Below, piece after piece: positions 1-64,000 of a stretch of DNA of 64,000 bases. Where the stretch lies: the NCBI GenBank assembly GCA_965116905.1, contig OZ220732.1, positions 864,001-928,000 of the forward strand, in the 5' to 3' direction. The notes beneath the pieces are model-generated. The model was not told the origin of the DNA. It did no database searches and worked only from the letters and a program-made list of their open reading frames with translations. Within the stretch, counting starts at the first letter, position 1. Each line of letters starts with the position of its first letter. Position numbers and translations under genes: made by a program. The stretch comes from Longimicrobiales bacterium. GTDB lineage: Bacteria; Gemmatimonadota; Gemmatimonadetes; Longimicrobiales; Gaopeijiaceae.

Positions 1-298
1 CGGGGCTGATCCCCTTCGCGATGGCCTGCGTGTGTTCGCGGTACGCCGTGATGACCAGGTCGTCGTCGCGGAGCGGCTTGATCGAACCCGCCGCGAGCGC
101 CTCCTGCCCGATGTGCAGGTGGCAGAAGCCGCCGATCTTGCCGATCGCATAGGCCTCTTCCGCCTTCTCCTCGAAGCGGCGGTAGAGGAGCATGTCGGCG
201 AGGAGTGCGTGGAGTTCCTGGCGCGTAAATCCCTCGAGTCCCGTGGACGCGGCAGCGTCGGCCGTGCGCGCCGTGACTGTTTCCGTCCCCTGCGCCAT
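1..298 (-). CDS. pdhA: Pyruvate dehydrogenase E1 alpha subunit (5' part; runs off window)
   Basis: Not in the ORF track. Manual translation from ATG at 298 gives MAQGTETV...MLLYRRFEEKAEEAYAIGKIGGFCHLHIGQEA...VITAYREH, a typical E1-alpha N-terminus. Lies directly downstream of lipA. Confidence 0.9.
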   Translation of the reverse strand, partial: MAQGTETVTARTADAAASTGLEGFTRQELHALLADMLLYRRFEEKAEEAYAIGKIGGFCHLHIGQEALAAGSIKPLRDDDLVITAYREHTQAIAKGISP

Positions 299-302
299 GG
301 CG

Positions 303-1454
303 TCAGCTCCCCGTCCCCGCGGCCGTCCCCAAAGCCGTCCCGGTGGCCGTCCCCACCGCCCGCCCTGGCCGTCGAGCGGTGCGAAGCTGGACCAGCGGCT
401 GGACCAGGGGCAATGTCTCGGCGGGCGCCGGAATATCGGCTTCCATGACGTCGCGGATGTTGCCCGGCCCGCCCGCTTCGACCTCGCGCGCCTGCTCCTT
501 GGCGTGATAGCTGGAGCGCACCAGCGGTCCGGACTCGACGTGGCGGAACCCGAACTCGCCCTCGCCGATCCGCTTCCAGTCGCGGAATTCCTCCGGGGTG
601 ACCCAGCGGGCCACCGGAATGTGCTGCCGCGACGGTCTCAGGTACTGCCCGAGCGTCAGGATGTCGACCGCCGCCTCGCGCAGGTCCGCCATCGCCTGCC
701 TGATTTCGTCCTCACCCTCGCCCATGCCCAGGATGATCCCCGTCTTGGTCAGCATCGAGGCGTCGATCCGCTTCGCCAGCCCGAGGTAGGAGATCGAACG
801 CCAGTAGCGGCCCCCGGGGCGCACCTCCGGATGCAGGCGCTCGACCGTCTCCAGGTTGTGGCCCAGAATCGCGGGCCGCGCATCCATCACGGCCCGGAGC
901 GCATCCTCGTCGCCCTTGAAGTCGGGGATCAGCACCTCGACCGAGCAGGCCGGCAGCCGGTCGCGCACCTCACGGATCGTCGCCGCGTAGATGCTCGCGC
1001 CGCCGTCGGACAGTTCGTCCCGGTTGACCGAGGTGATGACGACGTGGTCCAGGTCCATCGCGACGATGGTGTCGGCGACGCGGCGGGGCTCGTCCAGGTC
1101 CAGTTCGGTAGGCATCCCGTGCGCGACCGCGCAGTACTTGCACGCCCGGGTGCAGACGTCCCCGAGGATCATGAACGTCGCCGTGCCCGCCTCCCAGCAC
1201 TCGCCGATGTTCGGGCAGCCCGCCTCTTCGCAGACGGTGTGCAGGGACTGGCTGCGCATGAGCTGCTTGAGGCGCAGGTAGTTGGGCCCGCCTGGAGACC
1301 GCACCTTCAGCCACGACGGCTTGCGCGACGTGATGGGGATGGTGTCGATCCCGCAATGGGCCCGGATCCGGGACGTGCCCTTCGGCTTGACCGTACCGGT
1401 GTCCTTCCCCGCGGGCGCGTACCCGCCCCGTGAATCTGCCTGCAACCCAGACAT
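303..1454 (-). CDS. lipA: Lipoyl synthase
   Basis: CEEAGCPNIGEC (CX4CX5C), radical SAM CTRACKYC and C-terminal RSSY motif. Confidence 0.97.
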   Translation of the reverse strand: MSGLQADSRGGYAPAGKDTGTVKPKGTSRIRAHCGIDTIPITSRKPSWLKVRSPGGPNYLRLKQLMRSQSLHTVCEEAGCPNIGECWEAGTATFMILGDVCTRACKYCAVAHGMPTELDLDEPRRVADTIVAMDLDHVVITSVNRDELSDGGASIYAATIREVRDRLPACSVEVLIPDFKGDEDALRAVMDARPAILGHNLETVERLHPEVRPGGRYWRSISYLGLAKRIDASMLTKTGIILGMGEGEDEIRQAMADLREAAVDILTLGQYLRPSRQHIPVARWVTPEEFRDWKRIGEGEFGFRHVESGPLVRSSYHAKEQAREVEAGGPGNIRDVMEADIPAPAETLPLVQPLVQLRTARRPGRAVGTATGTALGTAAGTGS

Positions 1455-1557
1455 TTGTCAGCGAATCTCCGATTTCCAAGGGCCGTGAATCATAAGAAAG
1501 TCCCACTTTTCGCACCATGACCGGCCCGACGGCCCGCCGCGCGGCAAGCGCGAGCCG

Positions 1558-2784
1558 CTAGCGAAGCAGGTACGCCACGCCCAGCCCCAGATACGTGCCA
1601 ACAGCATACCCGAAAAGGCCCATGACCACCCCCGGAAGGACGAGGTGCCGCCATTCCCGCGATATGGCCACGGCCAGCGCGCTCGAAGGACCGCCGACAG
1701 CGGCCTGCGAGGCGACCGAGATGGTCCCGACGTCAAGCCGCAGGAGCTTTCCGCCGCTGAAGACGATGACACCGTGGACGGCGACGACGATCAGGGTGAA
1801 CACGAAGACCTCCGCGCCCACGGCGACGATCTCCGAGACCCGGGACAGGATGCCGATCAGCACAAAGAAGAAGTGCAGCCCGACAGACCCGAGTTGCATC
1901 GCGCCCCGGGCGTCCCGGCAAAGCGGTGAGTGCCCCAGAACCAGGGCCAGCGTGGTCAGCCAGAGGATCGACGGGATCCCCGGGACCACCTGGCCGAGCC
2001 ACTCCGAGAGAAAGACGAGGATCATCCCCGCTGCGACGAGACCCGCGATGCTCAGGGCCGACGATCCTTCGCGGACGAAATAGGGATGATGCCGGCGGCG
2101 TTCCGAGGCGTCGGCCGGGGCGTCGGCCGCCGGGGCGTTGCCCGCGGGAGCGTCGCCTGCGGTAGCGCCGCCTGCCTCGCCGGTCCTCCCGTTGCCCGCG
2201 CCGGACCCGTTCGCCCGGTCCTGGCCCTCCTCGGACACCGGGGCGTAGAAGCGGCCGAGCCACACCGGAAGCATGAGCGTGGCGGCCAGCCACAGAGCGG
2301 TCATCACGGCGTCGGCCGCGTTCAGTCCCGCGAACAGGGTGCCGGTCAGCCCCACCTCCCGGCCGACCGACACGAAATTCAGCGAGCCGCCCGAATACGT
2401 GCCGGTCAGGGCGCCTGCGATGCGCCAGGTGTCGTCGCCGAAATGCGAGCCGTAGACCGCCGCCGCCAGGAGAGCGCCCGCCATCGTTCCGAGCACTGCA
2501 ACCGCGAACGCGCCCACCATGCGCGGGCCCGCCTTGGCCAGGTCGCGCAGGTCGACCGACAGCAGCAGCAACGCGATCGACACCGACGTGACGGGGCCGA
2601 TCACCGCGTCGTAGACGGGCGACGAGACGGGCACGAGGCCGGCATTGGACAGGATCGCGCCGAAGATGATCGCCAACATGGACGCGCCGACCTTCGCGAG
2701 CGTCCGAAAACGGTAGTCGAGCCAGAATGCGAGCGCGGTGGCCGCCGCGATGACCGTGGCGAGCGCCAGGGGAGACTGGATCAT
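1558..2784 (-). CDS. DUF819 family integral membrane protein
   Basis: About 10 hydrophobic helices; GTYSGGSLNF and ASQAAVGGPSSA motifs typical of DUF819. Confidence 0.8.
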   Translation of the reverse strand: MIQSPLALATVIAAATALAFWLDYRFRTLAKVGASMLAIIFGAILSNAGLVPVSSPVYDAVIGPVTSVSIALLLLSVDLRDLAKAGPRMVGAFAVAVLGTMAGALLAAAVYGSHFGDDTWRIAGALTGTYSGGSLNFVSVGREVGLTGTLFAGLNAADAVMTALWLAATLMLPVWLGRFYAPVSEEGQDRANGSGAGNGRTGEAGGATAGDAPAGNAPAADAPADASERRRHHPYFVREGSSALSIAGLVAAGMILVFLSEWLGQVVPGIPSILWLTTLALVLGHSPLCRDARGAMQLGSVGLHFFFVLIGILSRVSEIVAVGAEVFVFTLIVVAVHGVIVFSGGKLLRLDVGTISVASQAAVGGPSSALAVAISREWRHLVLPGVVMGLFGYAVGTYLGLGVAYLLR

Positions 2785-2798
2785 GGCTGTTCCCCCCT

Positions 2799-3647
2799 CT
2801 ACCGCGAGCCCGCCAGGTAGGCCATGGCCTCGGCCCGCAGCTGCGGCAGCAGGCTGGCATGGCCGTTCTCACCGGTGCCGTATTCCTCCAGGTCCACGGT
2901 GATCTCGTCTTCGTAGACGTCCACGAGGGTCTGGTAGTACGCCACCGCCCTCGGGTCGTCTCCCATCAGCAGCGCGGCCTCGGCGGCCGCCGCGAGGCAC
3001 AGCAGGTGGGTGGGCCGAAACGCGAGTCCCGCCTCGGCCACCGCCAGCGCCGCCGGACCGTCTCCCGCCACCGCGTGGAGGAGCGAGAGGTGGAAGCGGT
3101 CGTCCAGGCTCAGGGCCGCAATGAGGTCGTAGGAAGCGATGGCCATCGGGAGAAACAGGTCCGCCTCGGCCTGGTTGTCGGCTTCGACCGCGCCCATGAC
3201 GCGGTTGAAGAGGCGGTTCGCCGCCTGCCGGGGCGTCATGGAACCCAGGTCGACGGCCGACGTTGGCCCGAGCGCCCCAGGCTGGGCTGCTGGAGGGGGA
3301 GACAGTGTGAGGTCGCGCCCGTCGTCGCGCACAACTAATATCAATATAACAGTGAGCGCAAGGGCCCCGGTCACCGCCCAGGGGATCCACGCCGTCCGGG
3401 GCCCGGCACCCGCTCCCTCGGCACCCGCTCCCCCGGCGACCGTCCTCGCGGCCCGCGATCCCGCTCCCGGTCTGCCCAGAGGCACGCCGCACCGCGTGCA
3501 AAAGAGATCTCCAGGCTCCGACCCGGCCCCACAGTCAGGGCACGGCGGGCCCCGCAGGGCACCGCCGCACTGCGAGCAGAAATTGGCTCCCGCCGCATTC
3601 CCCCGGTAGTTGCAACTCGGGCACGCAATACTCCCCGCCTCGCTCAT
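2799..3647 (-). CDS. Double zinc-ribbon membrane protein with TPR-like helical C-terminus
   Basis: Four CxxC motifs (CPSC, CSQC, CPDC, CTRC), one TM helix and a helical C-domain. ATG at 3647 overlaps the upstream stop. Confidence 0.75.
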   Translation of the reverse strand: MSEAGSIACPSCNYRGNAAGANFCSQCGGALRGPPCPDCGAGSEPGDLFCTRCGVPLGRPGAGSRAARTVAGGAGAEGAGAGPRTAWIPWAVTGALALTVILILVVRDDGRDLTLSPPPAAQPGALGPTSAVDLGSMTPRQAANRLFNRVMGAVEADNQAEADLFLPMAIASYDLIAALSLDDRFHLSLLHAVAGDGPAALAVAEAGLAFRPTHLLCLAAAAEAALLMGDDPRAVAYYQTLVDVYEDEITVDLEEYGTGENGHASLLPQLRAEAMAYLAGSR

Positions 3648-6025
3648 CCGACGAGCCTCCCGCCGGCGATCGCGTTGAAGAACAGGGGCCACGTGACGAT
3701 GCTCTGACCCCTGTAGTTGGGCTGAAAGCCGAAGAGGATCACCTCGCCCTGGCCGATACGCGCGCGGAGGAGCGCCGGCTGCCCGGCGAGCCGTTCGGGA
3801 CCCAGGATCCAGCCGGCGATCACGGGATCGGCCTGGCCGTACGTTCCCAGGACGTCCACCCGCTCATCGGCGACCGTAAAGGCCCGGCTGCTGCGCCAAT
3901 ACCAGGCAGCCGTCGAGCCGTCGTATCCGGCCGCCAGCGGATCCGACGCCAGGTCCACGCGCACGATGGATCCGGGCACGTAGAACTGCGTGTTCGGCAG
4001 GCCTGCCACGGGGTTCCCGACGTCCAGCCCGAAGAGTTCGATCGCGAACTCGGCCGCCTCCTCCATGACCACCAGCCGCCCGCCCGACTCCACGAACTCA
4101 CGGACGGCGGCTCGGCCCGCCTCTCCGATGCCTCCCGTGTACTGCTCCGGAAGCGAGCCGGGCAGGCGTCCCTGGCTGATCGACCGGTCCGACTGGCTCT
4201 GGAAGATCAGCACATCGTAGTCGTCGGCCAGCGACCCCGCCCGGACGCGCGCGTCGTGCAACGAGTCGTAGACCATTTCGTGCCGGTCGAACATCCAGCG
4301 CGTCCACCCGGCGATCATGGGCTCGTCGTGCCCCTTGTAGAGCGCGATCCGGGGCGCGCTGCTCCCCGTCAACGCTTCCGGCAGCTCGTAGGCGACCCCG
4401 TGCATCGGAATCGGCTCGCTCAGCGCCACATCGGGCTCGGCTTCCAGCGCCGCGGCCTCGATCCCCATGAGAAGCGGCAGCGTGTGCGCGGTCACGTCAT
4501 AGGGACGCTTCGGCGGCCCGCCGGGAAACTCCCGCATATCGGGATACTCCTGCTCGCTCAGCAGCGTCTGCGCGAACGGTGCGTACGGCTGCCGCATCAC
4601 CACAACGTGCGAGCCCGCCGGGTACACGGTGCCCCCGGCCGCGAAGTCCGCCTCCGCCCGCCGCACTTCGACATCGCCCATCGTCAGAATGCGAAGCACG
4701 CTCTCGACCCCCACCCGGTTCTCCTGCCCGGCGGGGATCACCCAGGCGGCCGGCCACTCGTCCCAGCCGGCGACGGCCCGCTGTCCCACGCGGTAGAAGT
4801 TCTCCAGCCAGAAGCGGCGGTTCTTCGCGGCGTTGACCAGGAGCGCCACCGCCCCCGAGAACTGGTACTCGACGATATCCGGCAGCCCCCACTCGCCCCC
4901 CTCCCAGGGCCAGGGGAACTTCCACGCGGCCCGTCCGGCATCGTACTCGCGGCCGCCCTGCAACACCTCCCGCGGCACGTTCACGGTGGTGGCCAGTTGT
5001 GCGGACGCGGTCTCGCTGAGGATTCGAGCTCCTCCGTGGTAGTGCATGTACGCGCGCCCGGGGTGAAAGCCGTCGTAGATGGCGTTGATGACGACGCCCT
5101 GCTTCCCCTGGGAAGTCAATTCCGCGGCCATGTAGGCACCGAGCTGGTTCACGGCCGAGATCAGGCCGGGATCGACGTTCGGCTCCATCGGGTCGATATA
5201 GGGCGGGAAGAAGATGCGGGCGCCCGAGCCGCCCATCTGGTGGATGTCGTGCACGATCTGCGGGTGCCAGTCGTTTTGCGCGCGGACCGTGTGCTGGGTC
5301 TCGTTCTGATAGAAGGTGTACCAGTCCCGATTGTTGTCGTGACCGGTGTAGAAGTGATAGAGCCACGGCGGCGCCCGGCCCTCGAACTCGGTGCCGACGT
5401 GCTCGTTGTAGAAGTCGTTCACCCACTGCGTGCCATCGGGGTTGAGCGACGGGATCTGCAGCAGGATGACGTTGTCGAGGATCTCGCGGACGCGCTCGTC
5501 GGACGATGACGCCAGGTGGTGAGCCAGCCTGGCGGCGGACTGTGCGCTGCCCACCTCGGTGGAGTGTATCGCGTGGGTGATCATGACGATGGTGCGCCCC
5601 TCGTCCAGCAGGCGCTCGAGCTCGTCTTCGCTCCCGACGGTGCGGGGGTCGGCAAGCTGGCGCTGGATGCCGTGCAGTTCGGAAAGGCGCGCATGGTTCG
5701 CCGGACTCGTGATGGTCAGCATGACGAACGGCCGCCCCCGGGTCGTGGGGCCGAGCGTGTCCACGGTGACCCGGTCGCTGGTGCGCGCGAGGACCTCGTA
5801 GTACGCCGTCAGGTCATCCCAGTTGGCCAGTTTGCCGGCGGCGCCCATGGGGAAGCCGAAGTGGTCGGCCGGGGCCGGGACCTGGGCGGTCAGCGCCGCG
5901 GGCAGGGCAACGGTCAGCGCCGCGGGCAGAGCCGCAATGAGGGCGATGCCGGCAAGCATCGTGGACGGCATGCCGCGCCGACGCGGCGTCGGGGTCGTGG
6001 TCCGGGTCAGCGGTGAAGGGCACAT
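3644..6025 (-). CDS. M14 family zinc carboxypeptidase with C-terminal GATase-like domain
   Basis: Signal peptide; IHSTE (HxxE), NPDG, DNNRDW and HDIHQM motifs. Exact start uncertain. Confidence 0.85.
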   Translation of the reverse strand: MCPSPLTRTTTPTPRRRGMPSTMLAGIALIAALPAALTVALPAALTAQVPAPADHFGFPMGAAGKLANWDDLTAYYEVLARTSDRVTVDTLGPTTRGRPFVMLTITSPANHARLSELHGIQRQLADPRTVGSEDELERLLDEGRTIVMITHAIHSTEVGSAQSAARLAHHLASSSDERVREILDNVILLQIPSLNPDGTQWVNDFYNEHVGTEFEGRAPPWLYHFYTGHDNNRDWYTFYQNETQHTVRAQNDWHPQIVHDIHQMGGSGARIFFPPYIDPMEPNVDPGLISAVNQLGAYMAAELTSQGKQGVVINAIYDGFHPGRAYMHYHGGARILSETASAQLATTVNVPREVLQGGREYDAGRAAWKFPWPWEGGEWGLPDIVEYQFSGAVALLVNAAKNRRFWLENFYRVGQRAVAGWDEWPAAWVIPAGQENRVGVESVLRILTMGDVEVRRAEADFAAGGTVYPAGSHVVVMRQPYAPFAQTLLSEQEYPDMREFPGGPPKRPYDVTAHTLPLLMGIEAAALEAEPDVALSEPIPMHGVAYELPEALTGSSAPRIALYKGHDEPMIAGWTRWMFDRHEMVYDSLHDARVRAGSLADDYDVLIFQSQSDRSISQGRLPGSLPEQYTGGIGEAGRAAVREFVESGGRLVVMEEAAEFAIELFGLDVGNPVAGLPNTQFYVPGSIVRVDLASDPLAAGYDGSTAAWYWRSSRAFTVADERVDVLGTYGQADPVIAGWILGPERLAGQPALLRARIGQGEVILFGFQPNYRGQSIVTWPLFFNAIAGGRLVG

Positions 6026-6052
6026 GCCAGCTCCTGGGGTGCGTGTGTCTGT

Positions 6053-6811
6053 CTACAGTCCGGTAGGCGAGTCTACGAAACGGCTCTCGATTCCGAAACG
6101 TTGCTCCAGGAGGCGGGCAACGGCCTTCACGCCCCAGGTCTCGGTCGCGTAGTGGCCTCCGAGAAGGACCGAGACTCCGAGTTCGGCGGCGTCGATGGCA
6201 TGATGGTGCTGCGCCTCTCCGGTGACCAGCAGATCCAGCCCCGCGGCCGCCGCCTCCTGCAGGGCCGACGCACCGGCACCGGTGATCACGCCCGCCGTCT
6301 TCACGTGCGCGGGACCTCCGGGGAGGATCTGCGTCCGGTCGCCGGTCGCCTCCTCAAGGGTGCGTGCCAGCCTCTCCAGAGGCGCATCGACAACCCCCTT
6401 CCATCCCACCGCCGTTCCCTGGTAGTCGCCGAACGGCTCGAGGCGGCCGAGCCCCAGCTTTCGGGCCAACACCGCCGAGTTCCCGACTTCGGCGTGCGCA
6501 TCCAGCGGCAGATGAGCGCTGTAGAGAGCGGTGTCGGTCTCGACCAGCGCCTTGACCCGGCCGAAGTGCGGTCCGGTCAGCGGTCGCAGGCCAGCCCAGA
6601 ACAGGCCGTGGTGGACGACGAGAAGGTCGGCCCAATCCTTCACCAGGTCGATCACCGCCTGGCTGGCATCGACGGCGGCGGCGACCCGTCGCACGGGCCC
6701 GGAATGATCGACTTGAACGCCATTGAGGGCGTTCGGATAGTCGGGAACGCGTGAAACCGCAAGGTAGTCGTCGAGGAACCCGGCGATTTCCGTCAGAGCA
6801 ACGGAGCGCAT
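6053..6811 (-). CDS. NIF3/YbgI-like dinuclear metal centre hexameric protein
   Basis: NGVQV, VHHGLFW, HLPLDAH and GHYATE motifs. Confidence 0.92.
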   Translation of the reverse strand: MRSVALTEIAGFLDDYLAVSRVPDYPNALNGVQVDHSGPVRRVAAAVDASQAVIDLVKDWADLLVVHHGLFWAGLRPLTGPHFGRVKALVETDTALYSAHLPLDAHAEVGNSAVLARKLGLGRLEPFGDYQGTAVGWKGVVDAPLERLARTLEEATGDRTQILPGGPAHVKTAGVITGAGASALQEAAAAGLDLLVTGEAQHHHAIDAAELGVSVLLGGHYATETWGVKAVARLLEQRFGIESRFVDSPTGL

Positions 6812-6842
6812 GACCGCGTGTTTTTTGCGGGCGGCCAGCCTG

Positions 6843-7310
6843 CTAGGCCTTCACCTTCCCGCCGACACCCAGCACTTTCCCTCCCTGCCCGCCGCCTGCC
6901 CGCTTCCGCTGGTCGGCACCCGGGGCAGCTCCGGGATCGATCGCGACCCCCGCGTCCTTGCGGCCGACACTGATGGTGCCGTTCACGACTCCGCCCTCTT
7001 CAAGCTGCAGGCGCGCGGCACTGATCTCGCCGTCGATGTGGCAGGTGGACTGCAACTCCAGACGGGACTCCACGATCAGCGCACCCTTCACCGTACCCGC
7101 GATCACCGCATCCTGGGTGTGTATGTCGCCGTTGACCCGTCCGGCCTTGCCGATCACAACCGCCTTGTGGGCACGGACCGAACCTTCGATGTGTCCTTCG
7201 ATGCGGATGGTGTCGGTCGTATCACAATCGCCGACGATGCGCAGTCCGGGCCCGATGATGGAGATGACCTGTTCGGGCGATGACGTTGGGGTGGGTCCTT
7301 TTCGTGCCAT
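6843..7310 (-). CDS. Bactofilin (polymer-forming cytoskeletal protein)
   Basis: ISIIGPGLRIVGD...IRIEGHIEG...VIAGTVKG...IDGEI...LEEGGVVNG beta-solenoid repeats. Start may instead be 7319. Confidence 0.9.
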   Translation of the reverse strand: MARKGPTPTSSPEQVISIIGPGLRIVGDCDTTDTIRIEGHIEGSVRAHKAVVIGKAGRVNGDIHTQDAVIAGTVKGALIVESRLELQSTCHIDGEISAARLQLEEGGVVNGTISVGRKDAGVAIDPGAAPGADQRKRAGGGQGGKVLGVGGKVKA

Positions 7311-7364
7311 GGCTTCCAACCGTGTTCCTTCCCTGGGTACGTAGTGATCTTGCGGAGAGCCGCC

Positions 7365-8126
7365 CTATTGCGGCGGCGTCACCATTGACAATGGATCGAT
7401 TGGCCGGCCGTTCCTCAGTATCTCGAAATGAAGATGGGGTGCGGTAGACCGTCCCGTCGAACCCGACAATGCGATCACCTCCCCCTGCCGAACCTGCCGG
7501 CCCCGTTCCGCGACCAGAAAGGAAGCGTGGCCGTACCTGCTGCGCCAGCCATCGCCGTGATCGATGAGGACGAAGAGACCGTAGACCGGATCGTTCGCCG
7601 CGTCAACAACGACGCCCCCGCCTGCCGCCCGTACGTAGGAGCCGCTGGCTACGGCGATGTCGATTCCGGGATGGTCGTCGGCACCATCGGAGCGAGTGAC
7701 AAACCCTTCCGTCGTAAGCGGCCAGGCGGTCGGCTCGGTGGCTGCGGCTCCTACTCCCAATCCGCCGCCGCTGGCGGACGCCGGTCCACGATTCGTAAGC
7801 CAGAGGGCGGAATCGCGCGAACTCGCGATACCCATCAACTGGAGGAAGTTGTCCTGCCGGGCCTCGAAGGCGGCCAGACGGCTCGCCAGCGAGTCCATCC
7901 GCTGGTGCCGGGCCATCAGCGAATCGTTCTGCTGCTGCAGCACTCCGGTCCTGGCGGCGCGGCCGGCCATGGCCGACCAGCTTGCCGCCATCGCCACGAT
8001 CAGGACACCCAGTGCCACCGCCCCGAACTTGATGGCGGCAAGGCGAGCCCGGGACAGGGTGATGGTGCGCGGTTCGTCCACATCGCGGCTCACCACGATG
8101 ATCGATATGCCGTCCTTGCCGTCCAA
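7365..8126 (-). CDS. M23 family metallopeptidase with N-terminal TM helix and coiled coil
   Basis: HPGIDIA (HxxxD), YGH and STGRSTAPHLHFEI motifs. Probable TTG start at 8126; the ORF track extension overlaps parB. Confidence 0.9.
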   Translation of the reverse strand: MDGKDGISIIVVSRDVDEPRTITLSRARLAAIKFGAVALGVLIVAMAASWSAMAGRAARTGVLQQQNDSLMARHQRMDSLASRLAAFEARQDNFLQLMGIASSRDSALWLTNRGPASASGGGLGVGAAATEPTAWPLTTEGFVTRSDGADDHPGIDIAVASGSYVRAAGGGVVVDAANDPVYGLFVLIDHGDGWRSRYGHASFLVAERGRQVRQGEVIALSGSTGRSTAPHLHFEILRNGRPIDPLSMVTPPQ

Positions 8127-8188
8127 TTGTCGCTCCGGATTCCCGTTCCTGCCGACGCTGGAAACGAATATCGTCTGGGCGGGGCGTT

Positions 8189-9097
8189 TCAGCCAACTAT
8201 CTCGGCTGCTTCCTTTCCGGTCACGACGGCGAAGACCCGCTCCAGCTCGCGGGCCCCGCGAAACGAAATGCGGATGGCGCCATCGCCGCGGCCCTTCCAA
8301 TGGATGCCGACTCGTGCGCCCAGGTGGTCGCTGAGAACCTCCTCCAGGGCCCCGATGGCGGGATCACGTTCCCGCTCCTCGTCCTTGCGCGTTCGCGTCC
8401 GGGGCTTGTCCTGACCGGCCATTTCCCGAACGCGGCGTTCCGTTTCGCGCACCGACCACGATTCGGATACCGCCTGCCGGGCCACATCCGCAGCCTTCAC
8501 GGGATCGTCCACTCCGAGGATCGCCCTTCCGTGACCCATGGACAGCGTCCCTTCCTCGAGGAGCCGGCGGACGGACGGCGGGAGCGTGAGCAGGCGCAGC
8601 ACGTTGGCCACGGTCGACCGGCTCTTGCCCACGGCCTCGGCCACTTCGCGCTGGCCATACCCGAACTTATCCCGAAGGACCCCATAGGCCTTGGCTTCCT
8701 CCAGGGGACCGAGATCCTCGCGCTGGATGTTCTCTACGAGCGCGAGAACGAGCAGCGTACGGTCCTCCACCTCACGGATCTGTGCCGGTATCTCCTTCCA
8801 GCCCAACAACTTGACGGCCCGGAGCCGCCGCTCGCCGGCCACCAGCTGATAGGTTCGGCCCGAGGGCGACCGCCGCACGAGCACTGGCTGCAGCAGCCCA
8901 TTGACGCGGATGGAGGCCGCGAGTTCGCTGAGCTCGGCGGCCTGAAACTTCCGCCGCGGCTGGAATGGATTGGCGGCCACGGCCCGGATCGGGACCTGGG
9001 TCGAGGAGTCCGTCTCGGGCCCCGCCGTAACGGGTTCCTGCATGTAGTCTCCGAGCAGGGCGCCGAGCCCCCTGCCCAGTCGGTCGCCTCCGTTCAT
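8189..9097 (-). CDS. parB: Chromosome partitioning protein ParB/Spo0J
   Basis: LGRGLGALL N-terminal peptide, NPFQPRR, GERRLRA CTP-binding motif, ENIQREDL and an HTH. Confidence 0.96.
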   Translation of the reverse strand: MNGGDRLGRGLGALLGDYMQEPVTAGPETDSSTQVPIRAVAANPFQPRRKFQAAELSELAASIRVNGLLQPVLVRRSPSGRTYQLVAGERRLRAVKLLGWKEIPAQIREVEDRTLLVLALVENIQREDLGPLEEAKAYGVLRDKFGYGQREVAEAVGKSRSTVANVLRLLTLPPSVRRLLEEGTLSMGHGRAILGVDDPVKAADVARQAVSESWSVRETERRVREMAGQDKPRTRTRKDEERERDPAIGALEEVLSDHLGARVGIHWKGRGDGAIRISFRGARELERVFAVVTGKEAAEIVG

Positions 9098-9102
9098 CGT
9101 TC

Positions 9103-9891
9103 TTAGCTCCCGTGAATGTGAGCGAGCCCTGTCCTGCCCCGAATTTCCCTGGCAAGAGACGCATATCGCCGTGCGCCGGCCGAGGAGGGTTCATAGTCCG
9201 TGACCGGCTGTCCGAAACTCGGCGCCTCCGCGATGCTGACGTTTCGTGTGATGACCGTGTCGAAGACCTTCTCGCCGAAATACCGTTTCGCTTCGGTAGC
9301 CACCTGGCGCGAAAGGCTGAGGCGCTGATCGTACATGGTGAGGAGGACGCCCTCGACTTCAAGGCCCGGATTGAGGCCCCGCTGCACGACGCGAATCGTG
9401 TTCAGCAGCTGCGTAAGCCCCTCGAGCGCATAGAATTCGCACTGAATCGGAATCAGGACGGAGTCGGCCGCGGCAAGCGTATTCAGGGTCAGCAGGCCCA
9501 GCGAGGGCGGGCAGTCGATGAAGACGAAGTCGTAGTCGACCGTGAGCGGTGACAGCGTCTCCCGAAGGATCGTCTCCCGATCCTGAACGCCGACCAGCTC
9601 AACTTCAGCCCCCACAAGATCCCGGTTGGACGGGATGACATCGAGATTCGCGCGCTCCTCGGATCGAAAGACCGCCCGAAAGGCGGGAAGTCCTCGTACG
9701 AGCACATCGTAGACCGTAGGTATGTTGTTGCGCTGGATGATGCCCAGGCCGCTCGATGCGTTGCCTTGCGGGTCCATATCCACCAGGAGCACCCTGGCCC
9801 CGTCGCGAGCAAGGCTTGCACCGAGGTTGACCGCCGTCGTGGTCTTGCCGACGCCGCCCTTCTGGTTGGCGAGAGCGATGGTTCGGTTCAA
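9103..9891 (-). CDS. parA: Chromosome partitioning ATPase ParA/Soj
   Basis: NQKGGVGKTT deviant Walker A, DPQGNA, DCPPSLG, QCEFYALEG and EAPSFG motifs. Probable TTG start at 9891. Confidence 0.96.
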   Translation of the reverse strand: MNRTIALANQKGGVGKTTTAVNLGASLARDGARVLLVDMDPQGNASSGLGIIQRNNIPTVYDVLVRGLPAFRAVFRSEERANLDVIPSNRDLVGAEVELVGVQDRETILRETLSPLTVDYDFVFIDCPPSLGLLTLNTLAAADSVLIPIQCEFYALEGLTQLLNTIRVVQRGLNPGLEVEGVLLTMYDQRLSLSRQVATEAKRYFGEKVFDTVITRNVSIAEAPSFGQPVTDYEPSSAGARRYASLAREIRGRTGLAHIHGS

Positions 9892-9972
9892 AACGCCACG
9901 TTTCCTGGGGTTTTCCGTGGGAGCGAGAGCCGAGGGGGCCCGACTCAATCCTCTCTGGAATCTAACGCCGGA

Positions 9973-9988
9973 TGTTCCACGTGGAACA
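9973..9988. promoter_or_regulatory. parS site (ParB loading site)
   Basis: Perfect palindrome TGTTCCACGTGGAACA matching the canonical parS consensus, upstream of parA. Confidence 0.95.
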
Positions 9989-10016
9989 TCATTCCATCAT
10001 CGTCGCCCGGTGCGAG

Positions 10017-10032
10017 TGTTCCACGTGGAACA
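10017..10032. promoter_or_regulatory. parS site (second copy)
   Basis: Second perfect TGTTCCACGTGGAACA, starting 44 bp after the first. Confidence 0.95.
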
Positions 10033-10041
10033 CAAACGCGG

Positions 10042-11949
10042 CTACGTGTCCCCTGCCTCCGTCGGCGCTCCGGCCACGGCTCGGCGGTTTGCCACTCTGC
10101 GGACCTCCATCACAAGGTTCTGCAGGTCGGCGGGCGAGACGCCGGGGATCCTGCCGGCCTGCGCCAGGCTCCGGGGCCGGACCCGCTCGAGCTTCTGACG
10201 CGCTTCCGTAGACAGCGTCGCAAAACTCGTGAAGGGCGTGTCTTCCGGGATCGCGAAGTCGGCCTGGGCTCGCAGCTTCTCCGCCCGCTCCAGCTCTCGG
10301 CGCACATATCCCTCGTACTTGGTGTCGATCTCGACCGTCGCGAGGACGTCAGGGTCGAAGCGCGGCGCCGCGTCCCCGGCCGCCCGCAGGAGGGCTTCTG
10401 CGGTCACGCGCGGCCGGCGAAGGATGTCCCGGGCCCGTCGGGGGCGTTCGATTGGATGGCTTCCCGCCTCCTCCAGCGCGGGATTCACCGTAGCAGGCTG
10501 CATGATCTCGCTCCGGAACCATGCCATTGCACGCGACTCCTCGCGCAGACGGACCGCGAGCGCGGACTCCTGCTCTCGGGTCAGCAACCCGATTGACCGG
10601 GCGAGCGTCCCGAGGCGCGCGGGTCCGTTGTCCTGGCGCAGCAACAGGCGGAACTCGGCCCGCGACGTGAATAGCCGGTACGGCTCGTCCACACCCTTCG
10701 TGACCAGATCGTCGATGAGGACCCCGATATACCCCTGGTCCCGCTCGATCACAAACGGATCCCTGCCGAGTACGGCCAGGGCGGCGTTGGCGCCGGCGAC
10801 CAGGCCCTGCCCGGCCGCTTCCTCGTACCCGGTCGTTCCGTTGATCTGGCCGGCAAAGTACAATCCCGGAACACGGCGCACCTCGAGCGTGTGCCGCAGT
10901 TGATGCGGCGGAAAGTAGTCGTACTCGATTGCATACCCGGGTTTGGTCATCCTTGCTTCTTCGAGGCCGGGAATCGACCGGAGAAAGGCGAGCTGCACCT
11001 CTGGCGGGAGCGAGGTCGAGAGCCCGTTGACGTACAGTTCGGTCGTATCCAGCCCTTCCGGCTCGAGGAACACCTGGTGGCGCGCCACGTTCGGGAACCG
11101 CACCACCTTGTCCTCGATGGAGGGGCAGTAACGGGGACCCCGACCGGAGATCTCACCTCCGTAAAGTGCACTCCGAGAAAGATTTGCGGTGACTATGCGC
11201 TTGAGTTCCGCGCCGCACCACGTGATCCAGCACGGCCGCTGCCCGGGCAGGGGCTCACGGCTGTAGAAGCAGAATCGGAACGCGCTGTCCTCCCCGTCCT
11301 GGCGCTCGCAGCGCGAAAGGTCCACCGAACGTCCGTCGACCCGCGGCGGCGTGCCCGTCTTGAAGCGCTCCACGTTGAGCCCGCGCGCCTCGAGCGCCTC
11401 GGCTAGGTCGATCGATGGGCCCTCGCCCGCGCGCCCCGCCCCTTGCGCGGCGCTTCCACCGACATGGATCCTGCCACGGAGAAACGTTCCCGCGGTGACC
11501 ACCACGGCCGGTGCCTCGAAGACCACGCCGCCGCGCGTGACAATGCCCTGCACACGGTTGTCGTCCATCATCAGGCCGGTGACCATCTCCTGGAAGAGAT
11601 CCAGGTCGTCGAGCCCGTCGAGAACGCGCCGAACCGCCACAGGATACCGGGCGCGGTCGCATTGGGCCCGTGGTCCCCAGACCGCCGGCCCCTTGGATTG
11701 GTTTAGCATACGAAAGTGTATACGAGCTGCATCCGTGGCCCGCGCCATGACGCCGCCGAGGGCGCCGACTTCGCGCGCCACCGTGCCTTTCGCGACGCCG
11801 CCGATCGCCGGATTGCAGCTCATCTGCGCGATTCGGGTCAGATCCGGAGTCACGAGCACCGTCCTGGCGCCGAGCCGCGCGGACGCGGCGGCGGCTTCGG
11901 TTCCAGCGTGGCCTCCGCCGACCACGATTACGTCATAGCCAAGCCGCAC
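10042..11949 (-). CDS. mnmG: tRNA U34 5-carboxymethylaminomethyl modification enzyme MnmG (GidA)
   Basis: [33 protein letters not shown] and [13 protein letters not shown] motifs. Confidence 0.98.
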
Positions 11950-11952
11950 GGT

Positions 11953-13323
11953 TCACTTCCCTATGCAGAATTCCCCGAAAACGCGATCCAGTACCTCGTC
12001 CGGCGCGATCACGCCGAGGATTCCCTCGAGCGCGCTCTCGGCGGACTTGAGGTGGGCGGACGCGACCTCGGGCGGGATCCCCGCCGAAAGCGCTTCCGCA
12101 AAGGACTCCACCTCGGTTCGCGCGACCCGCAACAACTCCGCCTGCCGTCGACTGGTGACCACCGGCACTTCGTCACGATTCTCCACGATACCCCGGAACA
12201 CCAGTCCGCGCAGCCTGGTCCTCAGTTTGGCCAGCCCCTGGCCCGACTTCACCGAGACGGCCACCTCGTCACTCCCCGGTGCGTCACCGGCGCCGGCAAG
12301 GTCCCATTTCGTCCTCACGAGGATCACCGGCGACCCCAGCGACGCCAGGAACCTCTCGTCGCGCCGCCCCCGGGCAACCCCCGCTTCGCGACAGTACAGG
12401 ACAACGTCGGCGCCAGCCAGGTAGCGGCGGGCCACCTCGATCCCCAGTCGCTCCACGGTGCCGGCATCGCCGCGGAGTCCCGCCGTGTCGACGAGCCGGA
12501 ACGGAAACCCGTCCACCTCCACCACCGCCTCGATCGCGTCGCGCGTCGTGCCCGGAACATCTGTGACAATCGCGCGTTCCTGTCCGACTAAAGCATTGAA
12601 CAGACTGGACTTACCCGAATTGGGACGGCCGGCGAGCACGGTCACGGCACCCTCCCTCAGCAGCTCGCCGGAGGGGGCGGTGGCCAGCAGCAGGCCCATG
12701 TCGCGCCCCACGTCGGCCGCCCTTGCTGCAATGGCGGTCAACGGAGTGGGGGCGTCGTCTTCCTCGGGAAAATCGATGTGTTGCACCAGCAGCGCGGCGA
12801 GTCCGATCACGGCCTCCCGCAGGGCGGCGATCCTTGCGCCCAGCCCCCGTTCGAGCTGGTGCAGAGCCACGGCCCGGCCCTTCTCCGAGCGCGCCGCAAC
12901 CAGGTCCGCGACCGCCTCCGCCTGGGTCAGGTCCAGCTTGCCGTTCAGATAGGCCCGCTCCGTGAACTCCCCCGGTCTCGCCTGGCGGGCACCCAGCGCG
13001 ATGCACGCGGCGACCACGTTCCCGGGGATCGAGTGGCCGCCATGGGTCGACAGTTCCACCACGTCTTCGCCGGTGTAGCTCGCCGGCGCCAGATACACGG
13101 TAACCAGCGCCTGGTCGAGCGCTTCGCCCGACCGCGGGCGGTACAGGGTGCGGAGTTGGCTGGTCCGTTCCGCCCAGGCGGCGGTGGCGATGCCCTTGTC
13201 GCCGGTCAGCTCCGCCGCAATCCGGAGCGCGCGGCTTCCCGAAAGACGAACCAGCGCGATAGCGCCGAACCCCGGGGGTGTCGCCTGGGCCACGATGGTA
13301 TCGAGCAGCACGCCGGAGTCCAT
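11953..13323 (-). CDS. mnmE: tRNA modification GTPase MnmE (TrmE)
   Basis: GRPNSGKSS, GTTRD, DTAG and C-terminal FCIGK motifs. Confidence 0.98.
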   Translation of the reverse strand: MDSGVLLDTIVAQATPPGFGAIALVRLSGSRALRIAAELTGDKGIATAAWAERTSQLRTLYRPRSGEALDQALVTVYLAPASYTGEDVVELSTHGGHSIPGNVVAACIALGARQARPGEFTERAYLNGKLDLTQAEAVADLVAARSEKGRAVALHQLERGLGARIAALREAVIGLAALLVQHIDFPEEDDAPTPLTAIAARAADVGRDMGLLLATAPSGELLREGAVTVLAGRPNSGKSSLFNALVGQERAIVTDVPGTTRDAIEAVVEVDGFPFRLVDTAGLRGDAGTVERLGIEVARRYLAGADVVLYCREAGVARGRRDERFLASLGSPVILVRTKWDLAGAGDAPGSDEVAVSVKSGQGLAKLRTRLRGLVFRGIVENRDEVPVVTSRRQAELLRVARTEVESFAEALSAGIPPEVASAHLKSAESALEGILGVIAPDEVLDRVFGEFCIGK

Positions 13324-13345
13324 GGGAGCACCACCAGCCGAACCG

Positions 13346-15022
13346 TCAGCGAGAGCGCTTTACCGGACCCGCCGCCTGCATCTTCCTTCTTTCCTTGGCG
13401 ATGAGGATCTGTTGCGGAATCGTCGCGAGGTTGACGGTTACGTAATAGAGGTTGAGCCCGGACGCCCACCGCCAGAAGAGCACGGTCATGAAGACCGGCA
13501 TGATATACATCATCATCTTCATCTGCTGGTTCGCCATTCCCTGCGCCGGACTGGTCTTGTACATGATGAACTGCAGCAGGAACATGCTGGCGCCCAGCGA
13601 GAGCGGCAGAATGTAGAAGGGGTCGGCCGCGGACAGGTCCGGAAGCCACATGAAGGATTCGCCGCGCAGCTCGATCGTGGTCCGGAAGACCAGGAACAGC
13701 GCGATCAGCATGGGCATGGGGATCAGCATCGGCACGCACCCCGCGAACGGGTTGACGCCGTGCTCCTTGTACAGCTTCATCGTCTCCTGCTGCATCCGCT
13801 GCGGATCGTTCGGGTATTTCTTCTTGATCTCCTGTGCCAGCGGCTGCACGCTCATCATGTTGACCTGAGCGAGCATCGCCTTGCGCTGCAGCGGCCACAG
13901 CAGAACGCGCATCAGCACCCCGATCACGATCAGCACCCAGCCGTACCCCAGCAGCAGGTTCTCGTGCAGGACCCGGACGAGCCACAGGATCACCGCCACC
14001 AAGGGCCGGATGATCGGGCGGAAGATGCGCCATCCGTACGGGTTGACTTCCTCGAGATCGTCCCCGATGGCGACCAGGCGCTCGCGCTCGATCGGGCCCA
14101 GATACGCCCGGTACGAATAGCTGCCGTCGTCGCCGACGGGGCTGGCGACCTGCACGCCGGCCCGCCCTTCCTCCGGCAGCGGCTCCGCCCACATGGCCGT
14201 CAGGTAGTCCCCAACGCGGACTCCGTCCCCCGCCAGAATCACCTGCACGAAGTACTTGCTCTTGACCGCCGCCCACAGGAGCGGACCCTCGACCACCTCC
14301 GGCTCGTCCACGCGCGACAGCGGGCGCGATCTTGTGCCGTCCTCGGCGTGGTTCCCGAGGTACGCCATCGCCCTCCAGTCTTCCGTGTCCTGAAGCTCGT
14401 TGATCGCCAGGCCAGGCCCGAGATCCACGAACAGCGCCGATCGGTCCACCGCGGGCAGTTCGCCCTCGACGGCGACCACGTACGAATCCGGGGTGAACGT
14501 GTAGCGGATTTCGCTGAAGAACCGACCCTCGGGGTAGTCGTAGCGGAAGGTCAGGGTCCGCGGTCCGCTCCCCTCGCTGAGCCGAATCCCGTCCGCCGGG
14601 CTGACCGAGTACTGATACCTGGACAGTGCGACCGAGTCCGCACCGCCGCCGTACAGCCACGTCGCACCGAGGACGCCTTCCACGCCCTCGGGCACCAGCT
14701 CCACCGCGCCCTCACGCTGAAACGATTCGTAGCCTGGCAGCCGGACCGAGCGTACCAGGGCGCCGCGGCTCGAAAAAGTGATATGGAACAGGGGCGTTTC
14801 CACGGTAACCAACCGCTCCGGGTCGTCGTCCCGCGGTGCCTCGAAGGGCCGGTCGACGCCACCTTCGTCGCGGACGTCGATCTCTCCGGCCTGCGGCGCC
14901 GCCGGTTCGCCGACGGGCTCCGCGACCGGATCCGGAGCGACCGGTGGAAAGAGAAGGTTCGTGACCACGAAGACGGCGAGCATCAGGAACATCGCCAGCA
15001 GGAACCGCAATCCCGTCTTCAT
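13346..15022 (-). CDS. yidC: Membrane protein insertase YidC
   Basis: Large periplasmic domain, then GVNPFAGCVP, WLPDLSAADP and GLNLYY motifs; canonical location. Confidence 0.96.
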   Translation of the reverse strand: MKTGLRFLLAMFLMLAVFVVTNLLFPPVAPDPVAEPVGEPAAPQAGEIDVRDEGGVDRPFEAPRDDDPERLVTVETPLFHITFSSRGALVRSVRLPGYESFQREGAVELVPEGVEGVLGATWLYGGGADSVALSRYQYSVSPADGIRLSEGSGPRTLTFRYDYPEGRFFSEIRYTFTPDSYVVAVEGELPAVDRSALFVDLGPGLAINELQDTEDWRAMAYLGNHAEDGTRSRPLSRVDEPEVVEGPLLWAAVKSKYFVQVILAGDGVRVGDYLTAMWAEPLPEEGRAGVQVASPVGDDGSYSYRAYLGPIERERLVAIGDDLEEVNPYGWRIFRPIIRPLVAVILWLVRVLHENLLLGYGWVLIVIGVLMRVLLWPLQRKAMLAQVNMMSVQPLAQEIKKKYPNDPQRMQQETMKLYKEHGVNPFAGCVPMLIPMPMLIALFLVFRTTIELRGESFMWLPDLSAADPFYILPLSLGASMFLLQFIMYKTSPAQGMANQQMKMMMYIMPVFMTVLFWRWASGLNLYYVTVNLATIPQQILIAKERRKMQAAGPVKRSR

Positions 15023-15294
15023 CGCTCTCCCGTCTCCACCCCGGGGACCGGATCAAACCCCTGGCCGCCCCACGGGTGACACCGCGCCAGCCGCCTGACG
15101 CCGAGCCATCCGCCCCGCCAGGGCCCGTATGCCTCGATTGCCATGCGCGCGTACTCCGAACACGTCGGAAGGTAGCGGCACGGAGAGGTCCTGAATGCCG
15201 AGACCGTTCCCTGGTACGCCTGGATCGCCAGGACCATGAAGCGTGCGAGCAGTCGGCTTCCCGCCCCGCTGCGCTGTGTGCGGCCCTCTACCAT
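15019..15294 (-). CDS. yidD: Membrane protein insertion efficiency factor YidD
   Basis: CRYLPTCSEY...RCHPWGGQGFDPVP. Confidence 0.95.
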   Translation of the reverse strand: MVEGRTQRSGAGSRLLARFMVLAIQAYQGTVSAFRTSPCRYLPTCSEYARMAIEAYGPWRGGWLGVRRLARCHPWGGQGFDPVPGVETGER

Positions 15295-15653
15295 TCTCTC
15301 TCCACGACGCCCATCAACTCGTCCTCGAGTTGACGATACGTCGCCCGGTAGGCGCTTGTTCTAACCCGCACCAGCACATCCGCGCCGATTCCCCTCGCGC
15401 GCAACGCGCCCAGCACCCGCTTGCGTCCGATCTCACGCAGTCTGCGCTTGAGACGGTTCCGGGCGACGCTGCCGTTTCCCAGCTTGGGGACCACCCATCC
15501 GATCCGTGGCCGCGGCCGTGACGGAAGACGGAGGACATAGACGTCCAGCGTTGGCGTTCTCGTGCGGATCCCCTTTCGCAGTACGGTCCGGATTTCCCCG
15601 CCGTGACGGATCCGGGCCTTCCCGGGGAGCCGCTGGCCCTCCGGCTCCACCAA
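15288..15653 (-). CDS. rnpA: Ribonuclease P protein component
   Basis: RIGWVVPKLGNGSVARNRLKRRLRE (RNR motif); lies between rpmH and yidD. Confidence 0.92.
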   Translation of the reverse strand: MVEPEGQRLPGKARIRHGGEIRTVLRKGIRTRTPTLDVYVLRLPSRPRPRIGWVVPKLGNGSVARNRLKRRLREIGRKRVLGALRARGIGADVLVRVRTSAYRATYRQLEDELMGVVEREW

Positions 15654-15660
15654 CGCACCG

Positions 15661-15819
15661 CTACCTGGGATTCTTGGATCCGATGCGCACCACCAGCGTC
15701 CGTCGGCCCCGCCGGCGGCGGCGATTAAGGGTCGCGCGGCCCGCCTTCGTGCTCATGCGCGCTCGAAAGCCATGCTTGTTCAAGCGCTTGCGGTTGCGGG
15801 GCCTGTAGGTCGGTTTCAT
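15661..15819 (-). CDS. rpmH: 50S ribosomal protein L34
   Basis: Not in the ORF track (52 aa). Manual translation: [52 protein letters not shown]. Confidence 0.96.
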
Positions 15820-16079
15820 CTGTCAGTTCGGGCTGGCGGTGTCGGCAGTGGCCGCCCTCCGTCCGGCAAGGCGGAGACGCGACCCAACAATGGACTAGCC
15901 CTCAAAGGTATCCGATCCGATCACCCACGGTCAACAGCCGGTCAACAGCGGTCGCAGGCATCGGCCGTCGACGGCGGCCAACAGGCCTCTCCGCCGGGTG
16001 GTGTTGACGGGCGAAAGGCGGTTTGACTTCCGATGGGTGCGCCCATATGCTTGGCGCCCCTGTTGAACACCGCGAGGGC

Positions 16080-17492
16080 ATGGAACTAGGCGCAAACGAA
16101 CTCTGGGGTCGCATACTCGGGCAGGCCCGGCATGGGCTGCCCGAGCAGACTTTTCGCACCTGGCTTGCCAGCGCGAAGGCCGTTTCCTGGTCGGACGGGG
16201 TCCTGCACCTCGCGGCGCCGAGCCGCTTCCACGCGGAGTGGCTGGAAGACAAGTACGGGGAGACCGTGCATGAGATCGCCCTTGCGATCGTGGGGGCGCC
16301 GGTCGAGCTCCGCATCTCGTCGCAGTTCGGGGCACCGGAGCGGGCGACGCCGCAGATCTCGGTCGCGCAGGTCGAGGAACCGGATCCGCCGCAACCCTAC
16401 CACGAGTCTCATGCACCCGATGCGAGTCCTTCTCCGGACGCCGCACCGCAACCGGCTGAATCCGTGCCGGGGCTCAACGTCCGGTACACCTTCGACCGCT
16501 TCATCGTCGGCGAGAACAACCGCCTGGCACAGGCGGCGAGCATGGCGGTCGCGGAGCGGCCGGCCAGAAGCTACAACCCGCTCTTCCTGTACGGGGGCAC
16601 CGGCCTCGGCAAGACCCACCTGATGCAGGCCATCGCGAATCGCCTGCTCCAGGAAGCAGGTGGCACGCGCGTCTGCTACATCCCGGCCGAGCAGTTCGTG
16701 AACGAGATGGTCACCGCGATCGGCAGCCACACGACCGATGCGTTCCGGGGGCGCTACCGGTCCTACGACCTGCTTCTCGTGGACGATGTCCAGTTTCTGC
16801 GCGGGAAGGAGCGCACCCAGGAGGAGTTCTTCCACACCTTCAACGTGCTGTACAACGGCGGCCGCCAGATCGTGCTGACCAGCGACCGTCACCCGAGGGA
16901 GCTCGAGGGACTGGAGGACCGGCTTGTCTCCAGGTTCGAATGGGGGCTCGTGGCCGGTGTCCACCGACCCGAGTACGAGACCCGTGTGGCCATCCTGCAG
17001 CGGAAGGCCGACGAGGACGAGGTGCCGATCGGACCGAACGTGCTCGACCTGATCGCGCGGTGCTGCCGATCATCGGTTCGGGAGCTGGAGGGCGCGCTCA
17101 TCAAGCTGCTGGCGGTCGCCTCCCTGACGGGGCGCGAGCCCACTCTCGACCTCGCGCGCATCGCGCTGGCCGGAATGGCGGAGTTGCAGGAGCAGCGGCC
17201 GCTCGACCCCGAAGGCATCCGGGAGAAGGTGGCCGATGTCTGGGGCGTGACCGCCCGGGCGCTTGCCTCCAAGAGCAGAATGCGGAAGCTCGTCGTGCCG
17301 AGGCAGGTCGCGATGTTCCTCATGCGGGAGCTGCTGGATCTTCCGCTGGCCCGGATCGGGGGAGCCTTCGGCGGCCGTGACCATTCCACGGTCATCCATT
17401 CCATCCGTAAGGTCGAGTCGCGCCTCGGGGCTGACAGCGCGTTCCAGGCGAAGGTCGACGAGCTACGGGAAACCCTGGCCAAGTCCGCGTGA
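16080..17492 (+). CDS. dnaA: Chromosomal replication initiator DnaA
   Basis: YNPLFLYGGTGLGKTHL, DDVQFL, QEEFFHTFN and GRDHSTVIHS motifs. Probable ATG start at 16080. Confidence 0.98.
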   Translation: MELGANELWGRILGQARHGLPEQTFRTWLASAKAVSWSDGVLHLAAPSRFHAEWLEDKYGETVHEIALAIVGAPVELRISSQFGAPERATPQISVAQVEEPDPPQPYHESHAPDASPSPDAAPQPAESVPGLNVRYTFDRFIVGENNRLAQAASMAVAERPARSYNPLFLYGGTGLGKTHLMQAIANRLLQEAGGTRVCYIPAEQFVNEMVTAIGSHTTDAFRGRYRSYDLLLVDDVQFLRGKERTQEEFFHTFNVLYNGGRQIVLTSDRHPRELEGLEDRLVSRFEWGLVAGVHRPEYETRVAILQRKADEDEVPIGPNVLDLIARCCRSSVRELEGALIKLLAVASLTGREPTLDLARIALAGMAELQEQRPLDPEGIREKVADVWGVTARALASKSRMRKLVVPRQVAMFLMRELLDLPLARIGGAFGGRDHSTVIHSIRKVESRLGADSAFQAKVDELRETLAKSA

Positions 17493-17830
17493 GAGGGCGT
17501 CGCGGCTTGAACGGGGGCTCGTATGGCATCGCGGCTGTGGAAAACCCGGTGGGAAACGCCCCCGTTTTCCCCCTTTTTCCACAATCGTCGTGGCCGCGAT
17601 GGGACAACTGCCGCTTTTTCCACTGCTTCCCACGTGGTCCCCTTCTCTGCTCCGATCCCGGCGCCGCAGGCTCCCAGACCCTTCCATCCGGCCATTTCCA
17701 CAGTATCCACCGCCCCTATGATGATGAGTTTATCTATCTTTAATGCCATATTTCACAGGAGAGTCCCGGCCTCGTCCGTGTATTTCCGAGATCGTCCACC
17801 GTTCCTCCTCACGCTTTCCGACAGGCTTCC
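17493..17830. other. Replication origin oriC (dnaA-dnaN intergenic region)
   Basis: DnaA-box-like 9-mers: TGTGGAAAA 17536-17544, TTTTCCACA 17575-17583, TTTTCCACT 17616-17624, and tandem ATTTCCACA/GTATCCACC 17694-17711. These are followed by GCCCC and the AT-rich TATGATGATGAGTTTATCTATCTTTAAT. Confidence 0.88.
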
Positions 17831-18934
17831 ATGAAATTCACGATCACACGGCAGAACCTCCACAAAGGGCTTGCCGCGGTCTCGGCCAGCATTCCTGCCA
17901 AGACGACGCTCCCCGTGCTCTCGAACGTGCTGCTGGAAGCCGGGGACAACGCCGTGTGGCTGAGCGGCACGGACCTGGACGTTTCGATCCGGATGAAGGT
18001 GCCCGCGGAGGTGGAGCAAGGCGGAGCGATCACGGCTCCCGGGCGCAAGCTGCAGGAACTGACGCGGGAACTCCCGGATGAGCCGGTGGACATGCGGGCT
18101 CGTGGTGATCAGCTCGAGATCGCCTGCGGTCACAGCCGTTTCAAGCTCAATGGACTCCCGAGCGAGGAGTTCCCCAATTTGCCCGCGATCGACTTCGAAG
18201 AGGGGTGGACGGTCTCGGAGGAGTCGCTGCGCCTTCTGATCAAGAGGACTTCGTTCGCAGTGTCGACCGAAGAGAGCCGGCCCATCCTGAACGGGGTGCT
18301 GTGGGAGCTCGAGGACACGCAGATGTGCATGGTGGCCACCAATGGACATCGGCTGGCGAAGATGGTCGTCGAATCGGACTCCGCGGCGGCCGGAAGCGCG
18401 GATCTCATCGTGCCGCCGGTTGCGCTTGGGCAGGTGGAACGGCTGTTCGACGAGGACGGCACGCTCAGTGTCGCCAGGGGCGGCAACCACCTTGCCTTCC
18501 GTTCGGACCACAAGGAGGTCTACACGCGCCTGATCGAGGGCAAGTATCCGAACTACGAACAGGTCATCCCCAAGGACAACGACAGAATCGCCACCGTCGA
18601 CCGCCAGGTGCTCGAGGGAGCCCTGCGCCGCATGGCGGTTCTCGCCAGCGATCAGACGCGGCGGGTGAAGCTGTCGTTTCAGTCCGACCGGGTGCACTTC
18701 GACGTAATGACGCCCGATCTGGGCGAGGCGCACGACGAACTGGAGCTGGACTACGAGGGTGACGGGCTGGAAATCGGCTTCAACGCGAACTACCTCCTGG
18801 AGGTGCTGCGGAACATGCCGCCCGGCGAAGTCAGACTCGCCTTCAAGAGTGCGGAGCGCGCGGCCACCGTGACGCCCGTCGACGACGACCTGGACTACCT
18901 GTGTCTGGTCATGCCGTTGCGACTGGTCGACTGA
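17831..18934 (+). CDS. dnaN: DNA polymerase III beta sliding clamp
   Basis: LPVLSNVLL, GTDLD, SRPILNGV, VATNGHRLA, RLIEGKYPNYEQVIP, IGFNANYLLE and C-terminal VMPLRL motifs. Confidence 0.98.
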   Translation: MKFTITRQNLHKGLAAVSASIPAKTTLPVLSNVLLEAGDNAVWLSGTDLDVSIRMKVPAEVEQGGAITAPGRKLQELTRELPDEPVDMRARGDQLEIACGHSRFKLNGLPSEEFPNLPAIDFEEGWTVSEESLRLLIKRTSFAVSTEESRPILNGVLWELEDTQMCMVATNGHRLAKMVVESDSAAAGSADLIVPPVALGQVERLFDEDGTLSVARGGNHLAFRSDHKEVYTRLIEGKYPNYEQVIPKDNDRIATVDRQVLEGALRRMAVLASDQTRRVKLSFQSDRVHFDVMTPDLGEAHDELELDYEGDGLEIGFNANYLLEVLRNMPPGEVRLAFKSAERAATVTPVDDDLDYLCLVMPLRLVD

Positions 18935-19017
18935 CCCGCCGCCGTGCACGACGGGTTGCGCTGCGGACCGCGGACAGGATCGCCTGGGGAGCCCGCGCCG
19001 GCCACCCGGGCCTGTCT

Positions 19018-19560
19018 CTAGAGAAGTTCCGTGGCAGCGAACACCGAGCGAAAATCGTAACCGGCGGCCGCCAGGCGCTTGGCGCCGCCCTCCTGGCGGT
19101 CGACCAGGGCAAGCACGCCGAGGATGACGGCTCCGTGGGCCGCCACCACGTCCAGGGCTCTGAGCAGGCTCCCGCCGGTCGTGACCGAATCCTCCACCAC
19201 GACCACGCGTGCCCCGGGGGCAAGGCCACCCTCGATCTGGCGGCCGGCGCCGTGCCCCTTGGGCTCCTTGCGGACGGTGAAGGCATCGAGGACGGAGCCG
19301 GTGCGGGTCGCGTGGTGTGCGATCGCGTAGGCGACGGGGTCGGCGCCCAGGGTCATTCCGCCCACGAACGCGGGCGCCCAGCCGGCCTCCTGAATGGCCT
19401 GAAAGCCAACTTCACCGACGAGGATCTGGCCCTCGCCGGTCATCGTCGTGAGGCGGGCGTCGATGTAGTAGGGCGAACGACGGCCGCTGGCCAGTGTAAA
19501 ATCACCTGTCCTCACACTGCGCTCGCGCAGTAGATTGCGGAGATGGGAGATGGTGGACAT
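19018..19560 (-). CDS. pyrE: Orotate phosphoribosyltransferase
   Basis: GDFTLASGRRSPYYID, RKEPKGHG and VVVEDSVTTGGS PRPP loop. Probable ATG at 19560. Confidence 0.95.
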   Translation of the reverse strand: MSTISHLRNLLRERSVRTGDFTLASGRRSPYYIDARLTTMTGEGQILVGEVGFQAIQEAGWAPAFVGGMTLGADPVAYAIAHHATRTGSVLDAFTVRKEPKGHGAGRQIEGGLAPGARVVVVEDSVTTGGSLLRALDVVAAHGAVILGVLALVDRQEGGAKRLAAAGYDFRSVFAATELL

Positions 19561-19564
19561 GGCG

Positions 19565-20629
19565 ATGAAAAGATATACTGACGGGGTCCGCAAAGGAAGT
19601 CGTCCGAGTTTCCGTGGGTTGTCTGTAACTCTAGGTCTGACCATACTTTGCGTGATGTTGACTGGTTGTGACGGTACCGTCCCGGACAACGGACTCCTCC
19701 GTTTCGGGTCGGAAGGCGAGGTGCGGATCACGGCTGAAGTGCCTCTTCAGGGGGATATCGGCTGGCTTCAGCAAGTGGTGACCTGGAGCTCGGACGGGGC
19801 CTGGAAGCTGTTCGAGGAGATCGGCTACCGCGGTGCGGCCGGAGACGAGAACCTGACCCGCAACCCCGGCTTGCCGGTCCATTACGCCGCACAGTACCCG
19901 AGCCTGATCCAGCTTCTCAACGATGGCGGTGCGAAGGTGTTCGGGGTGGACTCGATCCTCGACCCGGACCTGGATCCTGACTGCGGGGTCGGAAAGACCA
20001 GGGTGACGCTGCAGATCTACGACTCCCGGCGCGAGGAGCGGATGGAATGGACGCGCTGCGCCGGCGACGCCAGCACGCTCCGAAACGTGAAGACGGAAGG
20101 GGCCGGGCCGGACACGGGTGCGAGTCGGGTCATACAGGCGGCGATCAAGATCAGGGACTGGACGGTCGGCCAGGACTTCCTGTCGGTGTATTCCGGGAGT
20201 CTGCCGTACGGGACGCTGGACAAGGGCACCGAAACCGGGTCCGGGATCGACAGCCTGATATGGTTCCGGGCTCCCGACGAGTCCGACGGCGCCCAGACCC
20301 AGGAGCGCTTCCTGGCCTTCTGGGATTCGCACACGGCGGGTTCCGGCCGGGCCGCGCCCGAGATCGACTGGGCCGCCGAAATGGTCCTCGTCGGGGCGGT
20401 GGGGGTGCGCGAGGAGGTGGGGGACTCCGTCGAGGTGCGGCGGCTCCTGCTGATCGGCAACGACGAGCGGGTCACCGGGACCAGAATCGAGGTTGTCGAG
20501 AGGAACCCGGGGGACTTCTGTGCCCCGGCAAGGCGGATCGTGCGGCCGTATCACATCGTGGTCGCACCGAAGACGCCGGAGCCGTTCTATCCCGAGGTCC
20601 GCGCCGAGCGGGTACCCTGTGGCACGTAG
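19565..20629 (+). CDS. Hypothetical lipoprotein with PrcB-like C-terminal domain
   Basis: Lipobox LTGC. C-terminal PEIDWAAEMVLVG...VEV...ERNPGDFC...RPYHIVVAPK resembles PrcB C-terminal domains. Start uncertain. Confidence 0.6.
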   Translation: MKRYTDGVRKGSRPSFRGLSVTLGLTILCVMLTGCDGTVPDNGLLRFGSEGEVRITAEVPLQGDIGWLQQVVTWSSDGAWKLFEEIGYRGAAGDENLTRNPGLPVHYAAQYPSLIQLLNDGGAKVFGVDSILDPDLDPDCGVGKTRVTLQIYDSRREERMEWTRCAGDASTLRNVKTEGAGPDTGASRVIQAAIKIRDWTVGQDFLSVYSGSLPYGTLDKGTETGSGIDSLIWFRAPDESDGAQTQERFLAFWDSHTAGSGRAAPEIDWAAEMVLVGAVGVREEVGDSVEVRRLLLIGNDERVTGTRIEVVERNPGDFCAPARRIVRPYHIVVAPKTPEPFYPEVRAERVPCGT

Positions 20630-20644
20630 CCGGAGTTCCGGGCC

Positions 20645-22167
20645 ATGACTCTGCGAAACCGGTTCACCGCCTTCTTCGTGGCGTTCGCGGTGCTGATCAG
20701 CGCCCTGGGCGGGGTGCTGACGTGGAACGCGGCGCACAGGGCACTCGAGGAGCAGCTGGACCGCGAGCTGCTGTCCGCCGGCGAGCTGGCGAAGGAAACG
20801 CTGTTTCGTCAGGACGATGTGCTCCTGCTGCTGGAGGAAGGGCAGGATCCGCCCCCGGGCTGGTTCGACTTCCAGAACGACCTCAGGCGGATGGCGACCT
20901 CCGGTGTGGTAGACCGCGCGGACATCTTCCGCTGGCGTCCCGGCGACCTGGAAGTCAGGGCCCTGGTGACGCCCGACCCGCCCGACTCTATCGCGATCCT
21001 GCAGCGCCTGAGCTGGATCGAACCGTACGTCGTCTCGGGAATGGTGCAGGAGGCGTATGAAACAGGAGCCGCGACGACGACCCGTTTTCAGCTGGAGGGA
21101 CGCGACTACCGGTACGGGATCCTACCCCTGCGGTCGGGTGAGACCTTCCTCATACTGCGGATCCCGGAAGACCACCTTGAACCGCTACGCGCGCTGACGT
21201 GGACGATCGTCGCGCTCTCGCTCGGCGCGGCGGCGCTGGGCGCGCTGATCGGCTGGCGGCTCGCGACCGGCATCGTGTCGCGCCTCGAGGTGCTCAGCAG
21301 GGGCGCACTGCGCATTCAGCGCGGAATGATGGACCGGCCCTTCGACCTCGAGGGAGAAGACGAGGTGGGGCGGCTCGCCCGGGCGATGGAGCGCATGAGG
21401 ACCGGAATTCAGCGCCGGGACGAACAGCTGCGCCTCATGCTGTCGCGCGTCGCGCACGAGATCCGCAACCCCCTGGCGGGGCTCGAACTGTTCGCGGCGG
21501 CCGCACAGGACACCGACGACCGGAAGGAGCGGCGGCGGATTCTCGGGCGGGTGCGGAGGGAAGTCGTGGGGCTCAACAGCATTATCAACGAGTTCCTCGG
21601 TTTCGCCCGTCCAGGACGCACGGAGCTCGAACTGCACGATGTCCGGGATCCCGTTGCCGATGCGGCTTCCCTGGCCGAAGCGGAGGTCCGTGAAAAGGGC
21701 GGCGAACTGCATGTCGACGTTCCCGCCGAGCCCCTTGTAGCCAACGCCGACCCGCGTCAGGTCAAGCGGCTGGTCCTGAACCTGCTCCGCAATGCCGCCC
21801 ACGCCGGGGAGACGGTCTGGGTGGAAGGCGCCATGGTCAACGGCCAGGTGCGGATCGCGGTGCGGGACGACGGTCCGGGCGTCCCGCAGGAGATCCGGGA
21901 TCGCATCTTCGAGCCCTTTGTGGGCGACAAGGCGCAGGGAGCCGGACTCGGACTGGCCATCGTCAAGGAGATGGTGGAAGCGAACCACGGGCGTGTGGAG
22001 CTGGTGGCGCAGGACCACGGGAGCGAACGGGACGGGGCGGACGCGGGAGACGGGGCGGATCGCCGGATTGGGGGCGGTGCCGAGTTCCACGTATACTTCA
22101 GTGGCCCCGAGGACCTCCCGACCGAAGGGGTGCGACGGCACGCGGCGCAGGAGGAGGAAGTGGCGAA

Positions 22168-22171
<4 letters not shown>
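20645..22171 (+). CDS. HAMP-domain sensor histidine kinase
   Basis: Two TM helices, HAMP (DEVGRLA), H-box AHEIRNPL, N-box NLLRNA, DDGPG and GAGLGL motifs. Confidence 0.95.
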
Positions 22172-23576
<1,405 letters not shown>

Positions 23577-23577
<1 letters not shown>

Positions 23578-24488
23578 TGAGGTCCGCGCGCTGGTCCGTC
23601 CCGCTGCTGATCGGAGTCCTGGCCGCCGCAGGCGCGCCGGTCGCTCTTGGCGCGCAGGGGAACCTGTCCCAGGTCGTCGACGACTGGGAGGGCCGGTACG
23701 AGGTGGCCAGGGACAACTACCAGGCCGCGTACCAGGAGTGGGAGTACTACGAAGGCCGCTGGCAACAGCTCATGGAGGAATACGGCCGGTCGCAGGCCGC
23801 GGAGGACGAGAGGCGCACCACGGAGATCCTCGCACAGCTGCAGGAGCTTTCGCAGGAAAGGGACCGGGCCGAGAGCACACTGCGGATACGCAAGGACGAA
23901 TGGCACGATGCCAGCGAGGGCCTGATCAGCGCGCTTGAAGCGCGGATCGAGCTCCAGGTGCAGCAGATGGAACGTTCCCCCGTGGGGTCCAATCCCGATT
24001 TGCTTGCGGTGTATAATGAATACAGCGCCCGCCTCGCTGAGGTCGAGAGTGAGACGGAAACGGAGTTGGGCCCACGGCGGGAACTGGAGCTGCCGCCGAT
24101 GCCCGACCTGCAGGTCCAGCCGGACGACACCCGGGGAGAGATCAATTTCAAGATCCGCAATCTCCAGAACAGAATCACCGTCCTCGAAGACCTGTCGAGC
24201 GAGCTGGACGCGAAGATCACGCAGCTGGAGAACCGGCAGCGCTGGGAGCGGACGCGCGCCGACTTCGATGCGAGCCTGACAGGATTCGACGACATCGTGG
24301 TGCCGGTAATGCCGCGCTCGGGTGCGACCACCGCGGTCGGCGATACAACCGCCGTGGACCTGGCGCTGCAGCCCCTGGAGACGCGGATAACCAGGCTGAC
24401 CGAGCTCCGGGACGAGGTGCTCGAGCGGATCGGGCAACTGCAGGAGAAGGTCGAGGACTTCCAGCGAGAAGCGGAGCGCAGGCCGTGA
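23577..24488 (+). CDS. Secreted coiled-coil hypothetical protein
   Basis: Signal peptide and E/Q/R-rich heptad segments; start overlaps the upstream stop. Confidence 0.7.
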
Positions 24489-25606
24489 GGACCGCACGTC
24501 TTCTGCCGTTCGCCGCGATCTGCGTCGGCCTCGTCACTCCGGCCGTGGCGGACGGTCAGATTCGACTCCGTGACTTCGTGATCACCGAAGGGGCTTCGCT
24601 CGAGGGCTATCTGGGGAACTTCGCCGCGATTACAGTCCCCCAGATCGACTCGACCGAGAAGGCCGTGGCCGGCGTGGGAGAGGTAAGTGTCCGCGGCATC
24701 CTGCGGCTCATGGGTCGCGAGAACCAGGCCTTCGACGTGGCGTTCGACGGTGGGATCCGCCAGTTTGCGACCGGCGGCTTCCAGCTGCGCAACTACGCGC
24801 CCCGCGAGCACAGCGGAAACGTGCAAACGATGTATCAGCGCCTGATCCGGGGCGGGAACCTGACAGCCGATGCCGGGGCACGGTTCAGGAGCATCTCCGA
24901 CCGGCCTCCGCTGCCCCTTTATCTCGCTCCGGGATACGATCGCTACAATGCGGGTGTGTCCTACCGGTTCCGGGACTTCCTCGATGTGGGCGTCGGGGGA
25001 GAGGTCGCCGATTACGCGGCGCCCAAGGTGTTGCCCGCGCTGGATCTGCTGGACCGGTCATCGCTGGTGGTGAACGCGGGCGTCCAAAAGATCTACCGGG
25101 GTGCGGCCGAGCTTGATCGAAACGACTACTGGGTCATGCGGCTATTCAGCAGCTACAGCTATCACAGCTATCCGCAGCAGGGGCAGGGTTCGCCCCGAGT
25201 CGACCATGCCGTGGGTGCGGGCGCCGCCTTCCAGGGCAGGTGGCAGCGGCTGTCGCTCGAGTTCACGCTGGAGGGAACGCGCAGCCGCTCGACATCGCTG
25301 CGCGTGGAGTACAACGCCGCGCGCCTGAATGGCCGGGCCGACTGGATTCTGGGAGAGAAGACGCAGGTCGGCCTCCTGGGCACGCTGGCACGCAAGCGCT
25401 TCATCCAGCCCGGCCAGGATGCCCTGGTCCCGGGAGAGGAGGCGGACAACGCCTCGATCCTGTACGCCGAGTTGACCCGCCACCTGGGAGAGCGGGTGTC
25501 GGGCGCGTTCCGCTTTGGCTGGCAGAAGGTGGAGACGAATATCAGCGGGGCCTACTATACGCGCTTCGGCGGATCCTTCTACCTCCGGGTCAGGCCCTGG
25601 AACTAG
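24485..25606 (+). CDS. Putative outer-membrane beta-barrel protein
   Basis: Signal peptide, alternating amphipathic strands and aromatic-rich C-terminus (GSFYLRVRPWN); GTGA overlap with upstream gene. Confidence 0.6.
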   Translation: MRTARLLPFAAICVGLVTPAVADGQIRLRDFVITEGASLEGYLGNFAAITVPQIDSTEKAVAGVGEVSVRGILRLMGRENQAFDVAFDGGIRQFATGGFQLRNYAPREHSGNVQTMYQRLIRGGNLTADAGARFRSISDRPPLPLYLAPGYDRYNAGVSYRFRDFLDVGVGGEVADYAAPKVLPALDLLDRSSLVVNAGVQKIYRGAAELDRNDYWVMRLFSSYSYHSYPQQGQGSPRVDHAVGAGAAFQGRWQRLSLEFTLEGTRSRSTSLRVEYNAARLNGRADWILGEKTQVGLLGTLARKRFIQPGQDALVPGEEADNASILYAELTRHLGERVSGAFRFGWQKVETNISGAYYTRFGGSFYLRVRPWN

Positions 25607-25666
25607 CCCGGGGCAAAGGGCCGTCCGGGCAGGGAACCACTCCGCAACGAGGCGCGGGCCGAGGCC

Positions 25667-26434
25667 CTACGCGAGTGAGCCGCCGGTCCTGAGGACGATG
25701 CCCAGTTGGGCGGGCAATCCTGCCGCATCGATCGCCGCGACGGCGCGTTCCAGATCATAGGAGACCCGCGGGAAGCGGACCTCGATCCCGCCGTCGGCGG
25801 CGTCTGCGAAGTCCACGAGGTCCACAAGCGCGTAGGAACCGCGTGGATCGCCGTCCTTGGGCCTGCCCACCGAACCGGTGTTCACAAGGGTCCGGCCATT
25901 GAATGTCCTGGCCCAGGCTTTGTGGGTGTGACCGCAGAAGATCGCGTCGCCTTCGCGGGCCCGGAGTCGTCCGATCATCGCGTCGCAGAACCGGGCGGAT
26001 CGGTCCTCGCGCCAATAGACCGTGTTCATGGTGGCCGCCCCGTGAACGAGGATGAGCGTTCGCCCGGGCGTGTGTCCGCCGAATGGCCGCAGATCGAGGC
26101 GGAACGGGAGATTGGCAAGGTACCGTCGGTTGCGCGCGCTGGTGTTCTCGCGGGTCCAGCGATAGCTCTCGGCCGATAGTGCCCGGTGACGGGGGTCGTC
26201 GTGCTGGCAGCCGCAGCTCGGGTGGCCGAGCGCGACGGTCGTGTCGTAGTTGCCCGCCACCCCCGCGATGCCGGCCGCGCGGATCCGTTCGATGACTTCA
26301 TTGGGCCACGGGCCGTAGCCGACGAGATCTCCGAGGTGGTACGTGGCGTCGACGTCCCGGGACGCGATATCGGCAAGAACCGCCTCCAGGGCGGGCAGGT
26401 TGCCATGGATGTCGGAGATGATGGCGATGCGCAC
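25667..26434 (-). CDS. Calcineurin-like metallophosphoesterase
   Basis: SDIHGN, LGDLVGYG, GNYD, HG, GHTH and NTGSVG motifs. Probable GTG start at 26434. Confidence 0.92.
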   Translation of the reverse strand: MRIAIISDIHGNLPALEAVLADIASRDVDATYHLGDLVGYGPWPNEVIERIRAAGIAGVAGNYDTTVALGHPSCGCQHDDPRHRALSAESYRWTRENTSARNRRYLANLPFRLDLRPFGGHTPGRTLILVHGAATMNTVYWREDRSARFCDAMIGRLRAREGDAIFCGHTHKAWARTFNGRTLVNTGSVGRPKDGDPRGSYALVDLVDFADAADGGIEVRFPRVSYDLERAVAAIDAAGLPAQLGIVLRTGGSLA

Positions 26435-26463
26435 GGCGTGTCCGGTCCGGTTGGGCGGTCGGA

Positions 26464-27696
26464 TCAAGGGGCCCGGCGGGCCTGTTCGAGCGCCTCGAGG
26501 ACGTAGTCGATCCCGGCCTCCGTGTGGTCGGCGTTGATCTGGAAGCGGATCGATTCGTCGCCGCGCGGTACGACGGGGAAGGCAAGACCCGTGGCCAGGA
26601 CGCCGGCGTCGAAGAGCGCGGCGACGAGACGGCGCGTCTCGGTCGTGTCACGCACCATGATAGGGACGATGGGGTGGTCACCCGGGATGATCTCGAAGCC
26701 GCGTGAGACGAGGCCGGACTCGAACCGCTTTGTCAGGTCGCGCAGGTGGCGCAGACGCGTCGCGCCCTCCGGTCCCTGGAGGATCTCCAGCGATTTTCGC
26801 GCGGCTGCGGCTTCACCGGAGGTGATGGGGTTCGAGTAGATGTAGAGCGGCGACGCCTCGCGCAGGAAGCGGATCACCGGCGCGCTCGACACCACGTAGC
26901 CGCCATTGACGCCGAACGCCTTGCCCAGGGTGCCCACCAGAAGGTCGCTGGGCGGGCTGCCGGTGTATTCCTCGGTACCCCTGCCGGTGGGCCCGAACGC
27001 GCCGACACCGTGGGAGTCGTCGACCACCACCACGACGTTCTCGGGATAGTCCGGGTCGTGTTTTGTCGCGATCTCCATGATCTCGTCCACCGGGGCGTGG
27101 TCGCCGCGCATCGAGAAGATGCCGTCGGTGACCACGATGGCGCGGCGCGCGCTGCCCTTCGCTTCGTCCAGCTGCCGGTCCAGAGCGGCCAGATCGAGGT
27201 GCGGGTAGATTGCCTTGCCCGCCGGCCGGGACATCCGTATCGCGTTGATGATGCAGTTGTGATTGAGCTCGTCGGAGAGCAGGAAGGTGGTCTTGTCGGT
27301 CAGCGAGACGAGCGCGCTGACGACCGCCGCGTAGGCCGAGGAGAAGATCATCCCCTCTTCCCGCCCGTGAAACGCCGCCAGCGCGCGCTCCAGCTCGATG
27401 TGCGGTGTGTGCGTGCCGGCGATGAAGCGGACTGCCCCCGGCCCGGCGCCCATTGCACGCGCCGTGGTCTCCTCGGCCTCGATGACGTCGGGATGCAGGC
27501 CGAGACCCAGATACGAGTTGGCGTTCATGCGGATGAACGGCTTGTCGCCCTGCCCCTCCAGGAGGAACCGGGGTCCGTGACCGTCACGCGGCGGGACCAC
27601 TTCCCGGACCACGACTTCGGCTCCCTTGGCCGTCCCCGCCGCCTCCATCCCGGCCACCAGGCCATTGACCACGTCGGTCAGGCGATCCATCGGCAT
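26464..27696 (-). CDS. kbl: 2-amino-3-ketobutyrate CoA ligase (glycine C-acetyltransferase)
   Basis: NSYLGL, VRFIAGT, DELNHNCII, DDSHG and GTLGKAFG PLP-lysine motif; adjacent to a TDH-type SDR. Confidence 0.85.
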   Translation of the reverse strand: MPMDRLTDVVNGLVAGMEAAGTAKGAEVVVREVVPPRDGHGPRFLLEGQGDKPFIRMNANSYLGLGLHPDVIEAEETTARAMGAGPGAVRFIAGTHTPHIELERALAAFHGREEGMIFSSAYAAVVSALVSLTDKTTFLLSDELNHNCIINAIRMSRPAGKAIYPHLDLAALDRQLDEAKGSARRAIVVTDGIFSMRGDHAPVDEIMEIATKHDPDYPENVVVVVDDSHGVGAFGPTGRGTEEYTGSPPSDLLVGTLGKAFGVNGGYVVSSAPVIRFLREASPLYIYSNPITSGEAAAARKSLEILQGPEGATRLRHLRDLTKRFESGLVSRGFEIIPGDHPIVPIMVRDTTETRRLVAALFDAGVLATGLAFPVVPRGDESIRFQINADHTEAGIDYVLEALEQARRAP

Positions 27697-27704
27697 CGTG
27701 TCGC

Positions 27705-28676
27705 TTACCTCCGGGCGGTGCCCGATCCCTCACGGGCGAGTTGGCTTCTCAGTCCCCTGAACATGTCCGCCACCATGTCCGGAAGCCCGTATTCGGCGCG
27801 CCAGCCCCACTGTTCGAACGCCTCCGAGTCATCCAGACGCGCGGGCCACGAGTCCGCGATGGCCTGGCGCAACGGGTCCGGTTCGTACTCGATCTCGAAG
27901 TCCGGCATGTGCACGCGTATCGCGGCCGCGAGTTCGGCCGGAGTGAAGTGCATGCCCGTGACGTTGAATGCGTTGCGGTGGACCAGTGCCTCGGACGGTG
28001 CCTCCATGAGTTCGACGATCGCGCGTATCGCGTCGGGCATGTACAGCATGTCCATGCGCGTGTCCGGCTTCAGGAAGCAGGTGTAGCGGCCTTCGGCCAG
28101 CGCGCACCGGAAGATGTCGACGGCGTAGTCCGTGGTCCCGCCGCCCGCCGGTGCCGTGTAGGAAACGAGTCCCGGGAAACGGAGTCCGCGGGCGTCGACC
28201 CCGAAACGGGTGTGGTAGTAGTCGCACAGGAGCTCGCCGGCGACCTTGGTGACGCCGTACATGGTCGTGGGCCGCTGCAGCGTGGACTGCGGGGCCGGGT
28301 CGCTCGGCGTCTCCGGACCGAAGACGGCAATCGAACTTGGCGTGAACACCCGGCAACCCCTTTCGGCCGCGACCTGCAGGACGTTGAGGAGCGTGCCCAT
28401 GTTGATCCGGTAGGCGCGTGCCGGATCCTGTTCGGCCGCCGCGGACAGGACCGCCGCGAGATGGAAGATCTCGGTGGCGCCGAAACCATCCACGGCGCCG
28501 CGAATGGCGCCCGTGTCCAGGGAGTCGAGCTTTTCGGCGTGGTACGCGCCCGCCCACTCCGCGGGATCGCGGATGTCGGTGGCGAGCACCGCCTCGGGCC
28601 CGTAGCGCGTCCGGAGGGCTGTGGCGAGCTCGGTCCCGATCTGTCCGGCGGCTCCGGTTATCAGGATACGCTTCAT
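27705..28676 (-). CDS. tdh: L-threonine 3-dehydrogenase (extended SDR / epimerase fold)
   Basis: ITGAAGQIGTEL, PSSIAVFG, MYGVTK, GGGTTDYAV and RQAIADSWP motifs; upstream of kbl. Confidence 0.85.
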   Translation of the reverse strand: MKRILITGAAGQIGTELATALRTRYGPEAVLATDIRDPAEWAGAYHAEKLDSLDTGAIRGAVDGFGATEIFHLAAVLSAAAEQDPARAYRINMGTLLNVLQVAAERGCRVFTPSSIAVFGPETPSDPAPQSTLQRPTTMYGVTKVAGELLCDYYHTRFGVDARGLRFPGLVSYTAPAGGGTTDYAVDIFRCALAEGRYTCFLKPDTRMDMLYMPDAIRAIVELMEAPSEALVHRNAFNVTGMHFTPAELAAAIRVHMPDFEIEYEPDPLRQAIADSWPARLDDSEAFEQWGWRAEYGLPDMVADMFRGLRSQLAREGSGTARR

Positions 28677-28802
28677 GTGGGAGAGATGGCCGACTCTCTG
28701 GATTCTGCGAGGAGGCGATCCGGAACCGGACCGGCCGGCCGTTTGACCGGCCATGAAAAAATGCCGGTAAACGCACCGGGGGCAAGGCTGCCGCCTACGA
28801 AT

Positions 28803-29288
28803 TCATCTGCGGCCGTCTCGCGGTCCCCGCCTGCTGGTCCAGCGGCGAAAGCGTTCGCGATCCAGTCTCCGGAACTCCCGATAGGCCGCGCGCTGATCTT
28901 CGGTCAGAATGCTGTCGATCTCCTGCTGGAGCGAGTCCATCTGGCTGCGGAGACGCGGAAGCACCCCCTCCATGACCTGTTGGGCGGCAACGCGAGAGCG
29001 CTCCATGGCCGCGTCGATCTGCTCCCGCTGTTCGTCCGACAACTGCAGGGACCGGGCCATCCGATCGGTGACCTGCATGCGGGCCAGCTGGTCGAACCCG
29101 GGCGCTCCCCGGATGCTCCCCGGGCGTCTGGCCAGCTCGGGCGCCTGGTCGCGACGCGGAGAACGCGAGTCCTCCCGGAAGTAGGGCTCGGACCGGTTGT
29201 CCATGATTCGAAGCGCGCCCAGCGTCACGGCGGCTCCGGCGAAGAACACTGCGGCGAGCAGTGCGGCGGCGGTGGCTTTCCTGTTCAT
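28803..29288 (-). CDS. Periplasmic Spy/CpxP-like helical protein
   Basis: N-terminal TM/signal; LSDEQREQI and LTEDQRAAY (LTxxQ-like) motifs; third gene of the ECF operon. Confidence 0.6.
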   Translation of the reverse strand: MNRKATAAALLAAVFFAGAAVTLGALRIMDNRSEPYFREDSRSPRRDQAPELARRPGSIRGAPGFDQLARMQVTDRMARSLQLSDEQREQIDAAMERSRVAAQQVMEGVLPRLRSQMDSLQQEIDSILTEDQRAAYREFRRLDRERFRRWTSRRGPRDGRR

Positions 29289-29677
29289 GGCGCATACTCC
29301 TGGACTGCTTCGACAAGCTCCTCCACGGTCGGCGCGTAGCTCCCCTCGATCCAGGCGGCAACGGACCAGGGCACCATCACCTCGGCCATCGCCACTTCTT
29401 CCGCGCCGCCATCGGCCGGCAGAAGGAGCAGCGTCGCGACGGCTGCCGCGGCAAGCCCGCTGGCGGCCGTGATGACGGGACGCCGCCAACCCGCCAGCGT
29501 ACCGGCGAGCGACGCGTGGCGTCGACGGGCGTCGAGCAGCGGCTGGGCCTCCGCCACGATCCGCGCGACGAGCGCTTCCCAGCGGTTCGGGTCGGTCTCG
29601 GGGTCGAGTTCCGCGGCTGCGGAAGGCCCTGCCCCCGCGGATGCCCGTTTCCTCGGGTCTTTCCGGTGGTCGTTCAT
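29285..29677 (-). CDS. Putative anti-sigma factor
   Basis: Small single-TM protein immediately downstream of the ECF sigma. Confidence 0.55.
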   Translation of the reverse strand: MNDHRKDPRKRASAGAGPSAAAELDPETDPNRWEALVARIVAEAQPLLDARRRHASLAGTLAGWRRPVITAASGLAAAAVATLLLLPADGGAEEVAMAEVMVPWSVAAWIEGSYAPTVEELVEAVQEYAP

Positions 29678-29678
29678 T

Positions 29679-30257
29679 TCAAAGGACTCCCTTGACTGCC
29701 TTTGGCCGGAAACCGCTCGAATCCGTGAGCCGTTTCCTCATCGTCTTGCGTGCCATATGGAGGTGGACCCGCGACGAACCGGCCGAGATGCCGAGCCTGG
29801 TCGCGATCTCCCCGTGTCGCCAGCCCTCCAGGTCGTAGAGGACGAGCACCTTGCGCTGCAGTTCCGTGAGGTGTGCCATGGCCTCACGCAACCGTCCGCG
29901 CAGCTCCGCCCTGGCCGTGTCGGCAAACGGGTCGTGGCCGGACGACGCCGATGTCGCCTTCTCCAGCGGGATCGCGGACCTCACGCGGTTGTATTCGCGG
30001 CGATTGTGCGCTGTGTTGCGAACGATCACCATGAGCCATGAACTGAATCGGTCGGGGTTGCGGCACGCGTCGATCTGCTGCAACGCCTTTATGAAAGCAT
30101 CCTGGCACACGCCGTCCGCGTCGCTGGGGTTGTCCAGACTGGCCCTGGCCACCGCGTGCGCGGTTCTCAGGTGCCGCCGGACCAACTGGTCGAACGCGCT
30201 TCGATCGCCGCGGCGAACACGCTCGACAAGGATCCCGTCTGTTTCCCCACTGGCCAT
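29679..30257 (-). CDS. ECF RNA polymerase sigma factor
   Basis: GDRSAFDQLV, region 2 (DAFIKA, FSSWL) and region 4 (YDLEGWRHGEIATRLGIS). Confidence 0.92.
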   Translation of the reverse strand: MASGETDGILVERVRRGDRSAFDQLVRRHLRTAHAVARASLDNPSDADGVCQDAFIKALQQIDACRNPDRFSSWLMVIVRNTAHNRREYNRVRSAIPLEKATSASSGHDPFADTARAELRGRLREAMAHLTELQRKVLVLYDLEGWRHGEIATRLGISAGSSRVHLHMARKTMRKRLTDSSGFRPKAVKGVL

Positions 30258-30331
30258 GGATGTCGGGATGGCTGGAGTTGCGTCGGACGAACCGTGCCTT
30301 CGTTTTGCGGACAGCCAGCCTGCGGGGTTTG

Positions 30332-30676
30332 TTATGAAGCGCTCTCCGTCGAGCCCGGCCCGACCTTGGGAGTCCAGCGTCCGCGGTCCCGGCGCTCGTA
30401 CTTGTCCATGACCCGCTCGAACGCCTCATCCAGGTCGATTCCCTGCTGGTTCGCCAGCGAAACCAGCACGAAGAGGACGTCCGCGATCTCCAGTTCGAGC
30501 TCCGCGGCCGGCTCGTCGGCCCGCTTGGGCTTGGAACCGAAACGATGATTGATCTCGCGCGACAGTTCGCCGACCTCCTCAACCAGGCGGGCGAGGATGG
30601 CGAGCGGTGGCCAGTATCCCTCCTCGAACCGGCCGATCCATTCGTCCACCCGATCCTGAGCCTCGCGGAAATCCAC
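30332..30676 (-). CDS. MazG-like nucleotide pyrophosphohydrolase (YpjD family)
   Basis: YWPPLAILARLVEEVGELSREINH...EIADVLFVL...KYERRDRGRW. GTG start at 30676. Confidence 0.9.
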   Translation of the reverse strand: MDFREAQDRVDEWIGRFEEGYWPPLAILARLVEEVGELSREINHRFGSKPKRADEPAAELELEIADVLFVLVSLANQQGIDLDEAFERVMDKYERRDRGRWTPKVGPGSTESAS

Positions 30677-30680
30677 TCCC

Positions 30681-31724
30681 TCAGTCCTCTGATCCGGGCA
30701 GCTGCGGGTCCAGGACGAGCTTGCCGAAGACATCGCCCGCCTCGAGCAGCTCGTGTGCCCGCCGCGCCTCGGAAAGCGGCAGCACCGCGTGGATGGGCGG
30801 AGTCGCGACCCCGCGAAAGACAAGTTCCATGGTTTCCCGGAACTCCTCTCGCGTGCCCATCGTGGAGCCGAGGATCGAGAGCTGACGCCAGAAGAGCAAG
30901 CGGATATCGATCTTTCCGCGGGCACCGGTCGTCGCTCCGAAGGACACCAGCCGGCCTCCGACGGCCAGACTCCGCACAAGCTGGGGCCAGATCGCCTCGC
31001 CGACCGAGTCGAGGCAGACGTTGATCCCCCGCTTGCCGGTGGCCTTGAAGACTTCCTTGCTCCAGTCGGTCGTGGTCCGGTCGAAGACGTGATGGGCCCC
31101 CAGGTCGCGGACTTGCCGGGCCCGTTCCTCGGAAGACGTGATCGCATAGACCTCCGCGCCCAGATGCCTGGCGAACTGCACGGCCATACACGACACGCCG
31201 CCGCTCGCACCGGTGATCAGCACGCGGTCCTGTCTGCGAACGCGGCCCCGCGACGTGAGCCCGTGCCAGGCGGTCACGCCGACCAGGGCAGCGGCGGCTG
31301 CGGTGGCCGACGACACGTGGTCCGGGATCTCGACGACGTTCATGGCGGGCACGACGGCGTACTCCGCAAAGCCGCCCTGCGTGTGCTCCCCGATGATCTG
31401 GAAGGGCTCCGCACTGCTCCCCATGCTGGGAGCCAGCCGATACCAGCCGTATTCGAGGGAAGGATCCACGACCACCCGTTTGCCGAGGAGTGAGCGGATG
31501 ACGCCGGGCCCGGTCTTTTCGACAACGCCTGCGATGTCCGCGCCGCCGATGTGCGGCATGGGGATCTCGATCGGAAGCCCGCGGCGCATCCACAGATCCA
31601 GGTGGTTCATGGCCGAGGCCTCGACCCGGATCCGCACCTCTCCGGGCTCGGGCCTGGGGATGTCGACATCCTCGACGGTGACGACCTCTGGGCCGCCGTT
31701 CTCGTGAAACAGCGCAGCCAGCAC
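30681..31724 (-). CDS. Zinc-binding dehydrogenase / NADPH:quinone oxidoreductase (MDR family)
   Basis: NHLDLW, PHIGGADIAG, ITGASGGV, GSTMG and FGKLVL motifs. Confidence 0.9.
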   Translation of the reverse strand: MLAALFHENGGPEVVTVEDVDIPRPEPGEVRIRVEASAMNHLDLWMRRGLPIEIPMPHIGGADIAGVVEKTGPGVIRSLLGKRVVVDPSLEYGWYRLAPSMGSSAEPFQIIGEHTQGGFAEYAVVPAMNVVEIPDHVSSATAAAAALVGVTAWHGLTSRGRVRRQDRVLITGASGGVSCMAVQFARHLGAEVYAITSSEERARQVRDLGAHHVFDRTTTDWSKEVFKATGKRGINVCLDSVGEAIWPQLVRSLAVGGRLVSFGATTGARGKIDIRLLFWRQLSILGSTMGTREEFRETMELVFRGVATPPIHAVLPLSEARRAHELLEAGDVFGKLVLDPQLPGSED

Positions 31725-31802
31725 CTTTGAACCTCCGCGGTTTTGGGCGACGTGGACCTGTTGTCACTAACATAAGGGCAAGACGTTGCGGACGGGGCAG
31801 GG

Positions 31803-32249
31803 GTGACGGGACCACGGAGACCACGAGGACCACAGGTGACGGAGCCAGTGACGGGGCCGGGAACAAGCGAGGACGACCGCACCCTGGGGGGCTATTTCGA
31901 CGTCCACAGCCGCCCGCCCGCGTTCGAGGCGGTCGATGGTCAGCCGTACACGGTTTCCATCGAGACCGAACGGACCGGAGACCTGAAGGCGCCGGTGGCG
32001 GGGTACCTCGTCTTCCCGCGCTGGGCCGAGACAGGGTTGGGGATCGTGGGCCATGTGGAGAGCCCCTTGCAGTGGTGGGGCGCCACGCGCGGTGCAGTGG
32101 TCGACGCCGCCCGGGCCGTGACTCTGAACGAGGTACAGCGCATGCTGAACGAAGCCGTGGTGGCCAGGTCGGAGAGCGACGGGAATTCGGAGACGGACGG
32201 GAGGGCGGAGACCGACGGGAGGGCGGCGAGCGACGGGAGGTCGGGGTGA
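31803..32249 (+). CDS. Hypothetical protein
   Basis: Globular core (TLGGYFDVHSRPPAFEAVDGQPYTV...YLVFPRWA) with repeat-rich termini; GTGA overlap with queE. Start uncertain. Confidence 0.6.
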   Translation: MTGPRRPRGPQVTEPVTGPGTSEDDRTLGGYFDVHSRPPAFEAVDGQPYTVSIETERTGDLKAPVAGYLVFPRWAETGLGIVGHVESPLQWWGATRGAVVDAARAVTLNEVQRMLNEAVVARSESDGNSETDGRAETDGRAASDGRSG

Positions 32250-32914
32250 CGCCGCAGTCCGTGCGCGTGACGGAGATCTTCCATTCGATCCAGGGAGAGT
32301 CCACCTGGGCGGGCCTGCCGTGCACCTTCGTTCGCCTGACGGGCTGTCCGCTGCGCTGCGTGTGGTGCGATACCGCGTACGCCTTCCACGGGGGCACGCG
32401 CATGCCGATCACCGAGGTGGTGGAGACCGTGGCGGCGGAGGGGTGCGGGCTGGTCGAGATCACCGGCGGAGAGCCGCTGGTCCAGCCGGGCGCGGCGACA
32501 CTGGCCTCACGCCTCCTGGACGACGGATACACGGTTCTGGTCGAGACCTCGGGCGCGGTCGACGTGAGCGTTCTGGACGACCGGGTCCACACGATCATGG
32601 ACCTCAAATGCCCCGGCTCGGGCGAAGCCGACCGCAATCTCTGGACCAACCTGGAGCACCTGTCGGAGCGTGACGAGGTCAAGTTCGTCGTCTCCGGCCA
32701 GGACGACTTCGAGTGGGCCGCCAACGTGATCCGCCGCCACGGACTGGACGAGCGCGTGCAAGCCGGCACGCTCGGAGCGCTGCTGGTCTCGCCGGTCTGG
32801 GGACTGGAGGAGATGGAGGCACTGGCCGCATCGATCCTGGCGAGCCGACTGCCGGTCCGGTTTCAGACCCAGCTCCACAAGCACATCTGGGGACCCGACC
32901 GCGCCGGCGTATAG
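32246..32914 (+). CDS. queE: 7-carboxy-7-deazaguanine synthase (radical SAM)
   Basis: EIFHSIQGE, RLTGCPLRCVWCDT, TGGEPL and QLHKHIW motifs. GTG start at 32246. Confidence 0.93.
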   Translation: MTPQSVRVTEIFHSIQGESTWAGLPCTFVRLTGCPLRCVWCDTAYAFHGGTRMPITEVVETVAAEGCGLVEITGGEPLVQPGAATLASRLLDDGYTVLVETSGAVDVSVLDDRVHTIMDLKCPGSGEADRNLWTNLEHLSERDEVKFVVSGQDDFEWAANVIRRHGLDERVQAGTLGALLVSPVWGLEEMEALAASILASRLPVRFQTQLHKHIWGPDRAGV

Positions 32915-32950
32915 GCCGGACGCCAGGGCGGTTCTGGGACGAGACCCGGC

Positions 32951-33565
32951 ATGCGACTGTCGCAACTTCCCGACGCGCTGGCCGGCCGATTTGGACCGAC
33001 GGACTCGGCGCTACCGGATCGTCACCGCAGGAATGCCGCGGTTGCGTTGGTCCTGCGTCCGCCGGCTGAAGCCCGGGACCCTCGGGTCGACCGTTGCGAG
33101 GTGCTGGCGATCCGAAGGGCGGACTCCTCTCGGGATCCGTGGTCCGGGCAGATGGCGTTGCCGGGCGGGAGCCTGGACCCGACGGATTCCGGACTGCTCG
33201 CTGCCGCCGTGCGCGAGGCGGACGAGGAGACGGGGCTGCGCCTGGACGTGGGTGGCCGTCCGCTGGGCCGGATCGAGCCGATGCGGCCGCTGGGCGTGCG
33301 CCTGCCGGTGATCACGATCTGGCCCTTTGTCTTCCGGACGGACCCGGCGGCGAAGGCCCGAATCGCCAGCCCCGAAGTGGCTTCGGTCCACTGGTTCCCG
33401 GTGCGTGCCCTCGACGACCGCTCGAACCGCAGCTCGTACGCGTACCGTGATCCGAGCCTGGGAGTGCGGCAGTTCCCGTGCATCCGGCTGGAGGGCCAGG
33501 TGATCTGGGGGCTGACCTACCGGATCCTGACGCAGTTTCTGGAGGTGCTTCGGCCACCCCTGTGA
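32951..33565 (+). CDS. Nudix hydrolase, CoA pyrophosphatase type
   Basis: AAV, SGQMALPGG, Nudix box AAVREADEETG and IWGLT motifs. Confidence 0.9.
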   Translation: MRLSQLPDALAGRFGPTDSALPDRHRRNAAVALVLRPPAEARDPRVDRCEVLAIRRADSSRDPWSGQMALPGGSLDPTDSGLLAAAVREADEETGLRLDVGGRPLGRIEPMRPLGVRLPVITIWPFVFRTDPAAKARIASPEVASVHWFPVRALDDRSNRSSYAYRDPSLGVRQFPCIRLEGQVIWGLTYRILTQFLEVLRPPL

Positions 33566-33579
33566 GCGGCCGGTGCGAA

Positions 33580-33607
33580 CGGAAGGTTAACTATAGTTTA
33601 CCTTCCG
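33580..33607. terminator. 28-bp near-perfect palindrome between convergent genes (terminator-like hairpin or binding site)
   Basis: CGGAAGGTTAACTATAGTTTACCTTCCG has one mismatched pair and lies between two 3' ends. Confidence 0.45.
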
Positions 33608-33624
33608 AAGATCCCGCCCCGTGC

Positions 33625-34695
33625 CTACCGCGAATCCCGCCACTCCACCAGGAACAGGTTCGTGTTGCCTTCGTGCGACATGTTGCGGTTGGAGCCGAAT
33701 ACCAGGCTGGTGCCGTCGGGGTGGAACACGGGGAACCCGTCGAAGCCCTCCGACCATGTGACCCGCTCGAGACCGGTCCCGTCGACGTTGATCAGGTAGA
33801 GTTCGAACTCCCGCCCCCTCGGGTCGTCCATGTTCGACGAGAAGATGATCTGCTCTCCGGAGGGGTGCCAGTAGGGGGCGAAGTTGGCCGCGCCGTTGTC
33901 GGTCAGCTGTCGGACGTTCGAGCCGTCCGCATCGGCGACGTAGATGTTCAGGGCGGAGGGGCGGATGAGGCCCTCGGCCAGAAGGGACAGGTAGTCCTCC
34001 CGCTCCTCGGCGGTCTCCGGGTAGTGGGCCCGCCACACGATCTTCGTGCCGTCCGGACTGTAGAATGCGCCGCCGTCGTAGCCGAGACGGTCGGTGATGC
34101 GCGTCACGTCGGAGCCGTCGGGCAGCATGGAATAGAGGTCGAGGTCACCGTCGCGAATCGAGGTGAAGATGATCCGGTTCCCCGTGGGTGAAAACGTGGC
34201 CTCGGCGTCGTAGCCGAACTCGTTCGTCAGCTGACGCAGGTTGGATCCGTCCACGTCCGCCGCGAAGATGTCGAAGCTCGGGTACACCGCCCACACGTAT
34301 CCTCGCGAGAAATCCGGCGGGGTCGGGCAGGCGCGGCTGAAGTGATGCGTCGACGAGTAGAGGATCCGGTCGCCGCCCGGGTAGAAGTACGAGCAGGTGG
34401 TGCGGCCGTCGCCCGTGCTGACGAGCTGTTGTTCGCCGGTTGCCGGGTCGTATGTGTAGATCTGGTCGCACCCCTCTCCGGGAGTGCGGGTCGACTGGTA
34501 GACCAGCCTGGCGCCGTCGAACGACCAGTACGCCTCTGCGTTCTCGCCCGCGAAAGTGAGCTGTTTCATCTCGCCGAAGCGGCTCTCTTCGGGCCGAACC
34601 AGCTCCGGTATGTCAGGATGTCCCTGGCCGCCTGCCCAGGAAGGTGCAGCCATGGTCAAAACGGCCAGCAGCATGATCGATCGGGATGTATTCAT
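33625..34695 (-). CDS. TolB-like PD40/WD40 beta-propeller protein, secreted
   Basis: Signal peptide; repeated AYWSFDG, ATFSPTG, AFYSPDG, PYWHPSG and PVFHPDG blades. Confidence 0.88.
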   Translation of the reverse strand: MNTSRSIMLLAVLTMAAPSWAGGQGHPDIPELVRPEESRFGEMKQLTFAGENAEAYWSFDGARLVYQSTRTPGEGCDQIYTYDPATGEQQLVSTGDGRTTCSYFYPGGDRILYSSTHHFSRACPTPPDFSRGYVWAVYPSFDIFAADVDGSNLRQLTNEFGYDAEATFSPTGNRIIFTSIRDGDLDLYSMLPDGSDVTRITDRLGYDGGAFYSPDGTKIVWRAHYPETAEEREDYLSLLAEGLIRPSALNIYVADADGSNVRQLTDNGAANFAPYWHPSGEQIIFSSNMDDPRGREFELYLINVDGTGLERVTWSEGFDGFPVFHPDGTSLVFGSNRNMSHEGNTNLFLVEWRDSR

Positions 34696-35915
34696 TCAAC
34701 GTGTCGGATGTTGTGGGATACCGGTGTTGGGACCCCGGCGGTCCGGGGCTCGCTGTTCGGGCCGGACTGCGGGAAGCCCCCAAACCTAGCACGAATCCCG
34801 CGCTCGGCCAGTTCGCGGATGTAGGGTTCGGTGGGAATGATTTCGTCGGGTGTGCCCACTCCCGAGGCAACCTCCCCGCGCGCCTGCATCAGCGCCACGA
34901 TCGCCAGGGTGAACCCGGTGGTCCTGGCCATGGCCGTGATCCCCGTTGCCGGGTCGTAGCGGTCGACGACTTCGTAGCGGACCCGGGACCGGACGCCGTC
35001 CTTCTCTCCCGTCACCTCGACGCGCGCGACCACGAGGTCGTCCCCGCTCTCGTTTCTGAGCGAGGGCGTCGCCTGCTGGATGAAGAACTTGCGGGGATTG
35101 ACGATTGCCCCGTTGTAGTCAACGTCCTGGTCGCTCAGCAGCCCGAGTTCGCGGATGGCGCGCATGACCCGGGCGTGGCCCGGGTAGCGCAGCGTCTTGT
35201 ACTCGAAGCTCCTGATCCGGTTCTCGTACCGGGCGGGCATCGTGGAGGTCCCGCCGCCGGTGTGGAAGGCCTCGAGGCGGCCGATCGGTGCCCCGAACTC
35301 CACGGTTTCCAGCTCCGACAGCGCGTCCACGCGGATCCGCTTCCCGTCCCTCAGGATCTCGGCCGGCGTTACGTAGTAGTCGAACATGCCTTCGAGAGCG
35401 TACACGATCTGGTAGTTGAGGGGCGGGCGGGGGTTGCGGGGCAGCCCGCCCACCCACAGCCGCACCGTGTGAACCGACTCGTAACGCTCGATACCGGCCT
35501 GGGCCAGGATATTGACCATGCCCGGGGCCAGCCCGATATCGGGCGCGACCGAGACGCCGCGTTGCCGGGCGGCCGCGTCCAGCCCGCGTTGCCGGGTGAC
35601 GATTGCGGTGTTGCCGCCCAGGTCCGTGAAGTGGGCGCCGGCCTCGACCGCGAGCCGCGCCATCTCGTAGTTGAAGTGGTAGGGGAGCGCGCACAGCACG
35701 CCGGTGGCGCCCTCCATGGCGTGCCCGATGGAGTTGGAGGATGAGGCGTCTGCACGCAGCGTCGACAGCCGTCGGCCCAGGTGAGGCCGAAGCGCCGGGT
35801 GCAGCGCGTCCGGATGCAGGTCGGCGACGACGACCTCTTCAACCACGTCCTGCCGCAAGAGGTCGAAGGCCGCGGCAGAGCCCTGGGCACCGCCCCCCAG
35901 TACGAGGAATCTCAT
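34692..35915 (-). CDS. Saccharopine dehydrogenase / lysine 6-dehydrogenase family protein
   Basis: LGGGAQG Rossmann motif, [19 protein letters not shown] and TAMARTTG. Confidence 0.88.
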
Positions 35916-38395
35916 GCGGGCCCCATGAGGTTGAACTGCGTCTCGTGCACGGGCTCGTCGCCGTTGAGGCGCGTGACCCCCACGATTCGGTCCCCGACCC
36001 CTGGCGAAACGACGCGCTGCGCCGGTGCTGTGCGCGGTTTGAGCGCCACGGAGCCGACCGTCGCACCCGTCGGCACACCACCCGCGGAGAGCAGCACGAC
36101 CCGGTCGTCGTCCAGTCCCTCCAGCGCGCCGACGATCCCGTGGGCACAGTCCCGGGTCGCCATCGCCGAGACGCCGAGGCCGCTCCGCTTGCGGATCGGG
36201 AAGTCGGCGAGGGGCGTCCGCTTTCCGGCGCCCTGTTCGTTGACTAGCAGAATGGGGGCCTCGCGCATGGCGGCGATGAACGCGACGACTTCGTCTTCTC
36301 CGCGCAGACCGATCCCCTTCACGCCCAGCGCCACGCGGCCCATCACCGGGACCTCCCGTTCGGGGAAGCGTAGCGCGCGCCCCTGCCGCGTGACGAGGAG
36401 GAATTCCGTGTCCCCCGACGTGTCGTGCACGTCCAGGACGGTGTCGTCCGGTCGGAGCCGCATCGCGATGATCCCGGCGGGCGTCGGGTTCGAGTACTCG
36501 TTCAGGCGCGTCCTCTTGGCCAGACCGGCGCGCGTGACGAACGCCACGTAGCGATCCTCCGTGAGATCCTCGATCGGCCGGATCGCGACGATCGGATCGC
36601 GGCGGTCGATCCCGAGCAGGGCCCAGATCGACTTGCCACGCGCCGCACGCGACCCTTCAGGGACCTCTTCGACCCGCAGGAAGTACACCTTCCCCTTGCT
36701 GGTGAACGACAGCAGCCAGCCCTGCGTCCGCGCGACGACCACGGTCTCCAGGTAATCGCCGCGGTAGCGCTCCATCGCGGCCATTGCAAGGCCCGCCGCG
36801 GTGCGCCGCCTGTAGAGGTGCATCGGAATCCGCTTCAGGTAGCCCTGGTGGGAAATGGTGACGACCACGTCCTCGTCGGCGACGCTCGACTTCACATAGG
36901 CGAAGTCGGCCTTGTCCTGCCCCTCCAGAATCACGGTGCGGCGGGCGTCGCCATAGCGCTCTACGACCTCGTCCAGCTCCCTGAGCATGACGGTGAGCTG
37001 CAGCGACTCGTTCGCGAGGAGGCCGCGCAGCTTCTCGATCGCGGCGCGCAGATCCGCCTCCCGGGCGCGCAGGTGGTCGCCTTCGAGCGCGGTCAGCCGG
37101 GCGAGCCGCATCCGCAGAATGGCCTCCGCCTGGATGTCGCTCAGGCCGAAACGCTCCTGCAGCCGGGCCGCTGCCTGGGCGCGGTCCGTCGAGCGCCTGA
37201 TCACGGCGATCACTTCGTCGATGTGGGCCAGCGCCGTGAGGAGACCCTGGGTGATGTGCAGGTCCGCCTCGGCCTTGTCCAGATCGAACCGCGACCTGCG
37301 GCGGATCACGTCCAGGCGATGGTCGCGGAACCGTTCCAGCAGCTCCTTGAGGGTGAATTCCTCGGGCTGCTTGCCACCGTCGAGAGCCAGGAGAATCGCG
37401 CCGAAGGTGGACTGCAGCGCGGTCTTCTTGAAGAGCACCGCCATGATGCCGCTGACGTCGGCCCCTCGCTTCAGCTCGATCACGAGGCGGATACCCTCGC
37501 GGTCCGACTCGTCCCGGAGGTCCGCCACGTCGGGCAGCATGCCCTTGCGCGACAGCCCGGCGATCTGCGCGATGATCCGGGACTTCGACACCGCGTACGG
37601 CAACTCGGTCACCACGAGCTGCTTGCGCCCCCCCCTCACGGCCTCGGTCACCACGCGCGCCCGCATCGTCATCCGGCCGCGCCCGTTCTCGTACATGCGA
37701 CGAATGCCGGCGCGCCCGACGATGTAGCCGCCCGTCGGGAAGTCTGGCCCGGGAACCTGCTCCATCAGTTCGGCCATGTCGCAGTCCGGGTCGTTCACCA
37801 GCGTCCGCAGCGCGTCGGCCACCTCACGCAGGTTGTGCGGCGGCACGTTCGTGCTCATCCCCACGGCGATACCCGAACAGCCATTGACAAGCAGGTTCGG
37901 GACCGTGGACGGCAGCACCGCCGGTTCCTTGAGACGGTCGTCGAAGTTGTTCTCCCAGTCGACCGTGTCCTTCTCGATCTCGGCGAGCAGCTCGGTGGCG
38001 ACGCTGGCGAGACGCACCTCCGTGTACCGGTACGCGGCCGCCGAGTCACCGTCGATCGAGCCGAAGTTGCCCTGTCCGTCGACGAGCGGGTAGCGCAGCG
38101 AGAACTCCTGGACCATGCGGACGAGCGCATCGTACACGGCCGCGTCGCCGTGCGGGTGGTACTTGCCCAGCACCTCCCCCACCACGGTCGCGCTCTTCTT
38201 GTAGTCGCGGTCCGGCCGCAGTCCGAGTCCGTGCATGGCCACGAGAATCCGCCGGTGCACCGGCTTGAGTCCGTCCCTGACGTCCGGGAGGGCGCGCCTC
38301 ACGATCACGCTCATCGAGTAATCGAGGAAGGCGTGCTGCATCTCATCCTCTATGTGCCGCTCAAGCACGCGGTCACGCACGCGGGCTACGCTCAT
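35912..38395 (-). CDS. Type IIA topoisomerase A subunit (GyrA/ParC; probably topo IV-like)
   Basis: [23 protein letters not shown], catalytic [13 protein letters not shown] and a beta-pinwheel CTD; canonical GyrA box absent. Confidence 0.93.
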
Positions 38396-38429
38396 GCGGC
38401 CTCCTGCCCCTGCTCACTGAGGTGAGTAC

Positions 38430-39290
38430 TCACTCACGTCCCGGTATGTACCCCCGCTCCAGCACGTCAACCGTGTCGCCCAGCGCGATTCGCCCGCGCC
38501 CGCGGTGCACCACGTTGACCCCGAAGTAGACATGAGACTCAATGCGGCGGTAGAACGCCAGCGTCCTGAGCGGCTCGGAGGCCGGGTCGCGGGTGCCCGA
38601 ATCCTGGTCGACCGTCGTGACCTTGCAGCGCGCGCACAGCTTCACGCCCTCGAAGCCCAGGCCACCGATGGCGAAGCGCTGCCAGCGGTCCTCGTCGTGG
38701 GGCGAGTCGCCGGTCACCACGATATTCGGCCGGAACCGCTCCACCGGGATCGGCCGGCCGACGCGCCGGGTCAACTCGTCGACCGAACGCTCGCTGACGA
38801 GCAGCACCGGAAATCCGTCCGCGAAGCCCACCTGGTGTCCCGCCGCGTACTCGGGGTCGGTGGCGCGCGCGTCCCGATTGCGCATGAAGACCAGCCGGAA
38901 CTCTCCACCCAGCACCGAGGAAAGCCAGGCGTCGGCTTCCGCCCCGACGGTGCGTGCGCGAGCGCCCGAGCCATGAATACGCACCCGGACCGCGCTGCCG
39001 CCTGGATCCAGGGGAAGGGTCAGGGTGTCCGCTCCGGGGGCCGCGAGCGCCAGCGAGCCGTTGTCGAGGCGGGGACGAATGCCAGCCAGCCGGGGAGTGT
39101 CGCGCTGGCTCACGAATTCCCCATCGGGCCTCACGATCATCCAGCGGCGGTCGAAACGGGGACCCAGTTCGTCGAAGTCCATGGCGTCGAGCTCGATTCC
39201 CCGGGTGCCCTTCACCGGATAGACCCGGAGGCGGGTGACGCGGAGCGGTCCGCCGCCGGGCCGTGCCGGTTCCGGGGGCGCGCCAGTCAC
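38430..39290 (-). CDS. MOSC domain protein (YcbX/mARC-like)
   Basis: YPVKG, DRRWMIV, FADGFP, RFRPNIVV and CARC motifs. Confidence 0.92.
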   Translation of the reverse strand: MTGAPPEPARPGGGPLRVTRLRVYPVKGTRGIELDAMDFDELGPRFDRRWMIVRPDGEFVSQRDTPRLAGIRPRLDNGSLALAAPGADTLTLPLDPGGSAVRVRIHGSGARARTVGAEADAWLSSVLGGEFRLVFMRNRDARATDPEYAAGHQVGFADGFPVLLVSERSVDELTRRVGRPIPVERFRPNIVVTGDSPHDEDRWQRFAIGGLGFEGVKLCARCKVTTVDQDSGTRDPASEPLRTLAFYRRIESHVYFGVNVVHRGRGRIALGDTVDVLERGYIPGRE

Positions 39291-39703
39291 GTGACCACCG
39301 CGTCGAGGTTGCGGCTGACGATCGTCAGCGGAAGCGTGGCCTGATGACGTCCGTTGACCAGGACGTGGAAGGTGTGGACCCCGGCCTCCTGAAACACGAT
39401 GCCGTCGAGGTTGATCACGTGCGGCACCCGGATCCCGGTCTGGAGGCTCGAGGGGCTCGGAGCCACCTTGAGCTCGCCGCTGAGTGAGACGATCTCCTTG
39501 CCGGACGGTGACGCGAGCTTGATGGTGAGCTTGTGGGTTCCGGCGTCGTTGGCGCCGCCGAGGAAGCGCAGGACGAGCGAAAGACGGCCGTGCCGGGCCG
39601 GAAAGCGCGCCACGCTGATCTGGTCGAAGACGCCCAGCAGATTCAGCTTTCCGGACCCGTCGATGGTGGCCGCGTCGGCGATCAGTACGAGGTCTACGTC
39701 CAC
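39287..39703 (-). CDS. DUF6941-like small beta protein
   Basis: IADAATIDGSGKLNLLGVFD...FQEAGVHTFHVLVNG. GTG start at 39703. Confidence 0.65.
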   Translation of the reverse strand: MDVDLVLIADAATIDGSGKLNLLGVFDQISVARFPARHGRLSLVLRFLGGANDAGTHKLTIKLASPSGKEIVSLSGELKVAPSPSSLQTGIRVPHVINLDGIVFQEAGVHTFHVLVNGRHQATLPLTIVSRNLDAVVT

Positions 39704-40344
39704 GAAACTCCTTCCCCGGCCGCGCCGGCGCGCGGCTCTCCCATGAGTGACCCGGCCAGCACTAGGCCGAACAGCAGGTCCAGGGCCGCGTGTGCGATGA
39801 CCGACGGCCAGACGCTGCCGGTCCACGCCACTCCGAGGGCCATCACAACGCCGATCACCGTGGTCCGCACAATCCCGTGCCGGCCCTGGTACGAATGAAG
39901 GAAGCCAAAAACACCCGCGGCGGGCAAGGCGCCGGCCAGATAGGAACCGGTCCAGGGCAGTAAGAGCGCGGGAATGAAGGCGCGAAAGACGATCTCCTCC
40001 GAGAAGCCGGCGGTGACGGAGAGCGCTGCGAATACCCCCTTTTCGCGTCTCGTTTCGGGGATGATCGCGCGGACCATTGCGGTCTCCTGCCAGCCGAACC
40101 GCCGCGAGAGACTCCGGAACGCATAGGCCACCATGACGCCTGCCCCGGTGAGGAGCATGGCGGGACCCGGGACGCCGGCAATCCCCGGCGGCCACGACAG
40201 CAGCCCGGGTGCGGCCGGGTGCGGGAGGCGCGGGAGCGCCCAGAAGGCCAGCAGCCCAAAGGCCGCGAGCACAAGCATGGAACTCGTGTAGACCGGGACG
40301 CGGGCGGCGCGTATCTCTTCGCCGGTAACGGGCTCGCGCTTCAA
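39694..40344 (-). CDS. CPBP (CAAX/Abi) intramembrane glutamic endopeptidase
   Basis: EEIVFRA, FGFLHSYQG and HAALD motifs. Confidence 0.88.
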   Translation of the reverse strand: MKREPVTGEEIRAARVPVYTSSMLVLAAFGLLAFWALPRLPHPAAPGLLSWPPGIAGVPGPAMLLTGAGVMVAYAFRSLSRRFGWQETAMVRAIIPETRREKGVFAALSVTAGFSEEIVFRAFIPALLLPWTGSYLAGALPAAGVFGFLHSYQGRHGIVRTTVIGVVMALGVAWTGSVWPSVIAHAALDLLFGLVLAGSLMGEPRAGAAGEGVSWT

Positions 40345-41780
40345 GCGCGCAGCTCCCTTCCCGTGCGCAGGATTCCGTCGATCGCGAGGTCGATGTCGGC
40401 GGCGGTCGTGCGCGTATTCAGAATGCAGAACCGCAACGAAAACCTGCCCGCCAGGCGCGTGGAGGACATCATGGCGTGGCCCGACTGTACGATCCGACGC
40501 TGAATCTCCCGGTTCAGCTCGTCCAGGTCAGGCTGGGCGGCGGCCGGATGTCCGACGTATCGGAAACAGACGACGCCGAGACTCTGCGGCGACAGCATTT
40601 CCAGCTCCGGTTCGGCCCGTATCCGCGCTTCGGTCCGTTGGGCCAGCTCGATGGCGCGCGCGATCTCCCTGCGATGCGCGCCCACGCCGTAGCGCTGGAC
40701 CGAAAGCCAGACGCGCAGCGCGCGAAAGATCCGCGTGAGCTGCAGGCCGCGGTCGCAGAAATTGACGTGTTCCGGTCCCCAGTCGGCGTCCTGAAGGTAC
40801 TCCGGGAGCATCCTGAAGGCCGATTCCAGCCTTGCCACGTCGCGCACCATGAGGCAGCCGGTCTCGTAGGGCTGAAAGAACCACTTGTGCGGGTCCAGGC
40901 TTATGCTGTCCCCCAGCTCCAGTCCCGAGAGCAGGGGCCGGGTGTTCGGGTCCAGCACCGCGAAGCCCCCATAGGCCGCATCGATGTGGTACCAGAGCCC
41001 CTCATCGGCTGCGATGTGGGCGATCTCGGCCAGCGGGTCGATGGCTCCGGTGTTGGTGGTGCCGGCGTTGGCGATCACGCAGAACGGTGCAAGACCGTTC
41101 TCGCGATCCCGGCGAACAGCCTCGCGGAGACCCGAAGGCACGATCCGGAAGTCGGCGTCGACGGGCAGATGGCGGACCCGGGTGCCGTCGATCCCGGCGA
41201 TGCGGGCGGCCCGGACGACGGAGGCGTGGGTCTGCTCGGAGACGTACACCGTACCTGAAGGGGGATTCCCGGCGGCTTCTCGCGCGGTGACGAGAGCGAT
41301 CAGGTTGGCGGCGGATCCACCGCTGGTGAACAGACCCCCGGCGCCGGGGGGATACGCCAGCCATTCACGGAACCAGTCGGTGACGGTGACTTCGATCTGG
41401 GACGGACCCGACGATTCGAGCCACGTGCCCTGAAACACGTTGAAGCCGTTGATCAGGAAGCTGGCCAGGACCGATGCCCATGACGGACTGGACGGAATGA
41501 AGGCCAGGAACCGCGGATGGTCGATCCGCCCGGCGAAGGGCATCACGTCTCGCAATATGGTCTCGAGCAGCGGTTCCAGGGGCTGGCCGGTGTCCGGCGG
41601 CGGGCCGTGAAGGAGGGGCTCCGTGACCTCCCGGGCGGCCCCCTGCCAGGGCGGACCCTCGGCGAGGTTTGCCCAGCGGTCCACGATCGCGTCGACCACC
41701 TGGTATCCGGAACGCCGCATTTCCTCCGGATCCTCCAGGAGTGAGAGGCCGGCGGCGGCTTCCCTCGTCTCTGCTGTCAT
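40341..41780 (-). CDS. PLP-dependent group II amino-acid decarboxylase (aromatic-L-amino-acid decarboxylase-like)
   Basis: HPRFLAFI, SGGSAAN, AGTTNTGAIDP, HIDAAYGG and DPHKW motifs. Probable ATG at 41780. Confidence 0.9.
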   Translation of the reverse strand: MTAETREAAAGLSLLEDPEEMRRSGYQVVDAIVDRWANLAEGPPWQGAAREVTEPLLHGPPPDTGQPLEPLLETILRDVMPFAGRIDHPRFLAFIPSSPSWASVLASFLINGFNVFQGTWLESSGPSQIEVTVTDWFREWLAYPPGAGGLFTSGGSAANLIALVTAREAAGNPPSGTVYVSEQTHASVVRAARIAGIDGTRVRHLPVDADFRIVPSGLREAVRRDRENGLAPFCVIANAGTTNTGAIDPLAEIAHIAADEGLWYHIDAAYGGFAVLDPNTRPLLSGLELGDSISLDPHKWFFQPYETGCLMVRDVARLESAFRMLPEYLQDADWGPEHVNFCDRGLQLTRIFRALRVWLSVQRYGVGAHRREIARAIELAQRTEARIRAEPELEMLSPQSLGVVCFRYVGHPAAAQPDLDELNREIQRRIVQSGHAMMSSTRLAGRFSLRFCILNTRTTAADIDLAIDGILRTGRELRA

Positions 41781-41856
41781 CCGTTGACGCCTTGGCTGAA
41801 GGGGTTCTAGTGTAGGGTCAGGCACGCACCTGTTTCCACGTCCACGGAGGACGACC

Positions 41857-42168
41857 GTGACCACATCGGCGCCGCCCAAGGCAACATACCGCGTGATCGA
41901 CGCGTACGATCATCCGCACGGAGGCCGTATTCTGCGGCTCCGCCTCGGGAGGGGCGAGGCTTTGCGGGTCAAGGAGCTGAAGGGTTGCGCCATGATCGCC
42001 ACCTCGCCGGATGGCGTCGAGGAGCAGATAACCGTGGGCGGCTTCGCTCTTTTCGGCGGCAGACCATCGGATTCCCGGCTGGCCAGAACGGGCCGGGTGG
42101 ATGTCCAGGTGACGGGCGAAGTCGCGCGGCTCGTGGAGTTCGGATGGACGCTGGCAGGGCCGGTCTGA
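41857..42168 (+). CDS. Small hypothetical protein
   Basis: GGAGG RBS before GTG; globular-looking sequence filling the gap between minus-strand genes. Confidence 0.6.
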   Translation: MTTSAPPKATYRVIDAYDHPHGGRILRLRLGRGEALRVKELKGCAMIATSPDGVEEQITVGGFALFGGRPSDSRLARTGRVDVQVTGEVARLVEFGWTLAGPV

Positions 42169-42239
42169 CGGGCCAGCACACGCTCCCCATGCCCGCCGGT
42201 CGGGCTCCCCGCTCTGCCGGTGGGGACGGCCGCTAGCGG

Positions 42240-42941
42240 CTAGCGCGCTCCTGTGGCGCCCCGGGCGCCGGGCGGATCCCGTTCGAACGCCCTCCGGAAC
42301 CACGCCACATAGGCCTCCTGGGCCCCGGGATCCGCTGCCAGCCAGTCCCTTCTGGCCTCGACGAATGCATCCGGCCGCGCGGTCAGGATGAATGCGTCCA
42401 GGTAGCCGTTCTCTTTCGAATACATCAATTCGTCGAGAATGCCGTAGGGAGGGGCGTCGAAGATCGACCGCTGATACAGCCAGGTGTCCGATACGCGGGC
42501 CAGGATCGCCTTCTCGAGTTCGAAATCGCTCGCGCCGAGCGCCTCGGGCAGCCACCGATCCAGCCGGTTCTGCGCGGCCATCAGGTGGAGGTGCGCGTAG
42601 ATCGTGTATGGTCCGGAGATGCCCGGCCTCGCCTGAGCGGTCACGTTGGCGGTGTCGCCCTGCTCGTTCACCTCGAGCCGCTCCCAGGGATAGACGGGCC
42701 CTTCCTGCCCGTTTGTGTAGATCATGAACGAGGGGTCGAGCGTGATGCTGTCCATCTGCTCCCTCAGCCACGCGTCCACCTCCTCCATGCGTTCCTTGGT
42801 GGGCGCGAGCCGTTCCCCGGATAGGATGACGAGCCGCCGCGGTTCGGGAAGCTCGAACTGGGCCGTGCCGCAGGCGGACAGCGTGAGGGCGGCGACCGCG
42901 ACAACAGCGCGGCGAACGTTCAGGGTGGTGTGCATCGTCAT
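42240..42941 (-). CDS. Hypothetical lipoprotein
   Basis: Signal peptide with LSAC lipobox; probable ATG at 42941. Confidence 0.65.
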   Translation of the reverse strand: MTMHTTLNVRRAVVAVAALTLSACGTAQFELPEPRRLVILSGERLAPTKERMEEVDAWLREQMDSITLDPSFMIYTNGQEGPVYPWERLEVNEQGDTANVTAQARPGISGPYTIYAHLHLMAAQNRLDRWLPEALGASDFELEKAILARVSDTWLYQRSIFDAPPYGILDELMYSKENGYLDAFILTARPDAFVEARRDWLAADPGAQEAYVAWFRRAFERDPPGARGATGAR

Positions 42942-42985
42942 GGCGTGGCCGGTGTGCGTGCGAAACGGGCGTATCACCACCTTAC

Positions 42986-43204
42986 TCAACCCGTCTCGGG
43001 GGGTCCATGTTCCATCTCGTTCGCTACCATGTCGTCCGGCGCGGCGTCCCGCCAGCGAAGGAATTCGAAGGGGCTGCGGCAGTCGGCGCACCAGCAGGTG
43101 GTGAGCGAGGCGTGGCTCCCGAAGAGGGACATCAACTCGGTGCGCTCGCCGCCGCAAAACGGGCACGGGGGCACGTCAGCGGGGCCCGCGGGGTTCGTGT
43201 CCAC
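42986..43204 (-). CDS. PaaD-like zinc-ribbon protein (stand-alone)
   Basis: CPFCG...SLFGS...CADCRSPFEF matches the C-terminal zinc ribbon of PaaD. Confidence 0.8.
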   Translation of the reverse strand: MDTNPAGPADVPPCPFCGGERTELMSLFGSHASLTTCWCADCRSPFEFLRWRDAAPDDMVANEMEHGPPETG

Positions 43205-43210
43205 TGCGCG

Positions 43211-44035
43211 CTACTCCACGAAGAGGTCACGGTTCCGATCTCCCCGCGCCCGCTCCACGGCTTCCTCGCCGGGCGCGCCCGGACCTCTGCGGCGCTCCGA
43301 GTCCCAGCCGTCGCGCGCGGGCTCGACCGCGTCCAGGTCGATGCCCGCGGTGGCAAGCGTGCCCCGCAGCGTTTGTCCACACCGGTCCCGGACACGGTCC
43401 TCCGGCCAGACGTGCCCGTCGGCCACCAGGGTGTCGTGGGCTTCGTCGGCGGGGAGGAGCCAGGCGAGGGTCGTGGGCAGCATGGCCTCGGCGGAATCCC
43501 GCAGGCGCGCCGCGCCCTCGCCCCCGGCAGCTGCGAGACGGCCGAACCACGCCGTGCCGAAGCGGCGGTGATACTCCTCTTCGGCAAGCATCTTGGGCAC
43601 ACGGGAGCGCGCGAGCGCGAACTCCCCGTCCGCGAAGCTCTCGAGCGCGACCGAGAGGGCGCCGTCGACCACCACCACCGCCGCGACGAAGTGGGCCCAG
43701 TCGACGAAGGGACGATCCAGCGCGGGTGCCGAGTAGTAGCGGGCGGCCGGGCGCGTGTGCTCCACCTCGTAGGGGTCGAAGTCGAAGTGCTTGAGCATGG
43801 CGTAGAGGAGCCGGGCATGGCCCCACTCGTCCTGCGACATCGACGAGGCCGCGATCCCCGTCTCGATCGAGGGACTGCCCAGCAGCCAGTCGCTGTAGCG
43901 GATTCCGAGCAGGCGCTTGGTGTCCGCCAGGCTCAGGATGTGACGGGCGAGGGGTGCGGGAGCGCCATCGGTCGCCTCGGCCGCCCCCGCAGGCGACGGA
44001 GCGCTCGGCCGACCCTGCCGGCGGGCGGAGGTCAT
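43211..44035 (-). CDS. paaC: Phenylacetyl-CoA epoxidase subunit C-like ferritin-fold protein
   Basis: LADTKRLLGIRYSDW...PSIE...QDEWGHARLLY...EEEYH; located within the paa-like cluster. Confidence 0.75.
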   Translation of the reverse strand: MTSARRQGRPSAPSPAGAAEATDGAPAPLARHILSLADTKRLLGIRYSDWLLGSPSIETGIAASSMSQDEWGHARLLYAMLKHFDFDPYEVEHTRPAARYYSAPALDRPFVDWAHFVAAVVVVDGALSVALESFADGEFALARSRVPKMLAEEEYHRRFGTAWFGRLAAAGGEGAARLRDSAEAMLPTTLAWLLPADEAHDTLVADGHVWPEDRVRDRCGQTLRGTLATAGIDLDAVEPARDGWDSERRRGPGAPGEEAVERARGDRNRDLFVE

Positions 44036-44313
44036 GGCCCGGCGGCCCCCTCTGCCACGTCCTTCCCCTCCGGCGCGTTCTTCCCCTCCGCCACGTTCTT
44101 CGCCCACGGTCCCTCGACGCGGTTGACCGGGATGACCGCCCCGCGCGGGACCACGCACATCTCGAACCAGTTCTCCTCGTCGTAGGTCTTCCAGGCGTAG
44201 ACGCGCGCCAACTCGTCTCCAGGCGCGTCGATGTACCCGATGTGACGGAGCGGCTCGCCGCGGCTCTTGCGCGCGAAGACCTCGTAGACACGCTCGTCCA
44301 GGCCCGTGCTCAT
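44032..44313 (-). CDS. paaB: Phenylacetyl-CoA epoxidase subunit B-like protein
   Basis: VYEVFARKSRGEPLRHIGYIDAPGDELARVYA...VVPR. ATG at 44313. Confidence 0.8.
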   Translation of the reverse strand: MSTGLDERVYEVFARKSRGEPLRHIGYIDAPGDELARVYAWKTYDEENWFEMCVVPRGAVIPVNRVEGPWAKNVAEGKNAPEGKDVAEGAAGP

Positions 44314-44735
44314 GCGCCCACCCCGAAACGTCCCAGCTTCCGCCGGCCTTCGTCGGTCATCCGGGCCGTGGTCCACGGCGGATCCCACACCTCGTTGATC
44401 TCGACCGCGTCCACCCATGGCTCCATGCCGATCCGGTCGCGCACGTCCTGCTTGATGAAGTCCATGCAGGGGCAGGCGGTGGCCGTGAAGGTGAGGTCCA
44501 CTCGCGCCCTGCCGCCGTCGAACGCCACACCGTACACGAGGCCCAGCTCCAGCAGCGAAATCGGCAGCTCCGGGTCCAGGACCTCGCCGAGAGCCGCCCT
44601 GAGCGCCCCTTCCTTGTCGGCGGGTGCCTCGGTCAGCGGCGCGGACCACTGGTCGCGGCCTCCGGAGGCGTGAACGGCCGGGGCCGGCTGGCCGGCGAGG
44701 ATGGTCGCCAGCGAGCGCCGGTTCAATTCAGCCAC
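44310..44735 (-). CDS. paaD: PaaD/DUF59 metal-sulfur cluster assembly factor
   Basis: VLDPELPISLLELGLVY, TATACP and WDPPWT motifs. Probable GTG at 44735. Confidence 0.8.
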   Translation of the reverse strand: MAELNRRSLATILAGQPAPAVHASGGRDQWSAPLTEAPADKEGALRAALGEVLDPELPISLLELGLVYGVAFDGGRARVDLTFTATACPCMDFIKQDVRDRIGMEPWVDAVEINEVWDPPWTTARMTDEGRRKLGRFGVGA

Positions 44736-45661
44736 GACGCCACCGACGCGCGCGATCTGCGCACCGAGTCCACGTAGATCTCGTTCATCGGGCCGCGTCC
44801 CTTCCAGCGCTCGAAGACGGCTTGCCATGTGATCTCTCCGTCGTCGAACAGCCAGCGCTTGGCATCGGGGTCGTACTCGCAGGGGAAGGGGTATTCCAGC
44901 ACGTACTCGTCGGCGTCCTCGTCGTAGTGGGCGGGCACCGACAACCCCAGGCTCTCGCACAGCGGCACCGTCGACGACATCCACACCTGCCGGAGTTCGT
45001 CGTTCGTCAGTCCCTTGAGCTTGTAGTCCAGCTGCCCGCTGTGGTGCTTGAGGTCGTCCGGCAGGCCGAACCACTCGATGGTCATCGGGAACATCCAGTC
45101 GACGCAACGCTGCAGCAGCTCGGTCGCGGCCCCTCCGGCGCGCGCCAGCCGGCGCATCCACACCTCGCCGTGGCGCAGGTGGAAGGTCTCCTCCATGTCC
45201 ACCTTGACCAGCGCCCGCTTCAGGGGGCCGTAGGAAGTGTTGCGGTGCACGTCGCCCAGCAGGCAGATGCCCGCCCGGTCGAAGAACCCGTTCGCCACGA
45301 CCAGTTCGGCCCAGTTGTCGAGCGGCTGGTCGAAGCCGTAGGGGTGCTTGAACTCGTGCGGCTCGCGTCCATAGACAAGCTGCTCCTTCGAGACGCCGAG
45401 GTCCTCGAGCAGCCGGTACGCAATGTTGGCGTGGGCCAGCTCGTCCTGAATGATCGCGTGCGCGCTCACCTGGGTATTGGTGGACGGGGCGTGCCGGGCG
45501 GCGAACCAGTAGGCCGGAGCGCTCATGAGCTCGGTGTCCGCCTGGACGGTCAGCTGCACGATGAGCGCCCTCCGGTATCCGGGCGTCATCTCCTCGGGGG
45601 ACTCGAGGATGTAGCCGCTGCGGATCTTCTGCTTCAGTTCGTCTTCCGTATATGTCGTCAT
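44723..45661 (-). CDS. paaA: Phenylacetyl-CoA epoxidase catalytic subunit A-like diiron protein
   Basis: QADTE, QDELAH, FFDRAG, SYGPL, EETFH, MFP...FG and NDELRQ motifs. Confidence 0.82.
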   Translation of the reverse strand: MTTYTEDELKQKIRSGYILESPEEMTPGYRRALIVQLTVQADTELMSAPAYWFAARHAPSTNTQVSAHAIIQDELAHANIAYRLLEDLGVSKEQLVYGREPHEFKHPYGFDQPLDNWAELVVANGFFDRAGICLLGDVHRNTSYGPLKRALVKVDMEETFHLRHGEVWMRRLARAGGAATELLQRCVDWMFPMTIEWFGLPDDLKHHSGQLDYKLKGLTNDELRQVWMSSTVPLCESLGLSVPAHYDEDADEYVLEYPFPCEYDPDAKRWLFDDGEITWQAVFERWKGRGPMNEIYVDSVRRSRASVASWLN

Positions 45662-45677
45662 GGCGTTCTCCAGGCTG

Positions 45678-45980
45678 CTAGATCCCCAGCGCGGAACGGA
45701 TCAGGGGACTGATGCGCTCCGGCGTCCATGGCGGCTCGAAGGTGAGTTCCACCTCTGAGTCCTCCACCCCCTCCACCCCGGCCACGGCCTCACGGGCCTC
45801 TTCGAGTATCTGGCCGGCCGCCGGACACATCGGCGTCGTCAGCGAGATGGCGACCCTGGCGCTGCTGCCATCGATCTCGATGTCGTATACCAGCCCCAAC
45901 ACCACGAGATCCAGATTGAGTTCCGGGTCCTTGACGGTCTTGAGGGCGTTGCGGACGGCTTTCTCGGTGACTTCGGACAC
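45678..45980 (-). CDS. DUF59/SufT-type metal-sulfur cluster assembly factor
   Basis: VKDPELNLDLVVLGLVY, LTTPMCP and FEPPWTPE motifs. Confidence 0.9.
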   Translation of the reverse strand: MSEVTEKAVRNALKTVKDPELNLDLVVLGLVYDIEIDGSSARVAISLTTPMCPAAGQILEEAREAVAGVEGVEDSEVELTFEPPWTPERISPLIRSALGI

Positions 45981-46043
45981 GCTTGCGACCTCCGGCGATT
46001 GCGGGCTTCGCTAATCTAGTCCCATGTCGGTACATTCGCCTCC

Positions 46044-47123
46044 ATGCGAGTTGCCATCAACACCGGCGGAGGCGATGCGCCGGGCCTGAATGCGGTCGTG
46101 CGCGCCGCGGTACTCGCCGCGGAACGGCGGGGATGGGACGTCGTCGGCATTCGCCGCGGCTACGACGGGCTTTTCATGGACGACGGCGTCGTGTCGCTCA
46201 ACACCGGTTCGGTGCGGGGGATCACGCATCTCGGCGGGACCATCCTCGGAACGACAAACCGCGGCAGTCCGTTTTCGTTCCCGATCAGGCAGGCCGACGG
46301 CAGCATCCGGATGGTGGACCGGTCCGACGAGGTCATCAGCAGGATTCAGGAACTGAAGATCGACTGCCTGATTGCAGTGGGCGGGGACGGGTCGCTCAGG
46401 ATCGCCAGCGAGCTCGCGGAGAAGGGCCTCAGGGTGATCGGCGTGCCCAAGACGATCGACAACGACCTGCCGGGCACAACCTTCACCTTCGGGTTCCATA
46501 CCGCCGTGCAGACCGCCACCGACGCGATCGACAAGCTCCATTCGACCGCGCAGGCCCACCAGAGGGTGATGGTGGTGGAACTGATGGGCCGGCACGCGGG
46601 CTGGATTGCGCTGTTCGCGGGTTTCGCGGCAACCGCCGACGTCATCCTGATCCCGGAGATCCCCTACGACCTGACAAAGGTGGCCGCGAAGATCGAAAGA
46701 CGCTGGGAGGAGGGGCTGGAGTTCGCGATCATCGTGGTCGCGGAGGGGGCGATGCCGAAGGGAGGCGAAGCGTCCTACCTCGAAGAGCTGGGGAAGGGTG
46801 GCCGGCGGCGTCTCGGGGGGGTGGGGAAGCGGATCTCCCGCCGCCTCCAGGAGCTCACCGGGCATGAGACGCGCAGCCTGGTGCTCGGCCACCTCCAGCG
46901 CGGCGGCCGCCCGATCGCCTTCGACCGGATCCTCTCGCTTCTCTTCGGGACCGCGGCGATCAACCTCGCGGCAGATGGCCGCTTCGGGTGCATGGTGGCG
47001 CTGGATGCGCCGACCGTTACCGCCGTTCCCCTGGCCGACGCGGTCCGGGCCGCGAAGACGGTGCCCGTCGACGGCGACATGGTCAGGGCAGCGAAGGCGA
47101 TGGGGATTTCGTTCGGGGACTGA
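46044..47123 (+). CDS. pfkA: 6-phosphofructokinase (likely ATP-dependent)
   Basis: TGGGDAPGLN, GGDGS, PKTIDND, ELMGRHAGW and LGHLQRGG motifs. Confidence 0.95.
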   Translation: MRVAINTGGGDAPGLNAVVRAAVLAAERRGWDVVGIRRGYDGLFMDDGVVSLNTGSVRGITHLGGTILGTTNRGSPFSFPIRQADGSIRMVDRSDEVISRIQELKIDCLIAVGGDGSLRIASELAEKGLRVIGVPKTIDNDLPGTTFTFGFHTAVQTATDAIDKLHSTAQAHQRVMVVELMGRHAGWIALFAGFAATADVILIPEIPYDLTKVAAKIERRWEEGLEFAIIVVAEGAMPKGGEASYLEELGKGGRRRLGGVGKRISRRLQELTGHETRSLVLGHLQRGGRPIAFDRILSLLFGTAAINLAADGRFGCMVALDAPTVTAVPLADAVRAAKTVPVDGDMVRAAKAMGISFGD

Positions 47124-47195
47124 GGGCGACCGCCGGCCTTTCCCCTCCGCCGACACGTCGCGCCGAGGCTGCTCCGGCCTGAAAGCCCTGGCCCG

Positions 47196-49946
47196 TCAGC
47201 TCACCGGCCTCGCCCGCCGCCAGTCCTCCGCCCGCATCGACACCAGGTTGGCGAAGAGCCGATACGCGCCCGGCACGCCCGCGGGAAACTGGCGGAAGAA
47301 GGCCAGCCCGGTGTAGACGTACAGCCCCTCGCCCACCTCGGCCACCAACAGGCCGCCGCGCTTCGGGTCCTCGCCGGGGTCGGCCATCTCCATCACGGGC
47401 GTGTAGCGCTCGTCCCACTCTCCGAGGAAGTAGAGCCCCCGTTCCTGCACCCATCCCTCGAAGTCGGCGGGGCCGATCCGGTTCGGTGCCGAGAATACCG
47501 GGGACCCGGGCGCCAGCACCGTCACCTCGGCCACCTCATCCGTCACACGGTCATGCGGCCTGCTTATGCTGACCGGGTAGGGCGTGAATCCGCCCGCGGG
47601 GAACTCGTAGCGGTTGTACTGCACGATCACGGTGCCGCCCGTGCGAGCAAAGGCGAGGACCGCGTCGTTGGCGGCGGCCAGATCGGGCCGCGTCTCGTAT
47701 GCCCGCACCCCGAGCACCAGCACGTCGAAGCGGGAGAAGTCGCCCCGGCTCAATTCAGCCTCGCCGAGTTCCTCGACCTCCATCCCGATCTGGCGGAGCG
47801 CGTCGGCCCCCCCGTCCCCGGATCCCATGACGTAGCCCACCCGCAACCCCGAGTTCGCCGCCACGGGAAAGGCCGAGACCCGAACCGCCGCGTCGCGCAC
47901 CAGCACGCTGCGCGGTATGTGCGGATAGTCGATGATGTCGGACGATATGACAAAATCACTATTGATTCTGTCCGCCCCTGCCGCATCGGCGACCTCTGAA
48001 CCCTCTGTTTGCTCGCTCGCTACCGCCCGAATGACAAATTCACCATTGATTGTGTCATTGGCCGGTGTGACCGTGAAGGCCGCCGATCCGCTGGCACCGT
48101 CCGGGCCCAATGAAAACGGCACCTCGAAGGGCGTCGCCGCCCATCCTTCGGGCACGTCCAGCCGCACCGTCCCCGAGCGGGCCCTGGCCGAGTTGTTGGT
48201 GAGCACCACCCCGACCTCGCGCCCAGCGGTCGCACCGGTCGGCCACACCATGGACGGCGGGTTCACGGCCACGTCGATGGCGGGCACGACCAGCACGCGC
48301 TTCCGGTATTCGCCCGTGGCCCCGTCGACGCCCACGTAGCTGCCGTCGCGCTCGACGGCAGCGGTAGCGATAGCGGCGCCGGCGCCCTGGGTCAGCGCCA
48401 TGGCCACACGGGCGCGCACCGGCGCCGGTCCGAACGGACGTGCCCACAACTCCGCGTCGTCCGGCCAGCTGTACATTGCACCGGTGCGCTCCTCTTCCAT
48501 GTACCAGGGCGCCGACACCCGCGCGTCCGGGGGAACCGCGACCCTCCAGCTCCAGCGCCCGACCTCGCCCGGTCCGAGGCGCCCGTCCGCAGGCGTCTCG
48601 GCTACCGGCGGCCGGAAGAAAAACGAGCGCGGCGGACCGACCGTCGACTCCTCCGTGGGAGCCGCGTCCCATTCGGAGGGCAGCAGCAGCTCGGGCGCCA
48701 CGCCGGACAACTCGAGGCCGCCGCCGTTCCAGACGTTCACGTCCACGACGACGGACTCGCCCGGCGTCAGCAAATCCCGCCCGACCCGTACGTCGATCAC
48801 GATCCCCGCCGCCGCGAGCAGCGTCTCCGTCACCTGCTCCAGCCGCCGCTCCAGCACGCGCCGACCCTCGCCGGCCGGGGCCTCGTCGACCAGGCCGCCG
48901 AGGGTCGTGGCCGCTTCCGCCAGCCCCGCCACGGCTCCGTCGGGCCGGATCGCCGAGAGGCCGCTCGCCGCGTCGGCCAGCGCGCCGCGGTACCGGTCAA
49001 GCCTCCGCTCGGTGTCCGCCGGCCATCCCGCAGGCAAGGGTGCGCCCAATTGCCCGATCAGCGTGGTGTCGACACCCGCGAAGACGCCGTCGTCCTCTGT
49101 CCCCTCCAGCCCCTGCAGTCCCTCCGCCACCGACGCCTCCAGACGCAGCGAACTGGCCCGTGAGCCCATTGACTGGCCCGACCCCATGTCCTGGGATTGA
49201 TGCTGGCTGCGACTTTCCATTGCCAGTTGGAAGTGCGACCTCCCCAGCACGGGATCGAAGCGGCCCGTCGGCACGCTGAGGGTCGCATCGGTGGGGGAAA
49301 ACCGAGTGGACCGGTACAGCTTGGCGGGCTGCCAGGGGGTGACGCCGTGCGCGGCGAGTTCGGGATAGCGATCCGGGTCCCCGGCTGCCGCGAAGGCCTC
49401 GCGCGCCGCCACGCCCGCGAGCTGATGCTGGCCGTGGCCGTCGCGGGGCGTCCCCGAAAAGACCGACACGATCACGTGCGGCCGGAACGTGCGCACCACG
49501 AAGACGACATCGCGCAGCACTTCGTCGAGCGGCCAGAAGCGCATGGCCTCGTCGAGGCTCTTGGAGTACCCGAAGTCGAAGGCGCGCGTGAAGTACTGGC
49601 CACCGCCGTCGAGGGTGCGGGCGGCGAGCAGTTCGCCCGTCCGGATCACGCCAAGACCCTCGTGCAGCCGGTGCCCGATCAGGTTCTGGCCGCCTTCGCC
49701 GCGGCTGAGCGACAGGTACGCGGTCTCGGCCCCCATGCCGCGGGCGAGGGTGGCGAGGAAACTGGTGTCCTCGTCGTCGGGGTGTGCGGCGATCATGAGC
49801 ACGCGTTTGACGCCGTCGAGCTGGCGTAGCCCGAGTGCCGTGCCCACCAGGCCATGGTCCTGCCCGCCGGTGAGCGCGGGCGTCGCCGCCAGAGCGAGCA
49901 GCGCGATGGCGGTCGGCGTGGCCGTTGCGATCTTGCCGAATTTCAT
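47196..49946 (-). CDS. Large secreted PIG-L/LmbE family deacetylase with Ig-like (NEW3) and GATase-like domains
   Basis: AAHPDDED, RGEGGQN, DFGYSKS, HGQH, SRSQHQSQ and WVQERGLYF motifs; signal peptide from probable ATG at 49946. Confidence 0.88.
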   Translation of the reverse strand: MKFGKIATATPTAIALLALAATPALTGGQDHGLVGTALGLRQLDGVKRVLMIAAHPDDEDTSFLATLARGMGAETAYLSLSRGEGGQNLIGHRLHEGLGVIRTGELLAARTLDGGGQYFTRAFDFGYSKSLDEAMRFWPLDEVLRDVVFVVRTFRPHVIVSVFSGTPRDGHGQHQLAGVAAREAFAAAGDPDRYPELAAHGVTPWQPAKLYRSTRFSPTDATLSVPTGRFDPVLGRSHFQLAMESRSQHQSQDMGSGQSMGSRASSLRLEASVAEGLQGLEGTEDDGVFAGVDTTLIGQLGAPLPAGWPADTERRLDRYRGALADAASGLSAIRPDGAVAGLAEAATTLGGLVDEAPAGEGRRVLERRLEQVTETLLAAAGIVIDVRVGRDLLTPGESVVVDVNVWNGGGLELSGVAPELLLPSEWDAAPTEESTVGPPRSFFFRPPVAETPADGRLGPGEVGRWSWRVAVPPDARVSAPWYMEEERTGAMYSWPDDAELWARPFGPAPVRARVAMALTQGAGAAIATAAVERDGSYVGVDGATGEYRKRVLVVPAIDVAVNPPSMVWPTGATAGREVGVVLTNNSARARSGTVRLDVPEGWAATPFEVPFSLGPDGASGSAAFTVTPANDTINGEFVIRAVASEQTEGSEVADAAGADRINSDFVISSDIIDYPHIPRSVLVRDAAVRVSAFPVAANSGLRVGYVMGSGDGGADALRQIGMEVEELGEAELSRGDFSRFDVLVLGVRAYETRPDLAAANDAVLAFARTGGTVIVQYNRYEFPAGGFTPYPVSISRPHDRVTDEVAEVTVLAPGSPVFSAPNRIGPADFEGWVQERGLYFLGEWDERYTPVMEMADPGEDPKRGGLLVAEVGEGLYVYTGLAFFRQFPAGVPGAYRLFANLVSMRAEDWRRARPVS
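47947..48058. repeat. AT-rich 26-bp direct repeat (2 copies, 84-bp period) inside the PIG-L gene
   Basis: ATGACAAAATCACTATTGATTCTGTC (47947-47972) and ATGACAAATTCACCATTGATTGTGTC (48031-48056) are 23/26 identical. Confidence 0.8.
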
Positions 49947-50148
49947 CCTGGGAAGGTAACTATCCGCCATGGACATCGCCGCCACGTTACCACCGGCGGA
50001 CACGATGCCCCCTGCAACTCCCGTCGTGCTCTTAGTTCGGTTTATTCCGTAACCTGTACCAACGCTCGCACAGCTTGCGACGGAACTGGTACGCGGCCGC
50101 CCCGAGGCAGCCCGCGCCCCAGGAGCCCCTGGATCAATCCACGGACTC

Positions 50149-50976
50149 CTAGCGCACCCGCATCACCACCCCGGCGCCCATGTACATGTCCTCGGCCGCG
50201 GCGTTCAGACCCATCCCGAAGCGGACGTCCCACTGCAGGTCGTCGCTCGCGAGCCAGGTGAGCCCGCTGTTGAGGTAGTGCTCGGCGCTTCCCCCCTCGA
50301 GTCCCGCCGGCACGAAGGCGTACCACTCGGCGTAGACGCCGCTGCGCTGGCCCGTCGCGATGCCCCACGACAAAGACTGCGCCCACTCGCTGTAGTCCTC
50401 GTCCATGTGCCCGACGGCGGCGTTCACCTGGGTGCTCCCAGCCAGCGACAGCGCCTCGCTCAGGTCCCAGCTGTACAGGAAATTGAACCCCGGCAGAGTC
50501 CGGCCCGCCGAAAACCCGCCCGTGCCGGTGGCGACCGTCATCTGCGGCAAGAGCGCGGTCGCGGGGAGGACGCCGCGCTGCCCGGAGAGAGCGATCTTGG
50601 CACCCAGGTAGAGGTCCTCCAGCCCCGAGGTGACAACGCCCGTGGCGGACACGTTGACAACCTGCGTCGTCACACTGGTCCCCACCCGAAGCTCCAGTCG
50701 CTCGGCGAGCACCCCGACCCGGAGCAGAGGCTCTCCATAGGAGTGGACCCGGGTCGTGGTGCTGCCGTCGGTATTGGATCCAAGCGTGTAGCCGAGTTCC
50801 AGCTGGAAGCCACCGAGCCCGACCGTGCTGGTCGCCTCGGTGAAGTCGGGGCGGTCCGCGACGAGCGCCTGCGCATGGGCGGCGTCGGGGGCGGTCAGCA
50901 GCCACAGGCCGGCCAGGACGAACAGGACCGGTAGCGCTCGCCCGCGCCGAAGTCCGATGTATACTAAAGTTGACAT
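50149..50976 (-). CDS. Outer-membrane transporter-like beta-barrel (MetA-pathway/SphA-like family)
   Basis: Signal peptide followed by ADRPDFTE...V..G.FQLELGY, amphipathic strands and C-terminal GAGVVMRVR. Confidence 0.75.
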   Translation of the reverse strand: MSTLVYIGLRRGRALPVLFVLAGLWLLTAPDAAHAQALVADRPDFTEATSTVGLGGFQLELGYTLGSNTDGSTTTRVHSYGEPLLRVGVLAERLELRVGTSVTTQVVNVSATGVVTSGLEDLYLGAKIALSGQRGVLPATALLPQMTVATGTGGFSAGRTLPGFNFLYSWDLSEALSLAGSTQVNAAVGHMDEDYSEWAQSLSWGIATGQRSGVYAEWYAFVPAGLEGGSAEHYLNSGLTWLASDDLQWDVRFGMGLNAAAEDMYMGAGVVMRVR

Positions 50977-50987
50977 ATTATGTAAAC
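50969..50987. promoter_or_regulatory. Putative repressor operator (19-bp imperfect palindrome)
   Basis: GTTGACATA-T-TATGTAAAC has 9-bp arms with one mismatch, is AT-rich, and overlaps the start of the beta-barrel gene. Confidence 0.5.
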
Positions 50988-51020
50988 CGTGCTTTCCATT
51001 TTGCCGTGACGCGACCCGCC

Positions 51021-51941
51021 TCAGCGTGGCCAGGGCAGCGCAAGTCCCTCCGGGGCGCGAGACCGGCCGAACCATCCGGCCAGCGCCGCCAGGCTCAGAA
51101 CATAGGGCAAGGCCAGGAAAAGCGGGTACGGCAGGTCCGCGTCGAGCGCCTGGAGCGTGAACTGCAGCGCCTCGGCCCCACCGAAAAAGAGGGCCGCCGC
51201 GAAGACTCCCCAGGGTCTCCACCGCCCCAGCACCACGACCGCGATCGCGATGAAGCCCTTCCCCGCCGACATGTTCTCGGCAAACGTGCCCGTGTGCACG
51301 AGGCTCAGGTGCGCGCCCGCCAGGCCGGCCATCAGTCCCCCGAAAACGACCGCCAGCATGCGCGTGCCCACCACCGGAACACCCGCCGCGTGCGCCGCTT
51401 CCGGCGATTCCCCCGCGGCCCGCAACGCCAGACCCCAGCGAGTGCGGAAGAGAAACCATCCGAGAAACGGCACCATCGCGTACGCCAGGTACGCCGTGAC
51501 CGCCTGATCGAAAAACGCGGGCCCAACCACCGGAATCCTGGACAGGACTGGCACCTCCCACACCGGCACCGTCTGCAGCTCCAGCGCCACCCCCGTCGCG
51601 CCGAAGCGGCTCTGGAACACCGCCCCCGTAAAGCCCAGGCTGCCGATGGTGATCGCGGTTCCGGTGATGATCTGGTCCGTGCCCAGTCTCACCGCAAAGC
51701 CGGCGAACACCAGCGCCGCCATGCCGCCCGCCAACGCGCCCGCCACGAGTCCCGCGTAAGGCCCCATCGCCAACGCCCCGAGCGCCCCGCCGAGCGCCCC
51801 CCAGATCACCGACCCCTCCAGCCCGATATTGATGACGCCGGATCGTTCCGACACCGTTTCGCCGAGGGCCGCCAGCGCGAGAGGCACCGCCAGTCCCACG
51901 GTCGCGACGAGGAAGGATGAGAGGGCGGCGAGGTCAGTCAC
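51021..51941 (-). CDS. ABC transporter permease (nucleoside/simple sugar type)
   Basis: ERSGVINIGLEG, GKGFIAIAVVVLGRW and LPYVL motifs. GTG start at 51941. Confidence 0.92.
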   Translation of the reverse strand: MTDLAALSSFLVATVGLAVPLALAALGETVSERSGVINIGLEGSVIWGALGGALGALAMGPYAGLVAGALAGGMAALVFAGFAVRLGTDQIITGTAITIGSLGFTGAVFQSRFGATGVALELQTVPVWEVPVLSRIPVVGPAFFDQAVTAYLAYAMVPFLGWFLFRTRWGLALRAAGESPEAAHAAGVPVVGTRMLAVVFGGLMAGLAGAHLSLVHTGTFAENMSAGKGFIAIAVVVLGRWRPWGVFAAALFFGGAEALQFTLQALDADLPYPLFLALPYVLSLAALAGWFGRSRAPEGLALPWPR

Positions 51942-53004
51942 GGGAAGCCCTTCCCGCCATCCCCTGGACGATTCGGTCGGCGGTGAGCACGGCGAGAATG
52001 ACCAGCGCCTCGATCCCGCGGACCCAGACTTCCGGCACGCCCGCCTCACGCTGCATCGCCCCGCCCCCGGCGCTCAGCGCCCCGAAGACGATGGCCGTGA
52101 CCACGACCGCGAGGGGGTGAAGCCGCGCAAGGAGCGCCACCGCGATCGCCGTGTAGCCCCAGCCCGGTGAGAGTCCCTCGTACATGCGGTGGGTGACGCC
52201 CGCGATCTGGATCCACCCCGCAAGCCCCGCGATCGCGCCCGACACGAGGAAGGACAGCCATACGACGGGCGCCACGCTGAACCGGCCGCTCACTTCCGCG
52301 GCCTTGACCGAGGCGCCGGCCGCGCGAAGCCGGAACCCGCCGGGCGTGCGGGTCAGGTAGAGCCAGAGACCCACGGCGATCAGGACACCGAGCAGGAAGC
52401 CCACGTGGAGCCGCGTGTCGGGGAGCAGGGCGGGCAGATGGGCGGCCGCGGGGATCTCGTCGGTCTGGTTGAACACGCCGCGCGACTCGCGCAGGGGCCC
52501 CTGCACGAGGAACTGGGCGAGGAACAGGGCCACGAAGTTCATGAGCAGGGTGGTGATCACCTCTCCCACGCCCATCCCGGTCTTCATCGCCGCCGGGACC
52601 GACGCCCACAGTGCGCCGGCGGCCGCTGCCGCGAGGAGGGTGACGGGGAGGACGACCAACGCGCCCGCGCCGGGGAGGGCGAGTGCGACGGCGACGCCGG
52701 CCAGCGCGCCCGCGTGCAACTGTCCCTCGGCACCGATGTTCCAGACGCGGGCGCGGAAGGCGAACGCGACGGCCAGGCCGGTGAGGAGCAGGGGCGTGGC
52801 CCGCACCAGCGTGAACGAGACGAAACGGTCCCATGAGCCGAAGGCGCCCCGTGCGAGGGCGGCGAAGGCCTCGCCGGGTGAGTGGCCACCGAGCGCGAGG
52901 AGCACGGCCGCGACGGCCAGGGTGGCGAGGACGGCGGCCGCGGCGGTGATGATTGCCAAGAACTGGGGTCGAAGCCGCGCGGGGGTGGCGCGCAAACGGC
53001 TCAC
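51934..53004 (-). CDS. ABC transporter permease (nucleoside/simple sugar type)
   Basis: WNIGAEGQ, EVITTLLMNF and GWGYTAIAVALLA motifs. Confidence 0.92.
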   Translation of the reverse strand: MSRLRATPARLRPQFLAIITAAAAVLATLAVAAVLLALGGHSPGEAFAALARGAFGSWDRFVSFTLVRATPLLLTGLAVAFAFRARVWNIGAEGQLHAGALAGVAVALALPGAGALVVLPVTLLAAAAAGALWASVPAAMKTGMGVGEVITTLLMNFVALFLAQFLVQGPLRESRGVFNQTDEIPAAAHLPALLPDTRLHVGFLLGVLIAVGLWLYLTRTPGGFRLRAAGASVKAAEVSGRFSVAPVVWLSFLVSGAIAGLAGWIQIAGVTHRMYEGLSPGWGYTAIAVALLARLHPLAVVVTAIVFGALSAGGGAMQREAGVPEVWVRGIEALVILAVLTADRIVQGMAGRASRD

Positions 53005-54563
53005 GAGGCGGATCCCGTGCCCGCGCTCAGCATCAGCGCGCCGATCGCGGTGGGGTTGTGGTCCTCGAGCGGGACGGGAATGAGCCGGCCCCGCACCATC
53101 ACGGCGATCCGGTCCGCGAGCTCCAGCACTTCATCGAGATCGGCCGAAATCAGCACGACGCCGGGGGGGCTGTCGCCGGCACTCACGAGATCCGCTAGGC
53201 GCGCCCGCACCGCCCGGGTTGCCTTCACGTCGAGGCCGCGCGTGGGCGATTCAGCCACGAGCAGCTCTCCGGCCCGCAGGAACTCTCGTCCCGTAACGAC
53301 CTTCTGCTGGTTGCCGCCCGACAGGGTGCGCGCCCGTGCATCGGGCGATCCCGCCCGCACGTCCATCTCGTCCACGAGCGCGGCGGACCGATCGCCTATG
53401 GCTGCCCAGTCGAGCCAGGGACCCTTGCGGTACGCGGCCTTCCCATGGAGGGCCAGCGCCACGTTCTCCGCAATTGTGAAACGCTTCACAAGCCCTTCCT
53501 CGCCTCGGTCCTGCGGAATCCACCCGACTTCATGCGGCAACACAGCCGTGCCCGCATCCGGCTTGACCATCCCGGCCAGCACCGCCGCCAGCGCCCGCTG
53601 TCCGTTCCCATCGACCCCGGCGACCCCCAGGATCTCGCCGCGATGCACGGTCAGGCTGATGTCGCGAAGGGGAAAGGCGCCTGGGGAATCGGCGGTCACG
53701 CCGATCAAAGCAGCCGCCGGGCCGCCGCAGTCGTCAGCCTCGTCGCGGTCCCCTGCCTCGTCGCGGTCCCCTGCCCGGTCACGGTCGCCCGCCCGGGCGC
53801 GGTCACCCGCCCCTTCCCGGTCGCCCACCCCGCCACCGGCCGCCTCCCCGATCATCGCTGCCGCCAGTCCGGGTGCCGAGACCGTCGCCGCGGCCGCGGT
53901 CAGCACGCGCCTTCCGCGCCTCAGCACCGTGACCCGGTCGGCCACCGCCAGCACTTCGTCCAGCTTGTGCGCCACCAGCACGATCGAAGTGCCGGTACCC
54001 GCGACCTCACGAAGCACGGCGAACAGCCCGTCCACCTCCTGCGGGGCCAGCACGGCGGTAGGCTCGTCGAGCAAAAGCACGCGTGTCTCGCTCATCAGCG
54101 CCTTCAGGATCTCGATCCGCTGGCGCTGCCCCACCCCCAACCGGTCGACCGGCTCGTCGAGCGCCACATCGAGCCGCAGTTCGCGGGCGCGGGCCTCCAC
54201 GCGCTCGCGGTAGGTGTGCTCAACGGTGCCCCGCCGCGTCCACGCCTCCCCGTTGAACAGCACGACGTTCTCGAACCCCGTGAATCGTGGCACGAGCGAG
54301 AAGTGTTGGTGCACCATCGCCACGCCAAGTGCCCGGGCGTCGCGGGCGCTCCTCAACTCAACGGACCGCCCCCCGATCTCCACGCGGCCCGCGTCCGCCA
54401 CCAGCAGACCGCCGAGAATGTTCGCCAGCGTGGTCTTGCCGGCCCCGTTCTCGCCAAGCAGTCCGTGGATCTCACCCGACGCGACCTCGAAGTCGACCGC
54501 GTCCAGGGCCGTGACGGGGCCGAAGCGCCTTGTGATGCTGTCGAGTCGCCCAGCGGCTGTCAC
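53001..54563 (-). CDS. ABC transporter ATP-binding protein (two fused NBDs)
   Basis: GENGAGKTT, LDEPTAVL, LSGGNQQK and PTRGLD motifs. Confidence 0.95.
   Translation of the reverse strand: MTAAGRLDSITRRFGPVTALDAVDFEVASGEIHGLLGENGAGKTTLANILGGLLVADAGRVEIGGRSVELRSARDARALGVAMVHQHFSLVPRFTGFENVVLFNGEAWTRRGTVEHTYRERVEARARELRLDVALDEPVDRLGVGQRQRIEILKALMSETRVLLLDEPTAVLAPQEVDGLFAVLREVAGTGTSIVLVAHKLDEVLAVADRVTVLRRGRRVLTAAAATVSAPGLAAAMIGEAAGGGVGDREGAGDRARAGDRDRAGDRDEAGDRDEADDCGGPAAALIGVTADSPGAFPLRDISLTVHRGEILGVAGVDGNGQRALAAVLAGMVKPDAGTAVLPHEVGWIPQDRGEEGLVKRFTIAENVALALHGKAAYRKGPWLDWAAIGDRSAALVDEMDVRAGSPDARARTLSGGNQQKVVTGREFLRAGELLVAESPTRGLDVKATRAVRARLADLVSAGDSPPGVVLISADLDEVLELADRIAVMVRGRLIPVPLEDHNPTAIGALMLSAGTGSAS
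53738..53825. repeat. In-frame 18-bp tandem repeat in the ABC ATPase linker
   Basis: Encodes GDREGA-GDRARA-GDRDRA-GDRDEA-GDRDEA. Confidence 0.8.
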
Positions 54564-55567
54564 AAGCCTTCCACGAACTCGATCCGCGGCACCTCCAGCG
54601 TCCCCGCGACGATCTCCTCCCGGGCCCTGTCAATGGCGGCGAGCACGTCATCCGGGATCACCCCCTCCTGAACCGGATTGGGCACGAAGTCCACAGCGCC
54701 CGCCGCGATCCCCGAGTAAAGAACGTCGTCGGACAGGGTCCCCGCCGCCCATGCCGTCGCCGTCCTCAGGAACATGGCCGGAATGTCGATCACCGCGCTC
54801 CCCACGATCACGTCGGGGGCCACGTCGTTCTGGTTGCGGTTCATCCCGAACGCCCACGCCTCGCGTCCGCCTTCGCGGGCCTCGCGCACCGCCTGGAAGA
54901 AGCCGAAACTGGCTGCGTCCACGTTGTGAATCAGCACGTCCGCTCCCTGCCTCAGCTGGGCGGCGGCCGCCTCCTTGGCCGCGGACACATCGTCCCAGTT
55001 GCCGATGAAGGTCTCGAACACCGTCGCGTCCGGGTTCACCGCTCTCACTCCGGCCTCAAACGCGACGAAAGTGCCCTTGGCCGAGGGGATTTCGACGCCG
55101 CCCACCATGCCGAGCACGCCGCTCTGACTGACCGAGGCCGCCGCCATCCCCGCCAGGTAGGTCGCCTCGTTGAGGTGGAAGATGAGTGGCACCACGTTCG
55201 CCGACGGGCGCGACCCCGACGAGATCACGAACGTGACGTCGGGATACTGCTCAGCGGCGCGGCTGGCCGCGTCCTGGTACTCGAATCCGTGCCCGAAGAT
55301 CAGGCCGTAGCCGGCCTCGGCATAGGAGATGAAAGCCTCGTCGAACTCGGCCGGAGTCCGCGTCTGCTGGTGCGAGATCCGGAACCCCAGAGAGTCGCCG
55401 ATGAAGTGCAGGCCCTCGTACGCGCCAGCGTGCCAGCCTGCGTCGCTGACAGGGCCAGAGGTGAGCAGGGCGACGGAGGGGGTGGCGTCGAGGACCTTGT
55501 CTTGGACGGTGCACGCAGGGATGGCGACCAGGAGAACCGTGCTCGCCCAGGACGGTAAACGGGTCAT
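54560..55567 (-). CDS. BMP family ABC substrate-binding lipoprotein
   Basis: Lipobox-like IPAC, GPVSDAGW, GHGFEY, YLAGMAA and GNWDDVSAAKEAA motifs. ATG at 55567. Confidence 0.9.
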   Translation of the reverse strand: MTRLPSWASTVLLVAIPACTVQDKVLDATPSVALLTSGPVSDAGWHAGAYEGLHFIGDSLGFRISHQQTRTPAEFDEAFISYAEAGYGLIFGHGFEYQDAASRAAEQYPDVTFVISSGSRPSANVVPLIFHLNEATYLAGMAAASVSQSGVLGMVGGVEIPSAKGTFVAFEAGVRAVNPDATVFETFIGNWDDVSAAKEAAAAQLRQGADVLIHNVDAASFGFFQAVREAREGGREAWAFGMNRNQNDVAPDVIVGSAVIDIPAMFLRTATAWAAGTLSDDVLYSGIAAGAVDFVPNPVQEGVIPDDVLAAIDRAREEIVAGTLEVPRIEFVEGL

Positions 55568-55719
55568 GGTGGTCTCGCGCCGTGTATGGTGGGAGGTGGA
55601 CCGGCCAGCATCTTTGAGGCCGGTGAGAAGCGAGGTGTACAAAAGATAGTACGGTGGCACGCCGCATGGGGTCGGCGCAGGCCCCTGAAACCTCTCGGTT
55701 CAGTTCACGGGAGACACCG

Positions 55720-56037
55720 CGGACCGCCGGGCGCAAGAACGGGCTGGGCGGGGGCCTTAGGTAGTGATCCTGGACCGCGCTCGTCCGGCGATTCTGGTTG
55801 ACGAGTTGAGTGACCTGGGTTCGCGGGTAGCCCGTCACCTTGTCAAGAAGCCGCTTCACCAAGCCCTTGCCATCCCCCTCGGAGCCGTGTCAAAGGGGAG
55901 ACCAGCGTCTGGCGAACGAAAACGTAGGCGAGGTCCAGTCCGCCGACTTCGATGTCGACCGCCTCCGTTCCCCCTCGAAGCAAGGCCCGCCTGTACCCGA
56001 GGATCCGAATCCGTTCGGCGTGAAGTATCTCGATCAT
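55720..56037 (-). pseudogene. Degraded N-terminal fragment of an integrase-domain IS transposase
   Basis: MIEILHAERIRILG...TEAVDIEV...AYVFVRQTLV in one frame continues in another frame as VKRLLDKVTGYPRTQVTQLVNQNRRT...PPPSPF. This resembles the N-terminus of a transposase family recalled as KGLVKRYLxKVTGxSRAQxTRLI. No catalytic domain is present. Confidence 0.6.
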
Positions 56038-56654
56038 TCGCAAAGGACATCTTCGCCCTGCGCCTAGGCTCACCTTTTGCTGGAGACCGCCCTCGCGTTG
56101 AGCTCATTTCTGGTGGTGGACGACTCATAGTTGCCTGAGATCGGTGGACAGGATACCTTGTCGGGGGCGTAGCGGGGGGCAATTCGGGAAGCTCGGCGAG
56201 TTGGCGGATGTGCCTAGGCGACCCGAGGCTCGGGATAGCTTCTGCACCCGCCCAAATCCATCCGTCGCGCCATTAGGCCTTCGTGAGGGCTGGCGCGGCA
56301 CTCCCGCGTTTCACTGCGACGAAGATACGGCGATGATCCGAGACTGACCCGCTTCTCCTATTCCATGCTCTATACCGACAAGAACAGATCACGCTCACGA
56401 CTTTGGGTAAGGTTGTGCAATCATTTGATGTCACACAAACACCAACTCGAATGCCTTTCGCCTATCGAAGCTTAACTGTGCAATCGCAATTGGGGTTGCT
56501 GCCATTCAAGCGCTTTGTCACTTAGGCGGCTAGAGGATCCGACGACCCCGCGAAACCAAGACCGCTATTCACTTCTAAGTGGGGTGCAAAAGTATGTGCA
56601 ACGCGCCCAGCCGACTTTGAGGACAGAGTCGCCGATGACAAAAGGAATTGCCTC

Positions 56655-57218
56655 ATGAGCAAGACATCGGGAAGTGGCACAGAACGGGAGGAAGACCTGA
56701 TCAATGAGGTTGAAGATTGGGTACGGAAGTGCTGGCTCAACATGGTGGGCGTTGCCAAGCGCCAGGGATGGGAGGCGGATGAAGCCGAGGACATAGCGCA
56801 GAGTGCCGCAGTGACGGCGCTCGAAATTGCAAGGCACGAGCCGGAACGGTTGGGCGCGGTGCGGGATATCTGCTGTCGGTGGATGTGCGGAGTCGCTTGG
56901 AACGTAGGACGGGCTGCTCGCACGAAGAGCGAGAGGCGGAAGAGGATTCTGCAGGAGAGCGCTCAGGAAGTCCGACAGATGCTCGCTCCCAGATTCGAGT
57001 CGGATGGGATGATGAGCTCTCGGTGGGTCAGAGTTTGGGATGCTGCGGGGAGGGCTCTTCCTCCGCGGCAAGCGGAGGTCGTCCGACTGATCCTGCAGCG
57101 CCAGATGGATGACGCCGAAGTGGCAGCGATACTCGACATCTCGGAGACGACTGCCCGGTGGCACCGAAATGAGGCCACCAAGACCCTGAGGCGAGTCCTG
57201 AGCCAGCAAGAGCAGTGA
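56655..57218 (+). CDS. Divergent ECF-like sigma-70 factor
   Basis: AAAGGA RBS; region 2-like EAEDIAQSA...RWMCGVAWN; region 4-like LPPRQAEVVRL...DAEVAAILDISETTARWHRNEA. Confidence 0.75.
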   Translation: MSKTSGSGTEREEDLINEVEDWVRKCWLNMVGVAKRQGWEADEAEDIAQSAAVTALEIARHEPERLGAVRDICCRWMCGVAWNVGRAARTKSERRKRILQESAQEVRQMLAPRFESDGMMSSRWVRVWDAAGRALPPRQAEVVRLILQRQMDDAEVAAILDISETTARWHRNEATKTLRRVLSQQEQ

Positions 57219-57551
57219 GTCTCGAAGATTGGCTTAGCCCAGCTAAGCGAGGGAGGCGAGCCCTCAACTCGAGTTCTCGATGCCCATTGACAGGTTTGGG
57301 CTATCTGGCGTCGATAGAAACTGCGCGCGCGGGCACGTCTTGCGCTCATCGGTGGCCTCCACCGGATGATGAATCTGGCGCCGGGCCACGGTGGCCGACC
57401 CAACAGAATGGATCCTTCATGACCACTATAGGGTAGATCGGCGGGCACGTAACAGTAAGCCGCAGCACCCGGAATGGCAGCAGCCAAAGCGAAACCAACC
57501 GATGATTCTCCTCCAACTTCGCGGGACGCCGCTGGTGTTGGCACTCCCAAT

Positions 57552-58160
57552 ATGAGAAGCGCGCCGTTGCGTTCTCGGTCATGGACGGTGGCCGTCAGCG
57601 TTCTTCTGATCACCGCGACCGCGCTCATTGTACGGTCCAGATCCGTAAACCGGGAATTGCGAGCTTTCTTTGAGATCCAAAGCTCAATCGCCGCGCGAAC
57701 GACGACTCACGACCGCCTAATCGGCACACGAGTGCCATCGCATCTTCGGGGTCAATTGGCCGAGGCTGCGGCAGTTGCTACAGATCAAGGTGCTCGGCTG
57801 CTTTGGATCGTCGACACCGACCGCTGCGGGCGTTGTCTGACCGACGGTTTGGGGGCCTGGAACGCGCTGGCCAAAGACAGCACCCTGGTGAGACAACTGG
57901 TGGTAGTAGGCGACGCCCCGGTTCCTGAGGAGGCCAAGCGTGCGCTGCGAAGTACTCCGGCGATTTCCGTGACCAGGGAAGACCTCCGGACCACGTTCGG
58001 ATCGCTGCTTCCCAACACTAAGATGCTAATAGACGGCAAGGGGATCATTCTCTTGGCCGATTCAAGAAACACCGGCTCGGAGTGCGGCTGGAGCTTCGAT
58101 GCCCAAGTGGGCGCCCTACGTGGGGCGCTCGCTAGCGAACTTGTCCGCAATCAACCTTAA
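57552..58160 (+). CDS. Membrane-anchored thioredoxin-like CxxC protein
   Basis: N-terminal TM helix; LLWIVDTDRCGRCL after a beta-strand; late LPNTKMLIDGKGIIL hairpin typical of redoxin folds. Start is 57552 or 57474. Confidence 0.55.
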   Translation: MRSAPLRSRSWTVAVSVLLITATALIVRSRSVNRELRAFFEIQSSIAARTTTHDRLIGTRVPSHLRGQLAEAAAVATDQGARLLWIVDTDRCGRCLTDGLGAWNALAKDSTLVRQLVVVGDAPVPEEAKRALRSTPAISVTREDLRTTFGSLLPNTKMLIDGKGIILLADSRNTGSECGWSFDAQVGALRGALASELVRNQP

Positions 58161-58179
58161 GATCCGAAAGGGGATCGAA

Positions 58180-58425
58180 ATGGACAGAGTCATCGAGCTT
58201 ATCCGGGTGGCAAGCGCAATCGCGTTGCTTGTCGCGATTACGGTCGGCTCCGGAACCCTAAGCTCAGCGTCCGCCGCAGGGTGGTGCGACGAGGCTGAGT
58301 ACTGCCATTGGGACACACCGGGAAGCTACGACGTCTATGGTGATGGGGAGATGATCGTCGCCTGCGCAACGTCGCACTGTGACTCCACGGAGCAGTGGTG
58401 CTGCCTCGACGGTGCCGAGCACTGA
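58180..58425 (+). CDS. Small secreted six-cysteine acidic peptide (81 aa precursor)
   Basis: AGGGGA RBS before ATG 58180; signal peptide ending ASA; mature AGWCDEAEYCHWDTPGSYDVYGDGEMIVACATSHCDSTEQWCCLDGAEH. Confidence 0.7.
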   Translation: MDRVIELIRVASAIALLVAITVGSGTLSSASAAGWCDEAEYCHWDTPGSYDVYGDGEMIVACATSHCDSTEQWCCLDGAEH

Positions 58426-58508
58426 CCTGGCCTTACTTGGGCGTGGGGGCAAGATCGGCCTTGGGTGCAGCGCAGCTCGAGTGTGTGGTTGCAACTACAA
58501 GTGGGCGG

Positions 58509-59672
58509 TTGCACCTGAGGCCGAAACCTCCAATCGATAGTTCTCTTACCGCACACGGCACGGCCACTGCCCACGGCACAAAATGCGGACCGGTTCCGCG
58601 AACCAGTTGGTTGTCGCTCTTCGCTATCGCCACTGTGCTCGCGGCCTGTGAGGCCGACCCCCACACGGTGCCGTCTCCGCCCTTCGACGAGGTCTTCGCC
58701 TTGGCCGGGACCGTCGAGTTGGCGGAATCACCGACGGATTCGGTGGCTCAAATCGGTATGTTCCGGGAGCGCCGAGCCGGCGGATTCCTCATTTCCGACA
58801 GGCTGCTGCCTCGGATACGTCGCTATTCGGAAGACGGCGCGCTCGAGGCTGCGTTCGGGAACTTCGGCGACGGCCCGTGGGAGTTCCGCCGTATGGGCGG
58901 GTTTGCGGAGACGACCTCTGGACACGTCGTGGTGGCCAACTGGCGCAATTCGTGGCTCAGCTATCTGACGCCGGCGCTGACTCCGGACACCATCGTTCCG
59001 GTTCCGGGCTTGGCGGTCTTCGGAGTGGAAGCCTTCGCCGATGGTGTGATTCTTTACGGAGTGAGAAGCGTCGTGCTGGCCACCATGGGCGGGCGCGAGG
59101 AACGTGGACACCTTCATCGGCTCGTCGCCGATTCGATTGCATGGAGCGCATGGACTTCGAGGACTGACGACAAGCCCTACTGGAACGGCCTGGGTGGCGG
59201 TCGCTCGGTGACCATCGCCGGTGATTCAATATTCGTCATGGAACCACTGCTCTACCCCGCCACCATCCTGAATGGTGCGGGCGATTCCGTCGGCACCATC
59301 GGCTACCCATCCCCCTCCTTCCGCCAGATACCGGAGATTCCGCGTGGCTATTTTGCAGGCGAGCAGAGCGGGTCAAGGGTCCGGGAGGTGTTGCGGAGCT
59401 ACGACCTGGTGAGGCGAATCAATGTCGTCGCAGACGACTACCTGGTCTTCACAATCGGTCGGCCGGATCCGGCGAAACCCACGTTCCCATTTCGCAAGAT
59501 GGACACCGCTGTGGAGGTTTACGATCGCCGCTCTGGCGAGAAGCTCTACAGGGACGTTGACCTTCCGGAGGGGTCGAAGGTCCTCGGCGGGGGTCGCTAC
59601 CTGTACGTGCTTCTCGATCCAGATTTTCCGCCTTGGCGCATCGCGAAATACCGGCTATTGGCCGAAGACTGA
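58509..59672 (+). CDS. Six-bladed beta-propeller (NHL-like) lipoprotein
   Basis: Lipobox LAAC (Cys codon 58647); NHL-like FLISDR...IRRYSEDG...FGNFGDGPWEFRR. True start uncertain; the ORF is open from 58395. Confidence 0.7.
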   Translation: MHLRPKPPIDSSLTAHGTATAHGTKCGPVPRTSWLSLFAIATVLAACEADPHTVPSPPFDEVFALAGTVELAESPTDSVAQIGMFRERRAGGFLISDRLLPRIRRYSEDGALEAAFGNFGDGPWEFRRMGGFAETTSGHVVVANWRNSWLSYLTPALTPDTIVPVPGLAVFGVEAFADGVILYGVRSVVLATMGGREERGHLHRLVADSIAWSAWTSRTDDKPYWNGLGGGRSVTIAGDSIFVMEPLLYPATILNGAGDSVGTIGYPSPSFRQIPEIPRGYFAGEQSGSRVREVLRSYDLVRRINVVADDYLVFTIGRPDPAKPTFPFRKMDTAVEVYDRRSGEKLYRDVDLPEGSKVLGGGRYLYVLLDPDFPPWRIAKYRLLAED

Positions 59673-59791
59673 TATCCGGGTCATAGCGTCCGGTAGCCGA
59701 CCTCGCCGACCCGCGTTATCTGGTGGCCCCCGCCGGGCGAGGGTAGAATACAGGCGCGAATCGCGTTGACCCCCCTGCCCGGAAGCCCCTC

Positions 59792-61198
59792 ATGAGCCAA
59801 CCCCGCGACCATTGGAGTTCCAACACCGGCCTCGTGCTGGCCGCTACCGGCAGCGCGATCGGCCTTGGCAACCTCTGGAAGTTCCCGTTCATCACCTGGG
59901 AGAACCAGGGGGGAGCGTTCGTTCTCGTCTACCTGATCTGCATCGCGGCGGTCGGCCTGCCGATCATGATGGCCGAGCTCCTCATCGGGCGACGTAGCCA
60001 GAAGAGCGCAGTAGGGGCGCTCAAGGACGCCGTGGCATCCAAGTGGCCGGGCGGCCGCACTCTCGGAGCCGTGGCCGGAGGATGGGGCGTGCTGGCGGGC
60101 TTCATCCTGCTCAGCTACTACACGGTCATCGCGGGGTGGTCGCTATACTACTTCGCGCAGTCGGTCGGGTGGACCTTCGGCGGCTTCCCTGCCGACCTGT
60201 CGGCGGTCGACCTCTTTGATACGCAGGTGAGCAACGCCGGCCTGCAGCTCATGCTTTCGCTGGGGTTCAGCATCGGGACGATCGCGGTCGTCTACTTCGG
60301 GGTGAGCAAGGGGATCGAGAAGATCGCCCGGATCTTCCTGCCGATCCTCTTCGGAATCCTGCTTCTCATGCTCATCAGTGCGCTCGGCATGAGCGGGTCG
60401 GGCGAGGCGTTGGCGTACATCTTCCGCCCCAACTTCGCCGACCTGACCACGGAGGCGGTTCTGGAAGCCCTCGGGCACTCCTTCTTCACGTTGTCGCTCG
60501 GCATGGGGGCCATGATCACCTATGGCTCCTACATCTCCCGCAAGCACTCCGTGGTCAAGGCGTCGGGGGCGATCGTGGCGCTGGACACCATCATCGCCCT
60601 GGTCGCCACCGTGATCATGTTCTCGGTGATCTTCTCGGTGGCCGGGATGCGCGACGAGGTCGGCGGCTCCACCGTCGGGATGCTCTTCATCTCGCTGCCC
60701 GAACTGTTCTACACCGAGGTGCCGTTCGGCGTTGTACTGGGACCGCTGTTCTACGTGCTCGTCGCCCTGGCGGCGCTCACCTCGACGATCTCGCTACTGG
60801 AAGTGGTGTCCGCCTACCTGATCGACGAGCGCGGACTGACGCGCCACAAGGCGACCATTGGGGCTGGCGTCGCGATCTTCGTGTTCACGATCTTCGCCGC
60901 CCTGTCGTTCACGGGCACTCCCTTCCTGTCGACCATGGAGATCTTCGACGGCAAGGCCGGCTGGTTCTCGACCGCCGACCACTTCGTCTCCAACTGGATG
61001 CTCCCGACCGGTGGCTTCTTCATCACGCTGGCGGCGGGCTGGTTCATGACCCGCAAGGACACGATGAGCGAGCTGATGGACGGCACCGAACCGCGCTGGT
61101 TCCACTACGGCGCGTGGCGCTTCTTCATCCGCTGGGTGGCGCCGCTGGCCGTCGCGGTGATCATCTACTTCGTGATCCTGGGGACGGACTTCAGTTGA
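59792..61198 (+). CDS. Sodium-dependent transporter (NSS family)
   Basis: GSAIGLGNLWKFP, GGAFVLVY, FFTLSLGMGAMITYGSY and AALTSTISLLE motifs. Confidence 0.95.
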   Translation: MSQPRDHWSSNTGLVLAATGSAIGLGNLWKFPFITWENQGGAFVLVYLICIAAVGLPIMMAELLIGRRSQKSAVGALKDAVASKWPGGRTLGAVAGGWGVLAGFILLSYYTVIAGWSLYYFAQSVGWTFGGFPADLSAVDLFDTQVSNAGLQLMLSLGFSIGTIAVVYFGVSKGIEKIARIFLPILFGILLLMLISALGMSGSGEALAYIFRPNFADLTTEAVLEALGHSFFTLSLGMGAMITYGSYISRKHSVVKASGAIVALDTIIALVATVIMFSVIFSVAGMRDEVGGSTVGMLFISLPELFYTEVPFGVVLGPLFYVLVALAALTSTISLLEVVSAYLIDERGLTRHKATIGAGVAIFVFTIFAALSFTGTPFLSTMEIFDGKAGWFSTADHFVSNWMLPTGGFFITLAAGWFMTRKDTMSELMDGTEPRWFHYGAWRFFIRWVAPLAVAVIIYFVILGTDFS

Positions 61199-61211
61199 CG
61201 GACAGATATCG

Positions 61212-63365
61212 GTGACCAGCGGCCCGACCGCCCCGCGCGTCTCCAAACGCCCGCCGGAGGTCTCCTTCGGCGGGCGTGTCTTGTTCCTCGCGGACGACGC
61301 CGACCTGATCCGCCGCCAGCTCCACGACGGGCTCGACCTCGACCTCACCCCCGAGCTCAAGGCCAGTCTCCGCGACCAGATCAGCACCGACGAGATCACC
61401 CCCGCGTACATCTGCTTCTTCTACGACGAGACGCTGGGCGAATTCCCGTACCTGGGGCTGGAGGTCAGGAGTGAGGGCGGGCGCGCCGGCGGGCGTGCCA
61501 GCGGGCGTGCCGGCGGTGGAGAAGGCCGCACCGAGGCCCCCATCGAGCGCGGCAGCGTCAAGGACGCGGGCTTCATCTGCTCCGTCGCCGGCAAGCGCCG
61601 CGGCAAGGGGTCGAGCCGCGAGCAGAGCCCCTACGCCGAGCTGATGGCGGGGATCAAGGTCGTCGTCAGCGAGAGCATCGAGCGGATCTACAACGAGAAC
61701 TGCCAGAACCTCGGCATCCTCACCACGACCGACTTCGGACTCATCGAGCGCATCCGCTCGGGCGAGCCGATCCCGCTGACCGAGTTCACGGCCGGGACGG
61801 ACGAGATCACCCGGCAGATCATCGAGTACGGTGGCCTGTTCGAGTTCAACATGGCCCGCATGGGAGGCCAGGTGACGCTCCCGTCGCCGCGCGCGCTGGG
61901 CGAACCTCCCGCAGGCGACGCGGGGCCCCGCCCCATGACGCTCGGCGAGAAGATCTTCGCCCGCAAATGGGTCGTCGACGCTTCCACCGACCACATCGGC
62001 ACCGAATGGGCCGAACCCGGCGAGGCGGGATTCTTCCGCGCCGACATCCGCTTCTCGCACGAGTACGTCACGCCCATGGCTGCCATCTTCTTCGAGCAGA
62101 AGCTGGGCGCCGGCGCGAAGGTCCTCGATCCCGATACGATCCTCTTCTTCCGCGACCACCTGACCTTCCTGCACAAGGTGATGAGCCAGGAGCGGATCGA
62201 GCAGGGGCTGCTGGAGGTCGCCAACCAGCTCGAGGTCAAGCAGCGCGAGTTCTCCGAGAAGCAGGGGATCCGCCTCTACGGCGAGCAGCAGGGCCACGTC
62301 ATGGGTTCCGAGGCGATCTGCCACTCCAAGATCCTAGAGGACTACGCCGAGCCGGGCATGCTCGTGATCGGCACCGATTCGCACACGCCCCACGCGGGCG
62401 CGGTTGGGGCGCTGGCCTTCGGGGTCGGCACCACAGCGATCTTCAATTCGTGGATCACGAAGGACGTGCGCGCGCGCATCCCGCCGTCGTTCAAGGTGGT
62501 GGTGGGCGGCGAGCTGCCCGCCAACGCGACCGCCAAGGACCTGATGCTCGAGATCCTGCGCCATCCCTATGTGCGCGACGGCCACGCGATAGGCCAGATC
62601 ATCGAGTATGCGGGCCCGGTTGTGGAAGGGCTGTCTGTGGATGAGAGAGCGACCATGACCAACATGGCCGCGGAAGTGGGCGCGTTCACGGGTCTGGTCG
62701 CGGCCGACGAGAGAACGGTCGAGTTCCTCGTGCGGGAGCGCGGCATGCAAGTGGCCCGCGCCCGGGCGCTGGTCGAAGGGGTGCACAGCGATCCCGGCGC
62801 CGAATACGTGAAGGTCATCGAGATCGACGCGACGCGGCTGCGCCCGATGGTCGCGCTGCCCGGCGATCCCGGAAACGGCCTCTACATCGACGAGCTGGCC
62901 GACGCCGTGCCCATCGAGATCGCCTACGCCGGGTCGTGCACGGCCGGCAAGAAGGAAGACATGGACATGTACGCGCGCGTCTTCCGCGAGGCCCGCGACC
63001 GGTGGGGGCTCGGCGTCCACCCCGGCGTGAAGTGCTACATCCAGTGCGGCTCGACCGACGTGCGGGAGTACGCGCGGGAGCAGGGGTACCTGGACCTGTT
63101 CCGCGAGATCGGCGCCGAGTTCATCGAGCCGGGGTGCGGCGCGTGCATCGCCGCCGGGCCGGGGGTCACCCGCTCGCCCGACCAGGTGTCGGTGTCGTCC
63201 CAGAACCGCAACTTCCCGGGCCGCTCGGGGCCCGGCCAGCTGTACCTGGTGTCGCCCTACTCGGTGGCCGCGTCGGCGGTGGCGGGGAGGGTGGCGGCGT
63301 GGGAGCCGGGGGTGCGGATGGAGCGGGCGGGGGCAGGGGCGCCAAGGGTGCCGGTGCTGGCGTAG
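61212..63365 (+). CDS. Aconitase-family hydratase, LeuD-like swivel domain fused N-terminal to a LeuC-like domain
   Basis: DQISTDEITP and GSSREQSP (small-subunit motifs), then PMTLGEKI, DSHT, GSCTAG, PGCGACI and NRNFPGR (large-subunit motifs with three Fe-S cysteines). Confidence 0.85.
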   Translation: MTSGPTAPRVSKRPPEVSFGGRVLFLADDADLIRRQLHDGLDLDLTPELKASLRDQISTDEITPAYICFFYDETLGEFPYLGLEVRSEGGRAGGRASGRAGGGEGRTEAPIERGSVKDAGFICSVAGKRRGKGSSREQSPYAELMAGIKVVVSESIERIYNENCQNLGILTTTDFGLIERIRSGEPIPLTEFTAGTDEITRQIIEYGGLFEFNMARMGGQVTLPSPRALGEPPAGDAGPRPMTLGEKIFARKWVVDASTDHIGTEWAEPGEAGFFRADIRFSHEYVTPMAAIFFEQKLGAGAKVLDPDTILFFRDHLTFLHKVMSQERIEQGLLEVANQLEVKQREFSEKQGIRLYGEQQGHVMGSEAICHSKILEDYAEPGMLVIGTDSHTPHAGAVGALAFGVGTTAIFNSWITKDVRARIPPSFKVVVGGELPANATAKDLMLEILRHPYVRDGHAIGQIIEYAGPVVEGLSVDERATMTNMAAEVGAFTGLVAADERTVEFLVRERGMQVARARALVEGVHSDPGAEYVKVIEIDATRLRPMVALPGDPGNGLYIDELADAVPIEIAYAGSCTAGKKEDMDMYARVFREARDRWGLGVHPGVKCYIQCGSTDVREYAREQGYLDLFREIGAEFIEPGCGACIAAGPGVTRSPDQVSVSSQNRNFPGRSGPGQLYLVSPYSVAASAVAGRVAAWEPGVRMERAGAGAPRVPVLA

Positions 63366-63413
63366 GGGCGGGGCGTCACGCCGGGCACGCGAGGCATGCC
63401 AGGCATGCGGTCT

Positions 63414-63827
63414 TCAACCACCTACGTGCGTTGGCACCTCGATACCCTTTGCGATTGCGGCCGCGGCCAATCTGCGGTCGAGCGTCGCGAGTGGCAGTTG
63501 CATGCGAAGGGCCAGCTCCAGGTACATCGCGTCGTAAACGGATAGCCCGTCCTCGTCAGCGAGCGTGAGCACCGCTTCCCAGACCCGGCCGGCCGAAACG
63601 GGTTCGATCTCCACCGGCAGACCCTTGAGGCTGTTGCGGACTCTCGTCCATTCGTCCCTGGTGATCCGGCCTCGGCTGGTGGCGACCCACAGGACGTTGC
63701 CCACTTCGATCGGCCAGAGAGCGGGAACGAATGCCCTGCCGTCGATCAGGGACTCACGCAGCCGATCGGTCTCCGGCGAGGCCTCGTCCGCGAACACCCA
63801 CGCCATGGTCACCGAACAATCGAGCAC
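63414..63827 (-). CDS. vapC: Type II TA toxin, VapC/PIN family
   Basis: (FV)LDCSVTMAW, WPIEVGNVL, LSVYDAMYLELA and LATLDRRL motifs. Confidence 0.92.
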   Translation of the reverse strand: MLDCSVTMAWVFADEASPETDRLRESLIDGRAFVPALWPIEVGNVLWVATSRGRITRDEWTRVRNSLKGLPVEIEPVSAGRVWEAVLTLADEDGLSVYDAMYLELALRMQLPLATLDRRLAAAAIAKGIEVPTHVGG

Positions 63828-63832
63828 GAACG

Positions 63833-64000
63833 TCAGCGTCTGCGGCCCTCTTCGATCATGTCGCGAATCGAGAGCCCGCCCAGGCTATGGGTCTTCTGGA
63901 AGGCCTTCAGATCCTCGATTGCGGCGCGGATCCTGGTCGTGTCGCGGGTCTTAAAGGGGATCAACTCCGCGACGGGGCGATTGTGTCTGGTGATGACAAA
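63833..64000 (-). CDS. Type II TA antitoxin, Phd/YefM family (3' part; starts outside window)
   Basis: Not in the ORF track. Manual translation FVITRHNRPVAELIPF...LSIRDMIEEGRRR*, directly upstream of vapC. Confidence 0.88.
   Translation of the reverse strand, partial: FVITRHNRPVAELIPFKTRDTTRIRAAIEDLKAFQKTHSLGGLSIRDMIEEGRRR

Follow-up and report, generated by a model that had tools for sequence, protein, structure and literature searches.

Genes and insertion site of the cassette

The window, the whole stretch of 64,000 nt that was analysed, derives from a Longimicrobiales bacterium. As given in a preliminary description, it harbors four co-oriented ORFs between an ABC operon and an NSS transporter gene; the ORFs were confirmed, and they are bounded by an ABC/BMP operon and an NSS-like gene, both identified by reading the sequence. 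All four lie on the plus strand: an ECF-like sigma gene (56655-57218), a CxxC redoxin gene (57552-58160, alternative start at 57474), a gene for a six-Cys peptide precursor of 81 aa that is conserved in homologues (58180-58425), and a propeller lipoprotein gene (58485-59672, start uncertain within 58485-58515, lipobox Cys codon at 58647). The last three genes are referred to as the trio. The lower GC content reported for this DNA was also found: region 55660-59720 has a GC content of 0.609 compared to 0.677 for the genome and falls within the lowest 1.1% of the genome's 4-kb windows. GC3 was 0.65-0.74 in the cassette and 0.84-0.91 in the ABC ATPase, BMP and NSS genes.

The adjoining transposase remnant is real. 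This broken IS element on the minus strand (approximately 55730-56110) retains the 5' part of an rve-type transposase gene and shows about 70% nucleotide identity to a multicopy element of relatives, with up to 12 copies per genome among the matches listed. An intact copy encodes 420 aa with the rve integrase core PF00665. The tblastn search of the remnant against plasmids gave no match; the matches came from genus genomes. Seventeen of 18 syntenic relatives have an empty site where the cassette is inserted here, and the remaining relative (G014) has only the leader and the propeller gene, with a propeller 90% identical to that of the window. This leader is a non-coding conserved element of 57 bp (57389-57445, plus strand), which has 91% identity in G014 and there separates the BMP gene from the propeller gene. 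It was not found at the other trio loci examined, and a promoter search revealed no sigma-70 consensus match within it. It probably serves the trio operon as leader or promoter. One contig of the RNA-library run X1 omits 55484-58547. The X1 contigs cover the propeller of a strain in which the remainder is missing, and leave the sigma, redoxin and peptide genes uncovered; as they are contigs from a library that may also contain DNA, they indicate neither expression nor silence of the cassette.

TIGR02937 spans residues 20-181 of the sigma-like protein (E 5e-10) with 39.3 bits versus a cut-off of 42.9, and the Pfam matches to sigma region 4 (Sigma70_r4_2, E 1e-4) also fall below cut-off. No anti-sigma gene is present beside the sigma gene at this locus, a match to this sigma protein (P0001-like) was absent beside the other trio loci searched, and G014 retains the cassette leader without the sigma gene. 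Relatives of the sigma protein were encoded directly upstream of other exported Cys-peptides in 5 of 20 cases, compared to 10 of 2252 control genes, and this enrichment makes a regulatory role plausible. The sigma factor would likely regulate the present copy of the cassette. Of the earlier suggestion that it controls the unit, the regulatory part remained plausible, while its membership in a conserved unit did not hold. We rejected the four genes as a conserved system, since sigma lies outside the conserved trio, and concluded that it is a variable passenger or regulator that is dispensable for the module.

Features of the redoxin, the peptide and the propeller

The export signals described for three products were recovered by eye as a helix anchor, a Sec-like leader and a lipobox. 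The redoxin has a hydrophobic helix at its N-terminus and the active site C92-G-R-C95, which follows the strand 81-88 in the AF2 model (pLDDT 80) and lacks the usual W preceding the CxxC motif. As expected from the preliminary description, the model adopts a thioredoxin fold, with a TlpA-type insertion; ResA (1su9, E 1e-5), DsbE, StoA and CcmG were the top Foldseek hits with a probability of 1.0. In an alignment of 126 sequences C92 and C95 were each conserved in 125, C178 in 123 and P154 in 83. P154 is the equivalent of the cis-Pro by alignment with L-P of 3hdc, which concerns its position and not its geometry. The host genome encodes VKOR and two DsbD/CcdA-type proteins, and the redoxin is therefore probably a dedicated isomerase or proof-reader. 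Profile comparison indicated no relationship between redoxin and propeller.

The peptide precursor has a hydrophobic leader, an A-S-A site and six Cys. Residues 1-32 form the predicted Sec leader, and the mature part of about 49 aa has the spacing C-x5-C-x19-C-x4-C-x6-CC. In 25 homologues five Cys were invariant and the sixth was kept at ≥90%, with no invariant Trp in the alignment. Among the trio peptides the C1-C2 spacing varies from 2 to 11 and the C2-C3 spacing from 7 to 19, while the end C-x4(5)-C-x6-CC is fixed. The peptide ORF is thus conserved, with variable loops, at recurring loci. The cores carry a net negative charge in 29/29 cases. The profile search gave no family match over cut-off, the PDB sequence search gave no meaningful match, and all scores stayed below 0.8 when a homologue was searched against the ESM Atlas. 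The peptide model was poor (pLDDT 53), without a fold match at Z ≥ 2. Compared to the defensin-type cysteine spacing, only the x6-CC end is common to the peptide and beta-defensins, and this likeness is to be read with the low confidence of the model. Many peptides end in a TonB-box-like tail, which is missing in the window peptide and several others and was therefore left out of the interpretation. The dN/dS of the core was 0.83 versus 0.24-0.25 for the partners (five close pairs pooled, 50 and 18 changes), so that the peptide loops change about 3.4-fold faster than the partners; a core value <1 on such small counts also fits with relaxed constraint.

The propeller protein has an L-A-A-C lipobox, whose Cys is present in 27/29 trio propellers. 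Its nearest ESM Atlas clusters belong to PF17170 (DUF5128) at 0.95-0.96. The Pfam model of PF17170 matched 0/65 propeller members at E 0.1, and the window propeller had no direct Pfam match. The propeller profile matched the NHL repeats of TRIM71/Thin with E 1e-18, over profile positions 67-134 only. Among the positions that ≥26 of 29 trio propellers have in common, Gly, Pro, aromatic and aliphatic residues prevail; His is absent and acidic residues are few. The mature propellers are free of Cys in 29/29 cases, which leaves the peptide as the only source of substrate cysteines within the trio. Complex prediction of the propeller with the mature peptide reached a score of 0.02 and was given no weight in either direction.

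Recurrence and decay of the trio

The comparison included 29 trios and 38 orphan propellers. The redoxin, peptide and propeller genes were found together at multiple loci, with peptides that vary, in line with the preliminary description. All 32 loci with an intact redoxin also have peptide and propeller, and the host genome itself carries three trios. We concluded that the module is an inserted, mobile and recurring three-gene unit in a relative of sponge symbionts within the Gemmatimonadota.

The decay of the trio is mostly one-sided, towards retention of the propeller. At seven loci with redoxin fragments the peptide was kept in one and the propeller in six. The peptides of G296 and G250 were detected without reference to the redoxin; they are truncated at the 5' end and have no redoxin, and an intact propeller follows downstream. 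Within the genus the propeller is present in 29 of 53 genomes (82 matches) and the peptide in 12 of 53 (16 matches), each beside a propeller; 17 of the 29 propeller-bearing genomes showed no peptide of this family. At the other propeller loci, neither partner was nearby in 39 of 41 cases. Orphan propellers are dispersed among the trio copies in the tree, on which the trio label changes 14 times (at least 12 forced). They are intact, and their dN/dS of 0.09-0.34 indicates purifying selection. Tandem arrays of four and three propellers occur at L010 and L121, respectively.

The reverse situation, a broken propeller with redoxin and peptide kept, was seen in 3/32 trios. In G023 the propeller is split by mobile elements and no other intact copy was seen there; the propellers of L077 and L197 are frameshifted, possibly by assembly error. 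These three trios make lethal self-toxicity of the peptide seem unlikely. The distance between peptide cores correlated with that of the propellers given the redoxin (partial Mantel r 0.37), and the signal-peptide control also correlated (r 0.32). Co-evolution of core and propeller was therefore not counted and was rejected as support.

Comparison with known systems and proposed function

Our literature search, which covered subscription journals to a small extent and main texts rather than supplements, revealed no published description of the trio. Within the same scope NVEALA gave no match, and DUF5128-type terms matched BF3164 only. The NVEALA (PF14055)/DUF5128 (PF17170) loci of Bacteroidota are uncharacterised. 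The likeness to them that had been suggested stood for the layout, a small exported peptide beside a DUF5128-type propeller lipoprotein, but not for the peptide family (PF14055 in 0/25 peptides); the trio has a different peptide family and adds a dedicated three-Cys redoxin family. The mauBEDA layout for methylamine dehydrogenase biogenesis also combines a propeller, a thioredoxin-like CxxC protein and a small Cys-rich exported protein in a single operon. However, the single MauE match of the genome (C1:3691233) is far from all three trios, the mau small subunit has a conserved Trp pair while the trio peptide of about 49 aa has no invariant Trp, and the trio-type propeller is usually found alone.

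According to the accessible part of PMC4919988, pediocin, sublancin and thermophilin are served by dedicated thioredoxin-fold CxxC enzymes. As in the trio, a disulfide peptide is encoded beside such an enzyme in pedABCD (pediocin PA-1), bdbA/bdbB (sublancin) and blpG (thermophilin) (PMC4919988, same part). Bacteriocin clusters have an immunity gene, and the trio has a possible protective partner in the propeller. In contrast to these clusters, the trio has a predicted Sec leader instead of a double-glycine leader and ABC exporter, an anionic core, a three-Cys membrane-anchored TlpA-type enzyme, a propeller lipoprotein of 360 aa and a diderm host. NHLRC2/SOQ1 combine a TlpA/Trx8-like domain with a six-bladed NHL propeller, a composition that the trio resembles, but the trio loci have separate ORFs, a peptide, and the motif C-G-R-C instead of CCINC; seven bacterial NHLRC2 homologues had no conserved neighbours (accessible sections of PMC6107167). 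By term look-up, neither a propeller nor an operon was mentioned in the accessible text of bioRxiv 2026.03.05.709764, and no match was obtained in that of PMC10469786.

We tentatively propose, at a probability somewhat below even, that the module consists of a dedicated folding enzyme and a peptide-capturing, immunity-like propeller lipoprotein. The precursor would be exported via Sec and cleaved after A32. Three disulfides would then be formed in the periplasm, with the redoxin as dedicated isomerase or proof-reader and C178 as a possible resolving cysteine. The released acidic, loop-variable peptide may hit a specific protein target of neighbour cells, not membranes, and the propeller may bind and neutralise peptides of the cognate type. 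Since the redoxin likely folds the peptide and the propeller likely captures it, the trio would probably work as a peptide-plus-immunity cassette. If the propeller protects against peptides of neighbours, frequent propeller-only relatives are expected, because strains deleting redoxin and peptide would still profit from keeping or duplicating the propeller. This proposal builds on the observed linkage of the genes, a decay that is mostly one-sided, the purifying selection on orphans and the fast loop change. Typical bacteriocins are cationic, and the anionic cores (29/29) count against the proposal, as do the broken propellers of 3/32 trios.

The orphan propellers could equally reflect a function independent of the peptide. 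The propeller may have its own job as host or matrix adhesin, lectin or binding protein, with the peptide as an optional subunit, plug or tag that is folded by the redoxin and displayed by the propeller, comparable to NHLRC2 divided into two proteins or to the MauA/MauB pair. The purifying selection on orphans, the many propeller-bearing genus genomes without the family peptide, the 49 propeller-like ORFs of the host genome and the fusion of Trx and NHL propeller with a shared cleft in NHLRC2/SOQ1 (PMC6107167, accessible sections) are consistent with this. It leaves the fast loop turnover beside slow partners and the tandem propeller expansions at trio loci unexplained, and orphans exclude the peptide as an obligatory subunit. 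We consider this explanation unlikely.

Signalling or kin recognition, with the folded peptide as a strain-specific signal, the propeller as its receptor and orphans that eavesdrop as LuxR solos do, would produce the same gene linkage and the same distribution of orphans. It agrees with the tolerated propeller loss in G023 and with frequent upstream regulators (AraC-type HTH at L010 and L086, ECF at L079 and the window locus). However, among the neighbour gene calls no kinase, anti-sigma or TonB receptor recurs beside the trio as transducer, and a lipoprotein by itself cannot transmit across the membrane, which makes signalling unlikely. No exporter recurs beside the trio loci in these calls either.

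The redoxin might instead be a reductase that keeps the six peptide thiols free for metal, analogous to the action of TlpA/ResA on Sco and cytochrome c, with peptide and propeller handling metals or oxidative stress. The closest folds (ResA, CcmG, DsbE) are indeed reductases, the peptides are acidic and often contain His, and the genome encodes DsbD-type donors. Still, variable C1-C2 and C2-C3 spacing together with a fixed end is in keeping with a disulfide scaffold, the neighbour gene calls show no recurring metal transporter or sensor near the trio, and the quick loop change is left without explanation, so that this role appears improbable. Several six-bladed propellers are enzymes. That the trio propeller tailors the peptide in a RiPP-like pathway is nevertheless very improbable, despite the tight gene order and the existence of six-bladed propeller enzymes (PMC6107167, accessible sections), since the shared propeller positions have no His and few acids and orphans survive without substrate.

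A peptide-plus-immunity module would provide a large lipoprotein family with a function: the DUF5128 Pfam family is of unknown function and numerous in this genome. Its peptides would also constitute a class of bacterial effectors without recognisable RiPP enzyme and a source of disulfide-stabilised peptide scaffolds, which genome mining would miss since the clusters have neither a modifying enzyme nor an exporter as a marker. With 29 trios and 38 orphans at hand, cognate versus non-cognate binding is directly measurable. It is a rather doubtful extension that Gemmatimonadota of sponge-type communities wage a so far undescribed arms race via anionic disulfide-locked peptides, with a dedicated three-cysteine folding enzyme from each cassette, propellers for peptide-specific immunity or recognition and libraries of orphans; if true, the module would represent a mechanism of strain-level interaction in sponge microbiomes.

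Insertion of the cassette and its sigma-like gene

The preliminary description had placed four co-oriented ORFs in DNA of lower GC content beside a transposase remnant, and all of this was borne out. The ORFs for the sigma-like protein (56655..57218), the CxxC redoxin (57552..58160), the six-Cys peptide (58180..58425) and the propeller lipoprotein (58485..59672, start uncertain) were all present on the + strand. In GC content the stretch ranked within the lowest 1.1% of 4-kb windows, its GC3 was low, and the upstream remnant was a member of a multicopy rve-type IS. Of the 21 best orthologues of the flanking NSS transporter gene, 20 were read (one lacked a flank) and 18 were syntenic. The interval between the BMP gene of the ABC operon and the NSS gene was empty in 17 of these 18 relatives; the cassette site is an insertion. 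In the related genome G014 the propeller was the only cassette gene at this site and stood behind a 57-bp element that corresponds to window 57389-57445, and a contig of sequencing run X1 likewise skipped window 55484-58547. Since redoxin and peptide were missing from both, they were most likely deleted from the window's cassette in close relatives, with the propeller retained. The named homologues came from MAGs of Gemmatimonadetes or Longimicrobiales, and part of the stretch was present in one sponge-metagenome run. By eye, an ORF at 63414-63827 on the - strand appeared to resemble a PIN-domain (VapC-type) toxin.

The sigma-like protein (P0001) matched TIGR02937 just under the cut-off. The proposed four-gene unit held for redoxin, peptide and propeller, which recur together, but not for the sigma gene: none of the other trio loci searched, some of them with flanks of just 1.5 kb, had a P0001-like match next to it, and 0 of 14 sigma-homologue loci adjoined the trio family. 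The upstream place was taken by an AraC-type HTH gene at loci L010 and L086 and by a different ECF at L079. Twenty sigma relatives were read (19 of 34 other sigma-relative places and one own paralogue). Of these 20, 5 were followed directly downstream by an exported Cys-peptide gene, or 4 when the strict window of the control was applied, compared with 10 of 2252 control genes. We therefore concluded that this sigma type accompanies Cys-peptide cassettes in general; it may plausibly control the cassette in the window. Relatives at L211, L213, L218, L223 and L226 stood directly upstream of other exported Cys-rich peptide families, with the order sigma, six-Cys peptide, propeller, CxxC-type protein, propeller at L226.

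A conserved trio of redoxin, peptide and propeller

The trio was present three times in the source genome (G000) and also in further genera and families within the class. The tally of 40 redoxin places, which omits weak, more distant matches, comprised 32 intact genes, 7 fragments and 1 unscored. Peptide and propeller accompanied all 32 intact redoxins; at the seven fragments we found the peptide once and the propeller six times. Three omitted distant loci (L080-L082) had distant propellers nearby and no peptide of the trio's family. Recall of the peptide profile at the trio loci is circular because it was built from them, while adjacency is not. The usual order was redoxin-peptide-propeller, rearranged at L070 and L078. 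The conserved unit is redoxin, peptide and propeller.

A thioredoxin fold had been set beforehand as a test of the CxxC protein. The predicted model (pLDDT 80) has it: a long helix at the N-terminus leads into a thioredoxin domain of the TlpA/ResA type, and the best structural matches were ResA, DsbE, StoA and CcmG. The redoxin family has no name and forms 159 clusters at 50% identity. C92 and C95 were each conserved in 125 of the 126 full-length members aligned; another cysteine, C178, was present in 123 of them and P154, the equivalent of the cis-Pro, in 83. Pfam Redoxin matched only 5 of 101 family members. The lipoprotein had no Pfam match (DUF5128, 0 of 65 members), its profile matched NHL repeats, and its nearest Atlas clusters were DUF5128 propellers.

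The peptide family combines a hydrophobic leader with the frame C-x(2-11)-C-x(7-19)-C-x4(5)-C-x6-CC. All 29 cores were acidic, no match was found in Pfam, NCBIfam or PDB, and the structure model was unreliable. In the five closest pairs, pooled, dN/dS was 0.83 for the inter-cysteine residues (50 and 18 changes), 0.53 for the leader, 0.25 for the redoxin and 0.24 for the propeller; this shows fast loops and is not evidence of positive selection. A partial Mantel test for peptide-propeller co-evolution was discarded, as the signal-peptide control was positive too. At L012, L013 and L071-L077 many peptides continued past the CC pair into a hydrophobic tail that resembles a TonB box; the window's peptide had no such tail.

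Locus L010:6754-13766 (G000:C1:364750-371770) held four propellers, two peptides, one redoxin and the AraC-type gene; the start of the peptide behind the redoxin was out of frame, with identical letters in run X3. The third trio of the source genome, L011:2076-7126 (G000:C1:722000-727200), adjoined lanthipeptide-like genes (RamC_N plus kinase, LanC-like, ABC transporter; synthetase as two ORFs). A second, unrelated cassette at G000:C1:2677505-2678550 had a membrane-anchored redoxin-like ORF with a C-x-x-S/T-type motif region, then a six-Cys signal-peptide peptide, and, upstream, a remnant from the IS family that is also represented in the window. Distant redoxin-like ORFs (E ~0.003 against the redoxin family profile) adjoined three four-Cys exported peptides and a propeller at G000:C1:3178700-3180159 and four exported Cys-containing peptides at G000:C1:3899726-3901963. 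Further 4-8-Cys peptides lay at 714532, 945359, 2797977 and 3928685 of G000 C1.

Mostly one-sided decay

The propeller subfamily occurred in 29 of 53 genus genomes (82 matches), the peptide in 12 of 53 (16 matches) and always beside a propeller. Another 41 propeller loci were examined in some 3 kb of upstream and 2 kb of downstream sequence, or in less where contigs were short; 39 of them had neither redoxin nor peptide. In a quick tree of 76 propellers, such orphan propellers were interspersed among trio copies; the trio label changed 14 times, at least 12 of them forced by supported branches, and with a midpoint root the deepest rows were trio copies on long, unsure branches. Redoxin and propeller distances correlated at 0.91, which makes recurrent loss more probable than recurrent gain. 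The peptide search of the phylum (19 of 401 genomes) added two places, each with a 5'-truncated peptide, no redoxin and an intact propeller following. Decay of the cassette was mostly one-sided; counter to a strict rule, the propeller was broken in 3 of 32 trios. The related genome G023 had no intact propeller copy. At its locus L015:3454-8280 redoxin and peptide were intact, and a transposase-like gene together with two genes for reverse transcriptase (group II intron-type) interrupted the propeller.

Possible function and known systems

The peptide would be exported by Sec, cleaved after A32 and joined by disulfides. The source genome encodes VKOR and two DsbD-type proteins, DsbB had no match there, and the mature propeller is without cysteine, so the redoxin may serve as a dedicated isomerase. 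The propeller would then capture the peptide. Orphan propellers, with dN/dS of 0.09-0.34 (9 pairs), might benefit their host by neutralising the peptides of neighbours; an independent function of the propeller, with the peptide optional, is an unlikely explanation of the pattern, though the best placed of the alternatives. Signalling follows and is improbable, metal or redox handling is distinctly doubtful, and the propeller as a tailoring enzyme is the least probable. A dedicated folding redoxin, peptide capture by the propeller and protective orphans remain our tentative reading.

The likeness to NVEALA loci proposed earlier extends to the layout and not to the NVEALA markers, which the trio fails. 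The layout is also common to mauBEDA, whose markers the trio likewise fails. Bacteriocin clusters with a dedicated oxidoreductase (PMC4919988) appear closest in presumed working, but the trio differs from them in leader, exporter and charge. NHLRC2/SOQ1 (PMC6107167) has domain types common to the trio, which unlike it consists of split genes plus a peptide. The accessible literature that was searched held no description of a redoxin-peptide-propeller trio. The locus contributes the orphan-propeller pattern, the same-site deletion and the rate contrast.

Follow-up and report, generated by a model that had tools for sequence, protein, structure and literature searches.

Disulfide-rich miniproteins are well known in animals and plants, and rare among described bacteria. 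In knottins (inhibitor cystine knots) the adjacent pair of cysteines is the third and fourth of the chain, and a Gly-X-Cys sequence at the fourth cysteine is a defensin motif. In Bacteroidales, small proteins of the NVEALA type (PF14055) are encoded beside six-bladed propellers of the DUF5128 type (PF17170), and these pairs are uncharacterised. Small chains can also be parts of enzymes: the light chain of methylamine dehydrogenase is matured by the TlpA-like protein MauD, and the small subunits MauA and QHNDH-gamma combine a conserved Trp for the quinone cofactor with a maturase gene.

Beta-defensins follow the motif C-X6-C-X3-5-C-X8-10-C-X6-CC, pair their cysteines 1-5/2-4/3-6 and are mostly cationic, as described in PMC6716921 and, for the motif, PMC12278569. 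Bacteroidetocins need a thiol oxidoreductase for their activity (PMC6671954), and orphan immunity genes are retained in Bacteroidales (PMC8432619). The terms 'NVEALA' and 'DUF5128' occurred in no searched paper, and a search of open-access papers by title and abstract returned nothing on the cassette described below.

The window is the whole 64,000-nucleotide stretch of Longimicrobiales DNA analysed here. An earlier note on it, made from the sequence, had pointed to a small ORF for an anionic six-cysteine miniprotein with a defensin-like ending. The three-gene cassette around this ORF, which that note missed, holds most of the information. Its order in Gemmatimonadota is redoxin, peptide, propeller lipoprotein, and the features of the locus are as follows.

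55660..59780, no strand assigned: inserted island containing the cassette, flanked by the genes of a Bmp-family ABC substrate-binding protein and an SNF transporter; GC content 0.61 (window 0.67)
56655..57218, plus strand: gene for an ECF-type sigma factor (TIGR02937, E 5e-10, just under the cut-off)
57389..57445, plus strand: 57-base non-coding piece upstream of the redoxin gene, 91% identical to a piece before the lone propeller in G014
57474..58160, plus strand: membrane-anchored TlpA/ResA-fold thiol-disulfide protein, the redoxin (alignment, model and fold search); the start may be ATG 57552
58167..58174, plus strand: purine-rich ribosome-binding site of the peptide gene, AAAGGGGA (from the sequence; similar sites precede homologous starts)
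58180..58425, plus strand: gene for the six-cysteine miniprotein, 81 aa (ORF translation and family matches)
58180..58275, plus strand: predicted Sec signal peptide, 32 aa (sequence and heuristic: basic N-region, hydrophobic core, A-S-A before the cut)
58276..58422, plus strand: mature peptide (predicted) of 49 aa; mass about 5,419 Da in the reduced state, net charge -11
58509..59672, plus strand: NHL-type beta-propeller lipoprotein (NHL similarity, lipobox Cys at 58650); start codon uncertain

The miniprotein gene and its family

The ORF, leader length, cysteine spacing and residue counts given in the earlier note proved exact, with a predicted cut after residue 32, between A-S-A and A. The mature part has the cysteine spacing 5,19,4,6,0 (C-X5-C-X19-C-X4-C-X6-CC) and contains six Asp and five Glu, no Lys or Arg, three His and three Trp. 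Its leader is signal-like, as had been claimed, and 35 of 40 family members pass the same heuristic of charge, hydrophobicity and AxA motif. All 13 of the aligned homologues share the start Met. An in-frame alternative start lies 27 codons earlier, at 58099, where it overlaps the upstream gene, and a start of this type is used in the database records of two relatives (P0002 and P0024). Because these records begin inside the upstream gene, mis-started annotation of such small ORFs does occur, in agreement with the earlier suspicion. A circular-bacteriocin match in NCBIfam (E 0.035; 14.5 bits, cut-off 30.7) is confined to the signal region and was rejected. The single RNA run, X3, has no coverage of the peptide gene and its contig skips it, and the strain in that run is therefore without the gene at this site; from raw-read run X8, 0 reads were placed.

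Judged from homology and selection in the sequences, the miniprotein ORF is a real gene. The cysteine motif alone is modestly rare (four genome matches against 0, 0, 2, 0 and 1 in five shuffles) and is weak evidence for its reality, which homology and selection carry. A check for paralogues, proposed in the earlier note, gave three in the source genome, making four family copies with the query. In a library of 1.84 billion proteins, 44 family representatives were found at E<=0.001; the six-cysteine pattern occurs in 37 of them, and four carry extra cysteines. All six cysteines, on whose conservation the earlier proposal hinged, are invariant in 40 of 40 aligned rows, which were chosen for the six-cysteine pattern. 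By profile search, the family is present in 13 of 53 genomes of the genus, a count excluding ten weak profile rows (E 0.001-0.009) that match the signal region only; in the phylum it reaches 20 of 401 genomes, spread over three families. Its named relatives belong to Gemmatimonadota/Longimicrobiales. The 'Bryobacterales' locus L029 was rejected as a case of transfer: this contig of 2.8 kb shares 99% identity with a locus from Gemmatimonadota and is likely mis-binned.

Selection acts on the mature part, with a pooled pN/pS of 0.45 in five close pairs (p=2e-6 against neutrality), indicating purifying selection, and values below 1 in 11 of 12 pairs. The cassette partners reach 0.24 in the five-pair comparison (Fisher p=8e-6), so that by these counts the peptide evolves faster than its partners, though under purifying selection. 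Only the six cysteines are invariant. The conserved core is C-X4-C-X6-CC, with the X4 loop in 38 and the X6 loop in 39 of 40 members; loop 1 ranges in length from 2 to 10 and loop 2 from 7 to 20. The query is an outlier in this respect, its loop 2 of 19 residues being longer than in most relatives (family median 11), and P0022, 72% identical to the query, has a loop 2 of 12. P0041, P0042, P0043, P0053 and L128 (G341) have seven or eight cysteines, the extra ones lying before the conserved core, which suggests a fourth disulfide in some. At L001:9402-9635 (G000:C1:367401-367634, minus strand), inside an array of four propeller genes, a paralogous peptide gene carries a 7-base tandem duplication directly after its ATG; the letters are identical in a second run, and the G048 orthologue is intact.

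The resemblance to defensins, from which the earlier note had started, appears superficial. Only the last loop matches, and 0 of 40 members fit a relaxed beta-defensin spacing (C-X5-7-C-X3-5-C-X8-14-C-X5-7-CC). Gly-X-Cys at the fourth cysteine is likewise found in 0 of 40. In Pfam the query matched no family at E<=1, and no defensin or bacteriocin model appeared among 13 members. The adjacent cysteines are the fifth and sixth in all aligned members, a different order from that of knottins. The family thus appears to be no beta-defensin by spacing, charge or profile, and no knottin by cysteine order. Of the three-disulfide knot proposed earlier, the disulfides survive and the knot does not: three disulfides are likely, because the six cysteines are invariant and the neighbouring gene encodes a CxxC thioredoxin-fold protein, but the terminal position of the CC pair is at odds with a knottin. 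The best of five models of the mature peptide is too weak to exclude a trans-defensin fold (pLDDT 68.8, pTM 0.42; the others 45-53), and it gave one Foldseek row at E 6 and none in VIA-align at Z>=2, which is no demonstration of a new fold. A profile search of PDB sequences with the peptide produced 0 matches, and the best ESM Atlas scores (0.76 and 0.80) point to unnamed clusters that are leads only. The miniproteins represent a new small-protein family, without a Pfam, NCBIfam or PDB match, in a recurrent and undescribed three-gene system.

The cassette, its island and asymmetric losses

All 32 peptide sites adjoin a propeller gene, 29 of them with the propeller downstream, and the redoxin lies upstream of the peptide at 23 of the 32. 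The profiles of the partners were built from the same loci, the adjacency having first been seen with the window proteins alone as queries; among the 32 sites G007b and G045 are identical, and kin are not independent. Starting from the redoxin, the peptide comes next after 13 of the 14 near-full-length copies in the genus, and all 5 metagenome loci detected through the redoxin contain both peptide and propeller. With the redoxin taken into account, peptide and propeller distances still correlate (partial r 0.27; permutation p 0.011), a weak effect in 14 cassettes whose kin are not independent. The ECF-type sigma factor is likely the regulator of the cassette here and is not conserved with it, and a paralogous cassette has an AraC-type HTH gene upstream instead, indicating that the regulator varies. 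The 57-base piece before the redoxin gene is a possible promoter, and neither a sigma-70 consensus nor a telling repeat was found in the island. The island genes include no exporter, of the C39 ABC type or other, and the window locus has neither an outer-membrane exporter by which the peptide could leave the cell nor a sensor kinase by which the lipoprotein could relay a signal, which tells against the reading put forward below.

The upstream partner has a CxxC motif at 57825-57836, invariant in 19 of 19 sequences, and a third invariant cysteine at 58083. Its confident model (pLDDT 84.6) matches thioredoxin-type proteins (Foldseek E 7e-6; VIA Z 10.9, rmsd 2.8 over 124 residues), specifically those of the TlpA/ResA/DsbE type; Pfam gave no thioredoxin match. 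Combining a modelled thioredoxin fold, the CxxC and an N-terminal membrane anchor, it is predicted to have the activity of this group. The downstream partner resembles the NHL domains of TRIM2/3/71 (E 2e-11; profile E 4e-21), and 2 of 22 propeller members match DUF5128 weakly. With NHL-repeat similarity and a lipobox Cys it falls among the NHL / DUF5128-type lipoproteins; its start, TTG 58509, was picked by comparison with the G014 orthologue. Propellers are net negative in 21 of 22 cases, and simple charge complementarity therefore fails to explain binding. Complex prediction of the propeller with the mature peptide scored 0.02 against a mark of 0.32 with controls that stayed unfolded, and weighs on neither side.

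In 16 of the 19 relatives' loci that match best, the genes flanking the island lie side by side, and the cassette is therefore an insertion. The remaining loci comprise two without the left gene and G014, which has the propeller alone. At the same site, G014 keeps an intact orthologous propeller, 89% identical, without sigma factor, redoxin or peptide and with the 57-base upstream remnant. Another strain, seen in a contig of run X3, is likewise reduced to the propeller: the contig leads from the flanking gene directly to the propeller, skipping those same genes, and is 85% identical on its left side and 97% on the propeller. At the left edge of the island (window:55795-56093), a 300-base piece is 70% identical to G000:C1:2677101-2677400; it has no NCBIfam match and is presumably an insertion-sequence remnant. 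In L010 (G014:C1:1064002-1067490), a truncated redoxin of the cassette family runs in frame into a different four-cysteine small protein followed by a DsbA-like gene, as if two peptide cassettes had recombined.

Peptide and redoxin are lost together, and the propeller persists alone. Counted over the 53 genomes of the genus, near-full-length propeller matches number 62 (79 rows) and peptide sites 17; the source genome has seven propellers. Every peptide-bearing genome also has a propeller match (13/13), and of the 29 genomes with a propeller, 16 lack any peptide match; peptides may go unseen where a genome is incomplete, and the peptide-less G001, G014, G057, G064 and G066 are single-contig assemblies. 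Redoxin remnants abut propellers in G055, G063 and G064. Orphan propellers show dN/dS of 0.11-0.24 against the nearest G000 relative, values that partly reflect the time before peptide loss, and they form tandem arrays in G000, G014 and G062. The converse arrangement is seen in G023, a complete genome in one contig, where redoxin and peptide are intact and the only propeller of the subfamily is split by group II introns. There, the propeller gene (L108:1670-8708) is interrupted by about 6 kb in which the opposite strand encodes at least two group II intron reverse transcriptases in tandem. This suggests that the propeller is no obligatory self-immunity protein, unless the G023 cassette is silent.

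Other small genes were seen in the same material. A genome-wide scan (G000:C1:154000-3929000) gave 22 matches, of which about 17 are plausible as small, exported, Cys-rich ORFs, in several patterns unrelated to one another; two (3178921 and 3179217) have four cysteines and end in C-X4-C-X5/6-CC, and several have DUF5128 propellers, DsbA-like or other CxxC proteins, or ECF sigma genes as neighbours. At L076 (G000:C1:3900342-3901963), a C39 peptidase gene and a redoxin-like gene adjoin a tandem row of five small ORFs, each with a signal-like leader and a CxxC...CxxxC mature part, in what looks like a separate bacteriocin-like cluster. At the end of the window (63414-64000), a PIN-domain gene and an upstream small antitoxin-like ORF form an ordinary toxin-antitoxin pair.

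A proposed role and its rivals

The reading put forward here starts from what was observed: the gene and its family, the three-gene arrangement, the fold class of each partner, the insertion of the island and the asymmetric pattern of loss. The peptide would be an exported, acidic, three-disulfide ligand that varies between strains, is folded by its own redoxin and is bound by a propeller that also serves against the peptides of neighbours, a proposal that falls somewhat short of an even chance. The peptide would be exported by Sec and cleaved, after which the membrane-anchored redoxin, lost with the peptide elsewhere, would form or shuffle its disulfides. The rigid cysteine core would then display variable loops, evolving about twice as fast as the partners. 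The propeller would bind the peptide and would be kept alone, often in tandem arrays, for sensing or neutralising the peptides of neighbouring strains in the same sponge. Because the redoxin disappears with the peptide, it behaves like a dedicated maturation factor, a kind of gene for which bacteroidetocin clusters offer a tested precedent; the propeller, because it stays after peptide loss, behaves unlike a maturation factor or an obligate subunit. The simplest reason for keeping a binder without its own ligand may be that others make the ligand, by analogy with orphan immunity genes. The split propeller of G023 and the anionic charge speak against a strictly self-lethal toxin, tentatively favouring a signal or a non-lytic antagonist. 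Against this proposal, orphan propellers could serve other small Cys-rich proteins or the host. Its extension to a strain-polymorphic system of communication or conflict among sponge symbionts, in which miniproteins on a new scaffold have their own redoxin and cognate NHL propellers and orphan arrays eavesdrop or neutralise, is a more doubtful possibility.

The host itself may be the target. The NHL-repeat protein would then be a eukaryote-like propeller with its own job at the surface and the peptide an optional effector, a receptor ligand or enzyme inhibitor acting on the sponge, the linkage of the two reflecting co-regulation or display without mutual defence. Matching runs are sponge metagenomes wherever a label is given (four runs with word shares of 0.05-0.09 were left out of the habitat evidence), and PMC5524777 describes an enrichment of NHL repeats in sponge symbionts and proposes them as host modulators. 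Propellers also survive without peptide, G023 has the peptide without an intact propeller, and the genome encodes many other small exported Cys-rich ORFs. However, the peptide is never found away from the propeller gene, its patchy presence in close relatives is a better fit to strain-level conflict than to a core host function, and neither Pfam nor profile searches of PDB sequences found a host target or eukaryotic homologue, which together make an action on the host unlikely. A peptide that binds or buffers Ca, Cu or Zn under an envelope-stress sigma factor, with the propeller as its partner in uptake or storage, is improbable. The ECF-type sigma gene upstream and the charge are in its favour: all 37 six-cysteine representatives are net negative (-1 to -13), and the query, at -11, ranks among the most negative 0.8% of 3,018 sequence windows taken from 142 exported-like proteins in the genome. 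Yet the family median of -7 is less extreme, at the 8.6% tail of a background whose median is -3, the upstream regulator varies, and no alignment column reaches 90% conservation for His, Trp, Asp or Glu, with His absent from 7 of 40 members. The cassette also contains neither a metal transporter nor a Cys-modifying enzyme, and fast divergence of the loops would be unexpected for a chelator. The earlier argument from charge is upheld in part: conserved negativity argues against cationic membrane lysis and is compatible with a ligand role, and the His and Trp that gave a hint of metal binding are not conserved.

The same charge bears on a membrane-killing bacteriocin of the laterosporulin/actifensin type with the propeller as dedicated immunity protein. 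The miniprotein recalls such peptides in its six cysteines ending in CC, its small size and the thiol oxidoreductase dedicated to it, a feature shared with bacteriocin clusters (PMC6671954); bacterial examples exist (PMC6989792), some reptile beta-defensins are anionic (PMC6716921), and orphan propellers resemble orphan immunity genes. A defensin-like killer nonetheless looks highly improbable, as neither the spacing nor the Gly-X-Cys fits any of the 40 members, no Pfam defensin or bacteriocin model was found at E<=1, all members are anionic and G023 keeps its peptide beside a broken propeller. A disulfide-rich small chain, a helper of the TlpA fold and a beta-propeller are also the parts of a periplasmic propeller enzyme, in which the peptide, with three Trp in the query, would be a cofactor-bearing small subunit like the methylamine dehydrogenase light chain or the quinohemoprotein amine dehydrogenase gamma chain. 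Trp is absent from 15 of 40 members, however, no MauG-type or radical-SAM maturase gene is present in the window cassette or island, and peptide-less propellers outnumber peptide-paired ones, which an obligate subunit would forbid. The enzyme-subunit reading is scarcely credible and already largely refuted.

Significance and comparison with known systems

The family brings a candidate folding enzyme and a candidate binding partner with it, so that the whole set is expressible and directly testable. Its pattern of loss, in which the redoxin goes with the peptide and the propeller stays, predicts that propellers, orphans included, bind family peptides with cassette-specific preference. If this holds, it would account for a large group of sponge-symbiont propeller lipoproteins that are so far uncharacterised, provide a ligand class for the abundant six-bladed propeller lipoproteins of Gemmatimonadota and Bacteroidota, and add a small, acidic, loop-tolerant scaffold. 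If it fails, what remains is a new family of small proteins, curated and with its start site corrected.

Among described peptides, beta-defensins share with the miniproteins a signal peptide, six cysteines and a final C-X6-CC, the six-residue fourth loop being present in 39 of 40 members. Their second and third loops are short then long (3-5, 8-10), whereas those of the miniproteins are long then short (7-20, 4-5), and the miniproteins are always anionic, bacterial and in an operon with redoxin and propeller. Laterosporulins and actifensins, as the accessible part of PMC6989792 describes them, are likewise small bacterial six-cysteine peptides with conserved cysteines, divergent loops and several paralogues per genome. 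They differ in having Gram-positive producers and proven antimicrobial activity, that part of the source mentions no propeller partner, and they show no sequence match to the miniproteins. NHLRC2/SOQ1 unite the folds of the two partners, thioredoxin-like and NHL propeller, and the NHLRC2 structure 6gc1 aligns with the redoxin at Z 8.3 (rmsd 3.4 over 129 residues); there the domains are fused, whereas here they are separate genes with the peptide gene between them and the propeller is often alone.

Bacteroidetocins (class IIf) offer a further parallel, since their Cys-containing peptide gene adjoins a thiol oxidoreductase that likely forms the disulfides (PMC6671954). That source gives them a double-glycine leader, an ABC peptidase-transporter, four cysteines and no immunity protein, in contrast to the predicted Sec-type leader and the propeller lipoprotein of the miniproteins, and the word 'propeller' is absent from its main text. 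Class II bacteriocins are marked by a double-glycine leader and a C39 ABC exporter, and the miniprotein has a Sec-type leader in an island without an exporter. The Bacteroidales NVEALA/DUF5128 pairs share the arrangement of a small exported Cys protein adjoining a propeller lipoprotein, although 0 of 13 miniproteins match the Pfam model PF14055. Overall, the peptide would work in the manner of other exported disulfide peptides that have a thiol oxidoreductase of their own, in a neighbourhood that resembles the NVEALA/DUF5128 pairs.
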